This document shows positions 1-64,000 of a stretch of DNA of 64,000 nt, piece after piece. The stretch lies in assembly GCA_036867785.1 (NCBI GenBank), contig CP145416.1, forward strand, positions 372,001-436,000, written 5' to 3'. Position 1 is the first letter of the stretch, and every line of letters begins with the position of its first letter. This DNA comes from Plasmodiophora brassicae (taxonomy: Eukaryota). Under the pieces are notes generated by a model. That model was not told where the DNA came from and ran no database searches. It saw only the letters and a program-made list of their open reading frames with translations. The position numbers and the translations under genes were made by a program.

Positions 1-1009
1 CAATCAGGTATCCAAGGTACACCTGGACACCAAGTTAGGATGCCGGTTGGAAACAGGGGACCGTGGGCCATACAAGAACGCCCAGCTTGCTGCGGACGAC
101 TTCACGCCCTGGATTAGCCGCCTTGAGCGCCGCCAGACGGTCAAGCACGAACGGAAACATCAAATCGTCTTCAAGCCGCCCAGACTTGAACAGTTTCGCA
201 ATGGGCTTCGTGTCGATACTGCATCGTTGTTCCGTAGTGATGACTACAGCGTACACACTCTTAGCATCGGGTGCATTGATAGCAACCGCCGCACGTACTG
301 TCATCCAGGGGGTAGATGTCACGTGTATCCAGCGCGTTGGCATCGTACGGAGGTAGGAATTCTCGCACCGCGTCTGCCGATGGCACATCTGCAACAACGC
401 CGTTAAGGGGGGACCGTCCATCAAAACGATGGCAACAGCGCGTACTCCCAATGGACGATTTTCCCGCGATCAGGGCTTGCTGAATGGCACCTTGAGCGGT
501 AGCCTCTTCAACATCGATTCGGTTCATGTCCGCCGACTTCATGGCGCGTTTCCGTTTCTTGCTGCCGAAGTCGTCGATCAGAAGGCGTTTCGTCTCAGCG
601 TAGGTCGACCCGGAGCGATCGTGTTCAAGCATGGAATCCCTGGGTTCGCGCTGCATCGAGAACAAGTTGATGCCCTGCGACGACAGGGTGACGGTGCCCG
701 CATCGGGATCGAAAATTCCGATCGCAAACCGGGTGGCTTGCGGGTCCTCCTTTCGGACAGAGCCTCGATAGTTGAAGGCGCAATCACCTGAACTTTCCAC
801 AATCGTTTCCTTCGCATCACCCGATGTGGACAATGAGAAACGCATCGACTTTGACACAACGTCAGCAGGGATGCCCGATGGGAACGTCACTGAACCGAAT
901 TAGATGCCATTATTATAATACACCAGATATGTTTCGGTCGCTTACATAACTGCGGGTGCAGCGCCGCCTGATCACAGTTGTTGGAGGTAAGCTTGACGCG
1001 GGTCGACAT
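1..1009 (-). CDS. RPA49: RNA polymerase I subunit RPA49/PAF53 (3' end runs off the window)
   Basis: Motifs LIDDFGSKKRKRAMKSADMNRI and FLPPYDANALDTRDIYPLDD resemble A49. ATG at 1009; introns inferred near 891-947 and 200-290. Confidence 0.75.
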
Positions 1010-1456
1010 CGCGAAAAGCCGCCCAGTTCTTCCTGAGGCAGCGGAAGATGGTATCAGCGAACGCTGAAGTCGTTGCGCTCAGCCGTGGCCACGGACTCCG
1101 CAGCGGACTCCGCGCGACGGTCCAGCAGGTCAAGGCACCGAGGACGTGCATAACATGTGACTACATACCCATACCTACCTGTAGAGAAGAACGCATTGCA
1201 GATGAATCTGTCTGCCGTGCCTGATGCGCTGTTGCATGTTTGAACTGCCAACGATCGTGTCGGCGGTGGACAAGGCTAGGTAAGTCCGCATTGCGAAATG
1301 GTCGGCGATGATACCGCGTGACGTTCGTTGGCGAACTGTTGCGTTCACGTAATTCTGTGCGGTTCGAGCACTGGAACCACTGGCGCCTGTGGCATGGCAT
1401 GGCCTGCGGCCGCTCGCGGATGACAAGTCGGCGCGATTTTGCAGGTTGGCGGATCG

Positions 1457-2899
1457 ATGGGCGACCGGACGTCATCGGCGTTGTACCACGTCGTCTGTGA
1501 TACGCCCGATGAATTCGACGCGCGGTTGCGGGTCGCGCAAGACGAGGCGCGACGTCGAGGCGTGCCATTGTTCATCCTGGCGTTCGGCCAGCGGGATCCT
1601 GACACCGGCCGATCGTGGTGCCCTGATGTACGCTGCGTGCCGTTTCCGCCACGTTGTGGACTGTTCTAACGACAGACAGTGCCATGCTGCGTACCCGGTC
1701 ATTATCGGCGCGATGGAGGCGCTTGCCCCATCGGCGTGCCTGCTGGAGATAACGGTGGAGCGAGCGGCGTACAAAGGCAACCCCGCGTACGCCTACCGGC
1801 GGCATAGTGCCTTGCAGCTGAAGGCGATCCCTCAACTGTATCGAATCCAGGACGGCGACGCGCACCCCTGGCTGGAGACCCTTGTGGAGAACGATTGCCT
1901 GGATGCCGGCCGCGTCGAGAAGTTCGTGCTGCTCAGCCCTCGAATCGATCTGGATGCGTACGATACCGTCCTGCTCGATTGCGATGGCGTGTTGTGGACC
2001 GGCCCCCGCATCATGCCTGGCGCCGTCCGGGTTGTCAACGAGCTTCGTCGACGGGTGTGTTGCGGAGGCTGGGTTGCCGGTCGTTCCCTGAACTGTGTGG
2101 CCTGTCCATAGGGCAAGCGGGTCTATTTCGTATCGAATAATTCCATGTCGAGCCGGGAACAATACGTTGCGAAGCTGGCCGCGATGGGCATCCCCGCCGT
2201 CGTGGATGACGTTCTATGCACGTCGTTCGCGGCGGCCCGCTACCTGAAAGATAGGAACCACTCCGGAAAGGTCTATGTGGTCGGCAACGAAGGCATCGGC
2301 ATCGAACTGCGAAACGTGGGCATTGAACCTGTTGAAGGACGACTTGTACGGTTCGCATCCTCGTTCTGGCTCATGGGGTGTGCCGTTAACATCGTTCTCG
2401 ACAGCTGCACGGCCATAACGTTCCAAGGCCGCAGATGGACGCAGTAGTGGTCGACCGGGAGATTACTGCTGTCGTGGTTGGGTTCGACCCCGAGCTAACG
2501 TATGCGAAGGTCGCGTACGCTACCTGGCTCCTTCATAACAACCCGTCCGTGCAGTTTATCTGCACGAACCGCGATGCCACGTTCCCATCTGCCGTTCGGG
2601 TCTATCCCGGGGCAGGCAGCTGCGTCGCTGCCATTGCTGCTGGCTCGCAGCGAGAACCGGTCGACCTCGGCAAGCCGACCACGTTCATGCTCGATCTGCT
2701 AGCAGAGCGACTCGGTGGCCTGGACCGCAAACGCTGTCTGATGATCGGCGACAACCTGTTCACTGACATCGCCTTCGGCCACAATGCCGGTACCAGTACC
2801 GTGCTCGTTCTGTCCGGGGTCAGCAGACTCGACCAGGTTGGTCAACCCGGGACGGCGACCCCCCACTATATCCTCCGATGTATCAACGATCTTCTGTAA
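1457..2899 (+). CDS. TRP14/TXNDC17-like thioredoxin (WCPDC) fused to a HAD-IIA phosphoglycolate/4-nitrophenyl phosphatase
   Basis: Splicing intron 1628-1679 gives RSWCPDCHAAYP. The same exon continues through KAIPQL..LVENDC into YDTVLLDCDGVLW. Later exons contain FVSNNS, LGKP and MIGDNLFTDIAFG. Confidence 0.85.
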
Positions 2900-3043
2900 A
2901 CCGTCATTGTCCTACTGGTTGTTGCGATGCACTGCTGCGGCGTAATGCTTCGCCATTAGACGCATGTCGGCATGCATATGTATTTCGCTTCGGGACACTG
3001 AACGTTGGGGCAACTGATGCCGTGCCCGGCGATTCCGTACAAT

Positions 3044-3850
3044 TCAAAGCTGTTTCAGATTAAGGACCTGGAGAACCTGCGCCATGGTGTCTTCTGGCGA
3101 TGTCACCGTGTGTCCAACCGTCCTGCTGTCATGGAAGATCTCAAAGTCGTTTCCGCCCTTGTGGGTCTTGTCGCCGAAGAAATGCACTTCTTCGAAGCCG
3201 GCCTCTTCGATGAACGTCAGGCAGTACGTCTTGTCCCATCCGGTCGGGAAGACGTCGAAGCTGATCTGGCCGCCGATCGAATACGTCAACTTCTCGTCAG
3301 GGAAGTTCTCCCTGAGCGCCTGGATCATCTTGGCGCGAACCTGGTGGACCTTGTCGTACTGTTCGAATTCGTCCCGTTCCTCCTGCGAACAGTTCCTCCC
3401 GATCGGGCAAATGTTCATCATGCCCTTGCGGAACTCGATGAACGTGCCGCGCTGCTTCGGGATGGTGAGATCAGCGATGTACCGCAGGCAGAACTTCGTG
3501 ATCGCCTGTAGACGCTCCTCGCCCAGGAAATCGAGAATTGACGTCTCCCCGATCGGGGACGCATCGCGATACGCAACCAGCCCGTTCTCGCTGAACCCGT
3601 AATCGAAGACCGAAACGCAATCATCGCCGAGTTGCTCCTTGATCTTGCTCAGGTCAGAGCCGCCGACGAACCCGATGACGACGTGCCTTTTCAGCGCCTT
3701 CAGGAAATCCTTCATCTCCGACGTCGCTGGCTGCGGGGGGCGGGCTCAGCGCCATTCCTCGTCCCAACCGACGCGGGGACCTACCAGCCGTGGCCGCGTC
3801 AGCGTCCCGTCGACGTCGAACAGCATGATCTTCCGCCGAGACGCCGTCAT
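3044..3850 (-). CDS. PMM: Phosphomannomutase (eukaryotic PMM)
   Basis: [76 protein letters not shown]; one intron near 3730-3785. Confidence 0.95.
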
Positions 3851-4299
3851 GATCTGCGTCCCCGTGTCCGCCGCGCGCGGCAATCCCAAAATGCCAACGT
3901 GGCACACTGGCACGGGCCCCGGTGCGTGATTGACAGCGACGCGGTGTCGCGGTGCGTGATGGAGCCAATGCCGCCGGGCACTGGGCACGCACGGGGTGTT
4001 TTGGCGAGAGCCTGTGCCGAAGTATTACCGCGTCGTGCCCGCATCGCAGCAGGTTACTCGAGCGCCGTATACAGGCAATCGATGCCAGACCCACCTGGAC
4101 GTTAGGTCAACGGTTGCCGCTCCTGTCGGCCAAGAGAGCACCGGCACCGGCACCTTGAGGAACCCAGTACCGTCGCGGGACCTGCCGATGGCGGCGGTCT
4201 ATATTCGGGGAACTAGACAACGCCCGATCGGTAACTGGGGGGATTGGGTTTCGACCACCACTGGCAGTGTATTGGTTTGATGGCCCGGCGTCGCCTCGT

Positions 4300-5268
4300 T
4301 CAGCAGCGTTCCCTGGCTGTGAACAGGATGTTGGCGGCGCCGAGCAGTCGTTCGTCAATCATCGGGGCGGGGACGTCCTCCCCGGTTAGGAACGATGGTG
4401 AATGTGCCGGCCGTGGTGGCTTGATCGGCTGGCCGTTCCGATAGGCAACGGGGATCGATATGGAGGTAGGGAACCCTTCTCCTTGAGCCCCTGGCTGCTC
4501 ACCTACACCAATCGCCATACGTGACTTGAACTTGGCCTCCGGGGACGTGGCCCTGGTATGGCGTTTAGCGTCTGAACGTCCGACAGCGACCACTGGGACG
4601 TACTGGCAGCCCTCCATTTCCGTCCTGGTGACATGGAGGCAGTACTGGTACAGTTCAGCGCCCTCGCCGGTGGCGGGCGCTAACCGGCGCCCCGGTCTGG
4701 CCGCGCTGTTCATGGCCCAGCAGTGCCGCTGCACGCGCCGCATAGTCGAGTTCCACCTGTTCTTGATGGCATTGTCGGTCCTACCGGGCAGGAACTTGGC
4801 GATCTCCGACCAGCGGCTGCCGCGTATCATGTGCTCGCGGATGATGGTTTGGTCCTCCTCGCCCGACCAGCGATCTCGACGGATGGCCGGGTTCAGGTGG
4901 TTGTGCCATCTGGGTGCCATGTTAGCGCGTCTGATGAAACGATCAAGACGAACGTACGCACCGTTCGCGACACTGCTTCCCTGTTCGTCGTTTGAGGAAC
5001 ATGCCTACCCTTGTCCACTTCTTAGTCCCGTAGGCCCGAACGAATTCCTCGATTTGCTCGTCCTCCTGACGGGTGGCCACGTCAGAAAGGGTGAAGAAGA
5101 CGTCCCCGCCTGGTCACCGACCTCTCGCGTCCAGGATCCCCATCCTCTCTTGTACTCCTCGGCAGGGGCGGCCGCGTTGCTCGACTCACCTTGCTCCTGG
5201 TCGAGGTCCTGCTCGTCTTCGGGGCTCCGGTACCCAGCGCTAGCACCACCAGATTCACTCTCCGTCAT
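4300..5268 (-). CDS. R2R3-MYB transcription factor
   Basis: MYB repeats GSWTRE and [49 protein letters not shown]; short introns. Confidence 0.9.
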
Positions 5269-5748
5269 CCTTGTCGACAGCGGCAGGCGCGGGAGGACGA
5301 CGACCCCGAATTTGAATCGGCGACTACCTTGACCGTGCTAACCGATTATGGTCGGCGGGACCGTTTGGAGGGGGTAGTCGCCGCGCCGCGATTACCAGTA
5401 CTAGGTCGATCCCCCGCGACCTCCCCGCCTAACAACAACGCCATACCGGATCGATCAGCTCCCTCTCTGTCTAACCCTGATCATCAATCGTCCAACTGCA
5501 TCCGGCGCAAGCGAGACGGCTGCCTTGCTGTCCGCATCTGCACGTCGGAGGGGGAATACAATACGTACAGTACTGCTGCGGACATGCAGTCGACGCGGAA
5601 AGGGTGACGGGCCGACAGGTCCCGACTGCCGCGCCATTTTCCACTGCGCGACCTGCCGCCGGCGCCGGGCTGGTCGTGTGCAATGGCCGCCGCCGCCGGC
5701 CCATTTCGATTTTGGGGAGGCATCGTTCAGGACCGGCCGGGAGGGGGG

Positions 5749-6841
5749 ATGTCGACTGGGCTGGTCGGCGTCGATGTCGTATGGGTCGTGCTGGGCGCCA
5801 TCGCCGTCGTCCCGCTGCTGCTGATGCTGCTCGAGGTCGGGTACCGCGTCATCAAGCCGTCCGTGCCGCTCCAGGGCACGCACGTCATTGTCGTCGGCGG
5901 ATCGACGGGGATCGGCCTGTCCATGGCGATCCAGGCTGCGAAGGAGCGTGCCCGGGCCATCACGCTGGTGTCCAGGTCGCAGGAGAAACTGCAGGCGGCG
6001 AGGCAGGCCGTCCTGGCGAGCGCGGCAGACCCCGGCTGCGCTGTCGACACGATCTCCGCCGATGCGACGAACTTCAAAACCATGGCTGTCGCGATCGACA
6101 GCGCCGTGCAGACGCACGGGCCGCCCGACTATTTAATCTGTGCGGCCGGCGCGTCCCATCCTGGGTATTTCCTGCAGCAGCCGGTCGAAACGTTCAGGGA
6201 TTCGATGGAGTTGAACTACATGGGCACTGTCGTCTGCCTGAAGGCGGCGGTGCCGCACATGGCCGCTGTCCGGCAGGGCCACTGCATCCTGATCAGCTCC
6301 GGGGCTGGCCTGTCGGGCTGGCTGGGCTACTCGTCGTACAGCCCGACAAAGTTCGCCATTCGTGGCCTGGCCGAGGCGTTGAGGAATGAGCTGACCGGGT
6401 TCAACATCAAGGTGTCGATTGCGTACCCGCCCGACACGGACACGCCCGGCTTCGAGCACGAGAACAAGACCAAACCGGTTCGTCTTTGCTGTTCCCGCCA
6501 ATTGCCCTGGCCGTGTCTGACACTTATCGAACGGACAGGTCGAGACTGTCGAGATGCTGCCGCCGTCGACGTATTCACCGGCGATGGTCGCCTCGTACAT
6601 ATGGTACTCGGTCGGCAAGGGCGACTTCAACTGCTCCTGTCCGGATCTCATTCAGGACTTCCTCATTGCGTTGATGTCGGGCGTCACTCCTCGGCGCATG
6701 TATATATTCGATGCCATCATGCACCCGATCATGCTGATCGTCGCAACGGTCTTCCGATGGAACGCCGACCGCATATCGTCCGCATACCCGAAACGGATCG
6801 AAGGTTCACCCGTCTCCACCGACACCCTCAAAATGCACTAG
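5749..6841 (+). CDS. KDSR: 3-ketodihydrosphingosine reductase (SDR family)
   Basis: N-terminal TM segment, GGSTGIG, YSSYSPTKFAIRGLAEAL, YPPDTDTPGFEHENKTKP; intron 6478-6538. Confidence 0.9.
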
Positions 6842-6904
6842 CCGGAACGAGTGCCTGTTGACGATAAGAATATATTACAGGACGTTTATGAGCAAGTGGA
6901 TTGG

Positions 6905-8412
6905 TTATAACTTGACTGCTGACGGATTGTGAAGGCGCTGTTGAATGCCGACCGAGTGTTGAAGTTTCTCCTCCCTCGTGAACGCCTCTCGCAGCGCTTT
7001 CTTCTGCTGTCGACGTTCGCTTCGTGCCTTGCGCACCGCTGCCTTTCGCTCGCGCTTCTGCTCAGCCGACTCCTTCACGGGACGCGACTGGCCCAGGTTG
7101 ACCTCGTTCGCCTCGTGTTCCTGCGTCTGGGTATCAGCAGGGTGTTGATCCTCAAGGTCGGGCAGGCCACGCCTTGTCAGCTTTATGCGGTCGCGCCGAG
7201 GTTCCGCAATAAGGACGGGATGGTTCTCCAGGTTCGACAGCGTTGAAAGGATGGATTCGCAATCCCAAGACTCCCGAACGGGGGGACAGCATTCGCGCTC
7301 CAACGCCCGGTTGTCTTCTTCGGTGTCGTAGGCCTCGCCTTCCTGGATCTGTCGCAGAACGTGATGTCGGGTCAGGGAGATGACTTCGTCGGCCTCGGCG
7401 GAGACGTTCGGTCCCGGGACGTATTTCGTCTCAGCGTGGGAGATGAACTCGTCCAGGTAGGTGTCCTCGACGTTCGCGCACACGCCAACGACGTCCTCAT
7501 CCAGCTCACCAATTTCGTCGCTGTCGTACTGCAGCATCAGGTTGTCGAAAGCGGCGTCAAGCTCGCCCAGTAGCCCAGGGCGATCTGGACGTCCACGCTC
7601 CACCCATGCATCATCGTCGTCATCTTCGTACTGCCTGTCTTGCTTGCGGACATACGCTGTCAGATCATCGTCAATGTCAGATATCGGCTCCTCGTCAGAT
7701 ATCATGGCCTGCTGAACAAAGTCCTCGTCGAGCTCATCGAAATCGTCGCTGTCGCTAAACCTGCCAAGCAGCGCGTCTTGAACCTATACAAACAGCGTCT
7801 CAGAACAGCAATGAAACACCAAGCAATGGGGAAACAGTAGTAGACAGGAGTCGTCAGAGTAACTATGACATCGCAAAGCGAAACAAGTCCCCAACAAAGT
7901 GGTCGTCCTTGCCCAAAACGGACAGGCGTCAACCATTCGGAAGTATCAAAAGTTCATCACACGATCCCAGCAAGCAAAGGGTCAAAATCCAAACTTACAT
8001 CGGTGGGAAGGTGACGAACAACGCCAGTCACGAGTGCGTCCCTGGCAAGTACACCAGTGGCTTCTTCGTACTGCGACGGGAGGGCTTCGGCGGGCAGAAG
8101 AACCCTTGATCGGAATTGTCCGGAAGATGGGACGTATTCTAGATCGTCATCATCACCACTGCCAACGGAGACTTGTCCACTGACATCAGCACGCGTCTCT
8201 TCGCAATGCCTTGCGGTCGGGAAGAGAACTTCGCCGCCGTCTTCATCTTCGGCATGTTTGCGTCGCTGGGCGGCTTGACGCGCTTCACGACGACGGACGT
8301 TCTGGACGGTGGTGGCCTCCTGAAGTACGAGCTTCGAACTGTTCTCGTCAAGGATCAGCGGGTCCCGATCACTGCGATGGACGAGATGAAACTTGACTGC
8401 CCGCTTCCCCAT
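6905..8412 (-). CDS. LTV1: Low temperature viability protein LTV1 (40S biogenesis)
   Basis: N-terminal KFHLVHRSDRDPL, WDCESILSTLSNLENHPVLI, and a basic C-terminal segment (ERKAAVRKARSERRQQKK). Confidence 0.9.
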
Positions 8413-8646
8413 GGCGTCTGCTAGTCCGTGACGGACTCCGCCGCGGAGCCATCAACTATCCGGCCGCGCCCTAAAATTACGTATACCGCGAACAAACCCG
8501 GGCAGAGCGCGCCAACTTCAAGGGAGGATCCCCGTGCACTGGGTCGCATGCAGCGGAAACTCGCCGGAATGGGTTTTATAAAGCGTGCCCTGTGTGCATC
8601 AACGTGCCAACAAAGGAAGGATGGGTCAACCAAGAAGAGGCGGTTC

Positions 8647-10138
8647 TCAGCTGGAGACAACGGTGATGGCCTTGGCAACTGGCTCGCCGGGTGGCTGCGG
8701 CTCACCGACTTCCTTGTGCTTCAGTTTCCCGTTCTGCTGCTTGATCAGCAGGCGCATAAACGGGGAGAAGTAGTCTCCGTAGCGACGCTGGAGCTCGGGG
8801 ATACGCCAGTCGGACGACGTGATCTTGCCACGACAGATGCTGCTGTTGCAGCTGCAGACGAAGTTGTCACTCGGCTCGGTTATCAGGCCATCGTTCACCA
8901 TCGCGTAGTCGATTGTGATCTCTTCGCCCTCTTGGATGTCGCGAATGGCAACGACCGTGACAGAGTCGAGCATGCCACAGGACGGGTCGCAACTGTGGTT
9001 TACGTAGTCGGTCGTCTCACACTTGTCGCCGCTCTCCTTCCATGCAGGAACTGTAAATGGATGTCAGCCTCAATGTTGATGGGGGGCTGCCTGCGAAAAC
9101 CACTCTGCCAAAGGTCTTGGTGGACCTGGAGGGACATCTCCCAGTCGCGAGCAGACAGCGCGCCCGGTTCCAGCAGCTGGTCGCGATGAACGACTTTGCC
9201 GGAGAACACAAGGATCTTTTCGCCAGCGCGGAACGCCATCCCAGGAGTCGTGCGACAGAACATGCCGAGTGCGCCATCGGGTCTGTGCCGAAGTTCGGCA
9301 CGCGGATCGTACCAGCTGGGCGATTGCCATTGGGTCACTCGTCGGCAGCAGGCCAACCTTCACACATACCTGTTCTCCGAATGCTTACGCCAGATGTACT
9401 CGGTCAGGTGCCCATGGTAGCGTTTCACGAACGCCCGGCTTCGCCATTCAGAAAACGTTAACACGCCGCGGCACTGTCCTGACCCGCACTGGCACTTCAT
9501 ACCGGAGTGCAGTGACGCCTAGCGACGATAATGGTCGTCATATCAAGTCCGATCAAGCCCCAGCACCTCAACTTGCCTCGGTCTCGGTAAACGAGTAGTC
9601 GTAGACCAACTGCTCGCCGGCCTTGATGTCCCGCATCGCCACGATGCGCTCGTCAGTGTCGTACCTGGCGCGCATCGATCAGGGATTGTTGTGCCAGGGC
9701 ACCCGTTGCAGCGGCTGTCACCAGGTATTCGGCGAGCAGGAGTGATTGAAGAAAAAGGACGGGTCCGATTCGGGATCCGCCGTCGACGAAAACTCTGACG
9801 CAATGCAAACCGTTAGTGTTCCCTCCTGACAGCGCGCCGGCACTCGTCGACGCATACGGTCGTCGCCCAGCATGTAGGAAAACATGACGAGTTTCTCCCG
9901 CTGCGGGTGCGCCTCGATCTGCGTCCGGGTGTAAACGTCGACAGGCTCCGTGCCCTTATCGTGCCACCAGATGAGCGCACCTGCCGACCCACACACACGC
10001 GCCGTTAATGGGCACAACGTCACGGCGCCGAGGCCCACCCAGTGCGTTACCGGCCGGCATGTCGACCTTGGCGAACAGCCCTCTGCAGGCGAACCCGTAC
10101 GCGTCGAACGGGCGCACCTCGATCGTGTCAGGCAGCAT
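8647..10138 (-). CDS. Tandem double SET/post-SET domain protein (putative lysine methyltransferase)
   Basis: Module 1: GLFAKVDMPAG..FFNHSCSPN..GEQLVYDY..CQCGSGQCRG. Module 2: GMFCR..YVNHSCDP..GEEITIDY..CSCNSSICRG. The two modules join in frame across short introns. Confidence 0.8.
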
Positions 10139-10447
10139 GGCGGGGGCGCGCGATGCGGATGCGAACGACGACGACCAGGGGCAGGGCAGCAAGCACAAAC
10201 GGGTCTGCGCGGGGAACCCTCGGCCCCCGGTGCGAAGCGCGCGCCCACGGGTCACGACGCGTAACGTTACGGCGGCCGGCAGCCCCGCGCTACTTTCGTC
10301 TTTGGGAACGTACCTACTACCACTGGTCCACTGTACCGGCAGCGGCACGCCAACGGCGAGGCCGCTCTCCAGCAGCGACCTGCGCCCACGAGAGCACCGC
10401 TTGTGGGAGACGCGGCATCCGCAGGCAGCGAGCGCCCATCGAATAAT

Positions 10448-10466
10448 ACACACACACACACACACA
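10448..10466. repeat. (AC)9 microsatellite
   Basis: acacacacacacacacaca just downstream of the phosphonatase stop. Confidence 0.9.
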
Positions 10467-10514
10467 GCGTATAGAGAAACATGGGTCGACACATCAGCGA
10501 CGGGGGTGGGGGGT

Positions 10515-11573
10515 CTACGGGCGATCGCCCGCAGCGAGACGGGCGTTGACGTCGTTGACGACGTCCGGAAGCAGGTGGATGGAGTCGATGACGTAGTGCG
10601 CGCCGCTGCTGACCAGTTTGTCCCGGGAGTACTGGATTCGACGTTGTTTCTCATCGTCGGGCATGCGTTCCCATTCGTCCAGGGATGCCACGTTCGTGTA
10701 GTTGCCGCACCCGGCAATGCCAACCGCCCAGCAGCCAGCGTTGAGCCCCTCGCCGATCCCGCCGACCGTGTCGTCAACCTTAACAACTGACTGTATCGGG
10801 TACACGCCCAGCCGAACAAGGTTCTCGTACACCTGCACCCGATCAGCACCGGATCCAACCGGGCAAGGCAATGCGCCCCAACCATGAAAGGCGTCGGCCG
10901 GAACCCCATATCGTTCTGTACGCTATCGCCTGCAACACTGGCGTCCGGAACGAAACCCTGGGCGGCAGTATCCTCAAGGAGAACGTCGACCATGGCCTCA
11001 GTAAACCCAGTCGTAACGCCAATCTTGCAGCCGAGCTCCTCTCGTAGCTTCCGGACGGCTTCACGCGCGCCTGGAACTGGCACCCCGTCAGCACACGCAT
11101 CCTCCGCCGTCGGAACGGCAACCAGCCGTACTTAACGACGAATACTTGCGAAGCGCGCTGACCTGCAACGGGACGAAGTCGTCGAACAGAGCTTTGACGT
11201 CATCAGGCGTGGGCGCAGCTCCGTTCTTAACCCGACGCCAGCGCCGTTGCACATCGGGGATCTCCAGGATCTTCTCGATGTGCAGATCCTTGCGCAAGCC
11301 CATGGGCAGGCGCGCCTCCTCCATCGTGATCGGCACGCCGTGCTCGGCGAACACGTCCCGGAACACGACAGCGGGTGCGAGCACGTGCGCATCGGCGACC
11401 GTCCCGCTCCAGTCCAGCACCACCGCCTTGACGGGGCCTTTGTACAGGGCCGACGCCCGCTCTTCCGACGTCAGCCGCCGAACGCCACTCGGCAGCGCAT
11501 TCAACGGCGGCGCTCCTGTCGGCCGCACCACCGTCGACAGCACGCGCTTGCACAACGCCCCATGAATCAGCAT
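10515..11573 (-). CDS. phnX: Phosphonoacetaldehyde hydrolase (phosphonatase) with an N-terminal presequence
   Basis: VKAVVLDWSGTVAD, EEARLPMGLRKDLHI (Schiff-base Lys), VVKVDDTVGGIGEGLNAGCWAVG, GAHYVIDSI; two short introns. Confidence 0.92.
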
Positions 11574-11863
11574 TCCTCCGTATGGGTCGGTCGGATCGGA
11601 CCCGAGGGCGGCCGAGCGCCCCCCGCAGTCATTGCGGGCGACTCATATTGGCCATTGGCGCACGACTGGACGCGTCGTGCGTTACACGGCAGCAGATCTC
11701 TGGCTCTGTGTCATGTGCGGCAGCATGACCGCAGGCTTCCTGCAAAAAACAACTGTGCAGTGACGTGGTCACGAGGATCGCCGTTTGTTTTTTGGTCGTG
11801 CTGGGGTCACAGACAGAGACAGCGGGGAAGTGGTAGCGGGCGACCGCGTCAGGGCACGTCGGG

Positions 11864-12211
11864 ATGACAGCAGAGAGGCCAGCAGCGGCGCCGACCAGCG
11901 CCGACCTCAAGTGGGAGGACAAGGACCCGGTGACGGCCATGGAGATCATTGAGTTGCGCGCTCGCGAACGCGCGATGGATGGTAGGTGGCCGGGGGGAGG
12001 CGGGCGGATCGATGGGGGGCGTGACGATGATCGTTGCATGGATGTAGAGGAGCGTCTGTTCCTGATTGGCCAGCAGCTCAAGCACTGCTACCGCAAGTAC
12101 GGCGTGACCCATCACAGGAAATGCGAGAAGTGGTGCCTGGCTTACCTGGAAGCCAAGAAGCAGCTCGAACGCCCGCGCCCGTTCAAGAAGCCGTTACCGG
12201 ACAACCCGTAA
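11864..12211 (+). CDS. NDUFB10: Complex I subunit NDUFB10 (PDSW)-like
   Basis: After intron ~11982-12047: DPVTAMEIIELRARERAMDEERLFLIGQQLKHCYRKYGVTHHRKCEKWCLAYLE, matching the CYR.EGVNH..KC pattern. Confidence 0.75.
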   Translation: MTAERPAAAPTSADLKWEDKDPVTAMEIIELRARERAMDGRWPGGGGRIDGGRDDDRCMDVEERLFLIGQQLKHCYRKYGVTHHRKCEKWCLAYLEAKKQLERPRPFKKPLPDNP

Positions 12212-12849
12212 ACGTTGCCTTTGGCTTTACAGACGTTTCCAGACACCCTCGTTGAACTAAAACATGAGCGCGTATGATAGCAATCGTGGCTGGAGCTCAG
12301 GACGAACGCGCGAAGGGTTGGCACGCTGGGGTACCTATACGATAGGTGACGCCCTGCAGACCGCTGCGGTCCCTTGAGCCTGCGCGTTTGTCGATGATCA
12401 GGTTTGCCGCCGCCAATAGCGCGTTTCCACTCGGATGCGAACCAGGACGTTCCTACTGTGATGACGGCGCTAGCCAGCGGTCGCGTTCCTGCGTGCACAT
12501 CGAACAGCGGCAGCAGCAGCAGTGACGCGCGCGAGGACGCGCAGCATGTTGTCCCGCGGCGTATGCGGTGCTGGGATGCGGGCGGCATGCGCTCCTCCTG
12601 GCACAGCTACATCGCCCCTAAAGCCTGTTTCCCCGACATGCCTTTACCCGAATGACATTTTGGTCGACGTTTTTGCACGTTGCATTCGGTCGCGCAGCCG
12701 CAGGGCGCACGGGTGCTGCCGGTGCCACCGTCGCGGTTTCCACACGCTGTACGGGTCAGGTCAGGTCAGGTGGCCCCGGCGCGGGGCTTCGGCTGGAGTT
12801 TGCACGTAGGTAGGAGGCCGTCCAGCGAGGTTTCCATTCGGCCCTGCCG

Positions 12850-13388
12850 ATGGGCGACGACGGCAGCGGCGGCGGGTCGTTCCTGCTGCGCGCCATTCGA
12901 AGTACGCGCGTCAAGGCCTGCGCCATGGTCACTGCGTCCAAGGAGAATGCCGACCTGCTCTGCCGCGCCTTCGACGATTCCGTCCGCGCACCGGCCCGCT
13001 CGGCTGCGAACGGTGTGGTATACCCGACAATCTGCACGCTGGTTACTGACCAGCAGGATCCGGTGTAGACGTGAGAGCCCACTGGCGGGACGCGCGTCGC
13101 GCGCAACCTGGAACCATTGTCGGGGCAGCTACTGCCGCTGCAATGATCACCTCGATACCCTGTGAGGATTTGTGGTCGCCCATGGTGCTGTACGTGCACT
13201 TAGAGTTGTCTGTGGAAACAGTCGGGAAATGGGCCTTTATTCGCAACACGATTATGACGGCAGCGTTCACCTTGGCGGTGACGAGCCCTGAATATATCAC
13301 CGACGTCCTTAACGATACGAGACCGCGGACGCGTTCTAAGCGCCGAACGGATGCTTCGAAGACCGAGACAGGGTCAGAAGGCAAATAA
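12850..13388 (+). CDS. Hypothetical protein (two exons, possibly 5'-incomplete)
   Basis: Two ORF segments with globular-looking sequence separated by a gtgtag..ggcag intron-like gap; no recognised motif. Confidence 0.4.
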
Positions 13389-13463
13389 GGGGGGACGCCC
13401 CGCCCTCCGCTAACGATGATACACACACGCACACCGAATCATTGTATTCACCCGCAAAGGCCG

Positions 13464-16400
13464 CTATCGGCCATCGTCCGAATGCATACTAGCATACTGA
13501 TTGCAGCGGCATTCGCATCCGGTAACAGGGCACACCGAATGTGATTTGAACCACTGTGCGGACCGTGAGCGTCGCTTTGGGAATCCGACATCACGATAGG
13601 CATACCTGTTCGAGATGTGCGGCATGGGCGGAATGGAAACACATAACACACCAGGCAAACCATCGATCCACGTTGTGAGCCGTTCCTGGCAATTGCAAGG
13701 CACTGAATTCACCCGACGACCCTGGCTGCCATCGCCGAGGGGTTGGTGTCGCGCAATCCAACGACATTAAGCAGACCGAGCAACGGGGCAACGTCTTCTT
13801 GCAGGACGGACAGCCTGCCGGACACACATGATTTGACCATGTAGGTCGACGAGATCGGGGGCCATGCTACGAACCTTGAACACGAAGTCGTGAAACAGCA
13901 GGACCTGCGGTCGGGACGGACGAGGCACGGTTAGATCTGAAACCAGTCTTAGGAGAGGACAGATCGCAGAGCGCCAGTGATTGATGACAATGGTGACTGT
14001 GCACACGGATCTCAGACGCAAAGCGAAAAGGCAGGCTGAAAACCGCTGCACAACCATGAAGCCACCGCTTGCCCGTCATCAGGCACATGCTTGCTCGAGG
14101 CGTTCAGCTTACTTCTGGCAATGTCGAATAGAGCGCGATAATTCCATAGTCGCCATCGATCAAGCATGTCCCGGTACATCTCAATCCATGATTTGGCGGC
14201 CGTCATTTCTGAATAGCATCGGTCACGAAGGTGACATCCCATGTGAGGCAGATGACATGCCTATTTCCTTTCCGGATTTGGCGACAATGAGCGATCCTAG
14301 CAGAGCAACAGTCTGGATATCGCCAGTCTTATCCAGGTATGTGCGAAGCAGGGGAACGCAGTCAGGAAGCAGTCCGAATAGAAGTACGCCGTCGAGATTG
14401 CCTGCATTAAACGTCAGCACCCAGGAAGGACAGTTGATCAAACACGGTAATATCTAACCACAATCAGATTGCCTCCGTAGCTCATGGCTGACGAAATTAT
14501 TCAAGTCGTCATCGCCCAGAAATCTGCAAGCAAACGAGAGCCTGTCGGCGAAAGACACTGAGGGAAACGGTGTCAGAACCAAATAGGGAACCAGTTGGAT
14601 GGAACCATCATTACCGTCTTCGTCGTGGACGATAGAAGAGAGACCAGACGTCGACCCTTCTCCGCAGAGAAATGCGAACGCGGCTCGCAGGTACCTGATG
14701 AAACGTTATCGATAGTAGGGGCACACAAGGAAGGCACCTTTACGGACGGGTGCTTGATCTGCCCTGAAATTGTCGCAGCGGTTTCAGCCCACAGAGAATG
14801 GCCGGTGCCGCCTTCGTACCCGGAAAGCGCTAGGCATACAAACGACATTTCCGCATGCCCAGGTTCTATGAAGCGTTAGAGGGTCAGCAGACGCGGCGAC
14901 CATCGATACGACAACTTACTCGCGAATCCGCGTCGCAGAGCAAGCAGAGCTCTCTTAAGGTCTAGGTGGAAGACGGCAATTGTAGCCGCAACCTCAAACT
15001 CGCTTCGAGCCTCCCACGACGACACGGTACGGTCGACCGCAGCGCCATCGTGGACGCTGCACCAACCGAGCATCTCGCATGCCTTTAACCGAAAAGAGTT
15101 CTCGAAATACGATACGTTGGCGAAAGGCGACGGGGCCGGGTTTGCCTTTGAACCCACAGCGACACTCTTCGCAACGCAATCCATGACCGACATCGACTGT
15201 CCATCCGGTCGCGACAAGGCATCTGCGCAACGAAAGCGTCAGCGTGCAAGATCACGGATACCAGGTTGGCGTGTAGGACGAACGCGACATCCAGCTCCAT
15301 AGGCGATGCAAGCGTCGGTTCGCAAACGCCTGTCCACTTGCAAACATGCACGCATTATGAGAGCAGTCCAAAGCGTAGTGGGCTTTGGCACGCTCACGAA
15401 TAACTGATGCAATGTCCTAAAAGCGTAACAGAAACATCCCGTGTCAGTAAACGGCACCTGCTACCGATAGAGCACGCTGCACCTTCGGGACAACATCCAG
15501 GACGCCGAACTGTGCGTCCTGAGCGTATCCGAGCTGATCCGTGCACGACAAATCCAGCGCAGGCGTATCGCGCGCGACTTTGCTCTACATGCACAATTGA
15601 TGTTCAGGTTGCTTGCCCGAACGCGGCCGCCACAGCGTACAAATAATCGTCCGTCCGACGTCATCACGAGGAACCGGTTTGGATCTGCCGGGTGAAGGTC
15701 GAATGAAACGACCGGACTCAGATACGATACCTTCAACGTCGGCAACGCCTGCACGCATAAGGGGCATGACCCTCTTGGTAATAAAACGGCGTCGAAGAAT
15801 TGGTACCTTCCAAGTCGTCGACGACTCCCCGGCTGCTACAGCCCGAACTTTCGACGCGATATCATGGATCTGAATCTCGTTTCTGCCACTAAGAAACAGT
15901 CGGTTGGACAGCCGGTTCATACGGATACAGACGCTCTTGTCGCACCTGAACGACATCGCAACGGTACTTGATTTCGTTTGCGACCATTGTAGTTCTTGAA
16001 TAGCGGGAGACATCGACATACTCATTATGAGCGGCCGCCGTCTACTCGTTCGAAAGTCCCATATGTTGACAGCTCCTAGCGGTCAAGAAGGACGTTGTTG
16101 TGCAGGAATCCTATAAAGAGCCTTGTACGCCTACCATCTTCCGAATACGATGCCAACATGTACTCCGAGAACGGGGACAGCGCCAACCCTTGGACAACTT
16201 TCGAATGTGTGCCGATGGCATGGACCGGTTCAACGGGGGTCCTCAGATCATAAAGACGAACCCACTTTTGCCCAGCACCGACTGCGAATCGGAGTAAGTT
16301 CAGCAGCATCTGAACACGCGAGGATAAAGGCATACCTGCCAGGCATTCCGGAAGAGCGGTAAGCCAGGTCGCGCACGTGATTGCTTCCGAATTGGAGAAC

Positions 16401-17108
16401 TTGGTGACCGGTTCGTGAATCGTGCAAACGGACCCAGCGCCGTCATGCGAACGATCCAGCCAGTGGTCATCCTGTGACAAGTCATCCAGGCCCATGACGC
16501 CACCGAGCTGGTTGACGTCGAACAAGAGACCGCAATACGCGTTCCGAACCTAGGTTTGTTAGGGCTCGCCATGTTAGTACCTCCCCACGTTGACCAAACT
16601 ACGAGATCGCAGGAAACCTTTTCCAGCGCACAAACGAACTGAACACGGTTGCGAGGGTTGAATTCGACCGCGTTACATCGTCGCGAGTACTTGGGGACGA
16701 ACTGCTTCACAATGCGATGCCTTGACACTGTGTCGTTCTGCGTATCGGTTTCAGAACAGCGCCGAACCAACGGGGACGAACTCGCTCCGGGACAACCTTG
16801 GCGGACATGTCCAGGAGGACGACCTTGCCACTGGCCAACCCTGACGCCACCATCTCGTCCGGCGCCCACGCCATACACGTCGGCGGCCCGATTGCATTCC
16901 GTTCGAAGCATCTAAGGTGCGGCGTGTCAGGCGACCGGTGCAGCGTGGCATGGATCGCAACGCACCGTTCCCGCGACACGACGTGAAACGACAGCTCCCC
17001 GCGACGGTGCTCAACGGGATCCCCAGCAACGTCGCAGACGCGAATATCGTCGGCAGAGCTGACGGCGAACCGGTCCGGATTGAACGGGTCCCAGCGGACC
17101 CGCGCCAT
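13464..17108 (-). CDS. MIOS: GATOR2 subunit MIOS/Sea4 (WD40 plus C-terminal zinc ribbon/RING)
   Basis: N-terminal WD40 repeats, [90 protein letters not shown]; many introns. Confidence 0.9.
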
Positions 17109-17610
17109 GCGAGCGGCGGCAGTCGTCACGCAGCCGCACGGCACCGGTTGATCCGCAAGTGGCGCCCCGCCCCCGGCCCGACGCCGTCCATAGCGGCACC
17201 CCTGCACTTGCACGCCGTCGAAACGATTCGATTCCCGTAGCGATGGCCTGGCTCTCTCCCTCTCTCTGCGTCTCCCCTGGCAGCCCACATTCAGGTCGTT
17301 CGAGAGCAGGCGCCGACGTTCACCAGCGCATGGCTAATCGTCGAAGTGCACATAGCGCGTGTCGCAGGGGGGAGGGGCACATCTGGGAAACACAATCGTG
17401 GAGTCTCCGGCAGCGTCACCTGGGGTACGTCGTCCACGCGGCCGCGTCGTTCGGTGCGGCATGAGGCGCGGTTGTGTGGGGATGCCGGACCACGCTGGGC
17501 GGTGCAAATTTGGCTCCGCTGCCGGTACGGCTGCATCATCTCGTTCGTTCGGGGCGGCGGCGGCGAGCGGGCCGTCGAGCGGCAGCGACGCCATGGCGGT
17601 CCGGGCGCCG

Positions 17611-18582
17611 ATGCGGTCTGCGATCGTCGTTGCGGTGCTTGTCGTGGCATGCATGGTCGATCCCGGGCTGGCCATGATGGGACGCCGACGGTCGGTGTCC
17701 TGGGGGAACAGGGTATGTGGCGTCTCTGGGGGCGGTCATCGCGATTCCGCCCGACCTGACCGTTTGCGCTGTCAGGAGGTGAACACGTTCGATCATGAGA
17801 AGTCGCCGAAAGCGGTCAGCAGCCCCCTGGTGACCTGGCACCACTACCATGAGCCTGTCAGCGCAAACGTGCTGTCGTGGCATACGCCGGTGGCGCTGGA
17901 CGCGATCTCGTTCGTCAGCGAGCGTCTGATGGGATTGGTTCACGTCGTGAACATCCACTGGAAGAAAAACGTCATCCTGTACTACACGTTCGACAACTGG
18001 GACACGAAGCTCAGCGTCCGGTCCCGCTGGCAGAAGCAGTATTTCGACTATCTCGGCCGGAGAACGATCGACATATTCCGTTTTGACGTCGACCTAATGG
18101 ACACGTTCCTGGAGACGGACCGTCGCAAGCTCGAGATGAAGATGTACGTCGAATACGGGCTACCCGACCTTGGTCACGTCTACTTCGACAACAACCACGG
18201 CCACGACTACCTCGTCGTGTTCGAGGCCTGTGATATTCGGGAGATCACGTCTGACCCAATCGACGATACGGATACGTACGCCGGCGACAGGTCTCGGTCG
18301 CCATCCCCGATCGCCTCCGCCGGGCAGTCGGCCGCGCTCGCCGTCGATCCCTCCCACCCGCCGCCACGCTCGTTCCGCCTCGTGAACCCTCACCCGCCGT
18401 TCACACTGCACAGCCCGACCGAGGAAGAGTTCAAGCTCGAACCTGCCGGCTCGATCCTGGACTCGTCGCCGCCGGCCTCCACGCTGCAAATGTCGCCCAC
18501 CATGTACCGCCTCGCGACATCGCGCGCCAGGCCACGCCCAGCGGCAACGCCCGACTCACCGACGAACGACACCGCCCAGTAA
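17611..18582 (+). CDS. Signal-peptide protein with RVxF-type PP1 motif and CBM21 domain
   Basis: Hydrophobic N-terminus MRSAIVVAVLVVACMVDPGLA, then RRSVSW. CBM21 motifs GLVHVVNIHWKKNVILYYTFDNWDT, DIFRFDV and YFDNNHGHDY; Pro/Ser-rich tail; intron 17713-17775. Confidence 0.8.
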   Translation: MRSAIVVAVLVVACMVDPGLAMMGRRRSVSWGNRVCGVSGGGHRDSARPDRLRCQEVNTFDHEKSPKAVSSPLVTWHHYHEPVSANVLSWHTPVALDAISFVSERLMGLVHVVNIHWKKNVILYYTFDNWDTKLSVRSRWQKQYFDYLGRRTIDIFRFDVDLMDTFLETDRRKLEMKMYVEYGLPDLGHVYFDNNHGHDYLVVFEACDIREITSDPIDDTDTYAGDRSRSPSPIASAGQSAALAVDPSHPPPRSFRLVNPHPPFTLHSPTEEEFKLEPAGSILDSSPPASTLQMSPTMYRLATSRARPRPAATPDSPTNDTAQ

Positions 18583-18802
18583 CCGCACGCCGTCTCAATA
18601 CAGCCGCGATCGCATACACCAGGCCTGAGGCCACACTGCCCGGTCGATTCGGCGTTTAGGTTCTGTATGGGGTCACTGGTCAGTCTGGGTCAGCGCCCAA
18701 ATCGGGCGATGAGTCCGATGTGTCCCAGTTTCCGTGTCACGGCTGACGCCGGCGTTTGCGCAACGGTGTTTGCGGAGGGCCCGCACGTGATCGGCAGCAG
18801 CA

Positions 18803-21800
18803 ATGAGCGGAACGGTGCCGGCCGTCCTGCAGGCGGTCAACACGCTGTACTACGACCCGGACCCGGCCAAGAAGAAGCAGGCGGACCACGCGCTGAAGGA
18901 GTTCCAGAGGACGCGCGACGCCTGGCAGGTTGGGCAACGCGCTACAGGGGACGTGATGCCGATGTGCTGAGATGCGTCGTTGCGCGTAGGCGGCACACGA
19001 CATACTGGGTGCCGCGTCAGCGCCGACCGAGGCGCTCTGGTTCGCAGCGAGTACGCTGTACGCCAAAGTGTCGTCGTCGTATGGCGATCTGTCGCCGGCG
19101 GATCGCGTCCCGTTCCGCGATGCCGTCCTTCAGCATCTGTCGAAACATATCAAGGGCGTCGAGATCGTCCTGACCCAGCTGTCCCTGACTATTGCGGCCC
19201 TGGCCGTCCACATGCAGGAATGGCAGCAGCCTGTCCAGCAACTCGTTGGCCTGCTCGGTAACCGTGTGCAATCTGCCAGAAACGCGGCCGAACCTGACCA
19301 CGATATCCTGTACAGACGAAGGACGCGGCGACACGGCTGTGGCATTACTGCACATCCTGACGGTTCTCCCCGAAGAATGCGAAAGCGTGGAGAGGCGTGC
19401 CCGGCAGAGCGCGTCCGGCACCAGGGCGTCCTCGCTCTGTACATCGGTAGCGGTGCAAGTGCTTCCGCTTCTCGCAGGTGATGCTGCAATCGTGTCTCCA
19501 TGGTGCTGTCTGCCTCTGAACGGTCTACGTAGACTTCCTGCGACGAGCTCCGAACGTCAAGATCCAGCGCATGGTGCTGAGAGCATTGCTGTCCTGGGTT
19601 CGCTGCTCGTTCTCGGCGGTACCAGAATCCGCGATCCTGTCGTCGACTATCCTGGGCGACACCTTCCAGGCCGTATCGGTCCCCGATCTGGACGGCGTTG
19701 CATGCGACGTCATATCGGCGTTCATCGTGTTCGCTGACCAGTACAATCTGCCGAACCTGAACCGGTGGCTGGTCAGCGCCGTGTTCCAGCTGTGGCCGCA
19801 GTATGCCGCGCTGGTCGGCGACGACAACCGCGATACGTGCAGGAACCTTCTGCAGGTGTTCATGCAGATGGCCGAGTCGAACATCGGAACCGTCGTGGAT
19901 GAGCTGCCCCAAGGTCGACCCATTCTTCAGCTCGTCGTGAATTGCACTGCGAACCCCGACCCTGAGCTCTCCATCCTCACGTTCTCGTTCTGGTACATCC
20001 TGGCTGGAAACATGGACGCGCTGAGGAAAGGCGATAGTCAGCGTGCCGCGCGGATTGCAACGTCCTACCGGGCGGAATTCTTGAACGCGATCGATAACAT
20101 CCGAAAGATCATCGAGTATCCCGCTGATCAGGATGACGTCGGGGAGCCTGACGACGAATCGAAACGGTTCCGGTATGCAGCGGCGGACGCTCTTCTCGAT
20201 ATATCGTCGTTCTTCGACAGCTCCGCCTGCCTGGAGCACCTCGTCGAGAAGATGGAGTCGTGCATGGTCGAGTACCGGCAGAACCCGAGGCGCTGGCAGC
20301 CGCTCGAGGCATGCATGTACAGCATCAGGTCGATCGCGCGTAACGTCTCCATGGAAGGTCCTGGGCAAAGCGGCGCTCCCGGCGTCCTCGCCCGGATCAT
20401 GGCCGACCTACTGTCAATGACGTCCCATCCCCAGCTGCGCTACACGGCGACCATGATCATTGGCAGGTAAAGCGTGTTCGTGTCGCACAACGTGTTTATC
20501 GACCGTCGACTGATGCGTCCGGCGCCTGGCCAGGTACTCTGATTGGATAGCAGCAAATCCGGCAACCATTGATCCACTTCTGCGATTCGTGGTCGAGGGT
20601 CTGTCTGTAACCGGGTCGCAGGCTGCTGCTGCAATGGCGTTCAAGTTTGTGTGCGGGTCCTGTGCTGACCATCTCGCTCGGCATTCAACCGCCGCTGTCA
20701 TGCAGGTACCGAGGGCGTACTACTGCTGTGCGGCGTCGTATCGATTCACGTGCCCCGTTAGGTGTACTGCTCGATGGGCCACCTTGATATTGACGACCAG
20801 AGCGAGATCATTGAAGGCGTCTGTTCCGTCATCTGTGCCTGCCCTCAGGAATCCATCGCGGAATACTTTCGACAACTGCTTAATCCAGTGCTGAACGCGC
20901 TGTCTGTCGTTGCGCAGGCTGGCCGGGTGTCGTCGGGCTCTGTGGATCTCGGGTCGCTCGCGATCAACCTGGACCGCCTCGCTCACCTATTCCGCTCCGT
21001 CAATCCAGACTCGTGCCCGCAGCTCTGCGACATCGTCGCCAGCATGTGGCCCCTGTTGCAAGAACTGTTCAGGCAGTACTCCAGCGACGAGAAGACGATG
21101 GAGAAAGTGTGCCGCGTCCTCAAGTACTGCCTGCGGGCCACTCGCACCGAATGCCCCGTCCTCGTCGACCTGATCACCACCGTCACCCAGTTGTACCAGT
21201 CGACGCCCTGGTCGTGCTTCGTCTACATTGTCAACATCGGCGTCGAGCAATTCGATCACGTGCAGACCCGGCAAGACCTGTTCGCTCAGGCCGTCGCTCT
21301 GATCGGCACCAAGTCCTTGTCGATCCTGTCGTCGGCCGAACGAATCACCGACAACCCGGGCATCTGCGAAGACTACTTCAATCTGCTGTCCCGCTGCCTG
21401 AAGTCGCTACCGTCGGTCGTCACTGCGAGCGGCCTGCTTCAGCCGTCGTTGAGATGTGCCTCGCTCGCCATTCGCGTCCAGCATCGAGAAGCGGCGCGCG
21501 CCGTATTCGCGTTCCTGTGCAACTTCTTTGAGATTGGTACGAAGCAGGCGGAATTCAGAAGGTGACTTGAGGACCGCCCATGTTCGTCAGCGCACCCGTT
21601 TGATACTTTGGCGCAGCGGCATTGCATCGATCGTCGAGCAAGAAGGCGCCTCCTTGTTCCAGGCCCTGATATCTCACCTGCTGGAGGACCTGTCGAAGAA
21701 CCGCCTGCTGGACCTCGCTAGGGTCATCCGGCTAGCGATATCTTTCGATCGGAACGTCGCAGGACGTTTCCTACATCACGCGCTCGAATGGTACATTGTG

Positions 21801-21983
21801 CAGCAACGACTGACCTTCCTTTGTGACCTGTTCGTTGACAACGTCGTGAACAGCCTACCGGCATCCGTGCCAGGACGCGCCGAGTTCGAGGCGAACCTAT
21901 TGTCGGCCATGCATCCGGAGGCGCAACGGGACGCCGTTCTCAGGTTCGAGAACGAGTACCATGCCAGCTTGTCATTGCTCTAG
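18803..21983 (+). CDS. TNPO3: Transportin-3/Transportin-SR (importin-beta family)
   Basis: VLQAVNTLYYDPDPAKKKQADHALKEFQRTRDAWQ, VLTQLSLTIAALA, LHILTVLPEE, WQPLEACMY, HPQLRYT..IGRYSDWI; multi-exon. Confidence 0.88.
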
Positions 21984-22122
21984 CAGATGTATCTACATAG
22001 GCAGGAAGTCTCTAATACAACGTCACCATCGACCGGAACCTGTCGCGCCGAGCGGATAGGACAGGCGTCGCCGAAGAACGCGCACAGAACGGGAGGAGTG
22101 TATATAATCACGACACGCTATG

Positions 22123-22704
22123 CTAACGAGACGTTTGTGCGGTCAGCTTCGACGTCGCCGCTCTCGCCGACGCTGATGCCACCCGGATGTCTGACAGCGT
22201 GTGCCGACGTAACGTGGAGCGGCGATCTTCGAGCAGTTTCGGCAGGTCCAGCGACTCCATGCCCCGCAGCCATTGCAAACGTTCCGCCTCGCTGATCGGC
22301 TCGATCCTTTGCGACGACGATGGCGACCAGCCAAGTTGCCGTAGGAATGCCTCCTCTTCGAGGGACGACCCGTTCTGCGGACAGGATGGCGGCGGAGGCG
22401 CAGGGGACGGGCTTCTCTCCTCAGCCATGGGCACCTCGAATGTCTTGTCTCTAACCGGGTGCCGTCGGGGACTACCCGGCGGTGATGTCGCGGCCCGATC
22501 CCGCGTCGCCGCTTCCCTCTCCAAGTGACCGCTCTCATCGATCGGTGTCGAGCACCCGATCGCGATCGCGACGAACACGCACGACACGACGAGCAATATC
22601 CAGGCGGCCGCCGACATCAGCCCCGACAGCAACGACAGCATGATCGTCTCGGACATGCGGGCGGCGTTCTTCGCAACAGATCCACCAATGATAGCCAGCT
22701 GCAT
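22123..22704 (-). CDS. Hypothetical protein with an N-terminal TM helix and Pro/Ser-rich region
   Basis: Open frame with a hydrophobic segment (LLSGLMSAAAWILLVVSCVFVAIAIG) and the motif SLEEEAFLRQLGW..PISEAE; start uncertain. Confidence 0.5.
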   Translation of the reverse strand: MQLAIIGGSVAKNAARMSETIMLSLLSGLMSAAAWILLVVSCVFVAIAIGCSTPIDESGHLEREAATRDRAATSPPGSPRRHPVRDKTFEVPMAEERSPSPAPPPPSCPQNGSSLEEEAFLRQLGWSPSSSQRIEPISEAERLQWLRGMESLDLPKLLEDRRSTLRRHTLSDIRVASASARAATSKLTAQTSR

Positions 22705-22865
22705 AAAAATGGCCCGCCACGGACTCCGCGTGAAGTTTCCCACACTGCGCCTATTTCGGGATTCACGAATCGCGCTCCGTGTCTGCCCCTCCTGTGCGAC
22801 CTGAAGCAATCGGCCGCGTCATTCCGCGCGCGAGCGCGCGCATTTCCTGTATCCTGCGCCCATAT

Positions 22866-23576
22866 TCACATGACCGCTGGGGAACCGTCCGTGCAGATCA
22901 TGTCATCGCGGAACCCCTTGTGGACGACGTTGATGTCGAGCTGGACGGTGCCGGTGGAGACGGTCCGTTCTCGCCATCGTTCGGCGCCGTCCATCACGAC
23001 GGTCTTGTCGGCGTACTGAGGGTACCCGCCGACAAATTTGGCGGACAGGTCGTCGGTCAACGATCCCCGTGGCCGGAACGTCGCGATGGTCAGCGTGGTT
23101 CTGCCGAGGCGTGCTGGAAGATAGCAGAACCCGTACCCAGCTGCGGATTCGCTCAGACACCAACGCATCCCTGTCTCGGCGCCGACGTACCGAAATCAAT
23201 TCGGTCGTCATCGTCGAGGAAGAACAGTTCGATGAAGAATTTGGGCCAACCAAGGAGGCCGGTGCACGAGAAGCAGACGTCGACGGGATGGTTCCAGCAC
23301 GCATACGTCGTATTCTGCAAGCGACCAGTATCATGTGCTGTCGTGCAGGACGTTCGCACATGCCCACCTCATCGGGGATGGAACTGAACGTGCGGCCACG
23401 AACGGACCCGCGAATGACCTTCCATTGTGCGTTGTCGCTCTCGATGGCGAACTTCCCGAAGACCGCCTTCCCCTTAAACCCCGATGCACCGACGATGCTC
23501 CCAATGAAGTGGACTGCAGGAGCATCCCGTCAGGCCACGAACAGGCGGAATCGCCCCTCCACTGACCTTCGGGCAT
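22866..23576 (-). CDS. B9D2: B9 domain ciliary transition-zone protein B9D2
   Basis: Spliced MPEVHFIGSIVGASG, WNHPVDV..GLLGWPK, AGYGFCYLP, FVGGYPQY, TVSTGTVQLDINVVHKGF. Confidence 0.9.
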
Positions 23577-23742
23577 CGTTGCCCGTTGTCACGGTCTGAG
23601 GCCGCACCGCTTCCGGGTGGGCTGTTGAAGGCTGCGCCCTCCCCAGCTGCTAATTGGTTATTATCCCACAGCCATACGATTCGGCGCTTGGAATGTACCG
23701 CGCCCGTTTGAATCTTCGGCCGACAGCATACGCGTATGTTGC

Positions 23743-23923
23743 GATGTCGTGGTCACAGAGAATGTCGAGCCTGGAGGTCGCCGTCATGGTGCTCTGGTTC
23801 CTGTTCGTCGGCTGCCTGACCCTGCTCGGATGCTGCTTCTTCCTCGTCGAACGCCTCCGGGGCGCCCACAACGTCCACCTGCTCGAGGTCCCGGACGACA
23901 CCCAGCACCCAGCCCAGTTATAA
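23743..23923 (+). CDS. Small single-pass membrane protein (hypothetical)
   Basis: Short ORF with a strong hydrophobic helix VAVMVLWFLFVGCLTLLGCCFFLV and coding-like GC3. Confidence 0.35.
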
Positions 23924-24081
23924 CAACCTACTTCCCCGACGGCCCCGTCACCCAATTACAACCCCCAGTTGGCACCAAACGGAATCACCACCGGCGCTCT
24001 GGACAGAGCTAAGAATAGCATTTGCGGATCTGCGCAGCGCCTGCGGCCATCGCGGCCAGCAGCCGTACGAAGTAGGGACGG

Positions 24082-25693
24082 ATGTGCAGCGGCGATCCGG
24101 TCCCTGGTGGCGCGCAGCACGCTCACGCCGAGTCGGGGTCGTCGCCCGCCCGGAAGCGGCGTCGTGAATGCCCGCACCTGGTTCGCGGCATGCATGTGAA
24201 TAACGTGCAGCCGGGCGGGAACGCGTTCGCGTTTGCCGGCGGGCAGCAGCGCCGTCTGGCCGGCCTGGGGCAGCTGAGCGTCCTGACGGACGAGCTGCTG
24301 CTGGACGTCTGGCGGTTCCTGTCCATGGAATCGGTGGCGCGCCTCTCCTGCCTGTCATACTTTGCGTATGCCCTCAGCGAGCACGACGATTTGTGGCGAA
24401 CGCTCGTGCTGCGCGAGGCGCCTGCACACCTCGACTTTGACTCGTCATGGAAGTACGTTAGCGGATTCCACCGGCATCGTCCATTTCCGTTCTGAACCAG
24501 CCGTACGTAGGCAGACCTACGTGACGTCCACGGGATGCACTGTTCGTCTCGTGCCACTGAAACTGACCGGCGTCTTCTCTGACGCATTGTTCCAACCCTG
24601 GTAGGGCCTCCCTGTGCCACACTCCATCGCACTGGTTGCTGATTCAGTTGACGTAGGCTGAATGCGACTCGTGACATATCGTCGCGATGGTTGTTGAATT
24701 CAACGATCGATCGGCGATCTGCCGATGACCTGTCCGTTGACGAGTTCATCGGCAAGTACGAACGGCCGAACGTTCCCGTTGTCATCACCGACGTTGTCAA
24801 CCGCTGGCCGGCGTTCACGAAGTGGACGCCCGAGTACCTGTCGGACACGTTCGCCGACACGCCCGTGAACGTCCAAGTCATCGACATGACGATGCGGTCG
24901 TTCTGGACGTACGCGGCGCAGTCGACGGACGAGACGCCATTGTACATGTTCGAGAAGGCGTTCGCCGACAAGGCGCCGTCCCTGGCCGACGACTTCGCCG
25001 TGCCCATCTACTTCCGTGACGACCTGTTCGAGCTTCTTGGTGCCGACCGTCCCGACCACCGGTGGATGGTGGCCGGCCCAGAACGGTACACCCGTCGGGC
25101 GGACGCTGCGTTCGAATGCTAATCTGGACGGCAGGTCGGGGTCCACGTTCCATCAGGATCCAAACTCGACGTCGGCGTGGAACGCGGTGATCACCGGGCG
25201 AAAGAAATGGATCATGTACCCGAAGGAATGCGTTCCGCCCGGCGTGTGCCCTTCCGAGGACGGTGCCGAGGTCGTTACGCCGTTGTCGCTCATGGAATGG
25301 TTCTCGACGTTCTACATGGAGACGCAACAGCCTGGGGCACCCCAGCCGCTCGAGGTGATCGTGGAGCCCGGCGAGGTGATCTTCGTCCCCAACGGATGGT
25401 GGCACTGTGTCCTGAACCTGGAGCCGTCGATCGCCATCACCCAGAACTTCGTGTCACCCAGGAACCTCCTCAACGTCCTCCGGTTCGCCAACGACAACCC
25501 CGACCTGGTGTCTGGATACCGAGGTGACACGCCGCTCGGACAACGCCTGGCCGATGAGGTCAACCGAACCCATCCGGGGCTGATCGACCAGCTTCGGAGC
25601 CAGGACCAATCGGCACGGAAGCGCCCTGCCTCGGTCTGGGCAGCGTGCACTGCAGGCGTCGACACGGCACCGTTCGCGTTCTGCTTCGAATAA
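24082..25693 (+). CDS. F-box + JmjC protein (JMJD6/JMJ22-like)
   Basis: F-box LSVLTDELLLDVWRFL..DDLWR; JmjC RPDHRWMVAGPERSGSTFHQDPN..AWNAVITGRKKW and FVPNGWWHCVLNLE. Confidence 0.9.
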
Positions 25694-25808
25694 ACAGTAG
25701 ACCATCGTCATTAAGTGTGATAAACGAAAAGAGAAAGGAAACCTTTATCGAAGAGAGAGGGAATGCTGAATGCACAGAGTGTACATGATGTTGTCAACGC
25801 AGGACACC

Positions 25809-27371
25809 TTAGGCCTTGGTGCCAGTGGCGGTGCCCAGCTCGACAGACCTGAGCGGCTCCTCCTGTTCCTTGACCTTCTGGTTGTAGAGATTGCCGAGCG
25901 ACACGGTACCGTACGTCCAGGTGCCGACCATGACGACGAGAAGCGCGACGAGCACCTCGACGATCGCACCGACTTCCTTGGTGGAGAAGCACGCCAGCAG
26001 CATGATCTGCAGGAACCCACCGCCCGACTTGCCGAGACGGGCGCCGACAACGTCGACGGCAGCCTTGGCTCGGCCACGATCCTCGCCGAGCGGGATGAAC
26101 GACATCTCTTTGGTCGGGTCGAAGAACGAGTACTTGCAGGACTTGGAGATAACGACGGCAATGTAGCCCAGGGCGACCAGGACGGCGGCGGGGCAGAACG
26201 AGAAGTACTTCTCGAGCATGAAGAGGCCCATGAACGGGATACCGACCGAGATGATGGACACCGGGGAGATCAGCGCCGTCTTCGTCCAGCCGATGCCACG
26301 GACAGCCTTGCCACCGACGAAAATCAGCAGGCACAAGGCGACAACACCGGTACCCAGCGAGAACGACCCGGTGAACATGAGCTTGTGGCCACGGTTCGGG
26401 AAGTAGTTCTTCCAGCTCTCCTTGTAGTAGACCTCGACAAAGTTGACAGAGATCCCGTACATGATGACCATGACGCCGATGAAGAAGACGTATCGCGACG
26501 TGAAGATGACCTTGAGACCTTCGGTGAACCCGAGCTTGACCTTCTTCTTCTTGCCGCCCGACTCGCTCTCCTGCTTGCACAGGCGCGGGTCATTCAGGAC
26601 GTTCTTCTGCATCCAGCGGTAGATACCGATGATGACGCAGCCGAAGAAGCACACCAGGCCCATCAGCAGGTACATGGCATCGCCGCCGGACGACTTCTTG
26701 GACTTGTCGTCGCTGGAAAGTGCACCCATCGTGATCAGGATCAGGCCGCAGAAGATCAGGGAGAAATTCGCGCCAATGTTGAACAGCGTGTAGAATCGCT
26801 TGGCCTCATCGGTACGGCAGATGTCGTTGGCGTATCCCCAGAAGAGGAGCGACAGGACGACACTGCCCCACAGTTCCGACATGACATACAGAAGCGCGGT
26901 CGACCAGTGGGCAACAATCATCATGACGGGTGCCAGGAACTGCGGGAACGTCGAGTTCGGGTCGCCGAGGACAGGCTTGCCGCTCTTCTGGGCGTTCGCG
27001 ATGTCCTGCTCGCTCGGCTTGATGTACGGGCTAACCCACTCGTCACCCGGCTCGATCTTGTCCTGAAGCGGGTACAGGACGGCGCCGTACAGGGCGAAGA
27101 ACCCGACGAAGAACGTCATCCAGGAGTAGAAGATGTTGGGCTTCGACATCTTCAGCGACATCTTGGTGTAGACAAGCATGACGATGATGGACGCGGGCAG
27201 CGTGAACACCAGCTTCAGGTACAGGATCGCGGAGGTCGCCATGGACTCGAGGACGAGGACATCCTTCAGGTCGCGCAGCAGCGTGTAGTTGAAGCAGATC
27301 AGGAACATCATGAGGACCATGGGAACCACCTTCTTGTTCTCATGGGGTTCGACCGGCCAAAGCGAACCCAT
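25809..27371 (-). CDS. TLC/NTT-family ATP/ADP (nucleotide) translocase
   Basis: Intronless, ~520 aa, ~12 TM. Motifs FNYTLLRDLKD, SELWGSVVLSLLFWGYANDI, EAKRFY, NFVEVYYK, KYSFFDPTKEMSFIPL, KAAVDVVGARLGKSGG. Confidence 0.95.
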   Translation of the reverse strand: MGSLWPVEPHENKKVVPMVLMMFLICFNYTLLRDLKDVLVLESMATSAILYLKLVFTLPASIIVMLVYTKMSLKMSKPNIFYSWMTFFVGFFALYGAVLYPLQDKIEPGDEWVSPYIKPSEQDIANAQKSGKPVLGDPNSTFPQFLAPVMMIVAHWSTALLYVMSELWGSVVLSLLFWGYANDICRTDEAKRFYTLFNIGANFSLIFCGLILITMGALSSDDKSKKSSGGDAMYLLMGLVCFFGCVIIGIYRWMQKNVLNDPRLCKQESESGGKKKKVKLGFTEGLKVIFTSRYVFFIGVMVIMYGISVNFVEVYYKESWKNYFPNRGHKLMFTGSFSLGTGVVALCLLIFVGGKAVRGIGWTKTALISPVSIISVGIPFMGLFMLEKYFSFCPAAVLVALGYIAVVISKSCKYSFFDPTKEMSFIPLGEDRGRAKAAVDVVGARLGKSGGGFLQIMLLACFSTKEVGAIVEVLVALLVVMVGTWTYGTVSLGNLYNQKVKEQEEPLRSVELGTATGTKA

Positions 27372-27479
27372 GGTTACGAGCGGACACTCGGAAAGAGGAA
27401 TGCAGTCCGGCGGACCCCGTGTGGTGGTGCAGCTCACCCACGGGGGCGACGGACTCCGTGACGGAGTTCCCTCCGACGG

Positions 27480-27487
27480 ATATATAT
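27480..27487 (-). promoter_or_regulatory. Possible TATA-like element upstream of the NTT gene
   Basis: atatatat run about 110 nt upstream of the ATG at 27371, in otherwise GC-rich DNA. Confidence 0.3.
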
Positions 27488-28048
27488 GCACCGGCCCCTA
27501 ATATTATTCCTGGACCAGCACACGGCGTCCGTTCCGGTCCAGATCACCTCAGGTTGTTGACTGTTGTCACCAGGCGTATATTATTAGAACACCTCCTCCG
27601 GATGACTCGCAAGACGTCGCGCGTCCACGGGGGCGCGACCTGTATCGGTGCGAGTGCCCAGGTGGGTGATGCGCAGGACGAGGGACAGGCAGGGCTACAC
27701 CGAATTGGGTGGAAACACGGTCGTCAAACGACGCGCATCGTCGCGAACAGAGGGCGTCGTCTGTTACGCATCCGCCGGCGCTCGGGTGCGGCCCTACTCG
27801 CATGACTGCCCTGGACCGATGCGCGGGCCTCCTGAACAAGAGCGCCCTGCCGTAAGGGAAGTGACCGCCGACAGAGACCTGGGCAATCGTGTCGGCCGCA
27901 GCCATGGCCTAATCATGGGCGCCTGGGCCGGGAGCCTATCGAGACTCAGACTTCAACACTACGTGCCGAGGTCGACATAGGGGTCCTAGCGAACGGCATA
28001 GGGGATAGCAGTACCCGTGTGCCGCCAAGCTGAGCGAATCTACAGTCG

Positions 28049-29569
28049 TCATGGCTTATTATCGCTCGGTTTGAACATGACGACGCGGAAGACGCTGTCG
28101 AGGGCGCGCCCGTTGAGCGCCAGCGCCCAGGCGAGCGTCCACCCCTGAGGGGACAGGAAATAGTCGTACGCCAGCGCGATGATGATGGCGCCGGTGCAGT
28201 ACAGGATCATGGACAGGGCTAGGCCCAACGTGCAGAACGCCATTCGCCGGAACACGCCGTTGATCTGGTCGTCGCGAATCGGCTTGTCGTCCGTGCAACA
28301 TCCGGCGGCGCCGTTCCCTGGGACGACCTTGTTGCCCGGTGTGGATCGGTTCTCGCGAATCGACGCGCTCGTCTCACGAAAGAACAGCAGCACACCGTAC
28401 AGCAGATGGCACCCGACCGTGAACTGGAGAATGACCTCGGCGCCGGCCATGAGCTCCTCCTGAATACCTGGTTTCGTGAGGGTGGCCTCGACGGCGGAGA
28501 ACCCCAGATCGGTCAGGACGACCGCGATGCACGTCCCGGTCAGCACGTTCGGGTAGTCGCCCCTGAGAACGCGCGTGATCATCGACGACCTGTGGCCGGG
28601 GACGATGGAGAACAGCTTCTTGTACCACATGGAGGCGGCCAGGAGCGAACAGGCGAACCCGAACCCGGACAGGCCTGGCGCGAAGAAGTAATGGACCCGG
28701 GGGGGCACGTTGGCCGTCGAGTACCAACCGCCAATGGCAATGACGAGCGCCAGGAGCGTCGAGGTGATGGCCTCGATCAGCAGGACGACGTGGACCGCCG
28801 AGATGCGCCTCGACAGCGAGACGGACGGCATCGAGCATCGGCGATTCGGGGATCGGTCCCGCACGATACGCTGGCGGACGATGAGCGCATGGCGAACGAG
28901 GAACACGCCGGCGGCGCAGCCGGCGCCCAGCAGCAGGGCGCTGGGTATGACACGCACGAACAGCAGGTAGTACCACGAGGCGAACATCGGGGCCCAGGCG
29001 TTCGTATCGGGCGACACCGACGCGGTCAGGTTCGTCGTCGACCGCATGCTGGCGAGCAGCGGGTCGCCGACGCCGACCACCACCATCAGCATCGAACGCG
29101 GACGAGGATCCGGGACGTGGTCGAGCAAGTTCGTCTTGTACCCGGGAAGCGCCCCGACCTCCCGCTCTGCATCCAAGGCCGGCGCTCAGCGGACGCGCGT
29201 TGTTCCCCACGCGAACCCGGGCTTACTCAGCAGGGCCAGGGTGCCCTTGTCGTCGAAGAGCGAGTACAGGCGCGTGTACGAGCAGGCGGTCGTGCCGCTG
29301 GTCAGCAGGACGGCCTTGCCGTGGACGACGGCGGCGTCAACGACGACGCCGCCGTCGCACGGGTCGCCGTCGAGTATGACCAGCGGCAGCGTAATTGCTG
29401 GGCGCCCGTCTTCCGGCTGCCACCCGAGGTACTGTGACGCCGCCAGGCACGGTAGGCTGACGTTGACGATCGCGCCGTCGGACAGCACCGAGACGTCCAT
29501 CCGTGCCCATGTGGCCCCGAGCAGCAGGATCGAGGCGGCGCCCCACAGGCCGGCCGCGTGCGGCCCCAT
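28049..29569 (-). CDS. Signal peptide + PA-like ectodomain + ~7TM membrane protein (GPCR-like)
   Basis: Signal peptide; DPCDG..VHGKAVLL..CSY..GTLALL resembles a PA domain. Intron ~29168-29226 (GTAAGC..TGCAG) joins it to an ORF with about 7 hydrophobic helices. Confidence 0.6.
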
Positions 29570-29742
29570 GAGCGGTGTCTGTCGCGGCGCGTTCGCGCCT
29601 TAACGTAAGGAAATGATCGCGATCGACCTGCGCGCTCACTTAAGGGCGGCCACCTCGTTATGGCGTCACTGCGAGCGACGGGTACCTGGCCTGGACTGAT
29701 GCGATGCATTTTATCATCGACTGAGACGCCTCATCTGACACA

Positions 29743-29758
29743 GGGGGGGGGGGGGGGG
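29743..29758 (+). repeat. G16 homopolymer in a divergent intergenic region
   Basis: Sixteen consecutive G. Confidence 0.9.
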
Positions 29759-29838
29759 CGACAAAGGTGCCGCTGGAACGTCGTACCCAGTCCCAGAGCC
29801 ACAGTGGAGCGAGTGGCACCGCCGCCCTACCCGTTGCA

Positions 29839-30897
29839 ATGGCGGCGTCATCGGCGAACGCGAATGCGACCGACAAGCACGACGGCAACGAGTACCTGGA
29901 GCGATCCGGCGTCGGCGTCTACATCCAGGACGCGCTGACGTTGCTGCTGGAGAACCGCCCCGAGCATCCGATCATGTTCCTCGTCGAATAGTACGTCCGC
30001 GTGCAGGCCACGCGCGAGCACACCTGAAGCGAACGTGATGTGCTGCACAGCTTCCAGGCGGCCGACAAGGTATCGTCGCCGCTGTCCAGGGCCTATCGGT
30101 ACATACGGATGACGCCCCGAGGCCGCCCTGCCTATCTGCCGAATCTCGCGTCGGCGTTCACCGTGCTGAACACGATGAGAAGTCATTCAGACCCGTTATG
30201 CGCCGCCGTTCGGCGTCTCTCTAACATCCTGGCTGTCGTACAGGCGGCCAGCGACCATGCGGGTTGACCGGGCGAGAGCTGACGAAACTGTTATACCTCC
30301 TGTCGAACGAGTTCCCCGTTGACGTCGTCGTCCCACTCATGCGGGTACGATCGCTCAGCTGACCCTGCTCTGGGCGCTTGGCTCTGACTGGCGCGCCCCC
30401 AGAGATTACGAAAGTTCGATTCCGACCTGATCGATATCCCTACGTTCACAGCGGCGATCAACGCGTGCTTGATCTATGAAGGTGTGTGTTTGTGCCGTCA
30501 TGCGTCTCTCGCAGGTGGCACGCATGCCACTGAACGACCGGCGTGCAACAGAGTTGTTCGACAAGCTTGAATGGCTGTTTAAGGGGTGCGACCCGCAGTC
30601 GACCGGGATGATCACGAGGGACAGGTTCGCCGAGATCGTCCAGGTCATGGAACTCGACGGCGACTGCAGGAAGCGGTACCGTCTGGCGATATGCCATCCG
30701 GGGATTTCCACAGCTGAACGGTGCCCTCGCTCAGTATCGCTAGCGGGAAACGTGACGACCCCGCCGGGAAGGCGGTGCTGACCTACCGGCAGTTCCTGTC
30801 AGCCATGCTCCAACTGGTCGACCTCCCGATGACCACGTTGGAGACGGATGCCGACCCGTCCGGTCAGCAGCAGCAGCAGCAGCAGCAGCAGTCATAA
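29839..30897 (+). CDS. TPGS1: Tubulin polyglutamylase complex subunit 1-like
   Basis: R2D2-like EYLERSGVGVYIQDALTLLLENRPEHPIMFLVEY, then LSRAYRYIRMTP..YLPNLASAF; ends in Q9-S-stop. Confidence 0.65.
30865..30891 (+). repeat. (CAG)9 trinucleotide repeat (C-terminal polyQ)
   Basis: Nine CAG units immediately before TCA TAA. Confidence 0.9.
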
Positions 30898-30948
30898 CGC
30901 TCATGGCTATACAATGTGTATTGGCGTCAAGCATCAAGGACTGTCCGA

Positions 30949-33900
30949 TCAGAAATTTTCCTAACGTTCGCCAACAGTGTCAGACCCGGTTCACGACGCG
31001 GCGAAGGCGCCGGAATCACCTTGTGAAGGCGGAAGAACGTCTTGGAATTGATGCTGCTGTAGCGAGCACATTGCAATCGCAGGTCTTTGGCGATGAACGG
31101 GTTGCCACAGTAGGCCACACCGATGTCGTTGGCGGCATGCCGGGTGGCGACCGTCTCGAAGTGTTCGTCCCAGTTCGGGCGCCCGTTATGTACGTGGATG
31201 TTGCCGAGTACGGTGGTCGCCTTCGGCGGGCACTTCAGCAGCATCAGCATCTGCATCTCGTCCCAGGGCGCTCGGACCCGCATGACGTTGTCGTCGAGGT
31301 TGCGCGGGCCCCAGAACTTGTCGTCGTCGACCACCTGGACCCGCACAGAGAGTCAGACCAGGTGGGCGACGTTCACAGGGACACCGTCGCCCAGGCACCG
31401 CAGTTGGTTTCGGAGCCGGGCAGTTGGCCGGCACCGACGTCACGAAGATGTGGAACTCGAACGTCTTTGTCCTGGCGATCTCGGGGTTGGCCGCCCACAG
31501 GTTGTGCGCCTACAGACGGTCGAATCAGGCGGCGCCGCTACGAGGGCAACGTGATCACCAGGTGACCTCGTCATCGACGGATTTCAGCATGCGGATGAAC
31601 CAGCGGAACGAGTCCAGTTCCTTGTACGCCACGACAAAGTAGAAGTAGGCGTGGTCGGGATACGAGCGCCCGATGCTGAACTTCCATCTGCAGCGGCAAC
31701 CTTATTACCGATCAGCGGCACGGTTTCGTACGCGTCGCCCCTACCGATAGTGGACGATGCTCTTCACAGTGGCGCACACGGGCGTCACCCCGATACCTGC
31801 GCCGATGACCATCGCGATCAGGTACTCGGAGACGTGCTGGGTCGGTGCGGAATGTGGCCCATAGACTCGAAACAGTTTGCGACCGTCTGGGCCGACGACT
31901 TTGCCGCGGCCGCGCGTCAGGTCGTTGTTGTTGACGAACGAGGCGAAGGACGCCCTGGCGGGCATCAGCATGGAGCAATAATCTGCCAAACGGGCCGTCC
32001 AGCTGGATCCGTCCTCCTGGCCCAGCACACGAATATGAACAGTGACATCCTGCTCTTGCGGCGCCGATGATATCGTAAACTATACGGGGCGGGGCGTTCG
32101 CCGGTCAGTGCATGAACGACAGCGCGGGGCAATACACACATACAGGGTGCCATTCGCCGACAGAGATATGGGGTGCGTTCAGGAACAGGTACTGGCCTTC
32201 TTTGTATCCGTTCGGGAACGCCGATTTCCTGTCAAATGCAAGGGCGATGACGTTACCTATCGCAGGAGGTTAAAGGGCACGCGATGGCGACGAAGCCAGC
32301 AGAAAGGACCCATGTTTGTAATGCTGGTGAGGGCGACGGTTCGGTACGCCGAAGACGCGCGGTAGATGCGCTCGAGGATGTAGATGGGCACGGTGATGAT
32401 CAAGCCCTTCCAGACGTTGCGATTGAACCCACCGCGCCCGTGGGGGATCAGCAGGACAAAGAACCCGATGAAGAAGTGGTGACTGTACCAGAAGATCTGC
32501 AAACAGCATTTGAGTCGGGCAGGGCCCAATGGCTGTCGCCCAGACTCACCTCGAAGTGGTGGTTCTTGACGTTGGCCGGAGCGGCCCCGTACATAAACAT
32601 CATGCAGATGAAGATACCGACGCCAGTCGTCCAGGGCCAGATCCCGTAAAACTGCCAGGTGTAATCCGGCGACAGACCGTAATTGACCAGGTGGGCCAGC
32701 GTGTGCATGACGCCGGCGAACAGCACCAGCCAGGCAACCATCTTGTGGAATTCCAGCGCCTTGTCAAGTGGAATGAACGCGAGTACGCGTCGAAGGATCC
32801 GCTGTGATCGTGTCTGCGTTGAAAGGCCTCTCTAAGCACAGCCTCTAACATTCGTTGCACGGGGGCACAGACCTGGGATTGGGTGGACAGATCGTACAGG
32901 TACCGTATGAACGTGCGACAGACAGGAAGCAGGATGAGAGCACAGTTGAAGTCGAGAACACCACCCCAGGCCTTCGCCCAGGCGACGAACTGCGAGGCGG
33001 CGAAGTTCGCTGGCATGGCGTCGATCGCCTGGAACCAGACGAACAAGACGTAAAAGAAGATTGCTGCGTTCGCGCCGATCCACAGCAGCAGCCAGACGAA
33101 CTCCCCGACTTGGTTATCTTCCCTGATCTTAGTCAGAAACCCACGGCTCCGTTTCTACGATGCGGACGACGCTCAGCCTGCGTTTAAAGTAGGAGACGCA
33201 CAATCGGACCTTGCCAGAGGTCCCATCAGATGCACTGGCGGGCTTCTTGCGGGACTCTTGAACAAACACTTCGCTCTTCAGGGACGAGTGCATGTGGGCA
33301 GCCGCCGTCAGCACCAACATCACGCCTGGGACCAGGGTCGTGATCGAGAAGACGGTCGGGACGGCGAGTCTGAACACTTGACATGAGCACACAAAGGCGA
33401 CGAACAACGGCGTGGTCCAACAGACACAGTGTAAATGATGGAGCGCCACGGGAAGTTGGTCGGCGACCTTCTCGTCCACCGGGCTTCGTAGATTGTTATC
33501 CCGGTGCCGATGACACTGCCCAGGGTGAAGTCAGCCAGCGACCGTTGCAGTAGTTCGGCAGACAAACATGGCGTAGATGTCGACAACGAGATCGATGAAT
33601 TTGAACAACGGCGCACCACCAGCGGCGAGCCAGTAGAACGCAACGGTGCCGGCACCGATAAGGCTCAAAGAGCATCCGACGGTCATGTTGCTTGCCCACA
33701 TGCCGAATCGCGTCTGCGAGTTTCTGAGCTCAGCGGCGGGGCCGACAACTTCAAGAGCGCCGCCCGCGTCCTGCTCAATACGCAACGACTGCGTATCCGA
33801 CCTATCAGCCGTCAGTCTGGGCACAAATGGGCATGGCAGCGACGTGACGCAGACCTCAGCGCGACGAAATCGCTCGGGAAGAACCCGCATTTGTAAGGGG

Positions 33901-34033
33901 CGCCCTGGATGCGACCCTCCCACCATCCCCGGCCGTCCTGCCTTTCAATCTCGACAACGTCGCCGGGTTTGATCGTCAGCTCGTGGTCGTCGTGGGCCTG
34001 GAACGACTGCGTCACGTCGGCCAGGAGCTTCAT
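30949..34033 (-). CDS. NADPH oxidase with N-terminal SH3 and p22phox-like domains
   Basis: SH3: FQAHDDHELTIKPGDVVEI..GWWEG..GFFPSDFV. p22-like: FGMWASNM..IYAIVIG..YE..RSIIYTVLAVP. NOX: LDFNCALILLPVCR, HKMVAW..HTLAH, FWYSHH..PHG, VYGPHSAP, GAGIGVTP, YCGNP, C-terminal HKENF. Confidence 0.9.
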
Positions 34034-34279
34034 CGCGCAATGTGTTTGACGAATGACTGGGCCATGCTGACGACGAGCGTCGCATATTTAAAAGCATTCC
34101 CGAATGCACAGGTTCCAGAACTAAACTTGGGACCCGTTAATATTCTCGAACGTTCGAACAAAGAAATGGTGCAACGGGCAAATGAGTCGAGTGCATGCGA
34201 TAACGAGCGCAGGTGGTCTTCCTTCACGGCCGCTGGGCCAACAATGGGACGACAACATGTATTCGCGAATTGCGTCATA

Positions 34280-35308
34280 TCAGCATTGCGAAAGACCAGG
34301 TCCGCCACAAGCGATACTCAGAATCACGTACACGACTACGAGGATGACGAATACCATTAAGGCGACGGCTTTCACGTTCTTCCACCACATCGATCTGCTC
34401 ATGAGGTAAGCGCCAATAAATATAGCACAGATGACCACACCGAACCGTTTGAGCACTGTTGCTCGTTTTCGAAACTGCAAGGCGCTCGCGTCAAGACGCT
34501 CCGACTTGTCAACCAGCAGTTCTGTTAAGTGTACAGCTGAATGTGCTGTGAACCCACACAGCGGAAGTGCCGTTTTACCAATTCGGTCGCCGCGTTCCAG
34601 GACCCGGTCAATATTCTCAACCTGCAATTAGGCGGATATCGTCACATCGCTGTGCACCCAGTGCCGGACGTTCACTAGCTAACCATGACATTCCGCGCCT
34701 GATTCAGCTCGCTCTGAACAGCACTGATCTTCGTCTGGCTCCGATTGAGCTTGTTGAAGTATTCCATGCGGTTGCGCAAGACTACCATGTGGACAAACGT
34801 TGGCGTGTACACTTACTGTCCCTGGCAACCTGGGGTACCATTGGAAAACTCTGCGTTGAACGCGTAAGCAATCGCTGTGTTCGCCGACGACCCATACGCA
34901 GCTGGACGGTCGTCAGAGCAGCGGCCGCGTGCACACATGTCCATACACGGGCATACATGTAAACCGTGCTTTGATGTCGTCAAGAAAATCGAAAGGGGAC
35001 TGGCACGATTGGTCGGCCATGCAAAGACAGGTAACGCCCTTCGAAATCAGGTAATGGAAGTAGTACCTGACGCCAACGACCATCATGCTGACGAAGCCAT
35101 CGCAGGCGCACCGCCGGCCGTACCCATCCAGGACATATGACGCGGGGCCCTGCTTCTGTGAGTCGATGCGGGACAGCAGGACGCGCGTGACCTGCGAAAA
35201 ATTCCCGGATACGCCCAGGGCGGCGTACTCGGCCAGAACGTCAGTGTCGCGTGCCACGAGCGCATACAGGATCCCGCCGTCGTCAGGCGACACGTCGCCC
35301 GCCGCCAT
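34280..35308 (-). CDS. VAMP7: Longin R-SNARE VAMP7-like
   Basis: ILYALVARDTDVLAEY..GNFSQV, ENIDRVLERGDRIELLVDKSERL, MWWKNVK followed by a TM segment. Confidence 0.93.
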
Positions 35309-35393
35309 TCGGAAACGGGAGCGTACACAGTGTACAACTGGCCAACAGGCGCAAAAAACACGTGTCGTGCCGTCGGCACTGCTGGTGTATTCG

Positions 35394-36905
35394 TTACATG
35401 ATTCCTGCGGCACTTAATCGTAGCTTAATGATCGTTTCAGTAACTTCGTCGAAGACGAGCGCGATGTTGTCGGGGTCGATGGCAGTGGTGAAATGGACCT
35501 TGGCCGGTATCAGGGGGCGCGGGCGGAGGTGCGGCTCGGATCGCGCTTACCTGGACAGATCGGGTTGAGGCGCCGGGCGGCCTGGGGGCTTCTCTGACGA
35601 TGTCCTGGTAGAGTTTCGACAGATATGTTGATACAGACGCGAACGAGTTTTCGCCTGGAAACGCTGGGACGTAATCCTTGAACGGGATCGTCTTCAGCTT
35701 CTTCTTCAGCATGTCTGGTGCGGCATTAGAATGGTGATTTGCATCTCACCGTCGTCGACAACGATCTACCTGTCTTGTTGAAGAAGACGACGAGGCCCGC
35801 ATTCGCCAGCTGTTCGTTGTTGACAATCTCTTTGAACACTGCCATACTCTCTTCTAGCCTGTTTGTTGCATTATCCTTTGGTACAATTAGGCCCTCCCGT
35901 AGTCATCACAAAGGGGTGTCGATGGCAAACCTCAAAGCATTTCTGGTCGTATTCTGCACAGGACAGTTGATCAAAACCAATCGCGTAAAACGAAAGGCAC
36001 GATTACCTGATGCCGCAACTACAAATAGCACTGCAGTAACACCAGAGAACTGCCCGATCCATTTCCTTCGCTCACTGTGGCCAACCGCCATCAGCGCATC
36101 CAAACGTTTTCCATTCGGTGTCCCGCAAGGCGAACCTTCTCTGGCCGCCAACGTCGACCAGGCGAATACCTGTGCCACCGCCACGAGTCAGACCGTTTCG
36201 TATCGGACGCACGTACCGTCTACCGACTCTTGTCGTCTTTCACAATCTTCTGGTCGAGGACGCCGGTCGTTCGTACGCGGAAGTTCACCAGATCCAGGCG
36301 ACTCGGTGTCCAGGACGGCTCGGCGATGATGGCGACTTTGTCCAGGAACACCTGCAGGTGGTCACCCAGGTGGTGTGCGTACCGGTTGTCGTACGCCTTC
36401 AAAATTCCAAGCGATGAGGGCCCCTCAGGCATTTATAGGTCGTGCGCCGTCACCTTCTGTGCTAACGGAGTCGCCCAGAACTGAGCAATGGCCACAGCCA
36501 GCTCTGGTGTCAGCGTTGACGGTCGTTCCTTAACACATGCCATCATTGGCTCCACCTCAGGAGGCAGAGGCTCTCCTCCGGCACACAGTTCCGCTATCGA
36601 CACCAGCTCTGCGCGCGCGCGCCGAATCACGATCCCAGTGAACAGCCCAACGTCTCATGTCGCTTACTGATGGTGTCTGCTATGATCATCGTCCGGATCG
36701 TTTGCGCGAACTCCTCGAGCTCCTTACTGGAGTATGGCGCGCCATGCAATAGGCGAAGCTGGCGGAACAGGGTGCTCTTGCCGGACTCCCCCGTACCGAG
36801 GAGCAGGACCTGGGGGACCTCACTGGCCTCCCGCTGTTCCACAGCGATCTGCTTGGCGATAACCCGATCCCGATCTCTATCAGGTGAGCGGACACAGCAG
36901 TCCAT
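35394..36905 (-). CDS. Heterotrimeric G protein alpha subunit (copy 1)
   Basis: [43 protein letters not shown]; multi-exon. Confidence 0.92.
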
Positions 36906-36944
36906 GTCTGGAACGCGCCCGTGCCGGATGTAACCGCCGCCCCA

Positions 36945-36980
36945 GACCTAATCGGAACACGACCTAATCGGAACACGACC
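36945..36980. repeat. 16-bp tandem repeat GACCTAATCGGAACAC x2.25
   Basis: Exact duplication about 40 nt upstream of the G-alpha-1 ATG. Confidence 0.85.
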
Positions 36981-37293
36981 GCCGCTAGTCAGGCACATGC
37001 TCCATGCAAGGGCCACCGTGACTCTGTGACTGCTGCCCCCGACGAGGTTCGGATGCCTGCGACAGCGCGCGAACCACGAACCTCCTGATGTTTTAAAATC
37101 AGACCCAGCGCTAGGCAGTGCCTGGCGACAATGTGGACGACAGCCCCCTCCGACACACCCGACCCTGTCGTTATCGCTCTTTTCGGCAGCTGGGCGTCCT
37201 GTTCGAGATGTCTTTATCCAACCACAATAAGCCGATAGTGCATGCTCCGCGCGCAGGTAGAGCAGGCGGCTGCGAAAACTCGGTCGAGTCGTC

Positions 37294-38763
37294 TTAGTCG
37301 ATGAAGCCTTCGCTTTGGAACGCAGCCCGGATCAGGTGCTCAGTGACTTCTGCGAATACCTTCTTGACGTTATCGGGATCGACCTGGTTAGGCGGTCAGT
37401 TCAGCGGTGCCCGATGACTGCGATCAGCGTTGCAAGCGTACCGCGGTGGTGAACACAGTGTACAGTCGTTTGTCGGGACGCCCGATGGACTTGAAACCGT
37501 CCCGGGCAACATCTTCGAACATCTTCTTGATATGGGCTGACGCCGACTCCAACGATCCATCTCCGGTATACCCGGGGACGTAATTCCCAAAGGGGATCGC
37601 CTTGAGTTTCTCTTGGAACAGATCTGTACCATCCAGCATGCACTCAGACCCAGCAATACTCGCTGGCGAATGCCCGCCCTCTACCTGTCTTATTGAAGAA
37701 AACGATGATCTGGCGTTTCGAGGATGTCAGTGGAAGGGTCTCACGCGATGACGACCGACTTCGCTTACCCCTGGGTCGCCCAACGCTGGGTTCCGACACA
37801 GGTCACCGAACACGGTCAGCGACTCGCTAATACGGTTCGTGCTGTTGTCCTCCCAGCACGTTTGGTCGTATTCTGCAACGTGTCGCGTGTCGGCAAACTC
37901 AACGATAGGGTGCGAAACACGATGAACGTACCCGATACGGCAACGACGAACACAACGGAGCTCACGTCGCCGAACTGCGATATCCATTTCCTACGTTCGC
38001 TACGCTGGCCTCCGACGTCCACGATGCGGAACACTGACCCGGGCGCACGTCAGAATACGTGCAGGCCACGGGACCATGTGTTCGCCCGTCGAACTGACTC
38101 TGGTTCTTCAGCGTGATCTTCTGGTCCAGGATGCCTGTCGTGCGCACACGAAAATGCACGAGGTCGACGTCGTCCGGGCGCCAGTTCGCCTGGGCGACCT
38201 TGTCGACCTGCTGCATGAAATACTCGACATGGTTGCCCAGGTGGAAGATCTTCCGCTTCTCGTAGACCTGCCGTCATCCGTCAGTGCAATGGTGGCACAG
38301 CCGTCGCGACAACGTGATGTACCCTCTTGATGTTGCTGTCGTTCCAGAATCGCGACAACGTCGACGCTACGTCCGATGTGAAGGTCGCGGGAGGGCTAAC
38401 CGACCATTGCTGGACGGTTTCGACGATCGCGTTTGTCGATTCCGGCAGCATTAACGGTGCGCTTTCGTCCTCGAACGCGGTCAGGACCGCCGGATTCGTC
38501 GTAGCCTGCGCGATACGGACGGCGTCCTCGATGAGCATCGTATGAATCGTTTCCGCGAACCCGGTCAGTTCAGCGGCCGTGTAGGAGCCGCCATGAAGGA
38601 TTCGCAACTGTCGGTAGAAGGTGCTCTTGCCACTTTCGCCCGTCCCGAGGAACAGGACCACTGGGCAGGACGCGCCCGCCTGGGCGACCTTGATCTCCTT
38701 CGTGATCTTCGCGTTGCGCGACCGCTCCTCATCCCGAGAGCCGCCCCCACGACAGCATTTCAT
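37294..38763 (-). CDS. Heterotrimeric G protein alpha subunit (copy 2)
   Basis: [62 protein letters not shown]. Confidence 0.92.
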
Positions 38764-38944
38764 CGTGGCCTACGTGGCTAGTTGAAGGGTAAGCCCATCC
38801 AACGCGTCCTCGGCTTCCCGACCGCAAGACGAAATTAGACAGGTACCCTTATTGGTGGACGATCGATCGCTCCTTAAACTAGGTATGAACCTGTATATAT
38901 AAACGTGTATCCATTATGCGTCGGCCTTGTCAGCGCACGATGTC

Positions 38945-41430
38945 TCATCGTTTATTCTTCAGGCGTGCTTGACGGCACCGGACAGCCAAGGCCTTGATGC
39001 GGGCGATACAGGCCCCCGACTTGACAATCCGAACGGGAATCGAAGCGAATTCGTCACCTGTGTCGCCCTGTTCCGCTTGCCAGTAGAAAACGACAACGGC
39101 GTCGTCGTCTTTCCACTTTGTTATCCTTGACAGAGTATGCAGAGCATGCTTATAAATTACCCTGGCCTGGTCGGTGCCGGCATTACTTATCGCCCTGACT
39201 AGACGAGAAAGGCGTGATTACCTTGGATGGATCTTGTTTTCGTTGCTCCAGACAGAGGACGTATCCGGAAGACAGGGCGACTAGGCATGGAGACCACTCC
39301 TCAGTGTTGGAGTTGTGGAGTTCCGATCCATCATAGGTGGCTCGGAACATGCTGACATCACCACCAGCGCAAAGCGTCGTCAAATCCAGATCGCATGACG
39401 CTTCGACGTGTTCGGCAGTGGGTTCTTCATTGGGTGGGGTTGCAGCGTCTGACGATTTCCTCCGTTCCCAAATCATATCGTACACCGATCGAAGACTGAG
39501 TCGATGCTGAGCCTGGTCGGACGCTTTCAAGGCCAGTATCAGTAGTGTTAGGAGGTGCACAGGCATGTCCATACCTGATGGCTCTGGTGATATACATTCC
39601 CGACAGGTCGACTTGTCGTGGTCGACAATATGTAATGCGAACGTTGGCTGATGGTGTGCACTCTTGTCAACAAGGGCTTTATGGACGGCACGAAACCCTC
39701 CAGCGCAGACGCTAACGTGAGCGATGTTGTTCTGAAGAAGATGAAGGGCGACTCGATGCAGGATCACGTCATCATCGTCATGGCCACTTCCGATCAGACA
39801 GAAATGGGCGTCGCCCATTCCAGACAAAGAAATGATATAACTGAAGAACGATTCCGTGTCGTCGAGGAGTTGACGATCAAGAAGTACAGAGCACGGTAGA
39901 TGGCCGCTGTTGAACTCGGTCTCTGACCTCGCATCGAGCAACAACAGCTGAGGAATCGTTTCGTTTGGGATTAGCGAAACATACACCATGCCGTGTCTCC
40001 CTCGATTTACCTTGATATCATCGTCGCCGGTTATAGACGCAACAACGTCTAACGGTGCAATTGCCATACAAGGTATCGAGCACACGTGAAGCGTATCGGG
40101 GCTAAACAGTTCACGTCGAAAAGCCCTGGACGTCCTCTGGCTAAGTGCCAAGGCGTCCTCAACGATGGACGCAACGGATTCAGTTCCGAGGACGTCCGAG
40201 CAGATTGATGCCATGAGGCTTGGCAACTCGGCAACGTTGCAAGATATGATCGCGTCTTGTCGACTTTTGACAAGGGCGACTGCAATGAAAATGTACAAAG
40301 TCGGGTCATCCGCGTAGGCAAACAACGCATCCCTGAAACCGGAGATTTCGGTTCAGGGTGTGCAGACGACGCTCTGTTCTCGAGGCGTACCATAGGTCAG
40401 CGATAGTCAAAATCGATATTTGGCGTGCGAACAGTGTCAGGAACCACGAGGTCGCATACTGAGCAGGGTGCACTAGGTGAGTCTCCAGTTGACGCGAAAC
40501 CTGCTGAACAGGGTTGGCTATGCGATCACTTGAGCGCGGACCAGATGTTAACCTTGGGTAAATGATACAAGATGAGCTGTCCAAACTTGTCGAACATGAT
40601 AGCCAGTGCCTTGAAGTCGTCATCGTCGTAAAACCCTACCGGGGCAGCAGCTGTCAACCTAGGGCATCCGAGGACGCAGCGGGGATAGCCGATCACCTGG
40701 TAAGAATCTGTCGAGCATTGCAGAGAACATTGACAGTATGTCGTTGCGATGTGAGTCGGTATCTGGTTAACGCCGGTTAGTGAAGCAGGCTGAGTCGACC
40801 CTCGCAAGTCGCACCAGAATAAAACAAGAGTACAAGCGGTGCCAACAACTCATTCATGCCTTGCTTGTAGGCTATGTTTCTAGTCTTGCAATACTTCAAC
40901 AGAATTTCTGACATGACACCTAAAGTATGGTGTGAGACCACACCCAAACAAACAGGAAGCACAGGCTGACCTCTCGCCTCAGAGCAAATCTCATCCGCTC
41001 GGGTTCTAACCAGATCCTGAAACATCGTCTTCATCCAGGCCTTCTGGTTCGCGTCTGCCCCAAACATCACTTCATCATCGGCCTCCGACGACGCAGCCCG
41101 CATCGACTCGGCACCTTTCGGAACAGGGGGCCCGGACGACGACGACGCGGCCCTTCGCAAGATGGGCCGGGCACATAGCGACGTCTTCCAGGACCCCATC
41201 CGTCCATCGTCACCGGCCTGTACGTGTCGATTCCCGTGAGCCATCCAGCGCTACCGACCGCCGGTGCAGCACAGCTCCAGAGAATAACTTTGACTGTACG
41301 ACGACTTCCTGCCAGTACGTACAACACATTGCTGGACCGCACGTTACAGTGAGGGACCGTTTTAGGAACGCCCCGCCCCGTGTGGGTGCAACCAACGCGA
41401 GATTACTCGGGCTCGCGGCCTGAAACATGA
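38945..41430 (-). CDS. TBC1D23: TBC + rhodanese protein, TBC1D23-like (start uncertain)
   Basis: ILLKYCKTRNIAYKQGMNELLAPL, YATSWFLTLFAR, rhodanese LLDARSETEFNSGHLP..VSVCAGGF, PH-like C-terminus. Confidence 0.8.
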
Positions 41431-41574
41431 CTGGGGCAAATGTCCGACGGGCAAGGCGATGCAAGAGTGGTTGCCGCGACGCTGCTGCTGGAAACAGTCC
41501 AGGAATGTTCCTGGTTTCCGACAGATCCGGCGCGCGCCATCGCAATTCGCAATTCGCACCGCCACAAAAATACC

Positions 41575-42341
41575 ATGGCGGCGCTCTGGGTCGTGGCAAG
41601 TGTCTTGTCCTGGGTGTCTGTCGCCGCCTTCATGGGACCGCCTCCGCGACCCGATGTTGACACTGGCCGGCCCATGTCTGACGAGGTCCACGAGTCTCCA
41701 CGATCGACACAAAAGAAGATGGATCCATTCGAACATTACTGCGCAGGTCCTGCGAACCCACGTTCGTGCCTGTCGATCGAGCTGACGCGGATGAATATGT
41801 TAGGGTGCAATTATGTGGTCGACCAGATCGAGAAAGAGATCCTCGCGACGCCTGACAAGCGTTACGTTCTGAGTAGATTTCGTCTAGACGAGAAGAAGGA
41901 AATTCTTTACGGTACGGTGACAGATATCAGGCGTGCGATCAAACTGTCTCACGACCTTGCTCTCATATAGAGCGTACGGAGGAACGCATCGAGGAAGTTA
42001 TAGAATCTGTCTGCGACCCTATCAGGAAACGTGTTTTCCGAAAGCTAAGCGACGCACTAGTTGAAGTGGTCGATGACCCTGAGACGCAAGTACCGGGTGG
42101 GAAGCGTTTGGCAAATAGTTTGCACGCGACCTGCCAGCATATAGTTAGGAAATTCGAGGACGAACTTACCCTCATCTTCCATCGCAATCCACCTGATTTT
42201 AAAGCAAGGATTTGTGGCGACATTGTCAAAGGTGATACGCAGATTATTCACCACCTCTTCTAGTGCGACTGACTGGCGGTATTTACAGCGTGCAAACCGT
42301 CACCTGGATCTGAGTCGGGAAACGAAAAAGCAGAACTCTGA
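41575..42341 (+). CDS. Canopy/CNPY (DUF3456 saposin-like) ER protein
   Basis: Signal peptide; C..VVDQIEKEI..RFRLD..YERTEERIEEVIESVCD; L..TCQHIV..FEDEL..ICG; spliced C-terminus ..NEKAEL*. Confidence 0.75.
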
Positions 42342-42741
42342 ACAATGAAACAAGCCCTGTGCTTATTGGATCTTGACCATTGTACTAGTGTGAGCGAGAC
42401 AGATGCCAATCATAAGCGTACACTGCTCGCTATGGGCTCCTGCACAGGACGCCTGCGCGCCAGGACGATTTATTTTACCTGTGTAGACCTCTTGCATAAC
42501 ACCATTGATGCCATTGTACAAAATTGTATGCCAAGGCATGAGGCATGCATTCGTGGGCTATGTGAAGAATCGGTGCAGCGGACACTGTAGGTCGTGCCGC
42601 CGTAGCCTCTGATGAGGTGCAGAGGGCGTAGGTGGGCGCGCACACAGGCGTCCTGGATTTTTGGCGGGATTTTGCCTTGCGGTGGCGCAGAATTGAAATC
42701 GCCCGTGGGGATGCGGTCGGCTTGATCATCGCTACAGCCAG

Positions 42742-45700
42742 ATGGAGTCAGGGACGAACGCGAACGAAACCTCCGTCCGTGTGGCGGTCCGTGTACGTGA
42801 GCACGACGGCGAGATGTGGGTCCTGCAATGCTAAATGCTTGGGCAGATCCGGCCGCTGCTGGGCAGCGAGCGTGTCCAGGAGTGCCGCGAGTGCGTTCGC
42901 CGGGAAAGCCTGACACAGATCGTCCTTGGGGATCAGCGCCTGTTCTCGTACGATTTCTGTTTTGGCCAGGGCACGCAACAGAGTGAAATGTATGAAAAAT
43001 GTATCGACCCTCTGCTGGCCAGCTTCATCCAAGGATTCAACTCGACAGTCATGGCGTATGGACAAACGGTAGACCCAAGAGAGTCGAGATTCTGGATATT
43101 TTGACTCTGAACGTCGTGAACCCAGGGTAGTGGCAAGTCCCATACAATGGGGACCGAGAGCACAGGTCTCTCGACGCCTGCTGAGGAGAAAGGCATCGTC
43201 CCACGCGTAATTCATGCATTGTTTAAGCATATCCAAGATAATTCGAGCCCAACGCTGGAGTACACTGTTCGATGCAGGTCCGTTATCATCCGACAGAACC
43301 GCGCACAACGGACTGATCAGATGGGAAATAGTTTCCTGGAGATCTACAACGAAGATCTACGCGACCTTCTTGACCAGGCAAATCCATTCAAATCGATTTC
43401 CATTCGCGAAACGCCAAATGGTGAAGTTGTACCCTTTGGCATCGTCGAACGTGTCGTGCATAATGCACAAGAATTGTTAACGTATGGCGCGTGGTTCCGA
43501 CTCACGATGTTTAGTTGATAACCGTCAACTTAATAGATGCCTTGAAGATGGAAGCGTCCACAGGTCCACGGGATCAACATTGATGAACGTGCGTTATTTG
43601 CTCCTGACCTAGTGGTGCTGACACTAACTTGGGTTTAGGCTCACTCAAGCCGCTCGCACGCCATATTTTCCGTCTCCTTGACCCAGAGACGCGTTGTGGC
43701 CGCGCCCGCTATAGAAAACGGTAACTAGGCCTTTCCGGAATCGCAGATTTCCCTGCTGATGTCTGTGTGCTGCAGTTGAGGACGCTGCTGACAGCGCTCA
43801 GGAGCAAGCAGAGTTCATCACGTCGAAGTTCAGCTTTGTCGACCTAGCTGGCAGTGAGCGTTTGAAGAAAACTGGTGCAGTCGGCGAGCGGCGACGAGAA
43901 GGGATAAATATCAATTGTGGCCTGTTGGCCCTGGGAAACGTGATATCTGCACTTGGTGATCCGAATCGCAAAGGCTCGCATGTCCCGTTTCGAGACAGCA
44001 AGATAACGCGTCTACTGCAAGACTCCCTTGGCGGGAATTCTAAAACGCTCAGTAAGGGTTCTAAGGGTCTACAGTATTCGCATTTTTAACCCTCTACATA
44101 GTGGTCGCGTGCGTGTCTCCTGCTGACGTCCACTTCGAAGAAACACTGAACACGTTGCGTTACGCTGCCCGAGCGAGGAACATTATTAATAAGCCCATCA
44201 TCGGCAGGGACCCCAATTCAAAGAAACTCGAGGTTAACAGTGCCGTTCGGATGTGGACGTGTCGTGTTGTAACGGGTTCTTCGCAGCTCTACCGACAAAG
44301 GATCATGCAACTTGAATCTGCTCTTGCCAAATTCGGCATCGATGCGTCGACTGTAACTGGGACGGCAGACGATCCATTTGCTCCCGATAAAGACACTGCG
44401 TCGTCGATGCCTGTCGAAACGAAGGATGACCTATGTGCGCAAATCAATGAGCTTCGAGCGGAGAATGCTGTCCTGGATGCTGAAGGTACGCTACGCCTGA
44501 TTACTGAACGCGCCCTGAAATTGAACTAACCGTGCTCGTCAGTCCTTCGACTAATGGAAGTCGTCAAAGTGGACCGACGAACGCTTGCCGATGTGGTTAG
44601 CAGAGAGCGGGAGGCCATCACCCAAAAGAATGCAATTCATAACCTTCTTCAAACTGTTGCCTATCAAGTAAGGGCTCCCCACGATCTGCAATTAGCGACT
44701 GACGAGCATCTGAAGGTGGAAGAGTCTGGCTCTGTCAACCCCGAGACGTGTGCAGAGATATCGCAATTACTTGAGGCTGGTGTATCCGAGTCCCCAGTGG
44801 TGCATGCAACAACAGTTGACAAGGACCATATCGGGAGCTCTATCACACCTGACATCCCCGTTTCTGAAACCGATACCCAGGTAGCATTCTCTCGCGCGTC
44901 AACTACAGAACCGCAGGTATTGCCGAATACTGATTCTTCGTTTGCCTGCCTTGTACGTGCTCACTCACTGGCATCAGTCGGATTCTGACTCAGAAATTGA
45001 GAACGAGGTTGACGAGCTTGAAGTGATCAAGAAAAGAAAAGATCGCGAGTTCAGAAGAATGAACGAGCAGAATGCCCGAACACTTCGGCGATTTGATGCC
45101 GACATTGATCACAAGAGCGCACTGATTGAACAATTACTGAAGAGCAAACAACAAGCTGAAACTCTAAGGTATGGCCGCATCACCAGTGTTGCTCGTCAAT
45201 AACAAACAGTGTTTCAGGCAGCGATATGAAGCGAAGATAGCGGAGATGGAGACTCGTGTTCGGATGACACAGCAGGAGCGGGATAAGGTTCTGAATTCGA
45301 TCTCTCTGTCCAAAACGTCGTCTCAGGAGGAGGTTTGACCTGCTGGCTGTGCTTATTAATGGGCTGGCTGATTTGTCACGTAGGTTGATGCGGTGAAAGC
45401 GGAGTTTCAGTCGAAACTCGTCTCTTTGACTGTAAACTTGGCGCCTCTTACGCGTCCTTGAGGGTCCCTTAACCAAGATACTACAGGTGCAATTGCAAGA
45501 TCTGCGACGAAAGTACAAAGAGAATGAACGCATTCTTCGTTCGCGACCAAGAGAAGAATCCCAGATTGTTGCTCTCCGTGAAGATATATCCCGCATCAAG
45601 AAGCAACGGGTAGAGCTGCGGTCATCAGTAATTCAGCAGTGAATTTAAAGTTACCCAGGTCGCCCTGCAGCGGCAAATGAAAGACGAGGCCGACAAACAC

Positions 45701-47426
45701 AGATGCTGGATGATCGAACATCAACGACAGGTGGCGGGCCTTCAAAAGCAGCTGCGGAAAGACACTGTCGAGATTGGTTAGAAGCGAGCTGTACAATGCA
45801 ATACCGTTTTGACGGTAAATGTGATAGGCCGAATGCATGCGAAGTTGCACCAGCAAGGCCTGGTAATGAAGATCAAGACTGAGAGGGCAAACGTCCTCCA
45901 ACGGGAGCTCTCCGATGTCAAACGTCGTATGACCGGGTTGACGAAGAAAGCAGGGTCGCGTGGAACATCTACTGTCAACATCAACGTCAAGAGTGCGGTT
46001 CGTCGACTTGTCAGCGCCGCTGTCCAAGCAAGGTTTGCAGCGCATGCTCATAGGGAAGCGTTTGAAGACGTCCTGACCTTGAGCTTAGGGAAATGGCAGT
46101 TCAAAAGGAGCGCCTGGAGCAAAGGCAGCGCGAGCTGATTGCAGAACTGGAGCATGCAACCTCTGGGCAGGAGGCGCAGGACTCGGTCGACCCTGAGGTT
46201 GCGGAGACTGTGGACAACGTCCGGACACAGCTTGAGTTTGTCAAATCCAAGGTGAGGTGTGCACGCACGTGATCCCAATTGATATTGAGTTCGGCTTAGC
46301 TGTCCGAAATTGACTCCGCTTCACGGCGCATGGCCCCAAGCAAGCGGAGGGGCAAGAACCAAGCCGACACATCATTCTTTGGCGACGAGGTGCTGCAGCG
46401 AATCGGCGTCCCGCCGGATAATCCTGCCAACCTTCGCGGGCTTGCAGTATATCTCATCAATCAGGCTGTCGGGCAGCGGGCCAATCGAACAGCGCATCGT
46501 CGACGAATTGACGAGCTTGAATCGGAAATCATGCAATTGCAGGTCAGCAAAGCAGTCGCCGCCGTCTACAGCGAGGCACTCAGTCGTCAACGTTATAGTC
46601 AGAGAATGAATCTCTTGCTGCTCGCCTCGAAGTCGTCCAGCGGGAATCCGACCGTCGTCTTATGACCGTTGAAAAGGACCATGTACGTGAAGTGCAGGTT
46701 AGTTGGCGTCCGACACAATATCTTGATGGGGGTGTTAACTGGATCCTAGGCGATCCTCGGCACTGATCTCGATGACGAAAACGTCAAAAGTGAACGAGAC
46801 AGTATCCGTGAACTGGAGACCCAGCTGTCGCAGGCCAAGCTACAACAATCGAGGCTTCTCAGTCCAATCGCTGAACATGTTTGTGTTTGTATGCTGATCC
46901 GCTGGGTGTTTCTGTTCGGTGACAATCGTGGTTCAGCCTCCTCCCCCGCGCAGATCTCGGCGAATCGTTCGTATGCAGGGTCTCGACGAGAGTTCTATTT
47001 CGGAGTTACCTCCCCGCCCTGGCTCACGTTCTTCTAAGAAACCGGCAACAGCGCCTGCACCGGAAGCGTCGACGCCGTACCGCCGAGTACAGGCTGGTGA
47101 TGATGACTGTGATGTATGCACAGCCGACCTGTCTGTATTACCCTTATCTGCAGCCCGCTAATCCGTTCCCTCAGAGTACACCGGCCGAGTGCTGGACGCC
47201 TTCCATGCAGTCTACTGGGGAGAAACGAAACGTTCTGGATCGCCTGACGGATACGTCCTTGTTTACAGGGACGTCTCGTTATCCAGTCCGTCGATCCCGG
47301 AAACAGTTTTCCCCTGATGCTCCTCAAGATGAAGACGTCAATCCGAACCGCCTCGTGCCCGAATCGTCGTCCGAGAGCTCGAAGTACTCGTTCGACAGGG
47401 CCAAGTTCGAAGGCAGCGTGCGATAA
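42742..47426 (+). CDS. Kinesin-4-like motor (KIF4/KIF21/KIF27 group) with long coiled coil
   Basis: [82 protein letters not shown]. Confidence 0.92.
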
Positions 47427-47699
47427 GTACGTTGGGGGATGCGATAAACCATAATTATACAGTAATTCCTTCTATTGAGGTTCCTTCTAATAAGTTATGG
47501 ATGCTAAATGAGACCTCTATATTCATGCCCCAGAGTCCTGGAACGACTGAACGCATTTCAGGTTCGACATAGAGGTGACGGTATCTGCAAAGGTAGGTGG
47601 AGATTCGTGACGCGCTGTTCAGGACTGATAGCTTGTCAGAGACGACCAGACGCGCCGTCGTAACCGTTGCTGCCGCTCAGACTGCTGCGGGCACGTGCT

Positions 47700-47910
47700 G
47701 TGCGTTCTGCGCGTACCCAGTACTCGACGCGCCGTCGCAACTCCGACAATCTCCATCTAAACGCATCTCCCTGCATGGCGGCCGGTTTCGCGAGGCTTGT
47801 AGCGAATGCTCGTACGACGAAGGCTGGTCCAAAGGTCACTTGCGCTGCACGAATGCGTCGTTTGATCTGATAGTCGAGATGGTGTCGGAGTACTGGCACC
47901 TCGAGAACGA
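47700..47910 (+). pseudogene. Possible PIF/Harbinger-like transposase N-terminal remnant
   Basis: FREACSECSYDEGWSKGHLRCTNASFDLIVEMV recalls the W F..HLR.T..SF..IV motif of DDE_Tnp_4 N-termini; no catalytic domain follows. Confidence 0.35.
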
Positions 47911-49300
47911 CCCGACCAAGGGGAACGCTGGATTCTTCGGGAGTCTATGTCCAGTGTTGGATCCATGCCATCTGGGAATCCACAGACATCCTCGAAACCA
48001 TCGGCAATCCGTCGCCGCTCTTCACGCGTGGATGGCACGTAAACGAAGCGCTTGCGACGGTAGTTGTTGATTGATTCCAGGAGTTACTCCCAGTGAACCT
48101 CGTCGCAGGCGCCTTGCTCATCGCAGACATGGATCCGACACTGGACATAGGTTCAGATTGTTCTAGGTTGTGCAGTGCCACTCAAATGCCTTTGATACGT
48201 TCGCGCTTCGTGACTGCATTGCGTTCGGGAACGATCTTCTCCTCGCCATCACTATGCCCAGGCGCGTATTTTCAGCGACCTGCTTCGTGTATTGATGTCG
48301 AAGCTACATCCTGCAAATACGTTTTGGTTCGTTCGCGCTGCATGACTGCATTGCATTCGGGAACGATGGTAATACCCCGGAACTGAATTCGGAACAACCA
48401 CCAGTCGGGATCAGAGATACAGGTACAGCCGACAGTGCTTTTGTAACGGTACAAGCAAACAGAGATGCTGCCCGGGTCGCCGGCGCCGGTACCGGAACGC
48501 CCACTAACTCCTGTACATGTTGATGCGGGACTACCGGTCGGATGATGAAGCACTGGGTAGCAAATGGCTTGGACGTCGCTGAGCGCACGAGAATGCCGCG
48601 TTCGACTCCAAATGGATAGAGACGTTAGTTCGTCCACGGCTGCCGCACGTCGTGTTCTGATCACGAAGTGGGTCGATCGGCGACTCCTAGGAGACGCTCT
48701 GCCGTGAGGGCATGATGCACCGCTACAAGGATTACACTTTGTGTCACCTAAGCGATTCACCATTGACCTGGAGTCCGAGTCTGTGATCGAAAACACCAGC
48801 ACTGGCGAGAGCATGGTTGATGACCGCGATTTCCCCAGCGACCCTGATAACGCGACAGACACAGAATAATCTCCTGACTTGGAACCTGATGCTGTCTTCT
48901 CCAAGCGGTCGTGCATCTTGCAACATGTCCTTGAAGATGACCACCAGGCTTTCAAGAGGAATGGGATACCCATGCAAGGTTGCACGAAGAGTTGCCACAG
49001 GTTGCGTTGCTTCGTTTGTACTGGCGCGACAGAACGACGAAATACTCCTGATATCTCGTGCACTTGCCGCGCCTAAACCGCTTCACACGTGACGTAACCA
49101 CCAAGTCGTTCAAATAAGACCCTGACCGCCTAGACCCTTTGTTGAAATTCGCGGGGTCTATGTCGGTCACGTAATTCATGTTGGCATGTGCGCTCATGGG
49201 GTGGGAAGCGCATCTATGTCCGGATGGGGCTCGATAATGGCTAACATGTAAATTTGAGGCCGCTGCATTGTATAATTCCAAAGACGAGCACTATAGCGGG

Positions 49301-50012
49301 TCATGCAGACTTCTTCGCGTACTTCATCGTCCACTCGCGGGCCGTCGCCAGCGCGCCATCCTCATTCGTTTTCCAGTGTTCGGCGACATCGTTGGCCAGC
49401 GGATCGAGCGGGTTCGGGCTGTCGAACACACTGTTATACGGACAGGAAAAGCAAACGCGGATAGCAACCCGGGTATACCTTTGGAGAAGGCACTGGATAG
49501 AGAGACATACGGATTTGATCTGCAGCGCTGGGCTCCACTTGTCCTTGAGAATGTCCAAGCAGATACGACCAAGTCGATCAATATTAGGGCTATTCATATA
49601 CACGATTCCAAATTGGCAACTGTCACTGTACGGCGATAAGTCGATCGCACTCACTGATACACTTTGGTCAGGAACCTGACTTTCGGGGGCGACATTGGGT
49701 CTGGGCCATGTGTCAGGGGCGCCGCTGATGGCGGTCGATAGCACAACGTACATGTATCTGGCAGGAACATTTCGATGCGGAACACTCCGCCGTAGTACGG
49801 CGTATCCTGAGGCCCTTCCATCTCAATGTGGAAATACCGCAGGTTGTTCTCGTCCGGAATGCAGACGATCCCCGGAACTGGCAGCGACGCACAACGTTTC
49901 AGCGCCCGTAGCGCGGCACAGCCAACGGGCGCGCATGCGTACCAGGCTCGTTCATCAGTCGCTGCGTCTCCTTGAGGATGCGCCGGGACAGCGCAGATCC
50001 GGCAGCGGCCAT
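49301..50012 (-). CDS. UBC13: Ubiquitin-conjugating enzyme E2 UBC13/UBE2N
   Basis: [66 protein letters not shown]. Confidence 0.95.
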
Positions 50013-50350
50013 GACGACGCTCGCTCGCGACCCCACACCGACCGGCTTCGGCCAACCCACGTTCCAAATGGGCCGGCCAGCGCAGTCCGTGGTGCGCTGC
50101 CGGCTGCTGCTCGCCGCTGGACGCAGACACAGCAGCGCGCCGCTGCCGGAATGGGCAACATCTGGACGCGTCTCCCGGAGTATTGGCGGCGTCAGCACCA
50201 AATTGGAGTCGTGCGGGGAAAATCCCGCCGCACTCGAATTGCGCCGCAACGGCTATCAGCAGGTAGCGGAAGCGCCAAGCGAGAGCTGACCCCTCGTTTC
50301 CCGATCCGGCGAACTCCGTCGGACGGCCAAACCGCGACTTGCTGCCCGTC

Positions 50351-51100
50351 ATGGACGTCGCTCAGCGTGATGGACTCTACCACCTGTGCTTCAAGATCAT
50401 CGTTCGCGATTTTAAAGGACAGACGTCGGCGCCGTCTCTCGGGACCTGGGACGTTCTCTGCAGCTCGTACGATGACCTGGCGTCGCAGATGTGGGAGAAA
50501 GTCGCCGGATACATCCGGAATCACGTCGGATTCGGCGATGATGGGCGGTCGCCGCATTGGTCGGAGGAGCAGCCCACTGCGGCCGATCTGGACCATTTCG
50601 TTGTCGTGCACGATGAAAGCGCGAAGCGGTCGTATCCGCCATCGCGTTATCGTAACAGCGACGTTCTCAATCACGTTTGTGGTAAGACGCTCACTCTGTA
50701 CGTGCACCGCTACTCGCTGTCGGTGACGTCAGCGGCAATGTTCAAACTTGTCTCGAACGCTCTACTACAGCGAGAGAGGGATCGCGCCGGCGCAGCATCT
50801 ATCGCGTTGGTGGATGCCCGGAAGGAATCGCTGAGACGACTGCATCCGGAGTACTTCGCCTATGATACGAACTGGTTGCAGTGGGCGGCGTGGATCGAGG
50901 CCCAGCCGCAGCAGGTGCGTGAAGAAAGGGCGGCAGAGGCGCCCCCACCTCATCTATCCCACCTGTTCCGCATGGTTCCAATAGACTCGGGTGCTGTCCT
51001 CCACAACATGCAGACGAGCATGCGCGTAACAAGATGTGTATCTGAACGATTTAAGAGGAAGCTGGAAGACATCTTGGACACTGCGAAGACAGTCTTGTAG
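50351..51100 (+). CDS. Intronless uncharacterised ORF, probably a transposon-associated accessory gene (possibly 3'-truncated)
   Basis: 250-aa ORF with DRAGAAS..NWLQWAAWI..PPPHLSHLFR; abuts a convergent transposase HTH fragment. Confidence 0.5.
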   Translation: MDVAQRDGLYHLCFKIIVRDFKGQTSAPSLGTWDVLCSSYDDLASQMWEKVAGYIRNHVGFGDDGRSPHWSEEQPTAADLDHFVVVHDESAKRSYPPSRYRNSDVLNHVCGKTLTLYVHRYSLSVTSAAMFKLVSNALLQRERDRAGAASIALVDARKESLRRLHPEYFAYDTNWLQWAAWIEAQPQQVREERAAEAPPPHLSHLFRMVPIDSGAVLHNMQTSMRVTRCVSERFKRKLEDILDTAKTVL

Positions 51101-51294
51101 ATGCGACGAGTCACCTTACGAGAAACCGAACCATCACGTTCATACTTCTGGATCCAGTTCGATATTGTCGAGGGAGATTTTCCGTATATAAACGCAAGCT
51201 GGTTTTTGCCAAGGTTCAGTATATAGTACCCATACAAGCAGTGTAAACGAGTGTCCGCAGATGCGTGATGACGTCTGACGGCGCTGACGATCAT
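51095..51294 (-). mobile_element. Truncated IS630/Tc1-mariner-like transposase (HTH only)
   Basis: RHHASADTRLHCLYGYYILNLGKNQLAFIYGKSPSTISNWIQKYERDGSVSRK is a typical transposase N-terminal HTH; no DDE domain. Confidence 0.6.
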
Positions 51295-51848
51295 GACGAC
51301 AAGCGGCGCCCCCGATGCGGCGCGATTTCACGGACTCCGTGAAATCACCGCAAAATTCCAATTTTGTCCTGAAAGCGCCAATACCTACACCGGCTGGTGG
51401 AGGCACCGGATTTATGGTTCTCGCGGGGCGTACACCGCAGCGGTGCTGGCGTGCCTGGCTTGCTCCTCGACAAGGGATGCAGGTCGTCAGCCGCGAACTG
51501 GATCGTGGTGTCTGTTGTTGGGCTTGGATCCCCTGGCCAGACCGACGACGTTGACCGAGTATCGAACGTGGGGAGGGGGCGCTCATTGTGTGCACGTTGC
51601 CCGGCCAGCGGTACGCCGACCGCACGTGTGCAATGCGGCGCCGAGCGAGCAAGGCGTTCAGGCAACGCTTCGCGGTCGCACAACACCTCGGCGCGTCTTG
51701 CGCACACGAACGTCCATCCACGATCGCAGCGTACGATGAGCGTTGCTGGCGGTCCTGCACGCGACGTCGCAGGGCGTCCGTGCCTACACGTGTCCGCCAG
51801 CGGGGAACGCGGCATTGGTAGGATCGACATTGAACGACTTATTACTTA

Positions 51849-52994
51849 CTATGACGGCGCGTATGAGGGATCGCGTTGAGCGGCGCCGACGAACCCGCCA
51901 AAGTCGTCGTCGTCGTCAGCGTCGTCCGACATGGACGGCTGCCTTGGTGGGGACAATGCACTTGGAACGCGCGACGGAACGAACGATTCCAGAACGGGCA
52001 GCTTGTACTTGGATTCGTCGACAGTGATGGCTTCCGGTTCGGGCGCCGCCATATCCTTCCTGGGATCTGCGGCAACGTCCCCGCTGCCCGTTGTCCCGAG
52101 TTCCCGTTCGCATCGTCCGAGCTCATCGCGAACGGCAGCGTTGAAGTCGAACGCCGTCGACCTGTCCCTGAACCCGACGCCCAGCAGCGCAACTTGCCCT
52201 GTCTCCCCGTTCCGGAATCGCACGACATAGTACCTGGACGTGTCCAGCGCCGGCTCGATATAGTACTGGATCGCTGCGAGCCGCTGCTGCCTGCTGGCTG
52301 GGTGCGTCCGACAGATCGCCGTCAGGTCCACCAGGTCGCTGTTGGCGAACACGGCCCCGGTTGCCGTGTCGTACAGGCGCAGCTGAAGGACGTGGCCAGG
52401 CGAGTGCACGATAGCACGAAGCCCGCCCTGCCAGGCTGGGGACGCGAGCCCCCAGCTCTGCGCGAAATACCCAGACGACGAGGTTCGCGGCGGCAACCTG
52501 TAGACGAACACCTCCGGGATCGTCAACAGCGTCATTGCCTGCGATGTCGTCGGCGACCGCACGGGCACTGCCGCCGGTTCCTCCGGATGCTCCTGCGCCT
52601 TGGCGGGCTCCTCCGGGCGACGCTGAACCCGTTGCTGATCGCCAGCCATGGCGAACTCAAGGAACCGGTTCAGGAATTGCCGCCAGAACATCGTCTCGGA
52701 GATCCGCGACGGGACCAGGCGATACCGGAGCTGTGCGATCCGGGGTTCGACGCGCACGGCGGCCTGGCAGGTCGCCCCATGCTCCTGCAGGCGCCGCTCC
52801 AGGTCCGCTTCGTCCTCGTCGGGCAGGAACGCGCACGCGGCGAACGCCGCGAACACCGCATTGTCGTCGCCGGCGAACTCGTCCAGAAGCGCGTCGTAGA
52901 ACGCGACGACGTCGTCGCGCAGCGCGTCGTCGCCCGTGACGACATCGTACGCCGACCTGCCCGCCTGTGCCGCTGCACTCGTCGCAACGCCCAT
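51849..52994 (-). CDS. BSD domain + NECAP (PHear) protein
   Basis: BSD: PRIAQLRYRLVPSRISETMFWRQF. NECAP: EVFVYRLPPRTSSSGY.AQSW..DTSRYYVVR..LGVGFRDRSTAFDFN. Tail DDDFGGFV. Confidence 0.85.
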   Translation of the reverse strand: MGVATSAAAQAGRSAYDVVTGDDALRDDVVAFYDALLDEFAGDDNAVFAAFAACAFLPDEDEADLERRLQEHGATCQAAVRVEPRIAQLRYRLVPSRISETMFWRQFLNRFLEFAMAGDQQRVQRRPEEPAKAQEHPEEPAAVPVRSPTTSQAMTLLTIPEVFVYRLPPRTSSSGYFAQSWGLASPAWQGGLRAIVHSPGHVLQLRLYDTATGAVFANSDLVDLTAICRTHPASRQQRLAAIQYYIEPALDTSRYYVVRFRNGETGQVALLGVGFRDRSTAFDFNAAVRDELGRCERELGTTGSGDVAADPRKDMAAPEPEAITVDESKYKLPVLESFVPSRVPSALSPPRQPSMSDDADDDDDFGGFVGAAQRDPSYAPS

Positions 52995-53154
52995 GCGCCA
53001 AATGGCGAGCGAGCGTCGAGCGCGTGGCGCGCGCCGTATGCTATTTTTAGTCGCCCCCGGGACCCTATAGCAGTCGAGCTGCGTCGCGGCTAGTCAGTCG
53101 GGGCAGTAAGGGCGCCCCCCGGGTAGAGGTACTCCCGATTGATCGTTCGCCGGA

Positions 53155-53621
53155 ATGGACGACGCCGGGCTGGCGAGTGCGCGGGCGGCGCCGCTGCCGG
53201 CGCTGAAGATCGACAAGGTGCGGGCGGTGCGCGGCGAGCAGAGCGATGGCGACCCGGGCGCACGCGATCTAAGGATCCGGTTCGACCTAGGCGACGGGAA
53301 TGCGGTGGAGCACCAGGTTCGCGGGGGGGGCGTCCGCGTCACACGCTCGTAATGATGTGCTGATCTGCGGGCAGTTCAGCGCCATGCATGACGTCCTGCA
53401 GCTGAAGGCGTTCCTGGAGGCGCAATGCGGATTGCCGATTGTGTCACAGGTTGGACGGCAGTGCACACAGCGGTATTGCTCGGTGGGCGTCTGATTGCGG
53501 GCAGGAGATGCATTTCGATGGGCGCATTATGGCCAACCCGCTCTGCCTGGCCGACTTCCCCGGCATCGCCGAATCCCGATCCGCCACTATCGTCGTCAGC
53601 CAGCGCCAGACGGCTCCCTAG
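53155..53621 (+). CDS. Small ubiquitin-like domain protein
   Basis: Three exons: LRIRFDLGDGNAVEHQ|FSAMHDVLQLKAFLEAQCGLPIVSQ|EMHFDGRIMANPLCLADF, a beta-grasp pattern with no di-Gly. Confidence 0.6.
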
Positions 53622-53818
53622 CTGGCCCTTTCGAACTCTCGATATAATGCAGTCTCCGCTAGTAGTGAATGGCCTAGTGATCCGTCACACGTCACGTAGC
53701 AGACAGACGAACGGGACTATTATGGCGCCTCCCCAGATATTCGCTCACATGTGACGACTCTGGCACTAGACGCCATACCGTACACAGATATACTTGCGCA
53801 GAGCTGATCGACGCCAGG

Positions 53819-55740
53819 ATGATGAGCGGCTGGGGTCGATCCCTTCCCATGCTGTCTGCAGTTGTGGCCGTTGCTGTCGCTGTCGTAGCGACTGGTGCTG
53901 AGGTGGGCGGTGCCATCGTGGATCGATCCAGACCGGGCCAGGCGCTGTCGTCCGTCCCGTTGCTGGAGGTGACCGCCAGCAGCGACCCCATCGAGTTGCA
54001 CTTTGACGCCGTCCAGATCCAGTACCCGGATTGTCTGATGACGACCAGGGCGTTCTCGCTGGGAGCGTCCAGCGTGGCAACGGTTCCCGGGCCGCTAATC
54101 CACGTGAAACGGGGCCAGACGCTCCGCATCACCGTCCATAACGACCTGGGCCCGGAAGCGCCACCGGCAGCACCCGAACGCGACATGAACGGGCTAAGGC
54201 ACCCGAACACGACGAACATCCACCTGCACGGTCTCCATATCAGCAGCGCCCGGCCGGGGGACGACATGTCGATCTCGATCGCACCCGGCGAATCGTTCGC
54301 CTACGTGTACGACATCCCGGGCGACCATGCCGGCGGGCTCTTCATCTGGCACCCGCATCGTCATGGGTCGGTCGCGCTCCAGTTCGGAGGTCGACATTGC
54401 TCTCGTGCGAACGCACCAGGGCCGGCGGCTAAGGTCATGTGCCCATGGGTAGGCGGCGCTGTTGGCCTGATCGTGGTAGACGACGACGACACGAACATGC
54501 CCGACGGCTGGATTGGGATGCTCCCCATGCAGTTCCTGCTGATTCAGCACATGCAGCCCAGCGAGGTTCAGCAATTCGCGCGTGCCAGCGGGGACCGCCT
54601 GTTCCGGTTCGCAGGCAGCGATGCCGAGTTCTTCCTGGTCAACGGCCTACTGGCCCCCGTCATCACAGTGCCGGTCGGCCTGTGGACCCGGTTTCGAATC
54701 GCGCACGCGTCTGCGGCGTCGTCGCTGACGGCCGCCATCGAAGGTACGTCGATGGTGTGGCGCCGAAGCGGTTGGGTTAACGGCCCGCACACAGGTTGCG
54801 ATATGGTGCTCGTGGCGATCGATGGCGTTTATGTCCTGAAGCCGCGTCCGGTTAGCGAGCTGGAGTTCCTTCCTGCCACCCGAGTCGATATCGCGGTCCG
54901 GTGCACGGCTCCACAGGCCCGGATCGTGGACAGCGAACACGATATCGTCATTGCGACGATCGCGACGGACCCGAACCTGAAGGCCGGCATGGCCAGGTAG
55001 GTGTGCACGTGAGCCTGACTGTCTACGACAGCGAGGGAGCGTGACGCCGTTGCTGGGTGCAGCATCGTTATGGAAGACTGGTCCTGGCAGAGGCCTGCAT
55101 ACCTGGCCGACACGTCGGGGGCCGCCCTGCACGGCAAGTTCGCGTTGCACATCGACCTGCATGCATTCGAGATCAATCGGCAGATGTTCCACGGGTTCGA
55201 TCGGTCCTTCGCCCTACACGAGCCCGTTCTGGACTCTGTCGAGGTACGACGACGTGCGCGTGATTGCCGCTGGGCCGCTAATACGTCCACAGGAATGGAC
55301 CTGGGAAACCAGCAGGTGACGGTGACCGGAGGAGCTATTCGAAGGATGCATGCTCTGAACCGTGCCGGTGCAGCCACCCAATGCATGTCCACGTGTACCA
55401 CATGCAGCTGATGAACGACATGTCCACGTTCTTCCGCGCTGGCGACTGGGTGGACACGGTCAAGGGCAGCGGCGTTCGCGCGCGAATCCTGTTCGACAAG
55501 TACGATGGCGTTGCAATGATCCACTGCCACAACGCGTTGCACTCCGACCATGGCCTCATGGGGATGGTCTTCGTCACGCGCGACACCGAATCGCTGTCCC
55601 TGCCGTCTAATGGAATACGGTTTCCTGCAACGTCGCCCAAGCCAACAGCATTCCATTCCGACGACATATCGCCGTCGGCTCCACTGCAAGCGATTCTGAC
55701 AGGAATCGCGGTCGTCGTCGTTCTCATCGCCGTTCACTAA
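53819..55740 (+). CDS. Secreted, probably GPI-anchored multicopper oxidase
   Basis: Signal peptide; TNIHLHGLH, WHPHRHG, HPMHVHVYH, HCHNALHSDHGLM; Ser/Pro linker and hydrophobic C-terminus. Confidence 0.9.
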
Positions 55741-55847
55741 CTATCAACAACGCCGTCACAAAAGTAACGGCCGTGACCAGGCGGTGTGCAGATTACGACC
55801 CAGTGGCACACACCATCTTACTATCGTGTACTGAGGAACGCATCGAC

Positions 55848-57628
55848 CTATAGAAAGTTGGCGCTGATGCCGAACTGGAACTGATGGGTCCTGTCGTGAG
55901 GGAACGCCTTGACGGGACGCGCATAGTTCAGCTCGACGCGGCCGGCCGGGGTAGGAATAACGACGCCTATGCCCACAGAGGCGCGCATGTCTGCCAGCAG
56001 CTTTCGGAGCTGTCCTCGTTTCGGCGACCCATCTGACAGCGAATGTTCAGCCAGTAAACACGCACGCCGGTTGCAACCTTACCAGTCAACGAAACGACGT
56101 TGGCACAGTTGGCAAATATGTGCCCTCGGATGTCCAGCTGGCGGAGAAGCGGATGCGGCAGTGCAAACGTAAGGTTGGCAGCACCTGGCTCGTACGGTCA
56201 GTTTCAGCATACTCGGGCCCTTGAAATGGGCAGACCTGCAAGAAGCGCATCTCCGCCAAGCATGTCTTTGCCGTCCCGAGGACCAACGCTGTGCTGTCCG
56301 AATCCGCGAAGCTCCAGCGGGCCGCCATACAGGAACCTGTCCGGCAACTGTGTCTGCGATGTGCCTACGTAGGCCAGATCGTTAACGCTTTAGCACCCCC
56401 TTTGTGACCCGGTTTACCTTGCCCGTGAGACGGACGCGGGGCCGTCCCGTACAAACAAGGGAGGAGGAGCCCCGACTTCACAGACAGCCCGAAGGTAAAA
56501 TATTGTCCTGATCTACCTTGACGATACTGCTGTCCAAACAGGCGGCCGCTTCATACCTAGGGGCTGGTAGAACTGGCTGTCCACGTTGCATTTGACAAAC
56601 GTGGCATCGCCACCGATTGGGATCGCGAACTCGTTCTTAATGCTCAGCAGAGACCCTACGATACGCACCCATGAGCAGCTGGCCGTATCGTATACTAAGA
56701 CACGCATACCCTTGGACGGGAGGAAAGGGGAGTCTCGTGTGTCGAGTGCGATTCGGGTAATGATTGAGGATTTGACGCTGGTGCGTGCGTCTCGAACAAT
56801 CGATCGGGAAGCTTCCTTGCCGGAGACAATAACATCGCGAAGGACGCCTTCGTAGCCAAGCGAAAACGTGCCGGTGGGATCGACAGCGTGCGCCTGGCGT
56901 GACGAGGTCATGAGACGCGCCCTGGCACATTGTCGCCACTGGACCGACCGAGAATCCGCGAACGCCCAGAATATGAGAGGAGAAACGGGATCGATTGATC
57001 TGGGTCAGGAACGCGTTCGTGTCCAGGGTTCCCCGCGTGCCATACAATCGTGGCTTGTGGTATCCGATGTCGAACGCGCCGCTCTCGTTTAACCCGTACA
57101 GTCCAGACCTGTCCCAGACATGAGCACAGCAATATCCACAGCAAGGTATTAGCGTTTGGGGCCGACAGTCGAATGGATTCCGCTCTCCCGAAAGCGTTCC
57201 GGTATACACCTTCAAGTTTCAGCGACGATTCGACACTGTCGAATTCAGCACCTGTGGACACCTGAAGAGGCTGTGCTTCCTTAACGTCAACGGTAATGTC
57301 TACAGCGCCACCCTTCGAGCCCTTCTCAAGAGAAATATTGACGGTCTCGAATATCCCCAATTGTTTCAGGTCCTACATAGACATACCTGTCAGTCCTGGC
57401 ACAGCAGACCGAGACACCCCTGCAGACCTCGTGCGCATACTGGCACGACTCAACGATATCGGACAGGCTGCGAACACCTTGCAGGTCGATCTCGTTCAAG
57501 ATGAACGCTGTGTTCGTCTTGACGTTGCCGGTCACCTTGATGTTGCCGACGTGCACGTCGGCGTACTGCAGGACGTCCTCGACTGACACCTGGATATCGT
57601 CGTCATCGTCCGGCAACGGCGCCGTCAT
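55848..57628 (-). CDS. SAM50: Mitochondrial SAM50/Omp85 beta-barrel
   Basis: POTRA segment IKVTGNVKTN..GIFETV..VDVKE, RNAFGRAE, DTRDS..PSKG, DRFLYGGP..LRGF, GRVELNY, C-terminal FQFGISANFL. Confidence 0.9.
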
Positions 57629-58414
57629 CCGCGCGCGCGCCTCCTGCGCAAACCCCGATCCCGCCGTGTGCAGCTCTCTGCTTTTGGACACTGTTGCCTT
57701 GTCCCGTACGACTGCGGACGACACGGCGACAGCGCGGTCCTGCGACAGGGGCAATCAATTGTGACCAGTCTGGGTGTTTGGTGTTCTGTTTGCGGCTCTG
57801 TGGCGCCCTGCCCACCCGGGCTGCAAGCAGCTGCTCCTCGGTCCTATGCGTGGGCCAATGTCCTCGGAACGCCCAGGCCGCTCGCGGCTACCTGTATCCA
57901 TTAAAGGGCAGTGGACATGCCCTCGCGACTCTCGTCGAACGAGTTACTGAACGTGATTCGATTGTGAGAACGGATGTCCAAGGATGATCCTTCGGATGAG
58001 CGGGTGCTGGAAGTCACGGACGGGCGCATCAACAGGAGGGCGGACAACGTTTCGAAATAGGTATAGCCTGGTCACAGAAAACGACAACGCCACGGGAAAG
58101 ATGGCCATGTCCAGGAAGTTGGATCAATCGGGCTCCCAGGCGATCGCAGAAAACGGTTCCCAGCAGACCTTCGCGACTGGAGGAGGTCATAAGGCGCGCT
58201 AAAGCGACTCCACCAGACCCATGAGCATTCGAAGTGAGTCGCAATCGTCGAACGCTCAAACGCGGTGCGATGAGATTTCGGTGCTGTCATGGAGGAAGCG
58301 AGGACGTACGCTCAAACATGCGGCACCACAGCTTCGAGCAGAGGAACCACTCTTGGGGTCAGAAACCCGACCAGCTGTGTATTCTAAATGTGGTGCCGAT
58401 CGATCAGTTGACGC

Positions 58415-59676
58415 TTACTGGCCACCGTATGACATCAGCAGGGATACAACGCTATGACGCCCGTAATTCATAGCCAGAGTAAGCGGCGTACGCCCTCGCC
58501 CATCCGGGGCGTTGATCAGGACCGTGGACCGGGCGTCAGTCAGTAGCGCCCGGACGACGCTGTCGTGCCCTTCAGAGGCGGCCCAGTGCAAAAGCGTCCA
58601 GTTCTCCGCGTTGTCGGGATACCAGGCGCGCGTGTGAACGTCGATACCAGCGACCTGCAGATGCGCTCGAACGATTTCAACGTAGCCGTTCGCTGCCGCG
58701 ATGGAAAGTGGTGTCTCATGGTTCGGGCAGGACACGGCGTTGGCTTTGACGCGCTGGTTCAGCGGACTGGCCTCACGACCGCGAAATTCCACCAGCATCC
58801 TGGCAATGGCTGTATGGCCATCCCTGACGGCGAAATACTGTAGCGCCTCGAGAAGTATTGGATCGTATGGATGGTTGACGTCGATGTCAGGGAGATCCAG
58901 GAGCACTTCCACAATGTCTGCTTCACCAGTGTTGACAGCGAAATCTAGAACGTTGGCGTAGTCTGCAGTCGATGCCCATCGCGTGTTCGTTACGGAAGGG
59001 CGCGCCGGATCGGGGCGGCGGACAACGAACTGGAGGCTGATATGCTTGATCAGCGCGACGCGGGGATTGTTGGTCCCAGATAACCTTCGCAGCCGGACGA
59101 GACCCGAAATGAAACGGTAGGCTTGTCGGTGCCGATTCGCCGCCAGGACACCAAGGAAAGGGTCATTGCCATTGGCACGTCGCATCGGAATCGCCCACCC
59201 AATTGCAACCATAAGAGATCGCATCTCAAGGTGATCGGCGGCTAGGGCGAATTGTTCCAAAACCGCGTCGCTCCGGGAACGATGCGTCTTGATGAACAAG
59301 CCGACGCGACAACCGCTAGAAATCTGTTGATTTAGACCGAATAGTCATCACCTGCGGGCATGCAAACAACTCCTTTCCGCTGGCGTACCTGCCTACCGTA
59401 TTCAGACAGTGGGAATGTGTCGGCAAAAGTGATGGCGAGGCGTAACTGATGACGGGTGATATGAAGCTCAACGCAACCGACGCCACCATCTTGGATCTTG
59501 CGCTGGACCGTCAAGGAGTGGTGCACGAGCTGCGTCAGATCGTACTCGGACTGAGCGGCGTCGAGAGTACTACAGATGATCCGGGTCGCATCGACGATTG
59601 CAATGCGGAGAAGGGCCATCGCGAGCATGCTCATCGGCGATACGGCAGCGAGGCGGGCACGACTACCGATAAACAT
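58415..59676 (-). CDS. Signal-peptide protein with Skp1/POZ-like segment and ankyrin repeats (candidate effector)
   Basis: Hydrophobic N-terminus; FALAADHLEMRSLM resembles Skp1 LAANYLDI..L; ankyrins TPLSIAAANGYVEIVR, TLLHWAASEGH, GRTPLTLAMNYGR; one intron ~59327-59387. Confidence 0.8.
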
Positions 59677-59990
59677 ATTGGGCGCGCGGTAAACGGTGTC
59701 GTTGGTCACGCTCTCCCTCGATGTGAGCGTCCTCCTCGAACGTTGTTGACCTAAAATTGCAGTACTCTGTACCCTGTACCCCCTCCGAGAACATGCGTGG
59801 TGCGAAAGGACTGAACGCTGACCCCCAAATGACTGCGAGTGTCCGCGGTGACGATAGGCCCAGTGGCTTCGTGAAGTGCGTCAGTGCGTTCGTACAAGTG
59901 CGTCAGTGCGATCTGAGGGCGTCAGGATGTAGCCATGTAGGTATGTAACGTTATCCTTGGGGGGAGGGGGGCTCCGCGCGCAATCGCAAG

Positions 59991-60599
59991 ATGAGCGTCG
60001 GCAAGGCTCGTGGTGGCAAGCGCCCAGGCAGCGGTCGCCCGACAAATGCTGCCGTGCTGGAGCGTCAACGAGTCAGGCAGCGCGAAGCTCGACAGGCCAT
60101 AGAATTCTTAGCTCGGGGTTCTAAAAACCCAGCTCAATCTTTCGTTGACGTGCCGCCGGCCGATGTCTCGCCGGATGTGGCCAGGGTACCATCCGTGGCT
60201 GTTCCAGATGCGGGTCCTGCAGAAGATCCTGGTTCTGCTGGGTCACCGTCGACTTCTATGGTAGACGATCCGGCACCGTCCTTTGGTTCTGGACCCGCAT
60301 CCTCGGGCGCTGGTGCATCTGGCGTTAGTTCGGAACCCCGTTCAACTTCACTCTTGAAGGGAACTCTTGAGGTGCTTGCTGGGAAACAATTTGCAAAGGT
60401 TTATGATCTTTCTGGTCCGGTCTACAACGTCCCGAACGAAAGACTTCGACAACAGCACGTGGAACAAGATACCTGCCGGGTTGCCGATGGCAGGTATCTT
60501 GTTCCACGTGCTGTTGTCGAAGCCTTTCGTTCGGAACGTGGTACCCATGTACGGGGCAACACATTCCGAAAGTCAGGCTCTGTACGTGTTTCAAATTAA
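59991..60599 (+). pseudogene. AT-hook-bearing ORF, probably a remnant of a mobile element
   Basis: RGGKRPGSGRP AT-hook-like motif and low-complexity region; the ORF runs through the palindrome. Confidence 0.35.
60423..60543. repeat. Inverted repeat with 55-bp arms and an 11-nt loop
   Basis: 60423-60477 is the reverse complement of 60489-60543 with 3 mismatches; the inner 34 bp are perfect. Confidence 0.95.
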
Positions 60600-61608
60600 A
60601 GTCATGGACACGGCATGTTCTTAACGAAAAGCAGCTCGGATACTTATCCTGCGACTTGAACGCTGGCCATATCGTGTGAAAGCACGCCGTTTCGGTTAAT
60701 GATCCTGATCGACCCCTGAACCAGCCGCCGTGCCAAGCAATGATCGAAGGCTGTAATGTCGTTGTTGACAATCTCGTTGAGGTATGTTCACAGCCTGCGC
60801 AACTGTCCTTGCTCGCTCGGCGCGATGGACCATTGACGCATGCTCGTGTTGTTGTCGTCAATGTTGTCGTGCCGGACGCGTTGCTGTACATGAGGTCACT
60901 TCTGCGCGACGGTTGTACTTTCGGCGTGTCGCCGCGAGCCCGACGCTCTCAGTAACGTCGTCAATAGAGCAAGAACATGTTCGATCTGGCCGTCAAGGGT
61001 ACTGTGCAGTGACGATCCAGTAGCAGATCTATTACCTCGCAGCGTCACCCTTTGTGCGCCGAATAAGTTATCGCCGTTCCCGTACCCCTGGCTCCGTACC
61101 TATGAAGGTATAGGTAATGGTGACCATAGCGCACACTAGTGTTTGAAGCATGCAAAGCACTCATGGCCCGCGTCAGGGGACGGTATATGTGACGACTATA
61201 ATCTCGCACAACTTCTAAAGCGAGGCATTTCAGGTCCGCGTCGTACTGGCTGGAGTGTGCACTTATATAGTTCCTTGACGGAGCGTGCATCAAGGCAGTC
61301 CTGGTGGTCAGGTCCGCGTCATACTGTCTGGCGTCCTCCTGACCCGAACACTGAATACAATTACGGTTGAATTACAATAGCGAATATGATTGGCAATAGA
61401 ATTACCCAAATGAGGATTCTGGTTGGCGGCAAGGTCAGATGCTGGTGTTGATACAGGATACTGGCGCACACGAGATGTAGACACGAGATGTAGCAGTAAA
61501 TTTAGGCGGATGTAGCTCAATATGCACACAAGTGTCTCGGTCGATACAGATCGCTATACAGAAAATTTGTACTAAAGGGCATTGCAGAAAACGTGCAAAG
61601 CAGCAGTT

Positions 61609-61679
61609 GCGCCTGTGGTTGAATGGTACAATGGGTCGTTGCCAACGACTTGGTCCGGGTTCGATTCCCGGCAGGCGCA
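61609..61679 (+). tRNA. tRNA-Gly(GCC)
   Basis: Acceptor stem GCGCCTG/CAGGCGC, anticodon arm GGTCG-TTGCCAA-CGACT, T-loop GGTTCGATTCC, downstream T-run. Confidence 0.95.
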
Positions 61680-61718
61680 GCGGTCAGTCCAGTCTCGGGG
61701 CTTTGGAGCCGATCCTTC

Positions 61719-61726
61719 TTTTTTTG
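61719..61726 (+). terminator. Pol III oligo-T terminator
   Basis: T8 run about 40 nt after the tRNA. Confidence 0.6.
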
Positions 61727-62070
61727 TTACAGTGCCGCACCACAACGGCAACGTTCGCTGACCGATCCGCTGCGGCCGAGTTCGCCAACAAACCCTTCCA
61801 GTTCGGTCGGGGCGACAGTCCCGCCGCCACGACCGACTTTGTCGTCGTGTTGATCCTAGCGGGACGGCACGACTTGAAAACTCGCCGCCCGTCTCGCTGC
61901 AGGCGTACACATTGCAATGCACAAACCACGCCTCTGGTGTGGGCCGGGAGGGCCGTCAACTACAACGTTCCTGGTCCAGAGGAGCCGCTACGTCTCTGAG
62001 ACCTATCTCCCAATGTGGATGACCGGCGGCCGGTGCGACGGGCCATGCGGACTTGGTCGCACTGATCGGG

Positions 62071-62997
62071 ATGGCGTCGATCCGCGAGCTGTGGGACGCG
62101 GCAACGCGGAACGGGACCGTCGCCGATTGGCGCGCAGTCGTCGACGGCATCCGCGATCTGTTCTCGAGCAACGAGCTGATCGACGACGTTGCCACCGGCG
62201 ACCTGCGGTTCGTGACGGCGAATTACGGCCTGGCGACCGCGATCCTGCAGGAATCATCGTCCGGTACGAACCGAATCCAGGCGATTGCCGATGCGAGCGC
62301 TGCGTTTCGCCGATTCCTGCACCTGTGCGACACGTTGCAGGCCGTGCCACGAGGCGTGATCCCGGACGACGACGACGACGCCGCGCCGTCGCCCGAGGTG
62401 CTCCGGACCCGCAAGATCGATAACTTCAGACGGACACGGGACATTCGCCAACGACTAGCCACGCTGGACCAGATCAAGTTGAGGCGCGGCGAGACGGACG
62501 ATCTGGACGAGGTCGAACGCGAAATCTACCAATTGCAGATCCAGCTCGCTGCGCTCGACGCCGTCAATCAGATGTCACTGAGCGAACGCGAACTGGATTT
62601 GCTCCGGAGTAGGCCCGCTGACGACGTGGCCGGCGAGCGCGACCAGCAGTCGACGACGCCGGCGCCCCCTCCCCATGTCGTCCGAATCGACAAGGACATG
62701 TCCGTTCATCAGGTACGGCTTGGTGGCGCCCGCGTTGACCTAGATCGTCGCGCTCGCGAACGCGCCGCCGTGTTCGCCGACCGCAACAAGCCGACGATGA
62801 CGCTGGACCAGTTCGCCGACCTGGAGATCGCCGCCGCCAAGCAGCGGCAACAGGCCGCCCAGGATCGGGAAGCGCAAGCCGCCAAAGTCGACGTCGACAG
62901 CGAGCAGCACATCGATGCTGAAACGCTCCAGGCCCGCGCCTGGGACGACTGGAAGGACGAGCATGAGAAGGGCATCGGCAATAAAGGCTACACGTGA
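62071..62997 (+). CDS. TAP42: PP2A regulatory subunit TAP42/alpha4
   Basis: LFSSNELIDDVATGDLRF, R..KI..F, EREIY, PTMTLDQFAD.E, ARAWDDWKDEHEKGIGNK. Confidence 0.93.
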   Translation: MASIRELWDAATRNGTVADWRAVVDGIRDLFSSNELIDDVATGDLRFVTANYGLATAILQESSSGTNRIQAIADASAAFRRFLHLCDTLQAVPRGVIPDDDDDAAPSPEVLRTRKIDNFRRTRDIRQRLATLDQIKLRRGETDDLDEVEREIYQLQIQLAALDAVNQMSLSERELDLLRSRPADDVAGERDQQSTTPAPPPHVVRIDKDMSVHQVRLGGARVDLDRRARERAAVFADRNKPTMTLDQFADLEIAAAKQRQQAAQDREAQAAKVDVDSEQHIDAETLQARAWDDWKDEHEKGIGNKGYT

Positions 62998-64000
62998 TCT
63001 CCCTGTATTGGGCGGCATCTGTAGACGGACGACGTCGTGAAGACGGATTCGGGGTCGTCAATCGTCTCGCTGTCGGCAGCCGGGGTCATCCTCCACGACA
63101 ACGCGTTGAACGTCAGGGCCCGATGACCCAGCAACGTCAGCGCCTGCGACGTTCGGTCGACGACGGATTCCGGCAGGATGCTGGCGCTGTCGAGCACGCA
63201 CTGGAACGCAGGCGCAACGACCCGCTTCGGGAACGCCACCGCCAGCTTCGTCAAGGCGACGATTCCGACATGAATAATCTGGTGCCGGTCCTCATCGCTG
63301 GGGATCGCAGGGGCCTGGGAACCTGTTGACGACCACGGTGGCAGGATGCCACATTCCTGCATGTGGTCGCGGTTCGCCTGCCGGGCGACCTCGACTTGGT
63401 CCAGGACGAGCTGTTCGACACAGTCGATGTACGACGCGATCGTGTCGACGTTGTCCGGCAGGCGCAGGCAGTGCTCCCCGATGGCGTAGACGACGTGCTT
63501 GACGAGCGGGCGCAATCGCGCGTCGCGATGCTCGGAGACGACCCGTTCAATCAGTGGACGCATCGTTACGATCAGTGCAGGCGCCCGCGCGAACAGGCCC
63601 AGCAACGCGTTGCACAACTCGACGCGCACTTCGTCGCCGACGTTCCAGCTCAGGAACAGCTCCATGATGGTCTCGGCCACCTCCTGGTACCGCTGATGGT
63701 CGACGCTGCCCAGGACCGCGTCGAGGAACGTACCCACGAGAACCTTCATGTGCGCGCAGCACCCTGATCGAAACGATCAGCACGACAGCGGTACAGGCGA
63801 CCAGGCCTACAGACGTTGGACGCGGGGCGTGCTGCGCCTCCAGAGGCGGGAACGGTCGGCGATGGTGGTCGGCGACGGTGGTGGTTCGTCGTTCCCATCG
63901 CTGCGATTCAGGAGGAGATGCGTGTACACGCGAACCACATCGACGTCGTCCTGGATGGCGGATTTGAACGCCGTCCTGAGATCGAGGTCGGCCTCCATCG
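62988..64000 (-). CDS. AP-5 complex subunit zeta-1-like (C-terminal part; 5' end outside the window)
   Basis: Helical repeat with LVKHVVYAIGEH and IVALTKLA, resembling the AP5Z1 C-terminus; intron ~63765-63806. Confidence 0.55.

Follow-up and report, generated by a model that had tools for sequence, protein, structure and literature searches.

The window analysed here is a stretch of 64,000 nucleotides of the Plasmodiophora brassicae genome. It was found to contain one gene encoding an NTT/TLC nucleotide transporter, which lies on the minus strand from nucleotide 25809 to 27371. The gene contained 520 codons, starting at ATG and followed by TAA, in a single exon, and the model was carried by the open reading frame, the Pfam TLC domain (PF03219) and unspliced RNA-like contigs. 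No second NTT locus was found in the 64-kb window. The 520-amino-acid protein scored 430.4 bits against PF03219 (cutoff 21; E = 1.3e-128) and 392 bits against TIGR00769, where the cutoff of 387.2 was passed narrowly. Both full-length matches exceeded the curated thresholds, and the assignment to the NTT/TLC family (TC 2.A.12), which the first-pass annotation had proposed from the DNA letters, is far beyond chance. The GC content of the window was 0.587, matching the value of 59.4% given for P. brassicae in a table of PMC10245619.

All five motifs that had been quoted for the protein were found, with MGSLWPVEPHENKK at residues 1–14, RDLKD at residues 33–37, SELWG at residues 165–169, FVEVYYK at residues 311–317 and GKSGG at residues 447–451. 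The protein had also been described as starting directly at the conserved core, and in the alignment 4 residues preceded the conserved W-P. The N-terminus was 10–12 residues shorter than that of six chlamydial homologues, and the phytomyxid relatives P0002, P0003 and P0005 were found to start at the same position at the core. A 560-amino-acid entry of the same 90% cluster (P0121) represented the same frame, with the start placed by a prokaryotic gene caller at an in-frame GTG.

Transcription and gene structure

Twenty of the 24 public runs listed, from 11 studies, contained 50% or more of the words sampled from the region 25500–28000. Four runs (X1, X3, X6, and X15) were compared as contigs over the region 21000–33000. 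None of the public runs is on record as RNA. The contigs of X1, X3, and X6, which came from three different studies, contained short GT..AG joints (CT..AC for genes on the minus strand) and were judged RNA-like on this ground. X15 contained no such joints, covered the region 21000–33000 almost continuously and differed at about 1% of the positions. We therefore read X15 as DNA of another strain, and X1, X3, and X6 as RNA-derived.

The first-pass annotation had called the gene intronless among intron-rich neighbours, and the RNA-like contigs bore this out. Record 21 of X6 (1687 letters) was fully explained by the nucleotides 25743–27387 together with sequencing adapters at both ends, record 3 of X1 was unbroken over 25134–27385, and record 16 of X3 spanned 25755–27087. 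No joint was found between nucleotides 25134 and 29990 among the 15 listed, besides which there were 10 lower-supported ones. The listed joints were present in the genes on both sides, at 21559/21615, 21789/21853, 23140/23191, 23314/23368, 23513/23567, and 23646/23699, followed by 24452/24511, 24599/24656, and 25084/25134 in the adjacent JmjC gene. On the upstream side, five joints were located between 29990 and 30734 and one at 31331/31396. All 15 skipped 49–70 nucleotides and were missing from the DNA-like X15, and the intron size of the window genes agrees with the published intron size of P. brassicae. The intronless state is thus confirmed by transcripts, beyond the reading frames, since the RNA-like contigs were colinear with the gene without any splice. 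The NTT gene is transcribed as a single unspliced exon.

The 5′ untranslated region was found to be about 14–16 nucleotides long (27372–27387, minus strand), with the contig of X6 ending at 27387, where it was joined to the adapter, and that of X1 at 27385. The start codon was found in a good context, with A at position −3 and G at position +4. The 3′ untranslated region, of about 55–66 nucleotides (25743–25808, minus strand), began at 25743 in X6 (adapter-joined) and at 25755 in X3, and converged on the 3′ end of the JmjC gene.

Neither an extension of the N-terminus nor a coding exon farther upstream was found, and the absence of a plastid transit peptide, as had been claimed, was upheld by the transcript 5′ end at 14–16 nucleotides from the ATG without any joint. 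The promoter-containing spacer (27388–27631, minus strand), between the end of the upstream transcript and the start of the NTT transcript, contained no coding exon. It was narrowed by the RNA-like contigs of the upstream gene, which ended at about 27632 in X1 and at 27713 in X3. None of the listed joints linked the upstream spacer to the NTT gene. In-frame stops were present 43 and 45 codons 5′ of the NTT ATG with no in-frame ATG between, and all the frames opened by the seven ATGs of the 677-nucleotide spacer closed before the coding sequence. The contig depth, which was not taken as a measure of expression rank, was far lower in the upstream spacer than on the NTT gene. One X1 contig began at its 5′ end with 29 letters that had no match in the window even with up to 3 mismatches allowed. 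Trans-splicing was considered and rejected, as the junction was not on a clean AG acceptor, and these letters are a probable chimera.

Chromosomal setting

The convergent neighbour of the NTT gene, located on the plus strand from nucleotide 24051 to 25703, was found to encode a JmjC/cupin-8 protein (PF13621, PF02373) and to contain at least three short introns. Upstream, on the same strand as the NTT gene, an orphan open reading frame of 347 amino acids was present from nucleotide 28049 to 29092 and was covered by RNA-like contigs. It had no Pfam match, and its sole match among 6420 scored candidates was its own protein. The other neighbours in the window were a transportin-3/importin-13 fragment with short introns, a CBM21 protein, an SDR and a multicopper oxidase.

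The NTT reading frame was found to have GC3 of 0.881, GC1 of 0.515, and GC2 of 0.373. The strong GC3 bias that had been singled out is therefore real, but it is not special to this gene, as the open frames in 16 neighbouring exon segments had GC3 values of mostly 0.68–0.90 and that of the adjacent upstream reading frame was 0.879. A bias that is genome-wide argues for long residence and not for recent arrival, and the gene is compositionally native.

Reads spanning the flanks had been suggested as a check, and the contigs supplied it. The DNA-like contigs of X15, from the strain diverged by about 1%, bridged 24820–26208 and 26562–32742 and thus reached both flanks, linking the NTT to intron-bearing genes. 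One contig of X1 joined the spliced exons of the JmjC gene to the NTT gene through the convergent 3′ ends, which is in line with the “overlapping UTRs” reported for P. brassicae (PMC4815078). We exclude both contamination and a chimeric assembly, and the NTT gene belongs to the parasite chromosome.

Relatives and paralogues

The homologue search gave 1952 significant matches among 7999 scored candidates, and the best 120 were considered. Among these 120, the highest non-self matches were P. brassicae PBRA_005004 (72%) and a protein of Spongospora subterranea (59%), followed by two sequences found only in UniParc (50 and 48%). The first-pass annotation had placed the gene in an intracellular parasite, which agrees with the plasmodiophorid identity of these closest relatives. 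The remaining ones of the best 120 showed an identity of at most 42%, and the named ones were chlamydial except for a synthetic Rozella/Microsporidia ancestor. Besides the protein of the window itself, one named P. brassicae cluster was present among the matches listed.

PBRA_005004 (CEO96333.1/A0A0G4IMD2; P0002) was 72% identical over 99% of the length. Like the window protein, it was found to start at the core and to contain the loop insert described below and the four charged residues, but it represents a distinct locus. Most likely, it corresponds to the second of the “two Plasmodiophora NTTs” counted by Major et al. (2017) and is a paralogue of the window protein, which is itself most probably one of the two P. 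brassicae NTT paralogues.

The NTT1 of Chlamydia pneumoniae (CpNTT1; PDB 9j3n/9j3o) showed an identity of 37–38% (E = 2.8e-100) and the same motif set. Chlamydial exchangers of the Npt1 type contained 10–12 more N-terminal residues than the window protein and were devoid of the loop insert, and bacterial NTTs contained W instead of Y in the VEVxWK motif. AtNTT1/AATP1 (PDB 9j3j/9j3l/9j3m) was 35% identical (E = 1.1e-78 for 9j3j) and scored below the chlamydial NTT1 against the window protein (269 vs. 340 bits). The plant protein AtNTT1 bears an N-terminal plastid-targeting extension. The offset of 84 between its precursor and chain numbering is consistent with such an extension, whereas the window protein is without one; the organelle-targeting N-terminus, a trait of plastid NTTs, was absent from the 520 amino acids. 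Rozella allomycis RaNTT1 (P0199) showed an identity of 41–43%. Its N-terminus was extended by about 40 residues and about 85 residues were inserted ahead of helix 10, and the phytomyxid loop insert was not present in it. Rozella and P. brassicae are both endoparasites that keep respiration, but the lineage carrying the window NTT (Rhizaria) is unrelated to Fungi. In a 2023 paper, NTT is given as missing from mikrocytid rhizarians (PMC10245619).

Predicted structure, charged residues and loop insert

The AlphaFold2 model, built from a 50-row alignment, contained 12 long helices with a pLDDT of 87.9 and a pTM of 0.88, and the hydropathy profile agreed with the prediction of 12 helices. In the Foldseek search, ranks 1–5 were held by five CpNTT1/AtNTT1 entries with TMq values of 0.64–0.82, followed by generic MFS transporters at 0.59 or below. 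The TMq of the model was 0.80 against CpNTT1 and 0.81–0.82 against the ATP-bound and ADP/Pi-bound states of AtNTT1. The predicted fold is the 12-helix, MFS-like fold of the NTTs.

When the numbering of the 9j3j chain was shifted by a constant 84 to that of the precursor, the positions fitted all four charged residues of AtNTT1, namely K155, E245, E385, and K527, which are described as important for transport (PMC4256464, PMC10654386). On the minus strand of the window, these correspond to K53 (27213–27215), E166 (26874–26876, within SELWG), E313 (26433–26435, within FVEVYYK), and K448 (26028–26030, within GKSGG). Three of the four internal motifs that had been quoted thus contain the charged residues, and K53 was found within YLKLVF and not within RDLKD. 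All four residues were invariant in 12 of 12 and in 50 of 50 aligned rows.

A phytomyxid-specific loop insert was found between helices 3 and 4, at residues of about 110–141 (26949–27044, minus strand), with about 23–32 extra residues. It was unaligned against CpNTT1, gapped in AtNTT1, and missing in six chlamydial rows and in Rozella. The model placed short helices in it at a pLDDT of 83–92. The insert is predicted to lie on the non-cytoplasmic (outer) face, because the Lys/Arg-rich loop at residues 258–281 marks the cytoplasmic side.

Phylogeny

The FastTree set contained 318 rows, i.e., 238 database proteins together with 80 bacterial loci in translation, with P0076, P0121, and P0122 left out. 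In this tree, the five phytomyxid rows joined Rozella with a support of 100, and the clade of phytomyxids and Rozella was found again in a FastTree of 197 rows. For IQ-TREE (LG+C20+F+G4), 312 bacterial rows were thinned to 44 at <66% identity, giving 50 rows of bacterial, phytomyxid and Rozella NTTs. The window NTT and P0002 formed a pair (96/81), the three Spongospora-side sequences (P0003 to P0005) formed their own group (100/99), the five phytomyxids were grouped at 100/98, and their clade with Rozella was supported at 100/99. With the window NTT paired with P0002 and the Spongospora-side sequences forming a trio, the NTT duplications in phytomyxids look lineage-specific.

The attachment of the phytomyxid and Rozella clade to the bacterial backbone had a support of 64/41. 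When either Rozella or the phytomyxids were omitted, the remaining partner landed in the same region of the backbone, which adjoins a Parachlamydiaceae/Rickettsiaceae/Azosocius trio. The Rozella branch was long (2.28) and this region also holds the longest bacterial branches, so the grouping of phytomyxid and Rozella NTTs may include long-branch attraction. In 13 columns, the residue common to the five phytomyxids and Rozella was present in <5% of the 312 bacterial rows. Y316 and R432 are examples, where W and K, respectively, were found in 312 of 312 bacteria. The rate of rare residues in Rozella (18 of 302) was modestly above that of six long bacterial rows (0–6 of 76–139).

An exhaustive HMMER scan, which covered 1.84 billion representatives, detected 2751 relatives, among which the phytomyxid cluster scored 535 bits, the next match scored 328 bits, and Rozella was third. 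New representatives were added to the tree (147 of 148; one of <350 amino acids was dropped), and the environmental proteins P0393 and P0308 then joined Rozella beside the phytomyxids. A quick LG+C20 tree of 58 rows, including full-length cluster mates, gave an 8-row clade with an SH-aLRT of 100. The phytomyxid NTTs and that of Rozella fell into one clade in all the trees that were built. Of 10 rows for which names were sought, one proved to be from Parachlamydia sp. AcF125. The search with the synthetic ancestor P0076 gave 118 chlamydial or unnamed rows and, among eukaryotes, Rozella alone.

A phylogeny against chlamydial, rickettsial, microsporidian, Rozella and plastid NTTs had been proposed as a check on the origin of the gene. 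Our trees covered Rozella and bacterial, chlamydia-dominated rows, and the microsporidian and plastid NTTs are covered by Major et al. (2017), where two P. brassicae NTTs are reported to group with the NTTs of Microsporidia and Rozella at bootstrap values of 92 and 100 (PMC5381601). The proposed horizontal acquisition is upheld, with a bacterial (chlamydia-like) origin for a gene that is now native to a eukaryotic chromosome.

Discussion

The NTT gene is real and was correctly read, but it has been known since 2017. The novelty implied by the first-pass annotation does not hold, as both P. brassicae NTTs and their grouping with Microsporidia and Rozella were already given by Major et al. (2017) (PMC5381601). 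No functional study following up the P. brassicae NTTs, no transport assay or localisation of any phytomyxid NTT and no structure paper for the PDB 9j3 entries were found in the literature searched. Our study adds the transcript-level gene model, the mapping of residues on structures from 2025, the insert between helices 3 and 4, the independent duplications and the two environmental relatives P0393 and P0308. The value is that of confirmation and not of discovery, i.e., there is no hidden targeting exon, and the gene is transcribed, located on the parasite chromosome and retains the catalytic residues. The confirmed gene model, transcription, linkage and residues therefore make it well suited to transport assays and to localisation.

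Plasmodiophorids are plastid-less, obligate intracellular parasites of plants. Energy parasitism in Chlamydiae, Rickettsiales, and Microsporidia classically relies on NTTs, and finding them in the lineage of the clubroot pathogen suggests that a still-respiring plant endoparasite also draws host ATP. By analogy with characterised relatives, we consider that the protein is on balance probably an ATP/ADP exchanger of the parasite surface, which tops up energy from the host cytosol. The NTT would insert through its own transmembrane helices into the plasmodium membrane facing the host cytosol and, in the manner of RaNTT1 and of the NTT1 proteins of chlamydiae and plastids, would take up ATP from the host in return for ADP (plus phosphate) of the parasite. 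Host ATP would then supplement, and not replace, the ATP production of the parasite. We lean to this reading because RaNTT1 is described as an exchanger of ATP and ADP only in Rozella, which keeps its electron transport chain (PMC5923384), and because complete glycolysis and the TCA cycle are reported to be kept in P. brassicae (PMC4815078). With its own glycolysis and TCA cycle, ATP import is not obligatory for P. brassicae. The NTT is also a possible parasite-specific target, with nothing equivalent at the surface of plant cells.

Two readings would change the identity of the gene itself, and both are very improbable. In one of them, the NTT is of the plastid type, with a targeting peptide encoded by an upstream exon that escaped notice. 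With 35% identity, AtNTT1 is clearly homologous, but no support for such an exon was found. The X6 transcript contig was fully accounted for without any joint, the contig depth in the spacer was far below that on the gene, and P0002, P0003, and P0005 also begin directly at the core; the higher score of the chlamydial NTT1 and the clustering of the protein with Rozella likewise argue against a plastid type. The other reading, bacterial (chlamydial) contamination or a chimeric assembly, might appeal to the intronless state and to the close non-phytomyxid relatives, which are all bacterial and mostly Chlamydiae. It is opposed by the X15 contigs, which cover the gene and both flanks in a diverged strain, by the X1 contig with spliced JmjC exons and by the GC3 of 0.88, like that of the neighbours. 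Among the best 120 of 1952 matches, the bacterial identity was also at most 42%, vs. 72 and 59% for the two plasmodiophorid proteins.

The remaining alternatives concern substrate and membrane. The protein could be located at the surface and feed nucleotide pools, either by net import through proton-coupled symport or with a broader specificity for purines/pyrimidines or NAD+. In the microsporidian clade, ThNTT4, EbNTT1, and EbNTT2 are described as having become symporters independently, and microsporidian NTTs as carrying GTP and NAD+ (PMC5923384). The substrate range of NTTs is stated not to be predictable from sequence (PMC4256464), and Simkania NTT4 is reported to have failed to transport nucleotides (PMC5381601). 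The phytomyxid paralogues are lineage-specific (the window NTT with P0002; P0003 to P0005), which is the setting of microsporidian specialisation. The nearest characterised relative, RaNTT1, instead exchanges only ATP and ADP, and the ancestral phenotype is described as one of exchange (PMC5923384). The four residues tied to ATP/ADP exchange are all kept, no passage on a loss of nucleotide synthesis was found in two genome papers, in each of which the word “purine” occurs 0 times, and we regard a net importer as unlikely. It is quite improbable that the protein resides inside the parasite, on the membrane of the ER, the mitochondrion or another compartment, supplying ATP there and leaving host pools untouched, although without a cleavable presequence the destination of a polytopic protein is still not fixed. 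One Encephalitozoon NTT is mitosomal. In diatoms, PtNTT5 is reported on the ER and the outermost membrane, but the NTTs serving organelles are all described with N-terminal extensions (PMC5381601), whereas the window protein contains no extension at all. The characterised members of the endoparasite clade are also described as mostly located at the surface (PMC4256464, PMC6699826), which favours the surface exchanger.

For the history of the gene, a tentative scheme, which we offer as possible but doubtful, is a single transfer from a bacterium to a eukaryote, passage between endoparasites, independent duplication in Plasmodiophora and Spongospora, and the gain of a host-facing loop that adapted the transporter. 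Under one transfer, the phytomyxid NTTs, the Rozella/microsporidian NTTs, P0393, and P0308 would share a common ancestor, and the gene would later have moved between Rhizaria and the line of Rozella and Microsporidia. The structured, acidic loop of about 23–32 residues would face the host and may adapt the transporter to the plant cytosol.

Transcript Ends and Neighboring Genes

The JmjC/cupin-8 gene (window 24051–25703, plus strand) and the single-exon TLC/NTT nucleotide transporter gene (window 25809–27371, minus strand; 520 aa) were found to be convergent, with the stop codons 115 nucleotides apart (window 25693–25811). Both genes were spanned by one contig of the RNA-like run X1. Because the stop codons are this close and the contig crosses both genes, the 3′ UTRs of the JmjC gene and the NTT abut or overlap.

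Where the NTT transcript starts (window 27385–27387, minus-strand 5′ end), an X1 contig was extended by 29 nucleotides that had no match in the window and ran past the point where a contig of the RNA-like run X6 terminated in adapter. No clean AG acceptor was found at the junction, and the extension is probably a chimeric contig tip, less likely a leader sequence. The database protein P0121 (560 aa), found in the 90% cluster of the window protein, begins at an in-frame GTG and is thereby 40 residues longer than the NTT. The added residues are an artefact that arose when a prokaryotic gene caller was applied to eukaryotic contigs, and they could mislead the prediction of targeting peptides.

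Upstream of the NTT, an ORF of 347 aa without any Pfam domain was present at window 28049–29092 (minus strand). Among 6420 scored candidates, no relative of this ORF was found except itself. The NCBI-sourced product in its cluster was just 133 aa, and one RNA-like contig was unbroken over the ORF, across window 28007–29426. The model deposited for this gene may therefore be truncated.

Strain Differences and Environmental Relatives

Over the 12 kb compared, about 1% of positions differed between the window and the DNA-like run X15, from a diverged strain. X15 also lacked 7 nucleotides at window 27555, in the spacer that precedes the NTT. Loose contig ends of 137–255 nucleotides were observed at window 22328, 29078, and 29338–29340. 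Their positions coincided in X15 and in the RNA-like runs X3 and X6, a pattern that points to strain-variable segments or to a local difference in assembly.

Two metagenome NTT records, P0393 (532 aa) and P0308 (509 aa), clustered with Rozella, beside the phytomyxid NTTs, and may originate from uncultured rozellid-like or other endoparasites. P0393 has several signature residues in common with these NTTs (E8, the NDIC motif, and NFVEIFYK).
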